Below, one piece after another: positions 1 through 64,000 of a DNA stretch of 64,000 nt; the first letter of the stretch is position 1; the number at the start of each line of letters is the position of its first letter. Origin of the DNA: Octopus vulgaris (taxonomy: Eukaryota); the NCBI GenBank assembly GCA_951406725.2, contig OX597820.1:91884001-91948000 (forward strand), given 5' to 3'. Below the pieces are notes generated by a model. That model ran no database searches. It was not told the origin of the DNA and saw only the letters and a program-made list of their open reading frames with translations. Both the position numbers and the translations under genes were made by a program.

Positions 1-2345
1 TATATTTCGGTCTGAATTCTGTAGGACAAAATCTAAAGCTCATAAAAGTGAAGAAACTATAATAAATTGAACACCTGTTGCATATATGAATATACAAATA
101 TGAAGAATTATTTCATATCTGATTTAAAGATTTCGTTATTTTACAGTAACTCATTCATGATATGAAACATATGAGTGACAATTTGGATGCGGTACTGTAT
201 ATAAATTGGGCATCTTTATAAATTTATTATACGTATTTGTTTGAGTGAATGACTACAAGAGATCTTTTTCTTGATCATGCAAACATGCGACCTCTCGGGA
301 ACTAAATTATCTAAGTAGGGAGTGACTGAATCATGTACGTGTATCCTAGAATTTGGAATTATTTTAGGTGTGAATATATGCATGCAAAATTGATAAATGT
401 CTGGTTCATATTTAAGTTGAAATAGCGTTCATAAAAGAAACTATTGAAAACGCATCACTTCATATGTAGCCTGTCTGTAGCAAAATTGTACGAATTTAAT
501 GCCATGTTTTCCTGCAAGAAGAAATCAGAATTGATAAAATATGATTTTACGTGCTTGAATAAACTGCACGAGTTAGTGATCAGCTAAGGGAGGCGTCATA
601 GTGACTACTAAGTGTCTCGTTGATACTTCAAATATGCTAAACTGTGGTAAATTTTATCAGATTCATTATGCTCTGTATCTGGCCGTTTATTTGATCATTG
701 ACCAATTTTTGAGCCTAAAGAATTGATATTTCTGACTACATTATACTAAGACACGTTAAAATAAATATTATAGACATCCGTGCGTAAATATTTACCGGAT
801 TAAGCTTTGTGGATCTGAGACATATTTACAATTTTGATATTCTAATGCATGCATTTTTAATATGAGATTGACAGAAAATAGATTAGAATTTAAGAAAATA
901 AAACGATGCGATACGATACTCTAATATAGGAAATATATTATTGGAATTGCTATTTTTTTCTGTAAAGATATCAAGCAAAATACACCCAGTTAATTCTTGA
1001 GAAAATATAAACTAAATAAATTTTTTTTTGTTGTATGTAATAACATATGCGTAAAAAAAGAATTAGTGATTAATAGAACTGACTATCTACATTAAATCTA
1101 CTTAAATATTCATCTGCATTGTATATTTGTATTAAGCAAAGCTACTTTACATATGTACAGGTGTTTGTATTTTAAAAAGAATTTGTAAAAAATAACCATG
1201 TCTAGAATTTCAAATTTAATATTCACGAATGATACACTACATTAAACATTTATAAAAAATATATATATTACAATTAAAGAAATATTCATAAGTATATACC
1301 TATGTGTATTTGTTTGTTTGCTTGCTTGTTTTTTGTTTGTTTGTTTTTTTTGCCTTTGTATACGTGTTTGCGTGTATTTAAACTGCTTAATAACAATCTG
1401 AATAACTCCAAAATGCACAGTATCATTGATTTAAGTATTGCTAAGTTTACGTTATGTTAACAGTGTTCTACAAGCATATACATAAACAGTGTTTAACATT
1501 GTTATTTTATCCAGTTTTGAATGATGCGGAAAGAGGCACTCCTGTTTCTTTCGGCGTTGTATTATGAACAAGATATCAGAATATGAGACTAACTAACTAT
1601 TAAATATGTAAATTTGATTTTTCTGAAACTGGTATTCATCCAATTGTATTTGATTTTTGTTGTAAAATTTAGTTAGGAATCCTAAGCTAGCTATGAATTT
1701 ATATTAAATTATATGTAATACATTTCGTAGAGACACAGGAGACTATCACGGTCTTTAAACGAAGATCTAAAAACTTCTAACAATCAAATTTTCATGCATT
1801 TTGCTGCAGGAATACAACTGTGACAGATAAAAAGAACATTCCATCATTCCTTAATTGAAGTAAATGTTACAATTAAGATAATGAAATGTATTACCCTAGA
1901 TCTTGGTTAAGAAGGGACTGGAAAGACTTAGCGGAACAACTCCATTTACTCCTGCTGAGATGTCACAAGATTCAAAATTTTGTCTCTTCCAGTACTGAGA
2001 TTGACTGACTATGACATAGAGAATGACAGGGATGGAGCAGATGAATATTCTAAATAAACAATCATGAAGAAAGGAATCAACTAACTTAACATTTTCAAGG
2101 ACCGCATAGAGGTCCTTCTTATCATTAAAATACATTTTGTGAAAAATTTTTACATATATATCGTATTTTATAACTATGCCTATTTAAAGTACTATAAAAT
2201 ATTAGTAACTCATTCGGTATGTGCATTAAATTGATTCAATTACATACATACACACACATGCATATGTTTTTGTATGCATGTGTCTATGTATGTATGTATG
2301 CACATATATAAATATACATGTATATAAAGGCGAGTTGTATTATAA

Positions 2346-2756
2346 GGGGTAGGCGTGGCCGTGTGATAGGAAGCTCGCTTTCCAATCATATGGTTCCAGG
2401 TTCAGTACCACTGCGTGGAACCTTGAGCAAGTGTCTCCTACAATAGCCTCGAGCCGACCAAAGCCTTGTAAGTGGATTCGGTAGACGGAAACTGAAAGTA
2501 GCCTGTTTTACATATATGTGTGTGTGTGTGTATGTGTGTGCGCGCGCGCGCGTTTGTATCTTTGCGTGTCTGTGTTTGTACCCCCCCACCATCACTTGAC
2601 AACCGATGTTGGTGCGTTTACGTCCCCGTAACATAGCAATTCGGCAAAATAGACCGATAGAATAAATACTAGACTTACAAAGAATAAATCCAGGGATCGA
2701 TTTGCTCGACTAAAGGCGGTGCTCCAGCATGGGTGCAGTCAAATGACTGAAACCAG
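2346..2756 (+). mobile_element. tRNA-derived SINE, family A (CORE-like) with internal microsatellite
   Basis: A/B-box-like head (tggccgtgtgatagg ... ggttcagtacc) and CORE-like accttgagcaagtg. Near-identical copies lie at 45613 and 51188. Confidence 0.85.
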
Positions 2757-2765
2757 CACAGATGT

Positions 2766-2813
<48 letters not shown>

Positions 2814-3012
2814 ATAATAATTCTCTAAAAGGGATATAGACAGTAACTGCTCGATAACATAAGGGACTAAAGCCATCTGAATATGGCTAGGGACAGGGCA
2901 GGGTGGTGGGGGTGTTACTGTTGCATTTAGCCCCAGGCGAACATCGACGTCACCAGAAAGGCTCGACACCGTCACGGTGCCCTTACCCTGCAAAGGGAGG
3001 TAATTCCCCGAT

Positions 3013-3086
3013 GAAGCGGAAACCACACACGGACCATGGTTTCAAGGTGTATTGCCTATCATCGGCGTGTGGTAGGCCTCCGCTTC
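3013..3086 (-). ncRNA. Type I hammerhead ribozyme (inverted copy)
   Basis: Exact reverse complement of 3287-3360. Predicted GUC cleavage between 3032 and 3031. Confidence 0.75.
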
Positions 3087-3286
3087 CTGCTCGATAACAT
3101 AAGGGACTAAAGCCATCTGTCCCTAGCCATATTCAGATGGCTTTAGTCCCTTATGTTATCGAGCAGTTACTGTCTATATCCCTTTTAGAGAATTATTATT
3201 ACTTTCGAACAGATTTTCGTAATCAGCAAATGTGTTTTGCTTGAAAATCTATATAAGAAAATCCTGCAGGGTAGGAATTCGTCGAG

Positions 3287-3360
3287 GAAGCGGAGGCCTA
3301 CCACACGCCGATGATAGGCAATACACCTTGAAACCATGGTCCGTGTGTGGTTTCCGCTTC
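3287..3360 (+). ncRNA. Type I hammerhead ribozyme, copy 1
   Basis: Helix I is cacacg/cgtgtg, a UAC/U internal loop, then 12 bp gaagcggaggcc/ggtttccgcttc. Core CCGAUGA at 3308-3314. Helix II agg/cct with loop caataca. GAAA at 3330-3333. Palindromic helix III ACCAUGGU. GUC cleavage after 3341. Confidence 0.8.
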
Positions 3361-3646
3361 ATCGGGGAATTACCTCCCTTTGCAGGGTAAGGGCACCGTG
3401 ACGGTGTCGAGCCTTTCTGGTGACGTCGATGTTCGCCTGGGGCTAAATGCAACAGTAACACCCCCACCACCCTGCCCTGTCCCTAGCCATATTCAGATGG
3501 CTTTAGTCCCTTATGTTATCGAGCAGTTACTGTCTATATCCCTTTTAGAGAATTATTATTACTTTCGAACAGATTTTCGTAATCAGCAAATGTGTTTTGC
3601 TTGAAAATCTATATAAGAAAATCCTGCAGGGTAGGAATTCGTCGAG

Positions 3647-3720
3647 GAAGCGGAGGCCTACCACACGCCGATGATAGGCAATACACCTTGAAACCATGGT
3701 CCGTGTGTGGTTTCCGCTTC
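3647..3720 (+). ncRNA. Type I hammerhead ribozyme, copy 2
   Basis: Identical to copy 1, 360 nt downstream. Predicted cleavage after 3701. Confidence 0.8.
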
Positions 3721-3875
3721 ATCGGGGAATTACCTCCCTTTGCAGGGTAAGGGCACCGTGACGGTGTCGAGCCTTTCTGGTGACGTCGATGTTCGCCTGG
3801 GGCTAAATGCAACAGTAACACCCCCACCACCCTGCCCTGTCCCTAGCCATATTCAGATGGCTTTAGTCCCTTATG

Positions 3876-3911
<36 letters not shown>

Positions 3912-6105
3912 GCAAGTTCTCTCTCACACACGAGACTATTCTTGATTACTGAAAATTAGAAGCGTACATCACAGAATCTGATGTCTACTTAATCATTAAG
4001 ATGCAGGGGTTGGAAGCGGAAATATCAATAATTATGCTTTTGATAATACGTTAAACATGGCCACTTGGTTTTTCGATTGATCTGAGGAACAGCTGCGTTT
4101 TCTGTGCCATTTTCTGAATATGAAGTGTCAAAATCTATTGAAGACATTCTAGTTGGAAACAATAGCTTTCCGCTATAGTCGGTTTACGAATGGTTTCACC
4201 AATTCAAATGTAGTCGCAAAAGTGTCATAAGTGTGCTGGCTACTCTTACTTTGTTAAAGATAACGTTAAAAGAGCCCATGACATGGTTTAGCTTAACAGA
4301 CGGAGACTAAAATATGCTCAAATTCATCATAATAAATCAAGTAAATAAATCAACAGCAACAGAATTGACATTATTAGTGTATGTGCAAGATGAATCCTGG
4401 AACAACTCACTCTACATTTTTTCCATGAAATCTTGGTTAACTAAGGTAATGAAATAGCATTTGCTTATTAAAGAATCTAATGATCAAACATATGAAGACC
4501 ACTACAAATCTAACAGGAAACAACAGCCTATACAATTGACACATTCGCAATCACCTGTCAGAAAAATGTTCATATTTGAAATATACGCAAGAAACGAGCG
4601 GTTGTCAGATGCGTGGAACAGGCAATGACCAACACTAAAGCTTTATATATAACATGGCTCTACAGTGAATAGCTATTGATACAGATGCTTTTTGCCATGC
4701 TAAAACATTTGTCTTGAAACAAATGGCAAGAGCTGCTGCTGAAGCCATTAGGTTTATATATGATAACAATTGTCATTGGTGAAATCTTCGAGAAATTGGA
4801 AGTTGATGTATAGAAATATTTGCTATATAATCATAAAGGTGATCCATAGGAATATAAAATATACGTTCTTCACAAAGATAGATGATTTTAAAAGCTGTTG
4901 TGCTGGCGTTGACTACATGGTGAAAAGTCTAAGCATATGCGACTGGAATGTTTTTCTTCTGAAGACACACACAAAAAAAAAACATTACGACATGAAACAG
5001 AAAGCCGACTGAAAGTTAAACAGACTGTTTGGGAAATTTTATTCCACTACAATTAAAGCATATCTTGAAATAAATTTGAAATATTTACAGAAAGAAAATG
5101 GACCCCTGAACAATAGTTTTGTCTCAACCAGCATATGATGCAGTCATGGCAACTATAATACCATCAACAACTTAAATTTTCAATTTCAAATTTGCACGGT
5201 AGTGACTAAACCAAAACAATGTTGTGGTATGCGGGCAATAAATTTACCTAACAATTAGAAATTTCTCAGTGTTAGTTTGTCAATGACTAGTGAATAAGAG
5301 ATTAAGTCATTTTCTAACCATATAACTTTGAATTTTATCTTTTGTACATAGGTAAATCTAGAATACAAGCTATTTAATTCTTCTAACTGTATGTCCTGCC
5401 AAATGTAAACAAGTATTTTTCTGTATGCATAGTATCATAAATATTAATATATCCGCTTTTAGATTTCTCTTTCTGTATATGTGTGCGTGTGCTTGTGTGA
5501 GTTTGTGTATGTGTGTGTGCACATATGTATGTATGCTGTAATGGTATGTGCTTGTAGCTGTAATGTTATGAGTAGCTGAATGTCCAATTTATGTGTGAAC
5601 GAATGCTTTTGTACCCAACTCCACTTCGACTCATGTCTATATGAGTGCATCAAATATGAAAATTCAAATTTTTTAATAATTTATGAATTTATACCACGAA
5701 ACTGAATGAATTTAAATATCGGTTTTATTCAAATTATTAGCAGGCTTCCGTTGGTAAGTAAATCAAATACATCATAATCATAGACACATTTCCTTAAAAT
5801 TTCTGAAATATAAAAAGAAAAGTTTAAAATGGAAATAAGCAAGAACAAATTCCTTCAAATCAAGCAAATATTGGCAAACGTATATTAAGTCATCTATCAA
5901 TTTATTAATATGTATGTGTGCATCTAAATAAAGATTGTTAGGCGACAAGATGCAAAATCTACAAGAAAATTCAATATTTCAGCATTCCAGTGAACGATAA
6001 TGCAAGAAACAATGATGAATTTTAAATGAAAACTTACAATTTCCAGGAGAAAACAAAGAATTTCACGTGAATTCTTCAGACAATTTTAAAAGAATGCACA
6101 CACGC

Positions 6106-6166
<61 letters not shown>

Positions 6167-7255
6167 AAGAGAGAGATTGATAGATAGATACTAATAAATG
6201 TACATCGATATATGTAATCAAAATACTTAATAATCTTAGGAGCTATATAAAACAATAGAATTATATAAATCCAAATAATTTTATTTGTTTTTTTTTCTTT
6301 TCATATTGAACAAACCCCACTCTTCACTATGCTCATCCCCAAAACTACATTTTCAATCTTTCCTGCATCCTATTCTTCTGTCGATCCTCTTCTTCGTAAC
6401 CCAGTTTGACATGATAATATGGTTTTAACAATTTTGCTTGAAATAAATGAAATGTTCGTCAAATAAGGCGACGGGAATATACTATTCTATATTATACTAT
6501 TTTATATTATACTATTCTATATTTCACATTTCACATTTATTGTTCAAAAAATTCTTACAAATATTTAAAGTCATGTTGTTATCCTGTTCATACGTTTATA
6601 CTTACTAGTTACACACAAATATTGAAACAATTTAGCTACGTAGGTTAGAATTTGAAACTGGCATTAATAATTATTTATACATTTGTTTATATCATAGTTC
6701 TCTATTTAGATGCATTTACCTGCTAATCCGTCATTTGCAAATTAAATCTCTAAGAGAAATAATTTCAAATGGATGATTTATAGATTCGATTTCATTATTT
6801 TTAAATTAAAGCGATTGGTCTTTCTTTTTCTAAGAACAAGAGCTTCTCACCTAAATGATATCTTTGGCTTTATATACGCTTTAATAAGAAATGCAAAATG
6901 AATATGGAACCGAAAATCGACAGGGTGATATTCTGAAAAACATGGCGTAATGAATAACTAAAAGTTGTTTTGATTTCTACTAAACTTTCATTAGTAGTTG
7001 CTAGCGAACTAATAGCCTGTAAATATCAACTCTAAAAATCTGTTAGAAAATACATGTAACTATATTTTGTAAAGAGTGTAAAGCCAATAGTGCTAGGCGT
7101 TTGAGTCGGATGAAGACTACTTTTGATAAACGTGTACTAAATATGCTGGTCACATGGAAATATTGTTATTTGTATACAGTGTATATGTGTTAGTATGCAT
7201 GTATGTATATATATATACGTGTATATATGTGTTTATGCTTAAAGATATGTGTGTG

Positions 7256-7314
<59 letters not shown>

Positions 7315-7356
7315 TAACTGAATGACGTAAGATGAAAGATACGGGTATTTTTATTA

Positions 7357-7468
7357 ATCCCAACAATTGTTTAGACAAATACACATCTGGCATCGCTTCC
7401 TCACGGGTGGTATACTTAACATCTGGTTCAGGAGTATCCGACGGTGCAGATGTGTCTCTTCGGGTGAT
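7357..7468 (-). ncRNA. Decayed type I hammerhead-like motif with long helix II
   Basis: Minus strand reads atcac CCGAAGA gac acatctg...cagatgtgtattt gtc tAAA caattg TT gggat. G12 is replaced by U. Helix III is the palindrome AACAAUUGUU. Lies near (TA)n at 7259-7311. Confidence 0.5.
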
Positions 7469-8683
7469 AAATATATATAACTCTTGAAAATAACAGTTCC
7501 GCATTGTATCTTCTCATTTCGTATAGAGAAAAGTATTTATATAGAAGATCAAAAATAAAATAACAGATGCAAAAAACAAACAAATAAATAAATAAATAAA
7601 AACGAACGTGCAATGCAGTGAAATAAATATTTAAAATAACCGTTAGAAAATATGGATGTATAAACACCGTCGGTCAAGCTGCCTGGCGCATGTACATTCA
7701 CTCATACAAGCATCCACGAAGATGTAAGCATACGCAAACATGTGGTTTACTGCACAAACGTTCACATAGCGAGTTGAATAGTTACTTGATGTTTATAAGA
7801 ATGGGGAGATTAAAGGTAAACTTAATTCATCTATACCTTAAAGTAAATTATATTAACAGTTACACAAATTTATTCCCACTGCATTGTGCGAAAGTACATT
7901 TATATGCATCTAGGCATCTTGAAAGCCTTTCAGAAATTCTATTAACTATCTTCTCATTGGTCCACAGAATAGACAGGAATTCCTCAGAGCAGAGTCGGCA
8001 TCTCCTTGAAATTATATATCGTATGGTTTTGCATATTTATATCCATACATAAATACATAACAACATAGTCTAAGAATCGACAACGTAGAACAAATAGGCA
8101 CTTGCTTGTTTTTTAATAGAATGGGTAGATCAATTATAAGTACATTACAGTATTATAGACCTATTTCAGCCGATTTTACCTCTCGATTTTTATGTGAGAG
8201 TTTGGGAAGACTAATATCGGTACACATAAGAACTACTGATGGTAAATTATGTGGGCTTTTTGCAACAAAACCAGCGCTCTTAACATTGGGTTGGGAGTAT
8301 TCTTGTCAGGAACACAGTCCAAACTTCGCATAGTGAGAATTTTCCTTTAAGTTTCAGTTTACTAAATTATATAGAATAAGTGTTTTTGCATTTCTCTTAG
8401 AATGAGAGTTATCTTACTAGAGTAGCCAATGTTATCAGGTACGTTAGGTGCTGCTGAAAGTGAGATATTTAGCGTAAATTTATAAAAGTTATGATATAAT
8501 GCTTTGTTGGGACGTTTTAGATGAACATAACCAAAATAACTTTTTTCTTTTTTAATTTCTTAGCATTATGAGTGTTATATTGTGTTACATTTCGTTTCCA
8601 AGTCTTCTCTCTTCTCCTTTTATCAGGTGTTTTCTTGGAATTTCTTCTTATTTTTCTAATATTAATACACTGAATGCAGTGTA

Positions 8684-8865
8684 TCGTTAACCACTACACA
8701 CATTTTTTCTCTCCTTGTTTCTCTTTTTTTTCTGTGTCCCTTTCTGTAGAAGAGCCGAGGCTCGAAACGTAAAAGACTTTTACTATTCCTGAGTGTTATA
8801 CTAATACATCTGTTTGTTTTGTACACCACCTGTCATCGTCTTTTATTTTTTTCGTTAACTCTCCC

Positions 8866-8870
<5 letters not shown>
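8684..8870 (+). mobile_element. Penelope terminal-repeat-like fragment with minimal HHR-like motif (8736-8777)
   Basis: T-rich leader, then cttt CTGTAGAA gagc-cgag-gctc GAAAC GTA aaag. Ends in (TA)n. Confidence 0.45.
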
Positions 8871-8906
<36 letters not shown>

Positions 8907-9249
8907 GAATATATAAAACTCGAAAGACTTGAAATGAATTATTTTTAACGGTGAAGCTCGAAGAAGATATAGCTATAAATAGTAGTGTAAATGTTGGGTT
9001 AAAAATAAATCTGGGGGGGAAATTCGAAGGATGCCCTTTGGGTAGATGTGTAGTCAGCAATTTGTCTTAGTTACATAAATGTTCGTTTACATATATACTT
9101 GTTTAAAATCTTATCAGATCGAATGATATTATTGTAGAATGTGCCATTACATTTTGGTGATTTGTTTCACAACAGCCAAAAAGTGAATACTCGTTTCACT
9201 TGTTTCATAGTTTATCCTAAACAGTACTTTTTTCACCGCATTCTTAGGT

Positions 9250-10100
9250 TTCTTAGAATGTACTGACCTAACTTTGAAATCGACCCTTTCGTCATTATGT
9301 AACCTCTGTAATTATTCGTAATTAATATAATGTACAAACAGAATAAGTTAAACAACGGCAATCGAATTGACATTTGCCCAGTGTGATCTTTAGTCTTTCT
9401 AATTATGGAAAGAGAGCGGGCGTCCACTGTTTGGTCCTTTCATTCATATCCAGGCGATATCAAGGCGAACGTGAATTTGGGAAAGAAGATAAGCAGGATG
9501 GCAAGTCTCACCCAGAAATGAGCCGACAGGAAAGTGTCTCTGAATTGTAAGTTGGACGTGGCAAATACCTTCATTGCATAAGTCATTGACTACTGTCAGG
9601 TCGTTGTGAATAGCTGCACTTCATAGTTGAACTGAATATGGAAACCTATTCCGCTTGTAAGACTGTCCATCTACATTGTAATGGACTGAGAATATCGTGG
9701 ATAACAGTGCACTGACATGCGTTTCCTTGGCAGTGAGCAAATGTGGTCACCGTTTGACATGCTTAATTTCTGCATCTTGTCTCTTAGACAGAGCTACAGT
9801 CTTAGATCAGGGCTCGGCATCGGTCACGCTCTCACAGCCTTCTGCAAGTTTGGTCAATGTGGTTGATGAACGTTCCGTCAGGATTGTGGATTACAGTGGG
9901 CAGTAATGATGACATCTCAGGAGGGAATCTTCAGTTTTGACGACAATTGGGGACTTTCGTGCCGCGGTCCAAGGATTACTTTTTAGAAATCTCTATTCTA
10001 ACAATACTACTTGCGTTGGAATTTCTGTTTCGGGATATTATCGCCAACCGAAGCTACTCGAGATGCGCACAGAGTGATGAACCATCTTGCACGCGCTCAT
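9250..10100 (-). mobile_element. Possible highly decayed Gypsy gag/protease region
   Basis: GC-elevated block with faint gag-like peptides on the minus strand (WFITL..., TLTKLAEGCE, LLPTVI). Many stop codons. Confidence 0.25.
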
Positions 10101-10638
10101 AATTGAAGGCTGATGAATTTATGTCAAACAACTATTATCATGTGCGAGAGGGATACGGATATCAACCGACTCCATTGTGAAAATCGCCTCACCGCCTTCC
10201 GTTGGAGGGGAAAGGTTTACAGTTTGCCTATGTACTGCGGCTATGGTATAAAAGATTGTTTCGTGAACGAAATTATAATCTGAAGACAGACACATTCCTT
10301 TTAAGTTAGACTCTCGTGTACTTAACAACTTCCACTTGGAAAGTAATGTGGAAAGGGAAGCACTTCCTTCCATTCCTGAATGGCATGAGTGAATGAGATT
10401 ACGCTCATTATGCGCCTGTAGGCTGGAAATGCAGAGAATTGAAACTTGTCGTAATCCTTCTGGTGACCAACATTATTCGTGTACTGTGTGGTACCTTGGT
10501 CACTTCTTGGTGAATTTTATAATTTTCTTCTTAATTGTTATTGCCTTCATTTTTTACACACGATTATGTAAATACCTACCGTCCTTTATCTCTGTATTGT
10601 CCTAAATATTTTTGCTGCCCTTGTGGTAAATGAAGATT

Positions 10639-10639
10639 G

Positions 10640-10703
<64 letters not shown>
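10639..10703. repeat. (TAG)n microsatellite
   Basis: Pure trinucleotide run. Confidence 0.95.
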
Positions 10704-13492
10704 AAGTTGCAGCATCAGCTGCTGTTATTGTTGTTGTTGAATCAGTTACAATCAGCATTATTAGTAGTTGTGATTTTCCAATCAATATTACTTGTAACTG
10801 GTCTTTAAATATTAATGAAGAAATTTCGATTGTGATTTAAGACGGCTCGCTGTAGAACATAACCCTTCACATTGTATTCTAAGGAGCGAGTTCCTTATCC
10901 TGTAATTTTATTTTCATGTTCAAATTTACTATATGTCACACGCATTTTTTCTAGACATGTTATTCTGTTTCACACACACGACATCCCTTTCTCTTGTGCA
11001 GATTACATCGTAATTCTTTCGATATATTATTCTCCCTATACACTCTGAGGTTACTGTTCATACTGAACACCCATCCTATTTTGACTAACAATGTAAATTC
11101 TTGTTCTTCGATAATATTTAATGTCTTATAAATGGTAACAGAGGCTAACGTAAATCACCTGAGATGAAACAAGGTGAGTTACCAGAGAATATGCCAACAT
11201 TTTCTTTCAGAAACTCACTATGCAATAAATACTGTTACTTTCTCATCCAGGCAATGCGATCTACATAGCTCATGTGTCGCTTTAGTGATGCATTGTCAAA
11301 TAAATTTTGAAGGTATATCTGCAATATTAAATCTACTTGACAGTTTTGTTGCCTATTTTTGTTTGTTTGTTATTGTTAGCGCTAGATAAGCTAGCTACAC
11401 ATCTTTACTGTTAGTCCTACATGAATATCTACCCATCCATATGACAGCATATACATCTCCTTATCATTGTGATACATGTCGCCAAAGGTCGTTATTTAAG
11501 TGTACTTCTGAAATCATATATGACACTCATATTTCATGATAAATTTCATTTTTTATATGGTCCGGTTTCGTGTGTGTATGTGTATACTCGGGTGTGTTGA
11601 ACCATTAGTATTAAATGGCTAACTTGTGCAACAGCTTCCCTTAGGCATTTTTTAAATTAGTGAGCTACCAGTACTTTGTTATAAGGTATACATTGTTGTT
11701 GTTGTCATCGTCGTTGTTGTTGTTTTACAAAGATTATTTTCTATTTGCTTATGTTGATCTGATTATATCTCCTCTCATATGTTGAGCATTTTATTCAGTA
11801 ATGACGAGATATGTGCCCTGTTACATCATCTGCAAACTCTACATATATATATATTTCAATTGGAATATCATATATTGCTTTTGTTATAGCATGATATTAC
11901 AGCATTTCATGGTGTTCGCCAAATGGATTTCTTTTATTTAGAGAATGTCAATGCCATTTCTTCCTACTAATCTGTTGGCAGTTTGCTTCGATTTGATACT
12001 TAATTATTTCAATCATTTCAATTAAATCTGTTGCCAGGTCATATTTCATCTTACATTCAATTTAAGCGAAGAACTGGATTAATTTGACATTATCGCGCAA
12101 AATTTTGCTATATCTCATATCTCTTTTTTAATTATAGTCGTTCATTCTGGAGAATTGCTTTACAGCATTTAGCTTCAGCCCTCTAAATTCTCTATTAAAG
12201 CTGTATCAGTAGTACAGTTCCTTTCCATAATTCTGAAGTGAGGAATTGTGTGTCATTTATATATTAGGATTGATTTTGTTTAATATAGAACTTTCTTCGA
12301 AAATGTGGTATGTTGCTTCTCAAAACAAATCAATGTATTAAAACGCACGTCAAATTATTAACTCTGTATATGAAATGGACTGTATTCATTTTCTTAATTA
12401 TTTGCATTACGAATAAACTAGTTTCCTTAACATTTACATTGTTGGTTGTATAATAGAAAACTAAGAAACTTTTCTGTGAATTTACAACCTTAGTTACTAG
12501 AAAACAACAATGATTGAGTCAGCATACTGCACACATGTTAAGTTTAGTAAAAAGCAAAATGCATCTTATAGCACATTCAGGTGGTTACTACCTTAAACGT
12601 CAGGAAAAAATCATTTTATAAAAACCTATAAGGCAAGAAAATATCAATGCGCCAATAAAAATACAAAAAAAAAAAGGAAAAAATCTAACAAGTGGCTCAT
12701 TTCATTTGATATTTCTTAGTTTTCACAATACATGATGTTATTTCTTCATCTATGTATGTCTTCAACTATATATTTTATTGCATACTCACATGAATAGGCA
12801 CCTAATCAAATTAGCTATTGTTTGGAGAGAAAAAGATAGAAAGAGTGAAAGAAAGAGACTATGTGCAAGAAAAAAACAGATGCAAGACGTAGTGGTGTAG
12901 CCGATAAATATTTTGCGTACATATATATATGTGAACATATAGACACAAACGCATACACACACGTGCACGTGCACACACACCCATAAATGTAAATATGCGA
13001 CCTCGCTTCATTCCTATGTTACCTCGTAATAATAAAAGCATCTTCCTCACATACAAAAAAAATCACCTCAGTTATTTACTACTTGTAAGTAGTATCTATC
13101 ATAACTATTCGTAAAAATGAAATATCTTGTGGTGAATAAGAAAAACAAAAACATGCGTTATCGTATAAATAATATGTATTCATGTTTTATTGCAAAAACT
13201 GTCCAAAGTTAATATGATTTGAAAGTTTATATGTAATGGACAGCCGAGTGATTTATAAATTCACTGTATAGGATCCTTTGATTCGATTTGTCACAGAATT
13301 CCACTTTATTATAGAAAACGAGTACTTTGTTGGAAAGGTAAGTTAAGAAAATAAATGGAAATAAACATATAATCATTGAAAATGGGAAGAAGAATGCGAT
13401 AAAGAGAGATGAAGAGGAAAGGGAAACCAAATAGTAAAAATCTATCTAAGCGTACGTGAGAGGGAAAGTGTTAGAAAATAAGAGAAGTTAAA

Positions 13493-13516
13493 AATAATAA
13501 TAATAATAACAACAAC

Positions 13517-13590
<74 letters not shown>

Positions 13591-13613
13591 TAATAATGAT
13601 AATGATAATAATG

Positions 13614-13674
<61 letters not shown>

Positions 13675-13690
13675 CAACAACAACAACAAC

Positions 13691-13723
<33 letters not shown>
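13493..13723. repeat. (AAT)n/(AAC)n compound microsatellite
   Basis: About 230 bp of trinucleotide array. Explains the poly-I/L/Y ORFs. Confidence 0.95.
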
Positions 13724-13724
<1 letters not shown>

Positions 13725-14924
13725 GAGTGTGTTGTAAAAGAAGAGGTGGAAAGCAAAATTGAGAATCGGCAATGGCATAAGAAAGCAAACGAAAATAATT
13801 TCGCAAAAGTATTGAACTTCTTTATTCTATGATTGTTTCCTACTCTTTTTTTCTTTTTTTTTCTTTTTAAATCGATCCCATTGTAATATAATTTTTTCCT
13901 TTTCTTCCTTTAAAATAATATTTGCATTCTTGTCAGTATGAAGTTGAATTGAGGGGGGACAAAAACAGCAATAATTGTTTGAATAATTTGCTAGTTATAT
14001 TTCTCAGTATGCTTTTCTTTCTCACGTTTTGCGTTCCTTCTCTTTTTTTTAGCATTTATTTGTTTCCTTTCTCGATTTCGCACTACACTCTGTTTGTCTC
14101 TTCCAGTGCCTTACTGTATTTATCTTACCAAATTTCTATGCAATCTCCCCTTCACTACAGCCCTGAATAATTTTGAATACCTAATTAGGTCTTACTCCCA
14201 ACGATCAACGAAAATTAAAATAGAGCGCATTGAATTTGTCTTTTTTGCTATTATTTATTTATTTCACCATTTTATCGACTCTGCGAAATTCCCAGTTTGA
14301 ATATTAATATTTTCATCAAGAAAGATAACACATACATGAATATATTCATATATTTTCTGTATATAATATTCAACAGTTGTACATCTTCATAGTCGAAAAT
14401 ATAATAATTCTACGATAACGAAGAATTTATTCTCTGCTTTACTCTAACGGTACGCTCGAAACTAATATTTAGGACCTATAAAACACTATTTTCTATAATT
14501 TATATTCTTTTATAGAATATTACCTTTCAATTTTATTTTTCTTCTCCTATTAGATAACTTATTCTGTGCCACTGGTGAAGTTACCACAAGTGAGAATTAT
14601 TTACCAAAAAAAGGCATTAGTTTCAATTTACACCTCTGACTGATTAAATTCTTCATAACTGTTAAAATGGATAATCTGTAAATTGAGAGTAAGTCTATGT
14701 TTACTCTTACGACATGCTACTGCCTTTTTACCCTAAGCCTGTAATGCACACGGACATCTTGAATTTCGTATCATTCCTATTTTAAATACAGTCGAGATAG
14801 ACTTTGTGTTTCATTGTTCGAGGCTAATGAAATAGGAAAAATCAAGTAACAGCATCGATGTAATCGACTAGCTCCCTTCCTCAAAACCTCAGGGCTTGTG
14901 CGTATAATAGAAAAGCCATTATTA

Positions 14925-15136
14925 AGGCGGTAAGCTGGCAGAATCATTAGAACGCTAAGCAAAATGCTTGGCGGCAATACTGTTTGCTTTATGTTCTGAG
15001 TTTAAATTCAGCCGTAGTCAACCTTGCGTCCCATCCATCTGGAGTCAATAGTAAAAGTACCAGTCAAGTGATGGAATCGATATAATTGACTACCCATTCC
15101 TCGAAGATTCCAAGCCTTGTACCTATAGGAGAAACT
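14925..15136 (+). mobile_element. SINE family B (tRNA-like head, Deu/Nin-like central domain), diverged copy
   Basis: ggcggtaagctggcagaatc...ttctgagtttaaattc...aagtaccag. Matches copies at 25702, 26044 and 36633. Confidence 0.7.
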
Positions 15137-15670
15137 ATTGTTGCTTTTGTTGTTCTTGTTTCATTTTTTTTATTATGGGAATAATAATCTGGAAGAATTG
15201 GTTCTCAATCTTCTAATTGATCACTGGCTGGGAAATAATTTAATTGAATATAATTTAAAAGTTCGATGCTATAGATTTCATGCAAATATATACGCATTTA
15301 TCAACAAAAGATGGATAATAGATGATTCAGCTATTTTACATGGCATGAACATGGTATGAGATTATAACGGATTACGGATAATGCAAAATGTGAAGAATTA
15401 TAAACTAGTGGCAAAAGAAGGTAATGTATATAAAAAGTAACCATTGTAAGAATGTAGTATTGCTTTACCTTTGCATTTTCCCCCACAAGAATTTAAGAAC
15501 ACCCGTGTGCTAAGATTAAGAACTTTCGCATTACGTTTGTTACGTTTACAATAGTCACTCTTTAGTCTTTACTACATAAAGACACACGCACACGTAACTC
15601 TCTGCATATAAACCTGTGTGTGTGCGTGCATACATCTGTATATGTGTATACATATACATACACACTGACA

Positions 15671-15748
<78 letters not shown>

Positions 15749-17695
15749 CTTTCTCACTCGATCTCTGTATGACCCAATATCAGTGTTAGAGAGCTTTTTT
15801 CAGTGCTGGTTGTCGTTTCACTGGTACTGATTACATTACACCAATAAATGAGCATTTAATGGTGATACAGAGAATGACATACCTTCGAACTCATATACTA
15901 ATAATCGGTTTATGGTCATAGAATTAAAAGGTTTACCAGTTACATTTCGTTAAAAAGGAATATTTAACAAATATATTCCCGGTAACGTCAACTTCCTATT
16001 TTCTCATGCACTTAGCAACAGCGAATTAATATACGCAACATTTCATATTATATCAGAAAAACTACATTACATACACTGCTTGATGTACATATTTGCTGTT
16101 AAATTTCTGCGAGGATCCACTGTGAAAAATTTTCTCTGTGTTATCAATCAAAATATTATACCCCAGTTTTAAGTGACAGTACCACTTTCTCTTGTAAAAT
16201 GTGCTTCTTATACATATATGAGAAAACGTTATTTATTAGTAATATTACACCTTTGTTGATCCAAATGTATTTTTATATTATTGTACATTATACTAAAGTG
16301 GTCAAGTGATATTCGTCGATGACTTTTGCAAGGTTGAAATGCTGAAATTCAAATCTTTCAAGCGTTTATAATCTGAGTCCTTATCCACCGTAGTTATCGG
16401 TATTTGCAGATCAATGTAATTAGTAATATTCTAATCAAAACTTTGTTTATTCCGTTCAATAAATCATGCCTAAAATACAGTGATCTTGTACTAATTGCAA
16501 ATATTTCTGTTGAAAATGAGCGTTATAACTTATACATATATTTATAATGCAAATAATATATGAAGACGGAACCAGCAAATAATTCAACAAAGAATACTCA
16601 TATAGCATGAAATAGCAATACATAGTGAAACGTGGATGTAATGTGCATATAAAAAAAAAACTACTTTGAATTTGCACAATCGATTCTGCCTTAATAAAAT
16701 GCAAGCTTCATGTATTTGCTATCGTCTTCCAATTAATGCTAAGTCAAGTATCTTCTTATATATACATATGGGAGAATGAACGGAAAATTATCTATAAACA
16801 TATGTTCATCTGTTTGTTATAGCATCATACAGGTCGAGCGTATTCACATGTCTATGGTACATAATATCTTGATTAAACCTAATAATATACTTTAGTGAAA
16901 TGCTTCCTCAAAAGATCATACACTCCGTCGTCCTTATCCGTTTTAAGTTTCACAGTTGACCTACCGTTATAAAAGCAGGATATTATGTTTAAAAAAATAC
17001 ATGTTAACAATCACATTATTTGCATCTTCTTGTTTATTTTAAAAGACAATTTTAGGTCCTACTTCCGCTAAGTAGTTCTGCTAAAACTTCGAAGTATTCG
17101 ACGTCTTGTTATTAAGACTGGCATACTGAATTCTGTAGAAAATCATTGTTTAACTAATCTATCATCATTCACGGATGGTTTAGTATTTTATCATATCTAT
17201 CATATCCATCTATGGTTTCTTTTAATGCTAGTCGTAAACCTGTACTTTTTCTGAGATAAAAGCATTTACTTCCAGCATTCATCAATTTATTTTGCCCCTG
17301 TCGGTTTTTATGTCTGATACAGCTTTCCAACAATTGTGGATTTCATATCAGTATAAAAATTTATACTTAAATTAATTTTATTATATTAGAAGTAGCATTC
17401 AGGGGAATATTGTTTATTAATTATATTATATTACACGAAATCCATTGCTTTAGAGGAAGAGAAGATATATGGAAAGTATTTAATGAAAGCTTTTCGTTAG
17501 AAGGAAGTCATTGTACTTTTATAATAATAGCTCATTAGTTATGCAGAATGGGAGGAAGATGGGTTGAGAGAAAGACATAGACAGGGAAAGAGATGGAGAT
17601 GTATTCAATTTAAAATTTACTTAGGCTGTAATATTGTTCAGAATATTTCCAATTAATTGTATTCCCTATAAAAGTAAATAATGCAGTTACTTTAG

Positions 17696-17881
17696 AAATT
17701 ACATTTGCGGGTATAGTGTCAGCTTACGGCTGTTGTGCGGAGAAGACGTCTAACACGAGCCATTTCGAGAACCGTAATAGTACAAAAATGGGAAATGATC
17801 TACTCATCTACACTAGTACCCTCACGACCGGCCTCGTGCAAATTAGAGATTCAGACGTTCGGAAAGATCTTTTGCAGACAT
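17696..17881 (+). CDS. Candidate internal host exon (phase 1-1), unknown product
   Basis: ttactttag acceptor and gtatgt donor. 186-nt open, GC-elevated, non-repetitive block encoding ITFAGIVSAYGCCAEK...RKDLLQT. No family recognised. Confidence 0.25.
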
Positions 17882-20053
17882 GTATGTTTTGTTTATTGCA
17901 TTTTCATTTCATCTAGGAATCTATTTACTTCGCAGGTAAGGTGATGTGAAATGAATAAAAAATATTATCTTCAGACAAGTATTTGATCAACCTTTTTTTC
18001 TTTTTCGTTCATTTCGACTAAAGAATCTTTAATACTTGTATGCAGCTGCTATTGTATTCACTCTGGAATTAGGTCATTTAATCGTGAAGTATTGTAAATA
18101 ATTGGAATGGATGGCAGAAACGCTATCGGAAGAGGAATATACTAAAATCTTGGTATTTGATTGTCTCCTTATGATTTGATTAAATAATTTCACTGAGGAT
18201 ATTTCTGCGTCGATTACATAATTAACAGATTATCAGTCTTGAGACGGCAAAATCAAGTTTTATAATCTAAAGCGTTCCAACAATAACGGCATTTGTATAA
18301 TCTAAAGTGTTCCAATAATGCGGCATTTGTATGTATTTACAATGCCCAATATCCGTTCCTACTTTTAGAACGATACAATAAGATCTGAAGATAACGATTC
18401 TGCCAACTCGTCGCCGTACATTAAGGTATAATTGCAATCCATGTTAATAACTTCATCACTTTTCTATTAGAAATTATTCCTAGAAATCCTGTTATTATTA
18501 TTGTTTGCATATGTTTTCTGTAGTAGCGATATCTTTTTTAATAACTCAATTTAAACCGAACACTTCCCTACGTTCTTTTCTTTCATGATATGAATTGTAG
18601 CAATTCTACAAATTACAATATTATTGCTCCCTATTTTACTTTGTTTTCTCAAATAATATCGGCTTTCCCCAGTATAGTTTGATTTTGTATGATGATACTG
18701 TTTAGCTTCAGGTCAGACTAGAACCAACAGATGTATGATGAAAGGCTTTCACCCTGCGATAATATCGTCATTTTCTCCCTCAACCCAGCTGTCTTATGGA
18801 ATGAATTTTTCACTAATTACGTTGGCCAATATCTAATGTTCATAATATAACAGAACATGATTTCTTGCATATGTGGCTGTCGTTTCTAGCATTTTGAGTT
18901 CTTTCATTGGGTCTAGTATTTTAATTATAATATGATTGCGTTGCCGTATGAAATCCCAAACTTCATTCACTGGAAATTCATATAATGTCAAAATCATATC
19001 CATGATATTTTTTTCTTTCATAAAGTAAAAATGAAATTGAACGATTTGTGTGGCATTTTCATGTATTCTCTTATATATTGCTACTGAACTGTACATCTTA
19101 TTGGGTTTTTTTTTCCAATTAGACTGCATATAGTTCGAGTGTTTTTGGACATATAAAAGCTACATGAAGTGTGTTGTCGGTGTTCTGCTTCTGCACTTCA
19201 CAGACCAGTGCGTTAGTGTAAGGCTTTAGTTCTGATACTGGAACAATAATTTACGATATCCACCCATGCATCTCCCTCGCTAATCTGTTCATAGAATTTC
19301 TTTCGTTGATAATATATCACATTTACCTCTTTCAATCCATATACTTTTGATATATAGATATATATTTCATATATTTTACTGTCTTTAGTTTCATTACTGC
19401 AGTTTTGTTTATCTCACATAACAGCAGTTCACGCTAGTGCTTACATACCATATGACAGTAACTCGATCTCTGTACAGTTTTCGCACTTATTTTTTCTTTG
19501 AAATGGCTATATAAATCGTGTTAATAGCACTTTATGGTTGTAATCCTACTCATATAATCATTATATTAGAGGCTTTCTTATCTCGGTTATCGTCTATTCT
19601 TTATTCCATCTTAAAATGACTTTTCTTCAGCTCTTCAAAAGGATGTGGTCAAAGTGCTAATAGCTACAAATTTATTTTATTTGTACTTGATCGCTTATAT
19701 TAAGCATTGCTGTTTACTTCCTTGAATATTTACTTTCTAAGATGTTCGTTTAAGTTAGTCTTCTTTAGTTGTATTGATTTATCATACATAGCTAATTATA
19801 ATGCTTTACAATTACTTTTGTAATTTGGCAACATGTCAATTGTATTTCAAAATTTTTATGTGCTTTGTTTTCCTTTTCAATGTTAAAACTACACAAAGTA
19901 TACCTGAAATGTTATTCCCATTGCTTTTTAAATTAAATATACCAAATAGTCTGCTTTATGTTCATATTTCAGAAAATTGTATTTATTATCCACAAACGAA
20001 AACAAATTTGTCATGTGGTATCTGCCATTAATATCATACTTGTCCATTACGCA

Positions 20054-20255
20054 GTGAGCTGGCAGAATCGTTACCATCCCGGGCCAAATGTTTAACATCA
20101 TTTCGTCTGTCTGCAGTACAAATTCCACTGAAATAGACTTTACCTTTCATTCTTTCGGAATCGATGAAATAAGTACCAGTTAAACAGTAAGATTGATGGA
20201 ATCAAATTACTACCACCCCGAAATTGCTAGGTTTGTCTCAAAATTGGAAAATAAT
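20054..20255 (+). mobile_element. SINE family B
   Basis: gtgagctggcagaatcgtta...ctttcattctttcggaatcgatgaaataagtaccag. Confidence 0.7.
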
Positions 20256-20324
20256 ATTATATTTAACTGTACAATTTCTCCTCATTTTATAAGCCAGAAA
20301 TAATGTATCATACCATTGTTGTAG

Positions 20325-20500
20325 CCGAATTTAAAGAGTAAAAGCTTACTTCCCAACCATATGGTTTCAAGTTCACTCCGTCTACGTGGTTTCTTGGGCA
20401 AGTTTCATCTATAGTAGAAAATACTTGCCCAAGATGACACAAGCCGACAAAAGCCTTGTGAGTAGATTTAGTAGGTGCAAAATGAAAGAAACCCGTCGTA

Positions 20501-20532
<32 letters not shown>

Positions 20533-20663
20533 CAGGGTGTCCCCAAAAAATGTATACACAACTTAAATAATTGTAAATTTGTTATTCTTTGTAAGCCTAG
20601 TACTTATTCTATCGTTCTCTTTTGCCGAACCGCTATGTGTATACACTTTTTTGGGACACCCTG

Positions 20664-20694
<31 letters not shown>

Positions 20695-21355
20695 TACAAT
20701 ATATTACAAGATAAAAATAAATGTACAAAAAAATACAAAGCGAGAAATAAAAGGAGAATACAATACGGGAAATCAAACAAACAAGAGAACAAACGAGAAA
20801 AAACAAACAAACGAAAAGGTATTTTTTTGGCTAGACGGAAGATGTTGTGTGGCAGCGTGTGGAAAGCATGACTTTTCAGTGGCAGAGGGAGCGTGCAAAA
20901 GAAAGAAATTTTTAGGCTGGCAGTGAGAAAGATGGAGGAGGTGGACACGCGGCTGAAAGAGAGAAGAGGAAGAGTTGGAGGGAGAGAGAGTGGAGAGGGT
21001 AAAGCAAAAGGAGAGAATTTCGCGTCTTAAATATATATATAAAAATTAAATGGAGACAAGAAGTGGAACGAATCGATACATACGTATATATATGTGTGTG
21101 TGTTTATGTGTGTGTGTTTATGTGTCTGTGCGTGTATATGTGTGCGTGTGTGTATGTGTACACCATTCTGATTGTATTATCCCCCGTCACACACCGCTTG
21201 ACAACTGGTGCGGTTTTATTTACGACACCTTAATAAGCGGTTCGGCAAAAGAGAACAATTGGAAAAGTACCTGGCTTTAAAAAAAAATAACTAGCGGGAC
21301 TGATACATTCGACTTAAAATTTATTCAGGCTGCAGTCTAGTGACTAAAACAAGAA
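20325..21355 (+). mobile_element. SINE family A split by nested insertions
   Basis: The 5' half (about 20325-20500) and 3' half (about 21150-21355) flank an expanded internal microsatellite that contains a MITE. Confidence 0.55.
20533..20663. mobile_element. Tc1/mariner-type MITE
   Basis: TIRs cagggtgtccccaaaaaatgtatacaca / tgtgtatacacttttttgggacaccctg, TA-flanked within (TA)n. Confidence 0.85.
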
Positions 21356-21418
21356 GACATTTTAATATTTATATGTGCGCGTTTGTGCGTGTGTGCGTGT
21401 ATATGTGTATATGTATAC

Positions 21419-21508
<90 letters not shown>

Positions 21509-22484
21509 ATAAAAGTTTGTAGTGAAGATTTTCTATCGAGTATTACTATCCAGGCTTCAGGAATCCATCGTGAATGTTGGACCAACAAAATGTATTCTTT
21601 TCATATGATTTAGTTGAAAAAAACTCGAGTTCATCTTGTTTTATGGGTTTTGAAGTAAAGGATGTTTTGGTAGTGGTTAATGAGATGTTCGTTGTCATTT
21701 CGGAACTGTGTGTGTGTGTGTGCGTGTGTATGTGTGTGCGTGTGTGTGTGTGTGTGCGTGTGTATCTTCCTCTGTTTGTGTGTGTGTGTGTGTTTGTATG
21801 AGGGTGTGTGAATTTTTAAACGAAACTTATAGGAGATATATTTTGAGGTTTGGTTAGAGCAGGAAGAATGAATATAAAAATATAAAACAGCAGCAAAAAA
21901 AATTATAATATAAAGAGATAATTTCTGGGATGGTTCGTTTCATGACAGGTCAGTAGAGGTCAAACATTTAATCAATTGAAAGAAACTGTTGTTTTTGTCA
22001 CTGAATGGCTGACAGGTTTTCTTGGTCAGCTCTAAGGCTGCTTAGCTATAGAATTCACAAAATTTTTCGGGAACGCATTTTAAATGCGTTTGTGTATGCG
22101 AGTATGTGTGTTTGAGAGAGAGAGAGAGAGAGAGAAAGAACTTATGTGACAGTGTGTGTGTGTGAGTGTGTTATGGGCTGATTAAGAGATAATTCTTCCA
22201 ATATTTTAGTAACAGTAATAAAAAAACATCGTTAAATATATTCAGTACTTATTTGGTTTGGTTCATCTTGAAAAGCAAATTTTCTAATAAAATATTCTTA
22301 TACATTTATAAATATTTTTTTACACGTTCAGTTTTGGTGAGAATTATATATTCATACACATATAAACGCACACAGACACACATACACGCACAAATATATT
22401 TGTATATATTTATATATGTTTATATATACATACACACACATTGATATTCCATCGTTATTTTGAAAACGTTTAAAGGATTGAATT

Positions 22485-22970
22485 TAACGCCTTACTTCCC
22501 TGGGCATGGATACATTGAAACTCCGACGTCTGGCAGCTGACTGGGCAGACACCCGTAAAATTATTAACAATCTTACTAACAATAACTCTGAGCACCTTTT
22601 CAAACTCCACCTGTCTAATACCCGTAGACATGTTTACAAAGTCAGAAAACAGCACAGCTCCCATGACTTTCGGAAACATTTTTTCACGCTAAGAGTTGCT
22701 GAAGCATGGAACAAACCGCCGACACCAGTTGTTAGTTGTCGGAGCACTGCATCCTTCAAAACTTCCATGCTTCCTGAGATTCGCCAACACTACACCAGAT
22801 TTTCTCCCCTCCATACACACGCAAGCATGCATCTGACTCATATACTATTCACTTTCCAGATATTTGTACATTACTGCACATGCTTTATACGCACTTTTGA
22901 CAAGTTGTGGTGCACCTGAGCACTGTATACAATAATTTCATTATTGTTATTATTATTATTATTATTATTA
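22485..22970 (+). mobile_element. CR1-clade LINE 3' fragment
   Basis: TLKLRRLAAD..., TRRHVYKV, FRKHFFTLRVAEAWNK motifs of the CR1 ORF2 C-terminus. (ATT)n tail. Confidence 0.85.
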
Positions 22971-24140
22971 TACACAACCAAGAACTATATTCTTTACTAA
23001 TTTGATTGTTTAAATCTTTTTGATGGTCCACATAGAGAGTATTCAACGAGCAGTCTCCTTGGAAAATATGGTGCTAGTTATGCACTCATTAATTGCATCA
23101 AGACGTATATCTTAACTATGGAACGACATCGAAGATATAATCTACCTACAATATCTTTCGGCTAAAGAAAAATTAAATTGGTACGGCATTAACAAAATTT
23201 AGAATGCTGTTTAATACCTATATTTTCATACAAAAGAAAAGGTTCTTATGGCAATGCTTGAACCCACAGTCAGAGAGATCAAAGTATAGAAGCTATTTCA
23301 CTGAACTGGAGATGCTAAGAAAAAAAGTCGGTAATATGATGAAGATACGGTTGCATGGTTCAAAATTTCGTTCAGTAACCGTGTGATTCTTTGTTCACAT
23401 TGCGTGAAGTTTTATAAAGAGAAATTATAGTAAGCCTTTCGTATGTATATATATATGGAGGGATGTGTGAGACAAAACCTTAATAAAGTTCACATCTTTA
23501 AATATATGTATTTATGCGCTTACTTTTACGCCACTTAAAACAATTGAAGCTCTCGATTTACGGTAAGATATCATTTCGTCAGTTGCTTAATGAATTAATA
23601 GGTACCAACTTCAGAATAACAACTCGGGTCGATGCACTCAACAATGCATTTGAAGTCGGTTATCCAGTATGTCAATGATTTAATAATTGCTATATACATA
23701 TAAAAATATACGTATATAATAGCATACTGATTTCAATTATTTGTCTCATTATAATCATTATAATTATATTAAGATACAAATATGCTTTCCACCACTGCCT
23801 CTTTACTTGCACTCCGACTCCCTCTTAGTATTCGAATATAAATATTTAGATTATATACACATCCTGACATTCATAAATATAAACACACATATTAACAGAA
23901 AGTTATTGCATTTTACCGTTCTATAATTCAAAAATACTTCGAATGCAGCGAGAGAGAGGAAGAGAGAACAAGAATACAGGATATCTATAAAACGCAGTGA
24001 GGTTATAACGTCTTTGTATTCGCACACCTATAACGTCTTTGTATTCGCCCTTCTCCCTGAGCCTCTTTGCGCTTAAAATTACTGTATCTCTTTCAAATAC
24101 TCTACTTCGCATATTTATGTTAACTCTCACTTCTTAAAAT

Positions 24141-24181
<41 letters not shown>

Positions 24182-24270
24182 CACGCGCACAAACACACAG
24201 ACAGACACACACTGTCATCGTCAAGTCAATATTACCAAAGCAACATGTGCGAGTGCACACACACATTCAG

Positions 24271-24597
24271 ATCCCCCCTTCGGTCATGACGGACCGTGGG
24301 ATTGCATCTAGAAAGTTACACCCCCCCCCCGAGGCACAAGTCCGGGCAAGGTTGATTATGTAAGACCGGCAGTCACCCATGCATATCGGCCTCCCCTCTC
24401 CCCGCCACCAATGTTATCCAAGGGAAAGGCAACAGACGATACAGCTTGGCACCTGCAACTCATTTCTACAGCTGAGTGAACTGGAGCAACGCGAAATAAA
24501 ATGTTTTGCTCAAGAACACAACACGCAGCCCGGTCCGGGATTCGAACTCACAACCTCACGATCGTAAGCTCGACGCTCTAACCACTGAGTCATGCAC
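24271..24597 (-). mobile_element. tRNA-derived SINE, family C
   Basis: Minus-strand head tgactcagtggttagagcg...gagttcgaatcccgg contains A and B boxes. Confidence 0.75.
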
Positions 24598-24846
24598 ACA
24601 CGCAGAAATGCAATTATATCGAAGCACTTATTATGTGCCTGTTATTTTATATACTAAGATACTGTTTAAGAATACAGAAAATACACAGAGAAAGGGAGAA
24701 CGAAAGAGTTTCAGACTCTAAATTCTTATAGAATCATCTGAATTATTTCCTTTTTTAATGTTACTCTCACACTTCTGTTTCCTCACAACCATTCTCCAGC
24801 AGCAAACTATGCAAAAATTACGTGAGAACGTACTATTGTATTGATA

Positions 24847-24856
24847 TAGATAGATG

Positions 24857-24909
<53 letters not shown>

Positions 24910-24960
24910 GTAGGTAGGTAGGTAGGTAGGTAGGTATGTAGGTAGGTAGGTAGGTAGGTA
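24847..24960. repeat. (GATA)n/(GGTA)n microsatellite
   Basis: Compound tetranucleotide array. Confidence 0.95.
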
Positions 24961-25701
24961 TACGCATATATGCATATAAACATGCATACATATACACAAA
25001 TATACATATACACACAACACAGAGATATATATTTCTTCGTTGTTCAGCCTTTTCTAAGCTATCAAATCGAATTATACATAGTTGCATGAGTGTATGTCTC
25101 TGTGTATGTCTATGTATGTTCATGTGTTCGCCTGCTTCTCTGTGCGTGTGTGTAGTAAATATCACATTCAAGAGAAGCTCAAACTATAGTAGACAAGTTA
25201 AATCATATACTTCCCAAGAAACGGAGGAAACATTACACATGTATATTATTTAAATAGCCAACATTACTTTAACAATATCTTAGAAGACGAAAAAATGTTG
25301 CTCACAACAAATATTCAACATGTGCGACCATAATTAAGGCCATTATCGATTAAGTAAATTCTAATAGAAAGTTATTCGATTATAGCGTTTGATGGTGAGT
25401 TTGGAGATAACGTTCACTAGGTCTGGGCCATAATATTACTGAAATTTAATATTCTGCTATTATGGCTGTGCTATTCAATTGCAGTACACTGTTTCGCGTT
25501 AAATGTGCGAAATATGTCATTTAAATTTCAAAGGCAAAATTTCATTAGCTCTATATGTGTCATTTTTTCTAGTCTGTCATGATGTTTCGTCTGGTTTGTG
25601 GCTGGCCTTTCTCTTCATAAGCATGAGGAACTAGGCGATCCATTGGGAATCATCTCCGCAACAATAGCCTTGGGTCGACGAAAGCATTCGTGATCGTTTG
25701 T

Positions 25702-26266
25702 CGAGCTGGCAGAAACGTTTGCACGCCGGGTGAAATGCGTAGCCGTATTTCATCTGCCGTTACGTTCTGAGTTCAAATTCCGCCGAGGTCGACTTTGCCT
25801 CCTCATCCTTTCGGAGTTGATTAAATAAGTACCAGTTATGCACTAGGGTCGATATAATCGACTTAACCCGTTTGTCTGCCCTTGTTTGTCCTCTCTGTGT
25901 TTAGCCCCTTGTGGGTAGTAAAGAAATAGGTTTTAGAATATCCTCATCGGTTGTGGACTACAATGCTGTAGACGACTGTTCAGTATTTTTTTTTTTTTGA
26001 AGAACCTGCTCAAATGAGTTGCTTATATTGATCACATAAAATAAGGCGGCGAGCAGGGAGAAACCTTAGTGCGCCGGGCGAAATGCTTAGCGGTATTTTG
26101 TCTGCCGTTACGTTCTGAGTTCAAATTCCGCCGAGGTCAACTTTGCCTTTCGGAGTCGATAAATAAAGTACCAGTTTTGCACTGGGGCCGCTGTAATCGA
26201 CTTAATCCTTTTGACTGTCCTTGTTTGTCCCCTCTATATGTAGCCCCTAGTGGGCAATAAAGAAAT
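25702..26266 (+). mobile_element. Two SINE family B copies (25702-25930, 26044-26266)
   Basis: Both match the family B body and end in agccccttgtgggtagtaaagaaata-like tails. Confidence 0.85.
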
Positions 26267-27096
26267 ATATAGTGAACACATATTTGTGAAGCACATTAGT
26301 TCTCTCTGTCTCTCTTTCCGTCAACTCAGCATTGTCTGAACTGGTACACGATCTGCCACACGTCATATGTCAAAGTGATCGCATACACATTCATACATGC
26401 ATGCATACATAAATACATGAACGTATTTGTTTGAACCTCTATTTTACAAGCATATGTTGTGGAAAAAACACCCAGCTTGGTTCGCTTCATCAATTATTGA
26501 AAGATATTCTCAAGTGGTTTAGTAGGGCAACTGTATGATTCTATTTATATCGAAACATTGTTGTGATGGTATACTAGGAAAAAATGTGAACATGAATATT
26601 TTACAAGTGTTCAGTATTTCATCATTATCTTCTTTGAAATCAATTGTATTGCTGTTTATTTTTGTTCAAGAGACCTGTATGCATGATGCTAATTATTGTT
26701 TTTTTTTTTTGGGGGGGGGGGTGATGATGATTTTTGATAGAGCGATCTGCCATCAAGGTGACGCACCACTACTTTGGTTTTGTTCCCAAAACGCATTGCA
26801 AATAGCTGACATACGGGTGAAAATTGAATGCTTGTCTCTCTAACAGAATTTTCATTTAAATAATTACAAATATTTCAGAAAAGTAACACAGTTATTAAAT
26901 ATTGTACAACACATATCACACGTGGGTTATGCATGACGATGATGAAGGAGGTATAATGAGATGACGTGACTTTTCTACACGCATACATATACTTATATAC
27001 ACATAAACACACACACACACACACACACACACTGTATATATGTATATAAGCATATGTTTTTTGTGCCTTTATATGTGTAATGTTGATATATATATT

Positions 27097-27131
<35 letters not shown>

Positions 27132-27176
27132 ATATATGTTTATATATATATATAGTTAATATATATATATATTTAT

Positions 27177-27227
<51 letters not shown>

Positions 27228-27566
27228 TAAATATATATATATATATATATATATAAATATATATATTTATAGTTAATCCAAACAAGAAAACATAAAACAC
27301 AAGAAAACACAAAAAACACAAAAACAAACACAACAACGCGAGGACATGGAACAAAAATAGTATTATTGGACGCTCAGGAAAGAAAGGGCTTAGCAACAAG
27401 TTGCTGACCGCATACCAAAAAGTTTTAGAAATAGCAGCCAAAGGACTACTATTTCCCTTTTCTACAAAAATATGTCTTCACAGACGACAATATTTGTAAC
27501 TCACATATGGCAATAAAGGAAGAAACATAATGAAATCAAACATATCTATATCTATCTATCTATCTA

Positions 27567-27609
<43 letters not shown>

Positions 27610-28320
27610 CTTAGAAAGGTTTTGGCCAGTATTGGCCCAGGCCATGTCTAACTTAATAGCACCACCTGGCGAAGTCTTTCAGTTCAGGATTTGGGCACCA
27701 AGGCCCATTCGAGCAGAGAGTTATTGTTTGCGGAGACATATACGGGTGTGGGTGGTTTTTCCGGTACTGTTTGAAGGAATTTGTCCAAAGACTTCTTGAA
27801 TTTTGTGTGGTCAGTTTCTTTTTTGACGTGCCCTGGTGTAATGTTGAAGAGAGCAGGTCCAATTGAGGTGAAATAGTTGTGCCGTATTGTCGTTATGTGA
27901 TGCGATTTAGATTTTTGTTGTGGACGGATGGCACGTGGTCCAAGCCTTGGATGCATTTTGAAGGTGATGCCAACATCATTCGGACAGTGCTGGTGGAATA
28001 TTTTCCACATCATACAGATAATGTAGCGTTCACGGCGTCGTTGGAGTGAATACAATTTCAGCTTCACTAGTCTACCCCAGTAGTCAAGGTCTGACATGCC
28101 ATCTATCTTTTTTGTGATTGACCTTTGGGGAGCTTCAATTCTCATAATATTTTGTTTTGTGTAGGGAGACCACAGTGGACAGCAGTATTCAAGGTGGGGT
28201 CGGGCAAAAGTGGAGAAGAGAAGGATAATAGCGTGGGAATCTCTCGACAGGAAGGTTCTGAGAATCCAGGAACACATTCTGCGGACCATGTCAACTTTGC
28301 TGCTTATATGTGTAGCCCAG
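27610..28320 (-). mobile_element. 5'-truncated CR1-clade LINE (ORF2 C-terminus, 27684-28289)
   Basis: [47 protein letters not shown]. Flanked by (TA)n on both sides. Confidence 0.9.
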
Positions 28321-28342
28321 CTTATATGTGTAGCCCGCCCAG

Positions 28343-28392
<50 letters not shown>

Positions 28393-31300
28393 GTATGTAT
28401 ATATATCTATATCTACATCTATATATATATATTCATATATATATATGTATGTATGTATACATATCTATATCTACATCTATATATATATATATATATGCAT
28501 ATATACGTACACATTTATAAATAATTTTTATATAAGTAAACATATATCGGTTTGAATGTGTGTGCGTATGAGTGTGCAAAAAGAGAGATGTGGTAGAGCA
28601 AGATACACACGCTTATGTGTATGTTTAATAAATGTCGAATAGAGTATTGTAATTTAAAGGTGTGTTTCTTTATGAGTGTCATTATTTTATTTCAGCCTGA
28701 TATCTATAGACGAAACTACATAATAGTAAATGTATACGTGTGACGCTGTTTGAAAGAGTGAATAATACTTTAATTTGAAGTAGAATTTATGGAAGCACGT
28801 TAGTTAGGTTGATTTCAATTGCTTTGTTTCTTTGTGGATATTTAGTATCCTTTCATTTTTACTCAGACAAAGGATTGTTTTTACTTGGACAAGTGATTCT
28901 GTTTGTTATTCCTATATAAACATGATGACCTGGGTTGTTTCAGGTTCAGTATACGTCACTATCTTGACATTATACTTGTCTCCTGATCACCTTTAACTTG
29001 ATTGAATAACTCACTCACTATACATCACTGTACTATATATCAATATTTATTGTTCATATTTAATCGGATGTGAAAACAAGGTATTTCTTTTGAGGTAGTT
29101 AGAGTCTAACAGTTGCTATTCTTAGTGAGTAAAGCAAACAAGACAATGCTAGTATTTTACAATTCTTCGTTACAAACAAAAGATATCATTTTATTTTATC
29201 TAACACATATTTGTGATTGTGGTAGAGATGTGGTATTTTTAATAGGATCTGAATATTTTTAATAATATTCTCTTTGAATGTACAGTATAATATAGCTAAA
29301 TTTTGTGTTCACTGTGCGGTGTTGAAAATATCCATACAGACATTGTATCCTTAAAATAAAAGCCGAATGAATAAAAACACGCTTAGAATTTTGTTGCATT
29401 TCACTTTATGAAAACTGGTTATTTTTATTATGAGGAAAATGGTGTAAAACAAGATGTGCTTGTATAAAGAATTATAGAGTTCGGTGACAGTTACGTTGTA
29501 AAGGCATAGTGTTCAGAATACAACGTTAATAACCTAACCGAGGGGAGAATATTCTTTCCTAGGATAATATAATTAAACTCATTATTGACACTATTAACAT
29601 TGGAGGATATAAATGTCACTATTTTCAAGAAAGCCAGAGAGACAGATAAAAAGATGATTATGAAGATTAATGGGAAAATAAATCAAGGATGGGCAGAATG
29701 TTCTTGGACACAGAGGTGTAAGGATAAGTGAAAAAATTGTCACAGGTTTTGAGAAAATGAAAGTGTTGTTGACTATGCGGTAGGAGAATTTGGCTGTGTA
29801 ACAATCAAAGTAGAATTCGAATTAAATTTTTAAAATTGCTTTAACCACAAAGCAATTAATCTTTTAATTTCTTTCATATTCTCTATCTAATTACTAAGAA
29901 TATTTAATTAATGCCCAATCTACTTATATTCATCATAGAATCCATTCGCGTTTGAATGTCTCTCATACCGTTCTTCATTTGAAGAAGCGGTAATATATTC
30001 TGCAAGGCTTTCGTTGTTGTTGTACTCTCCCGTGGTCAATATGATGTTTAATTAAATTAGCAGCTATTGCTTGCATCACTAGTTACACCAATGCTACTCT
30101 ATCACATATTTCAGGATCCGTATACATTATCTATACTGCCGATATTTTCTATATCATGAGGCGCTTTTATTACTTCGTCGAATAACCGACATCTTTCATG
30201 AAAATTCGATAATTTTCCTGAGATGGAGGGTTTCTTACTAAACTTTATGCGAAGTTTTAACTTTAATGTAATTACTAATTTGTATCCTGAATATGTTAAT
30301 ATCTTTATATACATTTCGTGGTTCTCTCAGAGAATCCACCTCACTGCACTTTGCTATGTATCTCCGATTTAATAACCAGCGAATATGAATATGAATGTCA
30401 GTTGGAAATCGAACAGCCGTACTGTACCTCAGTCAATAAATATATTACTAATGACTAATATTTCGTCCTCGTATTCCGAACTTGCAAAACTGAAGATCAA
30501 TTTCTATGAACCTGGGAATATTTTTAGTTGAATTCATCTATGTACAATACTAACATTTAACGTATCGTACTTCAACGAATAAAACGGAATGAATTTCGTC
30601 AATATTTGAAATCAATACTTACAGGGAGATACGTAAATAGAGTAAGGTATTTAATCCGTGTATCACTCCGTTAATTACCAAATTTCTTATACGTTCTCAT
30701 AATTATTAGCAATGTGTGCATGTCTCGTCTCTTCTTCATATAGTATGTATGGGTATATATGTATTCGTGACTGAATGTTTTTACGCCTGTACGCATGTAT
30801 ACGTGTTTCAATTTTCGCCAAAATTGAAAATATCGATGAACTACTGTGCACGACTAAAGTCACATGTAAGCCACCTATTGCACAGTGCTCGCATATTAAA
30901 GATTATATTAAGTAAATTACATTAGAACATTATTTTACTGGAACCGTTCCCCACGTTGGCAATAATGATTTTCACCTTTTCGTCCATTGGCCTTAGTTAA
31001 ACAAAAGAACTGTAGATAAGTATTAATTATCTGTTGTTTTGTGAACGAAAGATTAACTTGATAGCTGACGTAGGTCATTCTCTCTTAAAATATAAAATTG
31101 AAAGATTACACTATTTAAGTATCTTTCTGATGCTGTTTACAATTTACGTATTTCAAAAACTTATCGTATTTGTATTCGCTTTTAATGAAAGGATATCTGT
31201 TAAGAAGGTCAGTTACTACTTCCTGTCGTTTTCTTTGTCTTCAGTCCAGTGCACACCTCATTTGTATTAATGCGTTCAGTAGTCTCTAGCCAATACCTTT

Positions 31301-33324
31301 ATATATCTACGTACTTATGGCAAAAGACCAGCCTAACGATAACCTTAGCCTACCAGATGGAAGCAACGTTCTTAATCATCGAATTTTTACTTTGATGTTA
31401 TTATAGCGTGTTAAAAGGAAATTTCTATCACTTCTCTTCCTACCAGACAGGCTTCATTACTTTGTCGATTACTGTTATTATCTACAGTGCGTTCGTACAG
31501 CAATATAGCCGATTATTAATGGAGTTCTCTGTGGAGCTTAACTCAACAAACTTTGATTAGACCTGAATCAAAGATGGTGAATTGGTTAATTTCCTTGTTA
31601 CTTGGGTTCTGCGCTTTAAAAAAATACATTTCTCTATCATGTACTTCTTCGTCATACATTAATTATCAGTGAGATAAAGGTTTAATAATATTAAGGAAGA
31701 AATATCTATAAAATATTGCTTGAAGAAAGTTGTTCTAATCTCGAGGCATATTTCTAGCAAATTAATATAGATTTCTAATGAAGTTCAACATACTATACAG
31801 TAAATTTATACTATAGGATATAACAGCATTTCCGTTCATTACCAGATAGTATTTTATAAATCGAGTTAAATTCACTTCTTCATTCGAAGCAACAGAATAG
31901 TTCATATGAAAAAATCGTTTTCTTAGTGGCTTTATACGAAAACATAAATAAAATACGTAATTTTCTCTCTGAGGCGTTTCAATGTAGACTATTACAATCA
32001 AACACTGTTTTCATTTTCTAACCGAACTCGAAATACATGTAACTATACGAAGGGAATGTTTCAGATTATTTCGTATGATCATGACTCTGACAACTACCAG
32101 TCACTGAATCAGTGATAACATCCAAATATACATCAGTGAATGGCTGCTGTTGCAGAAATATGAACGGAAGACAAATGTAAGAATGTTTTACATATTGGTA
32201 TCCAAGAACCTATGAATGTGTCATTGAGGCAATATATATCCTTCGAAATTGCGCATGCTTCATTGAAGAATATTCATTCCAATATCATATGGATATTAGT
32301 AGTATTCTTCAAAGCTATTGTGTAAAATTTAGACTTAAATTTTTAACAGGATGTTTGTAATTACGTAAATTCGTTCATATAATATTGCACGTTCATAAAA
32401 CAAGAAATAATACTAATATATTTGGACTTGGGCACGCAGTTTGGTTGGCAACGTTTCGCCTGTTGTTCATCTGGATTTCTAAAGTTACCTGGGTATAATC
32501 AATAGCTAACGCAGTGTAAACATTTATTGTGAGGACACCGCTGCAAGGTTCCTGCTTTGCCCACTTGAAGACACTTGCATACAACATATACGTGGATGAT
32601 CAACTGCTTGTGTCACACATATATTTGCGTTTTTAAGTGTGTATGCGTGTATGTGTGTGCATGCGTGTGTGTGTGTTTGTGCGCGCGCACATAGCTGATA
32701 ATGTTAAATATGTAATTATTTGTAAACGCATGTGTATGTTTGTGTGTGAGCGCAACTGCAAATGTTAAATATGTAAATGTGTGTGTGTGTGTATGTGTGC
32801 GTGTGTGCATGTGTGCGTGTGTGTGTGTATGTGTGCGTGTGTGTGTATGTGTGTTTACCAGCGTGTTTTGTGTATATATACACACATGCATGTTAAGATG
32901 GATACTGGATCGGATAAAGTCGACAAGGTCTGAGATAAAAGTTTGAGGGTCAGTCTTGACTTCTATCACCATCTTTGATTTATTAGTGTTCAAGTAACAG
33001 TATGTTCTTGGTGTACCACTTGATTGTTTGGACAACTATCAATGATTGGATAGTCATCATGACATTAAGCTCTCTCAATATCCTTAGAATTGTTCTTGGA
33101 TAATACTTGCCTTCCGTTCCTTGTTTTGAAATAATTGCAAAGATGCTTCTAGCTCAAAGTTAAATTTTATGAACTAATTGTAAACTAGGAATTACGTGGA
33201 AAATGAAAATTGTTGATTCAGAAGAGAGATTTTGTGAAGAATGTAATGCTGAAACAAACCTGGTTCGAACACACCCAAATTTAAAGGCAAACTCACCTCA
33301 TTGTATGTAATATTGGTATGAAAT

Positions 33325-33506
33325 TATAGCACAAGGTTAGCAACTTCGTGGGAGGAGGTAAGTCAATTATGTATTTATTCTATTGATTCTGAAAGTATAA
33401 AAAGCAAAGTCACCCTGCCTGGAATTTGAATTCATAATGTTAAGACGGAAGAAATTTCGCTAAGCATTTCGCCCGGCGTGCTAACGATTCCGCCAGCTCA
33501 CCGCCT
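33325..33506 (-). mobile_element. SINE family B (reverse orientation)
   Basis: Reverse complement of ggcggtgagctggcggaatcgttagcacgccgggcgaaatgcttagc. Confidence 0.75.
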
Positions 33507-34077
33507 CACATTAGAATGTAATATTGACGCGAAATTTAAATAATCATCAGATAATGCAATTTAGGAATGCTGGAAAATATATGTCATGTGGAGGAGTTAC
33601 CCACTGAGATTCTTGTGTTATCAGAATCTGTCTTATCGAAATTCAAAGTAATACTACTAAGTTAACTTGACGTATATAGGCATAATTTATTTGGAGGCAA
33701 GTGACTGGTTGTCATGACAATTTACAAAACATTATAGAATTGGCATAAAATTACTCATTGTAAAATTACTCTCGGCGAAATAAGCAGTGCACCAATAAAG
33801 AAAACTGAGCCATTCAAGAAGTTATACGAATTAATTGTGTGGGGCTCGTAATTTTGCAGGTGTAAAATCTGGATTTTATTGGTTATCCAGACGTCTCAGA
33901 CAGAGCTTCTACAGTCGGTGACTAATTAAGAAACGTTTGCAGTGTTCTGTCGTGCAGACACTGAAAGCATGCAACTTTTAAATTAGTAGAAATATGAAGT
34001 TTGGAAGATATAATGTACACGGTAACAATGCACATTTTCATTCCAAACAATCACAAGGAATTATTCATAACTTAAAT

Positions 34078-34179
34078 CAGTGTTTCCCAACCTGGAGTCC
34101 GCGGACCCTTACTGGTCTGCAAAGCTAGTACTGGGGTTCCGTAAACTAAATTCAAAATTACACACACACAGACAGACAG

Positions 34180-34242
<63 letters not shown>

Positions 34243-34295
34243 TATATTAAAAGGGGTCTGAGGGAAAACTCATTTAAATAAAGGGGTAGGGAACA
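34078..34295. mobile_element. hAT-type MITE, truncated, same family as 36213-36516 in opposite orientation
   Basis: cagtgtttcccaacct terminus. Internal segments are reverse-complementary to 36250-36290 and 36433-36510. Confidence 0.6.
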
Positions 34296-35559
34296 GAATG
34301 CACTTGGACTTGTCTGAAGCAATGGAACGAAAGGTGCTGTGACATTCATAGTTCTATAGAGGAATCGTATCTCTACGAGTTTATTTGGCGCCACAGATAT
34401 GAAAAGTATAATTTTTTTTATGATACTGGAGTGCAAGCTCAATTTCCTTAAATTCATAACATTCCGCTATATTATTTTATTTCATCATTGTTTTCTGTCC
34501 TTGACAGTTCATATGATTTCGTTCCAAGGCCTATGACTATGGCAATAATATAATTATTATTCTAAACATATATAAATATTTTTTCAAGTAGCTGGAAGAA
34601 AATTAAAAAAAGATGTTGAAAAAATCATTACTCATCATTTTTTTTTCATTAAACATATATCTTTTTCTTAAAAAAACGCTCCCATCTTGTTTACTTGCAT
34701 TAAATTCTTTTTTGACAAAAATAGAAATTCAATTTCCACGGTTCCCTTCTTGTCTTCATTTTCAACGATACTCCATTGCCATGGCAGCAAACACTTGCAA
34801 GGACTCAGGACTTATTTCATTGGCAAAAAATATATAAGTTTAGCTGCTCCTATCTTGTTTATTATTAATTTTTGGAAAAAAATTGGAATGCAATAGCTGT
34901 CATCAGCATGCAAAAAAACATTCGTGTAGAAAATTTGAAAACAATCCATTGGGAATTGAAAAATCTTCAACTGGATAGTTGAACACGAAATAAGTCCCAG
35001 TTTCCTTTCTTCATTGAATAAACCGATAGTCGAAACTTGCCGTCTAAATAAAGTCAAATTTCACAATTTGACTTAGCTCTTAATATTAAACCACCAGCAA
35101 AGTTCCGTTATTTGTTAACAAAATGTAGAATATTAGCCAAAATTTAACAAAAACGTGCGTCCTCACCCACATGCATACATACATTTTTGTGTGTACACAC
35201 ACTCATATATATATATATATATCCACGCTGGCATATATGGAAATAGATCCACTTGCAGTACCGGAATTCCGATGCGCTTGAACTGCAATCCCAGAGCCTT
35301 AGGATAGCTGGTAAGTATAGAGGCGCTTGGAAAAATTGGGTGGGGTTAATGGATGAAGAGTTAAGACTATAATAATGAAGATGAAGACAAAAGTTTGAAT
35401 ATAGCCATGTATGTTAATAATTTTCTATCTCACAAATTCAGACAAAAATTGATGAAACAGATGATCCATTCCTTCAAAATCATCTGAGATTAAAATAAAA
35501 CGATCATTATACTTGATACTTTTAGATAATAGCAATACAGTATTTTGTACCATAAAAGG

Positions 35560-36165
35560 GCCGCGAGCTGGTAGAATCGGTAGCACGCCTGGTAAAGTTT
35601 TAAGCGGCATTTCGTTTGTCTTTACGTTCTGAGTTGAAAATCCAGCGCGGTTGACTTTGCTTTTCATCGATTTCGAAGTCTATGAAATAAATACATGTTG
35701 AATACTGGCAGGGTGTAATCGACTTAGCTCTACCCCGTAGTGAGCTCGCAGAAACGTTAATACGCCGGGCTAAATGCTTAGTGGTATTTCGTTTGCAGCT
35801 ACATTCTAGTTCAAATTCCGCCGAGGTCGAATTTGCCTTTCATCCTCCCCGGGTCGATAAATTAAGTACCAGTTACGCACTGGGGTCGATGTAATCGACT
35901 TAATCTGTTTGTCTGTCCTTGTTTGTTCCCTCTATGTTTAGCCCCTTGTGGGCAATAAATAAATAAGAATTGTTGGTACGCTGGGCTAAATGCTTAGCGG
36001 CATTTAATCTATCTATACGTTCTGAGTTCAAATTCTGCCGAGGTCCATTTGGGCTTTCATACTTTTGAAGTCGATAAAATGAGGACCATTTGAATACTAG
36101 GGTCCATGTAATTGGCTTTCCTCCTCCCCCGAAATTGCTGGCCTTGTGTCGAAATCTGAAACCAG
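35560..36165 (+). mobile_element. Cluster of three SINE family B copies
   Basis: Heads at about 35560, 35738 and 35970 with a repeated gtcgataaa..aagtaccag body. Confidence 0.8.
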
Positions 36166-36212
36166 TATTTTATAACTTATTCAACTATCACATATACTTT
36201 TATGCCCTAGAA

Positions 36213-36339
36213 CAGTGGTTCCCAACTTTTCACAGTGATTCCGAACTCTTTTATTTAAATGAATTTTCCCCGAGAACCCTTTTTAATATGCTGATCCTTA
36301 TGTGTATATATATATATATAACGAGAGAGAGAGAGAGAG

Positions 36340-36430
<91 letters not shown>

Positions 36431-36516
36431 CGAAATTTTGAATTTAGTTTACGGATACCCAATACTACCTTTGCAGACCACCAAGGGGTCAGTCGACACC
36501 AGGTTGATCACCACAG
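36213..36516. mobile_element. hAT (Charlie-like) MITE containing (GATA)n
   Basis: Termini cagtggttcccaac / gttgatcaccacag. 8-bp TSD ccctagaa / ctctagaa. Confidence 0.7.
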
Positions 36517-36632
36517 CTCTAGAACATCAGTACGTATAAAACCCCATCATGACCCTTTTCTTTAACTATATCTGCTTTTAAATTTGAAATAATGACATCA
36601 ATTATTCTCTAATCTAAAATCTTTGTGAAGTC

Positions 36633-37198
36633 AGCGAGCTGGCAGAAACGTTAGCACGTCGGGCGAAATGCGTAGCCATATTTCGTCTGCCGTTACGTTC
36701 TGAGCTCAAATTCCGCCGAGGTCGACTTTGCCTTTCATCCTTTCGGGGTCGATAAATTAAGTACCAGTTACGCACTGGGGTCGATATAATCGACTTAATC
36801 CGTTTGTCTGTCCTTGCTTGTTCCCTCTGTGTTTATCCCCTTGTGGGTAGTAAAGAAATAGAAATAGGTATTCTCTCTGCCGCTACATTCTGAGTTAAAT
36901 TCCACTGAGGTCGACTTTGCCTTTCATCCTTTCGGGGGTCGATAAATTAAGTACCAGTTACGCATTGGTTTCGATGTAGTCGACTTAATCCGTTTGCCTG
37001 TCCTTGTTTGTCCTTTCTGTGTTTAGCCCCTGTGGGTAGTAAAGAAATAGGTATTCCGTCGTCCGTCTTTAATTATTAATTTTAAATTCCGTACAGGGTG
37101 ACTTTGCCTTTCATTCTTTTGGGGTCGATAAAATATGTAGCAGCTGAGCACTGGATAACGATGCAAATTACTGGTCTTGTGCTACAATTTGAAACCAA
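36633..37198 (+). mobile_element. SINE family B with tandemly reiterated body (about 3 units)
   Basis: A full copy at 36633-36860 is followed directly by headless bodies at about 36865-37050 and 37050-37198. Confidence 0.8.
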
Positions 37199-40100
37199 TT
37201 TAAAAATCTATTTGATGGGTCAAGGCTTTGATTCATCATCCAAGGTGCAACAATGATACTCTTATACTTCTACTTAAACAACACATATTTTTCTAAAGCA
37301 GAAGAAATACACCAAGTCCTAGAAAAATACACAGAATCTAAATCATTTACTAATAATATCAAACTTCCTTGTAGCTAAATTGACTAATGTTGGAGAATAA
37401 ATATTTTGGACTGCGTTTTAACAAAGCTGATTTTACGTCTGGAATCGAACCTGAATTTTTCTAAATCATAAATTATAATGCTTTATTCTAAGTTTCTATA
37501 ACAACATGCCGATGCTAATTAATTTGTGATTAGTCTAGGGTTTTAATACTAAAGATTAATGTGATCAATACTTCTGTCAGCGAATATATTGATTAGAAAG
37601 TAATATGTAGCAGTTGTTAAAAGAAAACTCATTTATGTATTATTGATCTGATTTCTCAAACCATGACAAATAAAAAGAGTAGTGATTAAATGATGAATAA
37701 AAGACTTGTCAGAAATCTTTAAAGTCACAGTTAAAAACTGAGACGAATTTAAAGTCGTCATATCTTTGGGGAAATTAGACAAGACTTTATAATATAAAGT
37801 TGAATAAATAATTCAAAGGACTGTAAAATCAATAAAATAGCGATTTATTTCAATGAAATTAGTTTTTCAAAGAGAAACACGTGTATATATTCACGGTAAG
37901 TTTTATAAATATAGATTTCTTACTATAGCACTGACACCAGACCACTAGCCATTAATTCCCTGTAAAACTATTACTAATGTGCCTTATTACTTTTAGATCT
38001 TATTAACTTTTTTTAGATCTGTAATAATTTCTGGCGACACGAAGCAAGAAAAAATAATTTCTAAGATAGTAGGTGGGGTTATGTTGGACGAGTATGTCCA
38101 TGCTGCAGATGTTTATCTTATTTAAAATTAGGAGTGAAATACGAGTTGATGTTTATAAAAAAACGGGTCTTGAAGAAACGGTATGCTGCAAAGTACTTAG
38201 TAGGATGCGAAACTGTTTCTGCCTTATCGTAAAATTTATTTTTCAATTTTCAAAAAGCAGAGTATTGTGTGTAATTATTTCTATAATTATATTCAGTTTA
38301 ATTCTCATTTGTATGGTATTTTCTTTTTCTTTTATGTTTTATATATTCGTTTTAGTCATTCAGTAAATTGTTAATTTCTGCAATATATTCACTTTTTCCA
38401 TAATTTGTTTTTAAATCATGCAGAAATGTTCAAATTTATTTCGAGGAGTATAATTTTTCTTTTAATCTCTCAGATATTCTTGGGCCTTGTATATCAGAGA
38501 AATTTCAATTCTACGTTTTTTTCTTTTGATCATATTTCGGTTACATGTGAAAGTTAGCAACAGAGCGCGTAACTTGATCGGATCTGCGATCAAGATGTAA
38601 GATGCTGACAAATTTATTTTCATATGTGGGTAGAGCAAATAATCTGTTCTAGATTGTGCTTAATTTAATGTTGTTAAGTATAATTTTTTTGTGAAGGAAT
38701 TGCTTGTATATTAATAAGAGCTGAGGATGTATTTTTAAATAAATGCTTTTTACTTATTGATTTATCGGTATCTTTTCAGTAACCATAGAATTTCCGCTTA
38801 GTTGCTTTCCGTACACTGAGCTAACGAGTGTGTTTGTCGTTCGGCTGAGTGGAATTACGTTGCAGATTTTTTGTCTGTGATAACTATAATTTTATCTATA
38901 GATGGCATTTGGTTTTGATATTATGAATTGAAAATACCACTGTATCCTAGTTTTATATTTAATGTGACTTTTTAAAATACAATATGTACGATTATATTTG
39001 GAGCAGTAGATCTGTTCAAAAATCTTACTGCTCCAAATATTTAGACTGTCATAGTTTTCAACTTCTGGCTGAATATGTGGCTATAAAGCAGCTATAACTT
39101 TACTGTTTGATTTATATACCCTTTTTTTAACTTCCTACGCGCCAGTAATACATACATTTTGTTTCTTTACAAAATCTACTCGAAGATGATGTCAGTTCCA
39201 TTCTACTAATACATCGAAGAGCTGAAAGGACGAAGTACCGGAAAATTATTTTTATAAAGTTATACTCATACATCCCCTTACTCTTAATTTTATTGAAGCA
39301 ATAATATGCAGGGAAACAAATTACTGAAATAAAACTATTTACACACATACGCACGCACGCACGCATACACGCGCGCATATACGCTCACACGTACGCAAAA
39401 TACACACACAATCGCACAAACACACACCTATGAAAGGGACATTTGTTCATTTGCTCCTCTCTCTTCCCCCGAGCAGTTTGTCTGTAATACGAGAGGCATG
39501 GAGAAGTCAAAATGCCGATGGAACTGGTGGATATGAGTTACATTGCGTCATTTTCTTTGAAATAGATTATAATCGCACTAGTTGCTTCTTTCAATTAATT
39601 TTCATGGGCATTTAACAATTAAACGACAGAAACGTGCATAAAGCTCGTGTGGATATTGACGTGCAATATATATTTCTACACTCAACCCGTTTACTCACAA
39701 GCATCACTCAGGCCCTTCTTCCCTCAGGAAGCCATCTGTTGAACTTTTAGCGCCAACAGAAGAGGTTTATTACAACTTGGAGCTAATAATTGCATAAAGT
39801 TACTGAGATGACTATTGTATGATGACCATGAGACTTTTGGACTGTGAGAGAAGTGTCATTCAGCTGCTGCAGCTTCGTCTGAGAATTTCTTTCGAGCATT
39901 CATTGTGTTTACCCTAGTGGGGAATACCCTACAAAGGTGCTACAAACATGGGTTGCTTTTAGCTTCCTTCACTGAATTTCACCACCAGTTGGGTAACTTT
40001 TCTTTCGTCTTTTGTTTTCATGCTAAAGAAACGATAAATAATGCAATTTGGATTACATATAATTCTGAATCTTATTGAGAGGCCAAATAGCTTTCAGCCC

Positions 40101-41444
40101 GAACGGTAGAGGGCCGTTCTTCCCTAAGGAATCAGCGAATTTCAATATTGATATTCTCGTCCATAATGAGATTAGACTAGTTGACTATTAGATGAGGACG
40201 TCAGATAGTAGAGAATACTTAAACGATCAGAAGAACAACAATGATATGCAATATTAGTGATCATGTAGCAGATATATTTAAGAAAAAAATTGTTGTCATA
40301 CTGGCTGATGGTTATTCATATAACCCTCACAATAGCTAACCTCTTATATAACACGTTACATCTTAAAACAGGAAAGCCCCATTCCCCCTCAGTTACAAGC
40401 AATATTGTTTCTCTCATTTTATTCCGTTTAAGAAGTCGACACGATGAGAACCACTTCACGTGAAAGAATACACTGAATCGCTTTCTGCCACTACTTGAGA
40501 CGTCCTCAAAACAGTATGGCAGGATTTATGCCTAAATGTACAAAACAACAAGGTACTGTTTAATTATATAAGAAACTAGCTGCCCAGAGTTTTAAGAAGA
40601 AAAAAAAACAAGCAAATTGAAGTTATATTGAGTTACGAGGAATTAGTCGATGAAGGTTTGTTATGTTGTATAATAAATCAACAAAAATCTGTTGACCTTT
40701 CAAACATTATTCCAGCAGCTAATCATATGGAACAGATGTGACACTAATCAATACTTATAATAATCAATTATTTAGCATAATTCTGAATTGATACTTTATA
40801 TATACATATCACTCTCAGAAGTGGACATTACCTCCGAAGAATTATATATACATCAAGAATCTAGCAAACTGTCTAAAGGGAAGTTGTCCACAAAGAAGCT
40901 CTAAATATTGTTTTGGTATCGTTACATGTTTTGAGCAATTAACACCGATGTTGATAATAAGTAATATCAGCTTGCAACTGGTTTAACTCTTTCATGCAGA
41001 ACATTTATCGACATGCGTGACATGTTTTCTGAATATTTAAGTTATGCAGGGATACATCATTTGTTGTTCAATCAAAATATGAAATTGAGGTTATTTTAGA
41101 GCAACGAGATTTTTACTGATAGAGAGACAGATTCAGCACTGATAACAGAGTCAATTTTATTACAAGATTCGTGTTGGCTGAGATTTACACCACGTCTGAC
41201 AGCTTATCCAACCGGGAAACAGAAGGAATGTTTCACTAAAAGGCAGCACTCTATATGTGTTAATTTCCATATGTTGTCAAAATTTCTTGGAAAGAAATGC
41301 TTATTTTTATCTGTTGTATAAAACAGTGTAAAGGTCGAAAAGCAAATTTAGTACTAAATATCAGAAACAAATTTAAATGTAAGAGAGGGGAGTCAGGTAG
41401 GTAATGAAGCATTACAAGATGAGTGAGCAAATGGAAAATATATA

Positions 41445-42341
41445 CTGGGTGTCCCAAAAGAAAGGGATGGGTTTCAATTTTTATTAACTTCCGTAACTTT
41501 ACAAATAAATACATAAAATGTTGATACAACATAAAAGACGGAATAGAAATTCATATGCACAAATCAAATTTTGCAACACCACTACATCACATATGAAAAA
41601 GGACATCGATTAAATGGCAGTTCTTTTCGGTTTCGCGCGCCTATGCTCTTTCCAAAACTTGCACCATAATACCCTCAAGAGTTTTAAACTCCACTTGTTT
41701 GATTTCTTTATTGATGTTCTCCTTCAGTTGCACAAGGGTTTCCGGTTTCTTGACGTAAACCCTCTCTTTCAGGTAACCCCACAAGAAAAAAATATCCGAG
41801 CTTGTCAAGTCTGGGGAACGTGAAGGCCATTCAAAGTAGACCTCACACATGGTTCTAGCAAGATGGGGCAACTGCTCATACCGCAAGAGAAACAATTCAA
41901 TGCTACGACAGTCCTTTGGAGAGAGAATAATTTCCCGCTACGGCAATGTCAACTGATCTTCACGTTCCCCAAACTTGACTGTCCCAGATTTTTTGTGGTA
42001 TGGATACTGGAAAGAGAGGGTGTACATCAACAAATCGGAGACCCTGGTGCAACTGAAGGAGAACATTAATACAGAAATCAGAAAAGTGGGGTCTGAAACT
42101 CTTGAGGATGTTATGGTGCAAGTTTTGGAAATAGCACGGGCGTGCGGAGCCGAAAATAACTGCCATTTAAGCGATGTTCTTTTTTCATATGCGATGTAGT
42201 GGTGTTGCAAAATTAGACTTCATATTAATTTCCATTATATCTTTTATATTGTATCAAACTTTCATGCATTTATCTGTGAAGTTACGAAAGTTATTATAAA
42301 TTGAAACCCATCAGTTTTTTTTTGGGGGGGTGGACACCCTG
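41445..42341. mobile_element. Foldback Tc1/mariner derivative made of two inverted 3' ends
   Basis: Arms of about 380 bp are inverted. Termini ctgggtgtcc / ggacaccctg. Both arms encode SP.LT..D.F.WGY.KERVY on opposite strands. WF*QDGATAHTA occurs at about 41850 (+). Confidence 0.85.
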
Positions 42342-43739
42342 CATATAAAAAATATATAAGGAAATATATCTATAAAAACTCTATAACAGAATAATCAAAG
42401 TAATAAAGCGCAACAGTTGATAAAATCATAACAAATAAAGGTTTGAATGAATGGATTATAGATAAGTGAATGTAGGTTAAATGAATTGTAATCGGTTAAT
42501 TGTTAAAAATGAATTGGCAAGATACTCGCGCGGCTAGTTATGTGTACTTGAAGATTAACAAGAATTTTATTCCGAAAAAGAGTTACAGTGAAACTAAGTA
42601 ATGTAAATAAATATAACTGTTTGTGTGGATGTGTGATGATTAAAAACTGTTTGCATTAAAATTAATTAGTTTCCGATAAGTTTTAAGATAAGTGTTAATT
42701 TATCATATATCTCTGAAGTAGGTTTAAGAAAAAACAAAATGTAACAGTATAAAAGTCACGTGTCTGTATGCATTTATATGCGTGTGTGTCGAGGGTGAAA
42801 TATTGTAAATAATTTTGCTAAACTATTAAAGCTACTAAGTAAAGTAGATATGCAAATAAAATATAAAAAGGTAAAATTCAACGAAGTTGAGAATTTTTAT
42901 ACTATACAGTACTATAGAATATTCATAGCTGATACAAAAACACACAAAATAAAAATATGGAGTTTAGCGTATACCTACATTAAATCTTAATTACGGAAAG
43001 CAAAATTATTTTCATTAAGTGATGTCACTTGGAAAATTTTCATTTTATATTAAGCTATACCAACACAACAAAAAACTTGCTTAACTAAAATATACGAAAT
43101 TTTATTTTCTGAAGTAAGTCACACACACACACAAACACACAGACACGCCTGTGAGGTATTTGAGTATTACTTGAGAATTGTTTAGCAGTTAAGCACTCAC
43201 ATAAGAGTTTTTGAGTTTACGTTCTTGTTTATCGGTCTATATTCTTATATGCGTCTCTCCTCTCATCATCGTTCCCTTGTTTACTATTAGTCCTCTCTTC
43301 CGTTTGTCATTTGTTTCTCTTTCTCTCTGTATATTCCTTCTTTTGTTTTGTTTCCTTCATTCTTCCTTTCTCAACCTGCTCACAACACTTTACTGCCCAG
43401 AAAAGATATAAATATCTATTGATATAATTACAGGACAAATAATATTACAGTAGATATATGTCACTTAGATAACTTAAGTATTAGCCGTTATTGACTCACA
43501 CCATGTCAAGCTTATTAGTACCATCCAGGATAATCTCTTCAGCCATGTCTTCAAGCACCATAATCCTCTTAATGAGTTGTTTGCAGAGATATATCTCGTT
43601 GCAGCTGGTTTTGTATTTCTTGGAATAGTTTCTCCTGGTAGTTTTTGTTAACATTGTGTGGACATTTGTTCTTTGATTTTCTTTTTACTGAATATTATTG
43701 AATAAGGCAAGAGCACGCGACGTATAAAAGTTGTATCAC

Positions 43740-44900
43740 AGTATTATTATGTGGTATGACCTCCAAATTTTGCAGAAGGCGTATGGCTTTTTATTCCCAC
43801 ACAGGCATGGTTTGGATAGTATGGATAGAATATCTTCCACATTGTACAAATTTTCTACCGCCAGCAGTGGTTTTGAAGAAAATATATGTTGAGCATTTTG
43901 AGGCGATTTCCATAGCCAAGGCCTGTCAGGACAGCTGTAGCTTACAACAGAAATCGATGCTGGACAATCTCTTCGACAAAATTCTGTGTCCCACTGTGTC
44001 GAATGCTTGGCTGAAATCAAGATAAATAACGTTTTTACTGCATTCCTCCCCAAGAACATTTAGGATGCCATCAAATTCATGGAGGAGCTGAATTAGGTAG
44101 TTTCTGCCATCACGGAAAGCATGTTCGTTCGGATCAAGGAACTGATTTTTCTACTAGTATATTGTTAATTTTGATGTCAGCAACCTCATGAACTTTAATG
44201 ATAAGAGAGGTTAGTATGTATTTGTGTTAATGGTTCATTAGGTGATGGGGGGATTAGCACATATGTGAATGAAAGTGTCTGTAAAAAGGTGGTAAATGAA
44301 TTTTATTTTGGTGTAACAGAGTGAAGGACCAACCTACATGTGTGACTGTACTTCAGTTCGCTTTATATATCTCTATGTTGTCAGCGTTTGCCAAGGGATT
44401 AGTGATTTGGATGTAATCGTAGAATATCGTCAGTGGGTGTTTCGACTGTAATATAACTATTGTTGGCACGATTTGGGGGACTCATTGACTCCAGTAGTTA
44501 TTTCACCAGGAAATGAATCATTCATAAATTTGAAAAGCACCTCAATTGCTGCTTTGTTCGAGATTAAGATGGAAACTCTTGCTTTCAGAATATTCAAAGA
44601 CCAATGCATAAAGGGAAAAATGAAGACACCCACCATTAATGTTACCAGATTTTAATTGTTGGATGAAAAGTTGAACATCTTGAATATAATCTTAGAAGCA
44701 GAATAAAGGTGCATGAGAAGATCTGTACAACCCAATTGCTGACAAGTCGTTGGCTTTGTTGAACATGGACACTGACTCACAGTAACCAAAAGAAATCATG
44801 TCTTTAAAATTGGTAATGTGAGAATCGTGGACAAAATTAGCAATACCTCTTTTCTTCAACCTGCGCCCCCCCCCCCCTCAACAGTGGAAAAATCTCTTTC
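43740..44900 (-). mobile_element. Decayed, internally deleted CR1-clade LINE
   Basis: Minus-strand peptides in order: KKRGIANFV / GLYRS (APE endonuclease), VIYLDFSQAFDTVGH (RT), YGNRLKMLNIYFLQ...MWKIFY (C-terminus). Confidence 0.7.
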
Positions 44901-45612
44901 GCCACAGCGACTAAGTGAAAGTTTTTACGACAGTTCTCAGCTAAGATGAAGAAGAATATTGGGCTTAGCTGACCGGCAACCCAGCTCTCCATATATAAGA
45001 CTTCATATTCTTGTGCATTTTATAGATGGGTTGATCCACTGAACATTTAGCAATTTTGTGGATGCTAAGGTAACTGATTTACTCTGTCGTTTCAGGGACT
45101 TATATATCAATGATGCACTTATATATTAATGATGTACACAAATACATGACAGGTATTCATAATACTGAAACACGCATAATGTAAACACATGCAGACAAAT
45201 ATATTAATATAGCAACTTAAAACAAAACTAATAAAACTTTACAATCAATGAAGAGACAAAAGAAACAGTAAGAGGATACATGTTGATTTTATTAAGTATT
45301 TTTGTTTATTTAGAAAACTACAAATAAGAGGTCATTTCATAGACGCTAAACTATAAATTTCACAGGGTACAACTTTAAAGTAGACACCGCTCCGCTAAAC
45401 GCAGAAAATTTGTATCGCGCTATTGGCTAAAAATATATATCTTTTTTTTTTCGATTTTTAAACCTCTATAACATTTTTCTCCAAATTTTTTGCTCCAATA
45501 CATCATACCTTCAAAGCAATGAGACTGGAAGGTTACATTATTATAGCTGATTTTCAGATTGCTTGCTGTCTTTTAAAAACTGCATATTTTGCGAATGAAA
45601 AAACTAGATATA

Positions 45613-45775
45613 GGCGCAGGAGTGACTGTGTGGTAAGTAGCTTGCTTGTCAACCACATGGCTACGGGTTCAGTCCCGCTGCGTGACACCTTGGGCAAGTG
45701 TCTTCTGCTATAGCTTCAGGCCGACCAAAGACTTGTGAGTGGATTTGGTAGACGGAAACTGAAAGAAGCCCGTCG

Positions 45776-45822
<47 letters not shown>

Positions 45823-46043
45823 TATGTATGCATGTGTGTATTTGTGTGTCTGTGTTTGTCCCCCCAATATCGCTTGACAACCGATGCTTGTGTGTTTACG
45901 TCCCCATAACTTAGCGGTTCGGCAAAAGAGACCGATAGAATAAGCACTAGGCTTACAAAGAATAAGTCCTGGGGTCGATTTGCTCGACTAAAGGTGGTGC
46001 TCCAGCATGGCCGCAGTCAAATGACTGAAACAAGTAAAAGAGA
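45613..46043 (+). mobile_element. SINE family A, full length
   Basis: ggcgcaggagtgactgtgtggtaag...gggttcagtccc...accttgggcaagtg...gactgaaacaagtaaaaga. Confidence 0.9.
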
Positions 46044-46159
46044 GAGTATTCTTTCTACTCCTAACCAGCAAAGCGAATTTAGTAGAACTGAATTAATCAT
46101 GGAAATGGTAAGTACTAGTATAATGTCTCTAGTACTTCTGATGTGTGGAGACACATGTC

Positions 46160-46437
46160 CTAGTGAACTCGCGGTCGAGGGATCGCAGGTTCGAATCACA
46201 GACCGGGCGATATGTGTGATTTTGAGCGAAGCACGTAAGATCCACGCGGCTCCGGTAGAAGGTAATGGCGAACTTCTGCTGACTCTTTCGCCACAACTTT
46301 CTCTCACTCTTTCCTCCTGCATCTTGCAGCTCACCTGCGACGGACCGGCGTCCCGTCCAGGTGGGGAACCTATACGCCAAGGAAACCGGGAAACCGGCCT
46401 TATGAGCCAGGCATGGCTTGAGAAGGAACAAATAACA
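46160..46437 (+). mobile_element. tRNA-derived SINE, family D (Meta-domain-like)
   Basis: B box ggttcgaatcac and central cctgcgacggaccggcgtcccgtccagg...gaaaccgggaaaccggcc. Confidence 0.55.
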
Positions 46438-47236
46438 TGTGATGTGGGTGAAAAAGCAATCACGTAGTAAGCATGTTCACTTGTGTTGACAGTAGCGACA
46501 GATCTGGGGTTTCTACTTTATTCGTGAGTGGAGAGTATACAAATTGTGTATTTATGGATGTTCTTGAAATTATTGATTTTGGAAATGGTGTGGGACCAGA
46601 TAGATTGCGTGTTGAAGGTAATATCATAGCTCTTGTTCTAGCTGGTTCTATTGAAACTGTGCTGTTGGTAGACGTGTTGTTTGTTTGACAAAGACTTATT
46701 CTTCCTTGTGGAGACAGTAGAAGTAGTGATAGTAGAAACAAAAGATTGTGATGGTGATGGTGGTGACGGCAACGAGGTTGGTATTGCTGACGTTGCTGGT
46801 GAGTAAATACGTCAGTTACCGGAGGAGTGGGGAGGCACAGTAAATGAAGGATGAAAAGAATGAGCTGCGCTAGCATTGATGGAATGGGCAGCCACAAGTT
46901 CATGAAGGTTACAGTTAAGTAGTGGTTTTTTCTGTTGTTGTTCATTTTGTTATTATTACTACTGAACTGTACCAAACAAATGAATAATTGAATGCAGTTA
47001 TTAGAAGTGCTTTTTAATAAGAATAAAGGCATTTGAAATCTATTCCGTTTGTTTTCAATTCGTCTTGCCGATCGCTTATTGAAATGTAGGACAATTTTGG
47101 CAACAATGCCATTGAAATATGATAAATGGGTGTCTCCTAATACGGAGACATCTATCAAGGCATCGACCAGCCTATTAGTCGCACTCTTTAACCAAGTACG
47201 ATAGTAGAAAGCATTATTATTATCGTTAACATTATT

Positions 47237-47868
47237 AGGGCGGTGATCGGGGAAAATCGTTAAAACAACCGGCAAAATGCTTAGCAGCATTTCGTCTGTC
47301 TTTACGTTCACAGTTCATATTCTACCGAGGTTGACTTTATTTTTCATCCTTTTCGGACCGATAAAATAAGTACCAATTGAGCACTGGTGTTAATCTAATC
47401 GACGTACTCCCAAAATTGCTAGTCTTAGGCCAAAATTTGAAATCATAATTAGGTGATCCTTCGGTTAAACTCGACAACACACACACACACACAACCCATT
47501 AGCTTTCTTCTCCTCCCATTTTAGTAGCTATCACAGAAGCTGCCACGGAGGTCACGAAGATATCCGAAGTGAATGTCGAGTTGTCACGGAAACAAGCGAG
47601 GTCTTGTTATTGTTTTGTCAAGTTAAACCGAAGGATCACCCATAATTATCAAGGCTACGAGTTGGCAGAATCACTATCTCGCCAGAAAAAAATATTTAGC
47701 GACATTTCTTTCGGCTTTATGTTTCGAAGTTCAAATTCTGCTGAGGGTGACTTGGCATTTTATCGTTTCGAGGTCGACGAAGTAAATACAATAACGCATA
47801 TAGGTTTCCATGTAATCGACTAACCACTCCGGCTCAAATTTCAGGCCTTGTGCTTATAATAGAAAGAA
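47237..47868 (+). mobile_element. Two SINE family B copies (47237-47445, 47655-47868) flanking a MITE
   Basis: Family B motifs are present in both segments. Confidence 0.7.
47452..47640. mobile_element. MITE with 26-bp TIRs and 8-bp TSD (Merlin-like)
   Basis: ggtgatccttcggttaaactcgacaa / ttgtcaagttaaaccgaaggatcacc match at 24/26. TSD cataatta at 47444-47451 and 47641-47648. Confidence 0.8.
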
Positions 47869-48899
47869 TTATTATTGTTGTTGATAGTGTTATATTTTTT
47901 CTCCCTAGTTAAAATTATTCTGGTGAGATATTTTGATGCTTATGTGTCGAAATAGATGAATGCAGTACGATGCTGAGAAGTGTTTTTCTTAAGTACTTGA
48001 AAGTTAAGGGAACAAAAAAAAAAAAAGCATTTGTTTGTAAGACAATATCGAATATGCAGATATCAAATCCCTTCAGATTATTATTTATGTGAAAATGTAT
48101 GGGCATATTTTCCAATAATCTATATTGAGAAGCTGGAAAAGTCCTTTATTTATGTGTGTGTGTGTGTCTGTATGTATTTCTGAGTGTGTTTAAGCCAGAT
48201 GGACACTTGTTTCCGTTTCTAAATGGAAAATTACGTAGTTAAAATATTAAGCATTCACAGAAAGTATTTATGTCGAGTTTCAAAAGAATTTCAGAGAACA
48301 AAACTTAAAAATTCTTCAGTGAAATAAATCCTCGAGAATTCCTGTGGCCTGTGCTACTTGACTTGAGAACAGCAAGAGCACCTCTATCTGGTCTTTTACT
48401 CCACCCCCCCTCTCTCTCTCTGTACGTATATATATTTGTGCAAGTCTGTTTATAAGGAGGATGACACGCATACACATATTCAGATATCCTTAATGGTACT
48501 ACACAATAGTTTCAATTATATCATAGCGCTCGAAGCATTGTATATTTATCTACTCTACAAAATAATACGAGCATCTAAATGCATCTTACCTACTAAATAT
48601 ACAGGACAGACAATGAAAACGAAGACGGAAGGATCACAACTGCCACACTTGAGCAATATATAATTGAAGACGGACGCTGTTGGCTCTATAAAATCAATAT
48701 ATATCTTTGTTATGTCTTTTTTTTTTCTTTTTTTAGTCATTAGACGGCAGACATGCTGGGACACTGCCTCGAATAATTAGACAAAGTACTGCTTTTCTGA
48801 AAAGCAATTTCTCTTTCTGTCGGATACTGAACTTTTAGGTTACGGGAACGTAAATAAATCAACACTTTGACAAGTGGTAGTGGAGGACAAGCAAAGGCA

Positions 48900-49570
48900 T
48901 ATATTTGTATGCATACAACAAAATACCTGAGGAACAAAAGGGACAGAGATGCAGGAAAACTGAGTAAAATGTGACAAGCGATGCAGACGTTGTGGAGTCA
49001 ACACCGAAGATATCACCCACATCATAAGCATTTTGCCGAAAATGTCATCACGGTTTAATCTACCAATGAGACATGATGTTGTAGTTAGGAGGCTCTATAA
49101 CGAAATCCGTCAGAACGATAACCTAGAGGACAAAGAAATAACAACCCACAGCATGGTAGAAGCCATAACCACTCATGACAAAAAGGAGTATTGGTGGAAT
49201 GTCCCAGTGAAGACCTCAATAAAATGTAAGCACAACAGGCCTGATGTAAGGATTTGGGATGAAGAGAAACTGTGTACAGTTGTGGGAATTAGCTGCCCAC
49301 CGGATGTTAACATAAAGCTGAAGACCAGTGAGAAAGAGAACACCTAGGCCGAACTATTGACAAATTTGCAGTACTCTATCCAGATTACATGTTCATGTTT
49401 ATACCTATAATTATTTGGTTCCGGGGATATGCAGTACACTGCCTAAATACCAATTTTGAGAAATCAGGCTTCTCAAAACCAGAAAGGAGAAAGCTAATCC
49501 GAAGATTACATATCCAATTCATCACTGGAACTGTAAAAAATCTGAAAACTTTCCAGAAGTTTAGCATTTT
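48900..49570 (+). mobile_element. RLE-type non-LTR retrotransposon (R4/Dong-like) 3' fragment
   Basis: CRRCGVNTEDITHII zinc knuckle, RHDVV, HNRPDVRIWD and GISCP...K..EK restriction-like endonuclease motifs. Stops and frameshifts present. Confidence 0.8.
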
Positions 49571-50040
49571 AATATATATGAGCATGCCTAGATATGCAAC
49601 TATGTGCAAAGCAAAACATATAAATCTGCACATATACATACACACACATACATACATTCATGTGTGTGTGTGTTTGTATACAACGAGCTTCTTTCATTTC
49701 CGTCTACCAAATATACTCAAAAGACTTTGGTCGATCCGTGGGGGCTATAGCAACTGAGACTGATCCCAGAACCATATGGTGGGAAAGGAGTTTCGACACA
49801 CACAACTGCACCTGCGCATGTATAATTATTACTACCAAATTTGATTATATAACAAAGTTCTACTTATTTATAAAATACTATATTAGATAAGGCGAAACAT
49901 TTCTGCGTCTCAGAATAAGAAGCACTCACAATTTTTAATTTATGACTTTATCGAATTTTACAGCTATTAATTACGAATTATTTAATCGCTCACCTTAGAT
50001 CAATTACTGACATCTTATCACACATTATCTTAAATATATA

Positions 50041-50608
50041 TTGGGTTGTCCGGAAAGTTCGTGGCGATTTTTAAAGGAAAGAAAAAGGTCAATAAATACT
50101 TGCCATTACATTTTTATTCAAATAAATATGAACCATTTTGTTGCACAATGCGTCTCCATCTTTCCTTTAACTTGAAAATACCCTCTTCCAAGAACTGAGG
50201 TTTTTTTCATGGCAAAGAATTCATCAAGGCATCTTTTTTACGTCATCCAAGGAATTAAGACTTTTACCATCAAGACTATTCTGCAGAGACCTGAACAAGT
50301 GGAAATCCAAAGGAGCAATATCTGGTGAATATGGAGGGTGGGGTTACACATCCCAGCCGAGCTGCAGCAATTTTTGTCTGGTTCCCAAAGCATCAAGTGC
50401 CGAAAATGAACTTTCTTATCTTCCATTTTAAAGGGTTACAGAATTAACACAGGTTATAGGAACATAAATCTTCTTCCACGAAAAGATAGCTTAAACTGTG
50501 CTCCAAATGGAGGTGTAGTTAAATACTATTTTATGGACTCAACCATATTCTAAAATAAGTCGAAATATAAGCTACTGTAAATCGGCACGAACTTTCCGGA
50601 CAACCCAA
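50041..50608 (-). mobile_element. Internally deleted mariner element
   Basis: About 30-bp TIRs ttgggttgtccggaaagttcgtggcgattt with TA TSD. MEDKKVHFRHLML N-terminus is fused to HPPYSPDIAPLDFHLFRSLQNSL. Confidence 0.9.
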
Positions 50609-51187
50609 TAATTTCGACTTAATGTTGTCGCTATTCACAGTAAGATTAGACTTTACGCACATCATTCCGTTTCCTAAAATACAACTAATTTTAATTATTA
50701 TTTGCATCCAACAATATTTGAAATTATATTTATCAGCGAAAAACATAAGAACTTTTGATTGAAGCAATGGATTTAAAATTATTTCCGGGAGAAAAAGATC
50801 TAACAAATGTTTCAAGTTTAAAGACCATCGCACTTTCTATTTGATAAATATTTATATTTGTCATCATTAACCTATATAGAAATATTAATTGTATACGATC
50901 TTAAGCATAAAATTGTGTTTTATTTGCATACTGAACATAACCCCCACGCACACAGGAACACACGAATTTTTACACAGACACATACACACACAGAGGTATA
51001 TATATATATATATATAAAAATATATATATATATATAATAAATGGTACAAAATATGTACTCCGAAGAAATTCAAAGGATAGCGTAATCCAACGGTAGGTTA
51101 TTCCTGTGTTTTCGGAAATCCAAGAATTAGGTAGTCCAAATAGTCATCAGAATGGCATGCATGTATGTATGTATGTGTGTATGTATG

Positions 51188-51571
51188 TAGGAGTGGCTGT
51201 GTGGTAAGTAGCTTGCTTACGAACCACATGGTTCCGGGTTCAGTCCCACTGCGTGGCATCTCGTCAAGTGCCTTCTACTATAGCCTCGGGCTTACCAAAG
51301 CCTTGTGAATGGATTTGGTAGACGGAAACTGAAAGAAGCCCATCGTATATATGTATATGTGTGTGTGTATTTGTGTGTCTGTGTTTGTCCCCCCAACATC
51401 GCTGGACAACCGATGCTGGTGTGTTTACGTCCCCGTAAATTAGCGGTTCGGCAAAAGAGACCGATATAATAAGTACTAGGCTTACAAAGAATAAGTCATG
51501 GGATTGCTTTGCTCGACTAAAGGCGGTGCTCCAGCATGGCCACAGTCACATGACTGAAACAAGTAAAAGAG
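51188..51571 (+). mobile_element. SINE family A, full length
   Basis: Near-identical to 45613-46043. Confidence 0.9.
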
Positions 51572-52499
51572 CAAAGGGTATATATGTATGTATGTATGTA
51601 AAGAAGTTGAAAAGGCACTGGGATTCGTTCATTTTTTTTATTAGAAAGTTTTTTAAGATATAACCAGTTTTACAGTCTTCTCTGCTTTTCAAAAGTCGAG
51701 GTAGAAAGACGTGGAGCTATGCTGCAACTGATTGGTGTTCATAAGTGCAGTCTTGTTTTTATAGAGAGAACATGACACAAATTAGTATCCGCTTCATCCG
51801 TTCTTTAGTGTCATGCGATAATGGTTATCGGCGTAATATAAAGCTGTCACAGTTGAGTGAACCTATCTAGCGCCAATCCCAAGCAATCAAGGCTGTCTGA
51901 ATTTTATCTTTCAAAAGAGGTAGAGGAAATGTTTACGTGCGCACATGCAAACGTACAAACAAACACACACAAACACAAGTCTACCTATTCACCTATAGGC
52001 ATTTATTAATTTCAGTTGCGTATTTGTCAAATAATTTGAGCTAAGATTGCATTGTGGAATTAAATCAGTTACATCGTGATAGATTAGTGAAAGACAATAA
52101 AAAATTATGCTTTAATATTAAGTCATTGTTTTTCTTTGTGATATTTCCACATATTGTTAATTTCTAAAATATTACATCATACTTCTACGCCATGTATACT
52201 GTGACAGTTTGATTAAACGTGATATATACAAATAGAGTTATGTTAAATTTCTTCCAACCTTATGAAATTTCACAAAATTGCAGCAGGTTATTTAATTTTT
52301 GCATGCTGATAACGAGAATCACTGATATTTTTTCTAAAATTTATTGAGGTAACAGTCACAAACATTAAAAATTATATAATCTAGGTTAAGGGAAGTTTCG
52401 ATTGCCTAATATACCGGACGTCATGAATCTCTGCTCTCTTGGCAACAGTATACATGAAGCCTTTACGTCGTCAATAAACCCGTTAGAAATAGCACCAAA

Positions 52500-52830
52500 T
52501 TTACCTTAAACTACACTACAACGTCTGAAAAAGAAACGAAAGGGATGAACATTGTGCCACATATACTCTATGATTTTAAGGTCGTGACTTAAAAATAAAA
52601 GACTGATGTTATCAATATTGATGTTATTAATATTGCTCAACAAGCAGAAACCCCATGTATCTGATTCAAGCGAGAAAATAAATGATGCTGCGGCATAGTG
52701 AATCGACCTTGTTGTGTTTAAAGTCTTACAGTCAAGTTTAAGGAAGATTTGGCTGTTATTTCTAGCATATCCAGCTGTTATTTCTAAGTCCGCCATCACT
52801 GATTCCCATGACGACAGACAATTTCAACCT
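52500..52830 (-). mobile_element. Possible ancient Tc1 transposase remnant
   Basis: ESVMA...TLNTTR...SHDLKIIEYMW resembles GSVMVW...LN..RY...SPDLNPIENLW. Confidence 0.3.
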
Positions 52831-53385
52831 ACGTTATGCTGGCTATTAACGCTTTCCATTAGATAAATTACATATCATAAATGCTTGTAACCTAATAAAT
52901 TCTAAAAAAGATTTTTTAGACTTTTGCGCATTACGTAAAATCTTTATGATTTCTCCTAATTTTGATTAAACCCTCATTACTTAGCTGTGCTAGAAGCTTT
53001 CTTTTCTCTATTCTCCTTGTACCATTCTCTCTGTCTCAGCATATTTCCCCCTCCGCTGCCTCTATTCCTTTCTTTCATTGCTTGTCTCTTTTAGGAAAGC
53101 GCGTCATGTTTTTTTTCCCTTTATCGATGGATGGTCACATAGATCATATTAAGTCAGACATAAGATGAAAAATGTTTATATTATTATTTATTCTATGTAC
53201 ATAATAAATGGAAATATAGCTCTCGTATAGCAGAACTCTCGAAAAATAATTTGAATGGAGAAATAATATAAAATTATAGACTTGTGAATTTGTTTCAAAT
53301 CATACGCACACATATGTGCGTGTGTGTGTGTTTGTGTAGCCATTTATGAATATATATACTTACATATATACATCCATATACTTGT

Positions 53386-53544
<159 letters not shown>

Positions 53545-54843
53545 AGTGTGTGTACATATGTGATATATACATATATATATACATATACACACACATACAC
53601 AAATATATTTTATTATCTGAAGAGTGTAAAAGAAAGTTATAAATTAAGAATTATACTAAATAATTGATTAATATAAATATTGATTAGTGTCGCATCTGCT
53701 TCAATTGATTAGCTGCCGGAATTAAGCAGGAACGGTTAGCAGATTTTGGTTTCGTTAGTGTACAACGTATATTACATTCAAACACTAATTCCTCTTAATT
53801 CTATATAACTTCTGTTGGTTGTTATTTCTTTAAACTCTGGGAACTGAGTTTATAACATAATTGGAAAGTTTCTTGATGTACTATGATATAAATGTAAATT
53901 TTGTCATATCATCAGTGTTGAAAATGTCTGAACTAATGGTAGGAAATATTTAGTTTTTTCTTTCCCATAATATGCTTCTATGTAAATACAAATCTATTTG
54001 AAATTTTATTTAATCTGTGCTTCTTAGATAATAAGGCGTAGTTTAGTTTTGTGGTGAGCTAATTCATTTTTATTCTTCTCTGATTGTATGTTGGTGCTGA
54101 ACGTGCAAACTATGATCAAAGTATAACCTGTTCATTATTTATTCAAACTATATTTGAAACGACATTAACCAGTGTGCAATCCATTTTTGTAACACTGCAG
54201 GTCGTCCTTTGCTTGCGAAATAGCCATCTGTTGTATCATATAGAGCTACAACGATGAAACTCTCGAATGACTTGTGTTGGTGCATTTCAGAGAGATGTAT
54301 ACCTGTCACTAATTCATTATTTTTAAACAATTTACAAGGAATAATTTATTAGTGTCAAATGTCCCTGAGTATTTGTAAAGATGCACGAATGCACATTATC
54401 ACATCATTTTATTCTTGGAAATTTTTTTATTTTCATTTGTGATATTGTTCTTTTTATTGAAGATAGAAAATATTGTAACTTCAGTGAATGGTGACTACAA
54501 TCTAACAAATAAATTTCACTATAAAAGCTGATCCCCAGGTTACTTATTATCCTCCTATGTTCCCTATTTTGTGTAATATAAAAATTCGTATTGCGTTATA
54601 TGGAGTCAAATATTTTACATTTAAAGAGAAGGTGAATGGTTCTCAATGACGTTTAAGCTTTCCACAAATTTTAACTGTGTACCTACGACAACGTGATTTC
54701 AGATGTCTCAACTTACTTCTAGGTTTACACTCTACTACATTTGCCATTTTCTTGGGATAAAATATTGTGTTTTACTTTGGCACAACGTTTTAAACGTGTA
54801 TAAAAGTAAGAGAATACACTGAATCACAAAACACACAAGGAAG

Positions 54844-54905
<62 letters not shown>

Positions 54906-55514
54906 CACACACACACACACATACACACACACACACACACACACTCAGAGGTATTGATCTCTCGTACATGAAAGTCGATCACTACACCGGTGGAGATGAA
55001 ATTTGAAATTTAACCGAACGCAAATGAATAGGACGTATAGCTAAGCACACTGACATTTCTGCCATTTCGCAACAATTTAAAAGTATTTTTGCACAAGAGA
55101 CCTATAAATATCAGCTTTAACATTATTATTAAAAAGCAATAACGGTGTGGATTGCAGGGCATGAATATTGATACAAATATAGAACTTAATTGGTGTATGA
55201 AAATGTAAATATATTAATATCAACGGTTGTTTATATAAAGTAAGTACTTATTTATATATAAATATACCTTTCAGTAATAAATGCATATGGGGTATATTTT
55301 CGTTTAATAAATACTGCTTCCCAAAAGTATCAATTACGATGAAACTCTGTCTATTATTTTCCGTCTGGTACGTTAGTTTGTTCTATGAACACATTGCAGC
55401 AATTCATATATGCAATCGTAAGTACGAGCTAACATACATGCATACACAGACACGCACACGTGCACATGTATGCATGCACGTGTACTCAGTCTCATTGAAT
55501 GTATGTATCAGATA

Positions 55515-55871
55515 CTAGCAGTATCGCCCGGCGTTGCTCGGATTTTGTTTTCGACACTTTAGAATTGGAATTTTTAAAAAGTAAAAATTTTGCATTATAT
55601 AGCTTGTTATTCTCTGAACATTTTTCCGGTTGAAATACACCGAAAAATTACGACACAGCAGTCAAAATATCGTAAAAAATAGGGATTTTCAATACTTTTT
55701 GGTGTTAACATTATCGGATTTGAATTTTTTCTTTTACGAAAAGAAGAGCAAGCCTTCTTCTATCATACTCTTAATTTTGGTCAACTTGCGGCGCTGGGTC
55801 TCGGAGGAGATAGTGTTAGTTGAAGGCTACCAAACCTGCCATACACATACAACTTCAGCTTTATATAGAGA
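55515..55871 (-). mobile_element. Non-autonomous Helitron
   Basis: The minus strand begins A|TC and ends with a GC-rich hairpin (ccgagcaacgccggg) followed by CTAG|T. Confidence 0.65.
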
Positions 55872-56214
55872 TGCATGCGATTGAACGGTTATATACACGT
55901 TCCATCACAGAAATGAACTCTTCGAAGTCACAATCAACATGGGTTCTATGGAAATAAGTACACCATCTACTGTAATACAGGAATGTTTCATGCATAAATA
56001 AATTATTATCATGCCGTAGTTACATTACGGAAGTGGTTAGTGCATTGCATCCTTCAGCAGGGCACTTCATTTCATTTCACGTTGCCAAATCTACTCAGCT
56101 CAGCTGAAATTTTGTATCAGGTCACGACATCGTAAGCACCTAATACAATTAATATAAGCTTCGTTTGTAACTTTAGCGCGTACCTCCTTGCATGTTAAGG
56201 TAATCAGATTTGAC

Positions 56215-56321
56215 ATGATATATATGCGTGTGTATATGCATTTATACATAGATAAATATATACAAACATACATATGCATATGTGTATATGTATGTGTGTG
56301 TTTATATATATTTGTGTGTAT

Positions 56322-56367
<46 letters not shown>

Positions 56368-56822
56368 TTATATGTATATATATATATTATATATAAATAT
56401 ATACATATATATTTATATATGCATATATGTATATAGATATATTACATATATTTGCATATATATATGTATTCATTTATATATTTATGTATAATATATATCG
56501 ACATATATGTGTATATATATACATATATATATATAATATATTTATGTATAATATATGTCTACTTATATGTGTATATATATACATATATATATATATATAA
56601 TATATTTATGTATAATATATATGTAAATATAAATATCTATATATGCATATATACACACACATATATATATAATATATTTGTATATAATATATATACATAT
56701 AATTATACATATGCACACACAGATATATATATATATATATTTATCTATGTGTGTGTGTGTGTGTGTGTGTGGGTGCGTGTGTGTGTGTTTCTGTGTGTGT
56801 TTGTGTGTGTGTGTGTGTGTGC
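56215..56822. repeat. Degenerate (TA)n/(TG)n low-complexity tract
   Basis: About 600 bp of dinucleotide-derived sequence. Confidence 0.9.
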
Positions 56823-57210
56823 ATAGGAAGCGGTATCATGAATCAATGACAGTGTGTTGGCGCAAACAATTTGAGAAATGTACCTAAAATAAGATATACG
56901 AAATACAGAAGCTTATAAAATCAGCATCCATAACCCCGCTTTCATGTTTTATTATATGATAGTGCAGAAGCTGAGCCAGAGTTGCCGAAAGTTTGAGAAG
57001 TAAATTTCAATTACCGATACTTAAAATTCTGTAGTTTTTCTTGCTGGAACCTAAGAATTAACTTAGGACGATTTTAATGGTGTACGTAAGCACACACACA
57101 TACATGAATGATAAATGTATGTGTGTATGTGTGTGTGTGTATGTGTGTGTAAATGTGTGTGTGTATGTAATAAGTATTATTACAAAGTAGCATAGCATTA
57201 CTTTTAATTC

Positions 57211-57257
<47 letters not shown>

Positions 57258-57273
57258 GGCGTAAACACATATT

Positions 57274-57330
57274 TTAACAAAACTGTCCGACGAACGGGAA
57301 CGTGAAACTCCGAGTAACAGCTTTTGTTAA
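57274..57330 (+). ncRNA. Minimal type I hammerhead ribozyme in a 98-bp insert within (TA)n
   Basis: ttaacaaaa-ctgt CCGACGA acg-ggaa-cgt GAAA ctccgag TA acag-c-ttttgttaa. Predicted GUA cleavage after 57316. Confidence 0.75.
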
Positions 57331-57352
57331 GTTTCTGCTGCTTTTAAACAAA

Positions 57353-57402
<50 letters not shown>

Positions 57403-57464
57403 CGCCTTCAAATAGACCTACACATGTGACTACTGCATCGATTTGTAAATATATTTATATATAT

Positions 57465-58390
57465 AAGGCATCCATAAAGCCTCTTTACAATTTCAAGAAT
57501 TTATTACGAAGGCAAATAAATAGATAAATGTGTGGACATTTTTACAAAATGAGATTTTAAATGTTTTGTTTCTTCATTTAATACATCTCTCTATGGACAC
57601 CATTAATTGCACGAAGCACACCAAGACGGTAATGAATTTCTAGCCATGTTCCTTGTAGCATAGCCTTAACAATGGTGGCAATGGCATCAGTGATCCTTTC
57701 CTTGAGGCCGTTGATATCTCGTTTTTTCGGTACACGATGTCTTTAGCATAACCGTTTGTTCGATACACGATGTCTTTAGCATAACCCCATAGAAAAAAAT
57801 CCAGTGATATTCGGGGAATGATATGGCTATGGAATTGGACCATCTCTTCGAATCCCCTGGTCTAGTAGTGTTTAATTTAGGAGCCCACGAGCATGCATTC
57901 CCCAATGTGGTGGGGCCCCATCCTCTTTGAAAATGATGGCTGGTTGAAGATCATCCAGTTGTGGGGTCACATAGTCGGTCAAAAGATCAAGGTAAGCATT
58001 TTCAGAGCTTGATCACTCTGTGAAGTAAAATGGACCAAGGATTCGATTGCGCATCATCCTACACCAGACATTCACCTTTTGTCCACGTCGGGCTACTTCC
58101 CTAGTCACATGGGAGTGTTCTTCATATTATGTGTGAAATATGAAAGGTTGCTTCATCACTAAAATGAACTCAGGTGAGGAATATTGCATCAACAGAAATT
58201 CGTTCCAGCATGTAAACTGCAAACTCATTTCGTCTTGGTTTATCTTTTTATTCGAGTGCTTGTAAGCGTACAATCAATGTCGAAAGTGGTAGCAGTAGCT
58301 GTTTGGTAGCAGTACGTATGAACAATATAGAAGAACTAGCAAAGGCTTGTCTTATACGATCAATGTTTTCCCCAGATAATGGACGGATTA
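57465..58390 (-). mobile_element. Decayed Tc1/mariner transposase
   Basis: IIFKEDGAPPHW and LDFFLWGYAKDIVY motifs. Frameshifted. Confidence 0.8.
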
Positions 58391-58559
58391 TAACCACTAG
58401 GAAGTGGCTGAGTGGGTGACATGTTGAGCCTCTACAGCTCACTATAGGTCTTAATGGAATACCACCCTTGTGAATCTAATGTATACCGTACATGTGTGGT
58501 AGTTTACTGTAGTGTTGAGTCAGTTGTCTGTAAAAGAGAGGATGGAACCAATAAATTGT

Positions 58560-59020
58560 CTAAAGTCTGTCTACCCTATGTAAAAGGCCTCTCCGAAAAG
58601 ATACAAAAGATATGCGGCCCATATGACATCGGGGCAGTATTCAAGAGTAATACAACACTTCGCAAATATCTCCTTCGGGTAAAACCACCAATAGAAGAGA
58701 ATATGACCAAAACCTGCGTGTAGTCCATCCCATTCAACTGTGTTAGGTTATACAAAGCCGAAACATGCCGCCCCCTCAAAATAAGTGTAGAGGAACATCG
58801 CAAAGTTGCGACACGATGAGATATTGATAAAATCGGGGATAGCTGATCATGTATGGAACAATGGAGACCCTCCCTGTTAGATGAAGTTAAAATAATAGAC
58901 AGAGAACACCACTGGAAAATACGAAAACTAAAAGCAGCAGTACATATGCTAGGACACAACCTCCTAAGCAGACCGAATAGCATACGGGAACCGGTATTAA
59001 GGAAGGATAGAAAAATATTA
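58560..59020 (+). mobile_element. Penelope-like element remnant (linker plus GIY-YIG endonuclease)
   Basis: LPYVKGLSEKIQKIC...VFKSNTTLRKYL..VK...CV*SIPFNCVRLYKAETCRPLKISVEEH...DEVKIIDRE. Contains stop codons. Confidence 0.85.
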
Positions 59021-59058
59021 AATTTATAAGCCATAAAATTCACACCATAATTGTCCAC

Positions 59059-59333
59059 GGGCATATGGCGTAGTGTTTAAGAGCGTGGTCTACTAACTCC
59101 AAGATTCCGAGTCCGATCCCAGGCAGTGACCTGAATAATAATAATAACAACAATAATAATAACAACAACATCAAAAAATACCTTAGGAATGAGAACCCAG
59201 GTTCGAAATTTCCCCAAGACACCTTATGAAGCCTGGAGGGTATAATAACCGAAACGTTGTGTAAACAAAAAACAATATATCCGTCAAATTTAAATAATGT
59301 ACATAATTCCTCATCTTTTAAATATAGAATTGT
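59059..59333 (+). mobile_element. tRNA-derived SINE (family E) with decayed HHR-like 3' part
   Basis: A box tggcgtagtgtt, B box gagtccgatccc, (AAT/AAC)n, then acac CTTATGAA ... GAAAC GTT gtgt at 59219-59262. Confidence 0.65.
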
Positions 59334-59705
59334 ATTTTTGATATTGTAGAAAATTTATGGGCACCTTGTATGTGTGTTTGGGTGCATGCGTGAGCGTGTG
59401 TGTCTATACACATACACCCATTAATATCTACGTTTAGTTATATACAGACTGATATATGCAAACTACTGAAATAATATAACATCCAATAAACTTAAGACAT
59501 ATTTTAGGTCAAAATTTAAAGCAAAACGATTTTAAAATTATAATTGAAGCCTTTTTTATGAATACTATTATGAATATTTTTTATGTTATTGTTTAAATCA
59601 TTCTTACATATGCATATTTTGATGCAATTAATGTTTGCATCTTTGTATAAAGCGAAGTTGCATTTTTCATTCTATTCTAATGTTCTGTTTTTATTTGTTT
59701 TCCAG

Positions 59706-59734
59706 TTAACCCTCTTTATGAAGATCGAGTATAA
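59706..59734 (+). CDS. Candidate terminal host coding exon (xNPLYEDRV*)
   Basis: Strong polypyrimidine acceptor (T-rich tract ending ccag at 59705). Followed by about 2.5 kb with no recognisable transposon, which could be a 3' UTR. Confidence 0.25.
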
Positions 59735-62408
59735 GCCTTATATAATATGGCGACGGTTCCCTATTAAGCTGTTTACATCTCGCCTCTTTACTCTGCTGCT
59801 TCGGCGACCATCCATCTACGCAGTTTTCACTTGTGACCTACACACTCCAGCCAACTCGTCAGAGGAAGGTAGAAAGAAGAGACATGGAAAATATACAGAG
59901 GGAAAGTAGTGTGGAAGAATGGAAAACTATAAAGGAGGGTTGCACCACAAAATAACATCTATTCAAATTAAGTATATCCTGCAACAGCTGTCCTTATTTT
60001 CTTGAACGATAATCTAACCAAAATGGAGAGTTCTGATACAAACACAAACATAGGGATCTGATATGAGATTTTTCATCTCAAATTTCCTGCCTTTAGAAAG
60101 AAAGAGAATTTTATATGAAAAATGATGGGGAGTGAATAATAGCGTAAGAAAGTTCGGTGATTGTGTGTGTCGTTTGGTTGCAAGGGAATAACGAGGAAAA
60201 CTAGTTTGTTCAATGAACGTAGAATTTAAATTTTTTTTTTTACTTTTTCTTGGTTTCTTAATATTTTCTTTCTTTTTTTTTTTTTCGTTTTCGCTCATTC
60301 ATTTGATTTTTCATGTTGACAATGGTGGGAGAAAATAAGTTGCTGGTTTCGCTTAATTTCTTTTTGTTATCTGGTGGTTAACAAAATATGTCAGAACAGC
60401 ACTTCATTGGACACTGAGTTGATGAGTTTTCTACATCAGATAGCACAGGACAACACAAGAGAAATAAAGGTAAAAAAATTGCATAGCGCACAGAAAGGAA
60501 ATCGATTATTGGATTACAGATAGCGAAGTGCAATCATTAGAATCGATAAGTAATCAATAGTGTATGTACATGTCTGGTAGCAATACATAATTATAGTATC
60601 AGTACTAATTTTTATGCACCATCATTGATAAAAAGGCTTTTGATATTTTTTCTATCGACATTTCAAATACAAGCTTACACAGATGTATGCACGTGTGCAG
60701 TTGAAAGCATGAGTTCTGTGGTTTGGCGAGAGATAGTTTAAACTATCTGCTGGTCCGCGTGGGTATAATGTAAATGAAAGACAAGAGAAATTCTAATATC
60801 TGACAATACTGTTCTTCGATTGACGAGATTTGTCTTTGTAAAAGAAATCTTACAAGAAGTGCTTCGATTGAACAACGATCGATTTATACAAGAAAGGGTA
60901 TTAATCAAAAGGTATATTGAATCATAAGTCATAATAAATGTTAGCAATGTATTGGAATAACCCTCTGTAAGCAGCCTATTGTTATTCACCACACGCCATA
61001 AAAATAACTAATTTTTTTTTCGATATATGAATTATATTTTCTAAACCTGTAAAATGCTTGTATTTGGACACAATGCAGGAATGCGTCAATATTTATTTAA
61101 ACATTTCTTTAGATGTAATACATTTCGTTATTCAATTCCCAATGATAGGTCAAGCTAAGAGTTTCTAGCATTAACAGCAAGAGTTTCAGTGTTAACATGA
61201 AAGTTTGAAACAGAAAACTGAGTTATCTACACACACTTCAACCCGAAAATAAATAAACAAATATAATTTAAATATGAACGCAAGACATTTTAATCGGGAG
61301 AATTTGTCGGCAAATAATAAGTGCAAAGCGTTCACGAAGTGGTGTAAGTTAGTTCATCCGCAAGAATAGGAGATATCAGCTGTTTCGTGCAGGGCCCATC
61401 ATTGCAAAAGTAATATCTATCACACAGTTTATAGAAAAAAAATACCCAATTTCAACATAGTTTACGAATCTAAAGGAAATATTTCCAGTTCAATTTTTTT
61501 TAGATTTCTTTTAACCGGAAATAAATGTATATACTAATTCAATTCTTAATTAGGATAAAACATTTCTTATGTGTCAATTAATGCAGTAAGAAAATGATTA
61601 CAATCAACATTTCAAGGATGCTACATAATCAAAATAATAAATTTTTTGCGGACGAATTTTAACTACTTCAGTTGTTTTTGGTTTATTTGTATTCAATAAA
61701 GTGTTGCATACACACATTTTATACACATTTTGCACACACACGCGCATACCCGTATATCTACATATACACTTGCAACACCAGCTCTTTTGGTGGAGATCAT
61801 ACTATATATGTAAAATGTAGGAGATTTACGTTAGCTGTAAAGTGTAGGAGAGTTACGCAATCGCTATTTCCATTTAATTACGTCACTAGAACATTTGGAT
61901 AGCTAAAAGCTCCATATTTTCTGATTTCTGTGAAACATGATTATATTATCAATTTATATTACGTTCTTGTAATATTAACATTATATTGAATTATTTCAGT
62001 AAGTACTTCTAGAAGTCATTCTCTGGTCTCAATTCTTCCCTGCAACCGCCAAAAAGGCATTTATTCATGAGGAATATTTGCAGCAACCAAATCATAAGTC
62101 AGGAGTGGGGTGAGAGCTTCATAGGCACATTTTCATTCAACAAACACAATAAACAAAGTAACGAAATATATTTAAATACAATGGGCATTAAATGTAATAG
62201 GTAATTGATTTCATATTATTGGATAAGTGGCCTGTAAATGTAAGGAAAAGCAACGGTAACCTCATTTCAACTGAGAATCGAAATGCTTTCAAGGTATTTA
62301 GTCGAGCGTGATGATCTCTCCGCTGTCTAATCGCTTAAGAATATGAATATAATTATTGTTGTTGTAATTGTTGATATTATTATTACTACTACTACTACTA
62401 CTACTGAG

Positions 62409-62618
62409 GTCAGCTGGCAGAATCGTTTGCACTCCGGACAAAACGCTTATCGGCATTTCGTCCGTCTGTACTTTCTGAGTTCAAATTTCGCCGAGGCCAA
62501 CTTTGCCTTTCAGCTTTTCGGGATCTATAAAATAAGTACCAGTTGAGTACTAAGGGTTGAGGCAATCGACTTACACTCTCCCCGAAACTGCTGGCCTTGT
62601 GTCAAAATGTGAAACCAT

Positions 62619-62668
<50 letters not shown>

Positions 62669-63300
62669 ATAATAATAATAATAATACTAATACTACTACT
62701 ACTACTACTGCTACTACTACTTCTCATATGCACTCAACTGATTAGAATGCTAGAAAAGAAAAGAATCCTAACATTGAGCTACAAGTAGCCTTAGATGCCA
62801 AGAACCTTCCTAAGTACTCTATCTGTACCTATTTTTATTATTGTTATTGTTATTGCTATTATTATTATTATTATTATTATTATTGTTATTATTATTATTA
62901 TTATCATCAAGTGGAGCTGGCAGAGACATTAGCACGCGGGGCAAAGTGCTAAGCGGCATTTCATCCGTCTTCTCATTCTGAGTTCAAATTCTGCCAACGT
63001 CGATTTTGCCTCTCATCCTTTAGGGGATCAAGAAAAGAAGTACTAGCTGAGCATTGAAGTCGAAATTTTAGGCTTTGTGCCTATAACAGAAAAGATTATT
63101 AATATTTTTATTATTATTATTTTTAGTGTTGGATGAAATTCTGTGCCGTACTCTTTCCAACTCTTTACAAGGTGATTTCAAATCCTGTCATATTCAACTT
63201 TGACTTTTTACCGTTTCGGGATCAATAAATAAAGTACAACTCAAATACTAGAGTCAATGGCATCGACTAAATCACTTTCTAGAAAATTGGTGGAGTTTTT
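62409..63300 (+). mobile_element. Cluster of diverged SINE family B copies with (ACT)n/(ATT)n tails
   Basis: Heads agctggcaga at about 62412 and 62915. Partial third body at about 63150-63300. Confidence 0.7.
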
Positions 63301-63573
63301 TAAAATATTATTAATATTATTATTATTATTATTATTATTATTATGATTAAATTTTCGTTGTCTATGCATACGAGGTAAAGACTATGAAAGCATTCCGGTG
63401 GACTAAAGGAAAACAATTGACACGCATATATATATATATATATATCTGTGTGTGTGTATGTGTGCATAAGCACAACACATACATATAGGTATATGAAAAC
63501 AAAGCGTTTCCCTTTTCTTTACTAGGATATAAGCAGATATATGCGTATTTGCGTAAGTATATGAATATATATA

Positions 63574-63697
<124 letters not shown>

Positions 63698-63707
63698 CAT
63701 AAATGAA

Positions 63708-63972
63708 GGCGCGTGGCTTCATGATTAGGGCATTTGGCTCACGATTGTAAGGTCGTGAGTTCCATTCCTGGCGAGACATTTAATTTCCGGTTGCTCTAGT
63801 CCACTCGGGTGGCAAAAATGAGTTGTACCAGTATTTCAAAGGCCGGCCTTGTCACGCTGAATCTCCCTGATAAGTACGTTAGGGGTACATGGGTCTGTCG
63901 ATTGCTCAATCACTTGCACGTTAATTTCATGCGCAGGCTGGGACTTTCGTCGCAACCGACGGAGTGTGCTCC
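63708..63972 (+). mobile_element. tRNA-derived SINE
   Basis: ggcgcgtggcttcatgattagg...gagttccattcc head, related to the family C head. Confidence 0.6.
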
Positions 63973-64000
63973 CCTCTCTCTCTCTCTCTCTCTGCATATA

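Follow-up and report, generated by a model that had tools for sequence, protein, structure and literature searches.

Which enzyme spreads the retrozymes of animals, and whether a circle serves as its template, are the questions raised by a tandem repeat in the genome of Octopus vulgaris; published papers propose Penelope-like elements (PLEs) as the answer to the first question on the basis of co-occurrence and homology. The repeat lies in a stretch of 64,000 nt (assembly GCA_951406725.2, contig OX597820.1, positions 91,884,001–91,948,000 of the forward strand), and this whole stretch is called the window below. We analysed the repeat within the window and searched the same genome for its copies, its relatives, and candidate enzymes.

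Anatomy of the element in the window

An earlier note on this DNA had described positions 3117–3879 as a tandem with two identical 360-bp units, and this was confirmed by an exact period-360 identity over the interval (360/360 bases between units). The boundaries were correct for the tandem and too narrow for the element, since an inverted arm (2810–3088) and a junction patch (3087–3119) had been missed. Likewise, the reading as a retrozyme-like repeat was supported, and it had taken no account of the (TA)n target, of the inverted arm, or of the fixed 3′ ends at two sites distant from the cut, which tie the family to PLE enzymes. The claim that the repeat contains no credible ORF was borne out, the longest Met-ORF in a triple unit being 35 aa on the plus strand and 50 aa on the minus strand. 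A Pfam match was absent for nine window ORFs (9 of the 14 listed). In the following list of features, unit position 1 is 3342, the first base past the predicted cut.

2771–2810, no strand: (TA)n target, left flank (TRF)
2810–3088, minus strand: inverted arm, 5′-truncated, unit 304 to 222, 279 bp, 100% reverse complement of 3285–3563
2810–2853, minus strand: 44-nt "tail", unit 179–222, present only at the inverted-arm end (end census)
3026–3071, minus strand: third hammerhead motif, within the inverted arm (window motif scan, coordinates mapped from the inverted-arm alignment)
3087–3119, minus strand: 33-bp junction patch, unit 185 to 153, overlapping both arms by 2–3 nt
3117–3879, plus strand: direct arm, 2.12 identical units, unit 136 to 178 (period-360 identity)
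3263–3387, plus strand: extended helix I around hammerhead 1 (MFE folds)
3302–3347, plus strand: type I hammerhead 1 (motif scan, folds, covariation)
3342–3701, plus strand: predicted cut-to-cut monomer, 360 nt, placed from two hammerhead motifs
3485–3502, plus strand: hairpin immediately 5′ of the short start site, retained by sister families (helix 5, 87.7% of cells paired)
3662–3707, plus strand: type I hammerhead 2, same sequence as hammerhead 1, predicted cut after 3701
3877–3905, no strand: (TA)n target, right flank (TRF)

Both outer ends of the element adjoin (TA)n. The 3′ end of the inverted arm, at 2810, is the "long" start site, and that of the direct arm, at 3879, is the "short" start site; a tail of this kind is a PLE feature (PMC8557442, PMC11167929). 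The junction patch may reflect a template jump, and similar patches were present at three other loci (L048, L095, and L219). The hairpin at 3485–3502, in which two-sided changes were found at 1/5 pairs, is a candidate part of the RT-binding signal. The window copy belongs to a minor sub-lineage with seven differences from the majority unit, four of which fall within the extended helix I (3270–3274 and 3387) and four of which are common to locus L031. All seven were present in every pass, and there were no pass-specific changes.

Elsewhere in the window, a 190-bp repeat in two copies (89%) was observed at 36686–37050, and a GC-richer stretch was observed at about 2590–2755, to the left of the element. 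The hammerhead motif scan found no motif in these two intervals, which resemble dispersed SINE-type repeats.

A type I hammerhead with a U4C core

The 62-locus census and the motif scans showed a type I hammerhead topology in every unit. In hammerhead 1, helix I (3302–3307/3342–3347) continues through a UAC/U loop into 12 further pairs, the core occupies 3308–3314, helix II is formed by 3316–3318 and 3326–3328, GAAA lies at 3330, and a palindromic helix III spans 3333–3340, with C17 at 3341 and the predicted cut after this base. The anatomy appeared in the motif scan and the MFE folds as the earlier note had drawn it, and the folds also contained the imperfect extension of helix I (3263–3307/3342–3387) that it had reported. 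The core CCGAUGA had been quoted with the right letters; that it represents a U4C departure from CUGANGA had not been flagged. Helix II has three pairs above a U-U mismatch. The remaining hammerhead requirements were all present, namely the C3-G8 pair, G5, A6, and A9, GAAA, A15.1-U16.1, and an NUH site. A search against Rfam, suggested earlier as a check, returned no hammerhead among 29 matches (E ≤ 5, window 2000–5500).

The circularised monomer folded at −116.9 kcal/mol, compared with −93.7 ± 5.7 kcal/mol for 60 shuffles (z −4.1). In a single unit, the active fold lay 7.4 kcal/mol above the MFE, with pair probabilities of 0.08 for helix II and 0.00 for helix III, and two helix III palindromes can pair with each other at −11.2 kcal/mol. 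U4C is said to lower activity considerably in vitro, yet it supports viroid infectivity, and the U10.1-U11.1 mismatch is tolerated in hammerheads (PMC3088659); a hammerhead search elsewhere used a CYGANGA descriptor (PMC13481778). U4C is already known in nature, and its fixation in genomic families was not found in the literature searched. We read the motif as a putative ribozyme, weak but maintained.

Copy number and age of the family

A search of the octopus genome (2.8 Gb, 227 contigs) gave 634 candidates, the best 40 of which were scored and yielded 246 matches, with an identity of 96–100% among the 150 matches listed. A loose core pattern gave 1,502 matches versus 18 for the reversed control, and all 1,209 copies of an exact 26-letter core had C at position 4, none having U. 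The copies lie on many chromosomes with distinct flanks and haplotypes, and divergence from the majority unit was 0.34% of bases in the first 40 loci. The recent origin proposed in the earlier note is supported. From its sequence, the element is a young, dispersed, protein-free retrozyme-like repeat family.

The unit was present in contigs of all four public runs examined (24 runs listed). A joint going back 360 was seen in each of the four and a contig of 390 nt in three, as would be expected from a circle but equally from tandem DNA. The unit occurs in contigs that bear two other organism labels (public runs X13 and X15), and the X13 contig has the core letter of a second subfamily at 3312.

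The insertion footprint at 62 loci

Insertions were compared at 62 loci, comprising the window, 39 others from the genome search, and 22 from the core-match list of contig 1; the decayed copy L212 and non-family matches were omitted. Forty of the 62 were the best-scoring of the 634 candidates, and therefore the sample favours long, young copies. Head-to-head inversions were found at 48/62 loci and single arms at 14/62. The 3′ ends fell at two fixed sites 44 nt apart, 178 and 222 nt past the predicted cut: unit 178 was the exact end in 48/110 and unit 222 in 39/110 (87/110 together). A short end was paired with a long end in 41 of the 48 inverted insertions, and (TA)n adjoined 99/110 3′ ends. 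The 5′ ends, by comparison, were scattered, with 4/110 lying within 5 nt of the cut versus 3 expected, and run-off at the hammerhead cut site was rejected on this count.

Arms longer than 360 nt were common (84/120), the longest reaching 3,282 nt, with up to nine units per arm, and 217 predicted cut sites were read through. The two arms met without a gap in 37/48 junctions (24 overlapping and 13 flush). Target duplications of 12 bp were visible at two of three non-TA sites (L053 and L094) and absent at the third (L057). At the L032 and L043 junctions, the arms overlap by 32–34 nt where unit 12–46 meets unit 280–326. These are the two strands of the extended helix I, which suggests that the cDNA ends were joined through the element's own stem.

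Craig et al. (2021, PMC8557442) name among the features of PLEs a truncated 5′ end, partial tandem copies, a 5′ copy in inverted orientation, a tail of 30–40 bp at one of the two ends, and insertion into microsatellites. In the experiments of Frangieh et al. (2024, PMC11167929), both strands were nicked and extended by a purified PLE protein, with synthesis beginning at two internal sites, one at each border of the tail, a feature described there as unique to PLEs. The footprint matches the two-site internal priming signature of PLEs, and we infer that a PLE enzyme made the insertions.

Candidate PLE enzymes in the same genome

A GIY-YIG search gave 6,136 candidates, of which 150 were scored and 48 loci among these were examined. 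Two very young autonomous PLE families with intact frames in many copies were identified.

L130–L146, e.g. L141:2439–4784: 781-aa PLE family (P0002), hammerhead core with U3-A8
L175–L204, e.g. L196:895–3222: 775-aa PLE family (P0001, a 574-aa part of the 775-aa frame), hammerhead core with U4C

In the PLE frames, RVT_1 was just under the Pfam cut-off (E ~1e-6) and GIY-YIG was over it. All 76 scored copies of the P0001 family were 100% identical to the query protein. Both families end at two sites before (TA)n, with 13 short and 4 long ends among 17 in one family (one short end without TA in range) and 13 short and 17 long ends among 30 in the other. Their tails are ~32 and ~38 nt long, compared with 44 nt in the repeat family. 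These features point to an autonomous PLE that is active in the same genome. Some copies of the 775-aa PLE sit in close opposed pairs.

The unit lacks an ORF with RT and GIY-YIG and so is not an autonomous PLE itself. Comparison of the unit with PLE 3′ ends by blastn (52 loci), nhmmer (80 loci), and local alignment (15 ends) revealed no similarity, and no sequence shared with the pseudo-LTR of a partner was found in the 48 loci examined (150 of 6,136 candidates scored). The one blastn match beside a PLE (L147:6272–6317) proved to be a separate insertion of sister family B, and profile matches near PLEs were likewise separate insertions.

Covariation, sister families, and the spread of U4C

The unit (family A) has older sister families, designated B, C, D, E/G, F, and H, and copies of families B to H were found at L147:6085–6318, L149, L205:6465–6962, L206, L207, L208, and L221:512–735. 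Family B gave 2,608 candidates (~90% to the query), and families E/G gave 1,204. The sister series implies repeated waves of expansion. Long frames that look retrotransposon-like by eye were noted at L205:2–3090, in the flank of a family D copy.

Covariation was assessed on 14 hand-picked single copies, some of them decayed. In the hammerhead alignment, 82.4% of 313 cells were paired and two-sided changes were found at 12/23 pairs; in helix I, the latter were found at 5/6 pairs. Of 500 shuffles, which ignore relatedness, 0–1 reached any covariation measure, and slid controls did not exceed 44.7%. The hairpin at unit 50–67 was 63% paired, with the alignment out of register there, and a stretch near unit 96–107 was well conserved across all families compared. 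The helices, the core, and the helix III palindrome persist, with compensatory changes, across eight family labels whose mean column identity is ~58%. Helix III is palindromic in different letters in families A, B, D, and H, family D has a covariant U3-A8 core pair, and the internal-loop letters are not the same in families A and B. The palindromic helix III to which the earlier note had pointed, and conserved helices in other genomic copies, for which it had suggested a search, were both recovered. Because covariation extends across sister families, the hammerhead appears to be under structural constraint.

The C at core position 4 has a wider distribution than the unit. Family B has U4 (CUGAUGA in 12 of the 15 cores read). 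In family G, position 4 was C in 13/20 cores and T in 6, and G5A was found in 4; as read from these letters, the pattern is that of CpG decay from a C4 ancestor. The hammerhead of the P0001-family PLE carries C4 and the same U-U mismatch in 32/32 motifs, and L103, an older relative, has U4. Five of the 11 inner branches of the family tree are open, and the tree fits more than one number of U4C origins.

Circular or linear template

The 62 loci fell into 23 haplotypes. Each locus had up to 14 differences from the majority, which as a rule were common to all passes and both arms, so that the arrays were uniform within a locus and different between loci. Pass-specific substitutions amounted to ~0.5 per pass, and 67/109 full passes were clean; such changes recurred in the same pass at another locus in 5/160 cases and in any pass in 14/160 (L098 left out of these counts). 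The predominance of all-pass over pass-specific changes suggests that a single monomer was reiterated at most insertions, because plain copying of a linear array should give the opposite pattern and can make arrays shorter but not longer. Read in this way, the arrays lean somewhat towards a reiterated monomer, that is, a circle. We consider a ribozyme-made monomer, either circular or jumped end to end, to be the probable template. The earlier note had deduced a circular template from the identity of the units; identity alone is no proof, and the family-wide bottleneck pattern supports the idea indirectly.

Cut-and-ligated circles have been proposed for retrozymes (PMC7229834, PMC4209133, PMC6765202), and by analogy a ribozyme-cut, ligated circle can account for the reiteration. 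The same result might come from strand transfer between repeats or from duplication at the DNA level. Private variants found in several but not all passes, at L032 (passes 2–4), L067, L044, L031, and L037 and in some cases on both arms, may reflect mixed templates, multimer circles, local duplication, or assembly. Those at L032, L067, and L044 count against one circle because one circle does not explain them. Reverse transcription might have left strand-biased errors, and a raw count in 40 loci gave 24 G>A versus 5 C>T; in 62 loci, after removal of ends, clusters, and L098, the figures were 20 versus 12 (p = 0.08), and this line of evidence was rejected.

Proposed mechanism and alternatives

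The family is very likely mobilised by PLE machinery, and we regard it with reasonable confidence as a non-autonomous Penelope-type element of the non-LTR retrozyme kind. In the proposed mechanism, the array would be transcribed, and the weak U4C hammerhead would cut slowly, probably as a dimer via the palindromic helix III or with the help of a protein. A host ligase would then circularise the monomer of 360 nt. Working in trans, a PLE protein with RT and GIY-YIG domains would nick both strands of a (TA)n tract, and reverse transcription would start inside the RNA, at unit 178 on one strand and at unit 222 on the other. Each cDNA would go round the monomer for a variable number of passes, and the two cDNA ends would then be joined by short overlaps to give an inverted-plus-tandem insertion. 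Several results weigh against this account: no partner sharing sequence with the unit was found among the loci and ends compared, the 44-nt tail is longer than those of the two PLE families, the 5′ ends show no excess at the cut, and a single unit does not adopt the active fold as its MFE.

A different template is conceivable with the same enzyme. PLE machinery might have copied uncut linear multimers, the hammerhead being a weak or idle relic of a PLE pseudo-LTR and the arrays regrowing by cDNA strand transfer or DNA-level duplication. This is a possibility to be taken seriously, though we doubt it. The U4C core in 1,209/1,209 exact-pattern copies, the lack of a pile-up of 5′ ends at the cut, and the single variant in three adjacent passes at L032 would all fit it. 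In the anole PLE, uncut RNA was the main substrate, hammerhead mutants left insertion unaffected, and no reads ended at the cut (PMC11167929); among Xenopus retrozyme dimers, 1/9 was cleaved in vitro (bioRxiv 10.64898/2026.07.22.740005). However, the helices, core, and helix III palindrome have been kept with compensatory changes, and C4 is no one-off decay, given that family G had C4 too. Pass-specific changes should also accumulate in linear multimers, yet all-pass changes dominate.

The insertions might instead be the work of a LINE-type, non-PLE enzyme that targets (TA)n and produces inversions by twin priming. Twin-primed inversions and microsatellite-targeting LINEs exist, and no sequence-related PLE partner was found among the loci and ends searched. 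Nevertheless, as in PLEs, the two arms face outwards and begin at fixed internal positions separated by 44 nt, and the PLEs of the same genome leave the same footprint, whose tail is described as unique to PLEs, which makes a LINE origin very improbable. An ordinary satellite or an assembly artefact with a chance hammerhead-like motif, with which the lack of an Rfam hammerhead match would agree, is largely refuted by the 1,502 motif matches versus 18 in the reversed control, the covariation, the copies on many chromosomes with distinct flanks and haplotypes, and the presence of the unit in 4/4 public runs examined.

Relation to known elements and significance

The class to which the preferred reading assigns the family, non-LTR retrozymes, is already known, also in a mollusc at the same size (mussel, 350–390 bp). 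The metazoan non-LTR retrozymes of mussel, axolotl (Rtz_353), and coral (Cervera and de la Pena 2020, PMC7229834) share with the present family non-coding tandem units of ~360 bp, one type I hammerhead per unit, thousands of dispersed copies, and long target duplications, the comparison with the mussel being one of descriptions, not of sequences. The octopus units are tandem, non-coding, and within 150–450 bp, and they are dispersed, lack an LTR, and show a target duplication of >4 bp where one is visible. In axolotl HHR_Amex2, helix II likewise stands on a U-U mismatch, helix III is 2 bp long, and cleavage is better in the dimer (PMC7229834). For the retrozymes in PMC7229834, RNA, cleavage, and circles were demonstrated, whereas those of the present family are predicted and its core is U4C. 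The words "inverted" and "microsatellite" are absent from the main text of PMC7229834, so the footprint of two ends, inverted arms, and (TA)n is not described there. The family itself was not found in the literature searched, although Lunse et al. 2017 and the supplements of PMC7229834 and PMC4209133 may already list such motifs; the main text of PMC13282606 does not contain "ribozyme", "hammerhead", or "retrozyme".

Mobilisation of retrozymes by PLEs has been proposed twice before. Li, Clavereau, and Pollet (2026, bioRxiv 10.64898/2026.07.22.740005) make the same proposal, that retrozymes borrow PLE enzymes, from co-occurrence and pLTR homology in 35 species, none of them a mollusc; the present evidence comes from the anatomy of the insertions, and no homology to a PLE pLTR was found among the loci and ends compared. 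EN+ PLEs (Neptune/Nematis type, PMC8557442; Poseidon PAc, PMC11167929) and non-autonomous Chlamys elements such as MRC1 have in common with the present family a truncated 5′ end, partial tandems, a 5′ copy in inverted orientation, the one-end tail, microsatellite targets, and a hammerhead upstream of two internal RT start sites. The present family differs in having no ORF, up to nine units per arm, and a tail of 44 nt versus the 30–40 nt reported. Non-autonomous Chlamys elements match their partners at the 3′ end, whereas the present family resembles none of those tested. Natural U4C hammerheads (the viroid variant cited in Perreault et al. 2011, PMC3088659; CYGANGA in PMC13481778) indicate that C4 occurs in nature and is sufficient in vivo for a viroid; here, U4C is fixed in whole genomic families, namely retrozyme family A, the older family G, and one active PLE.

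In the octopus, the priming footprint of PLEs can be read to the single base in a very young family, and two intact candidate enzymes are encoded in the same genome, so that the published in vitro PLE assay could be used to test both which enzyme is the partner and what serves as template. The fixed U4C core of the family shows that a change regarded as crippling can persist through repeated expansions, and families of this kind would escape standard searches. Tentatively, the observations might be joined in one scheme, in which a PLE enzyme would recognise a circular ribozyme RNA by its shape, not by shared sequence, and would reverse-transcribe it in rolling-circle fashion on both strands of the target, beginning at two fixed positions inside the RNA. 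U4C would then be an attenuation favoured repeatedly, in family A, in family G, and in one active PLE, all of which have relatives with U4; it would either protect circles or multimers from being cut or make cleavage dependent on the PLE protein. If this were true, a telomerase-like RT and a small circular template would be available as a ready natural pair, and searches based on CUGANGA would be missing whole retrozyme families.
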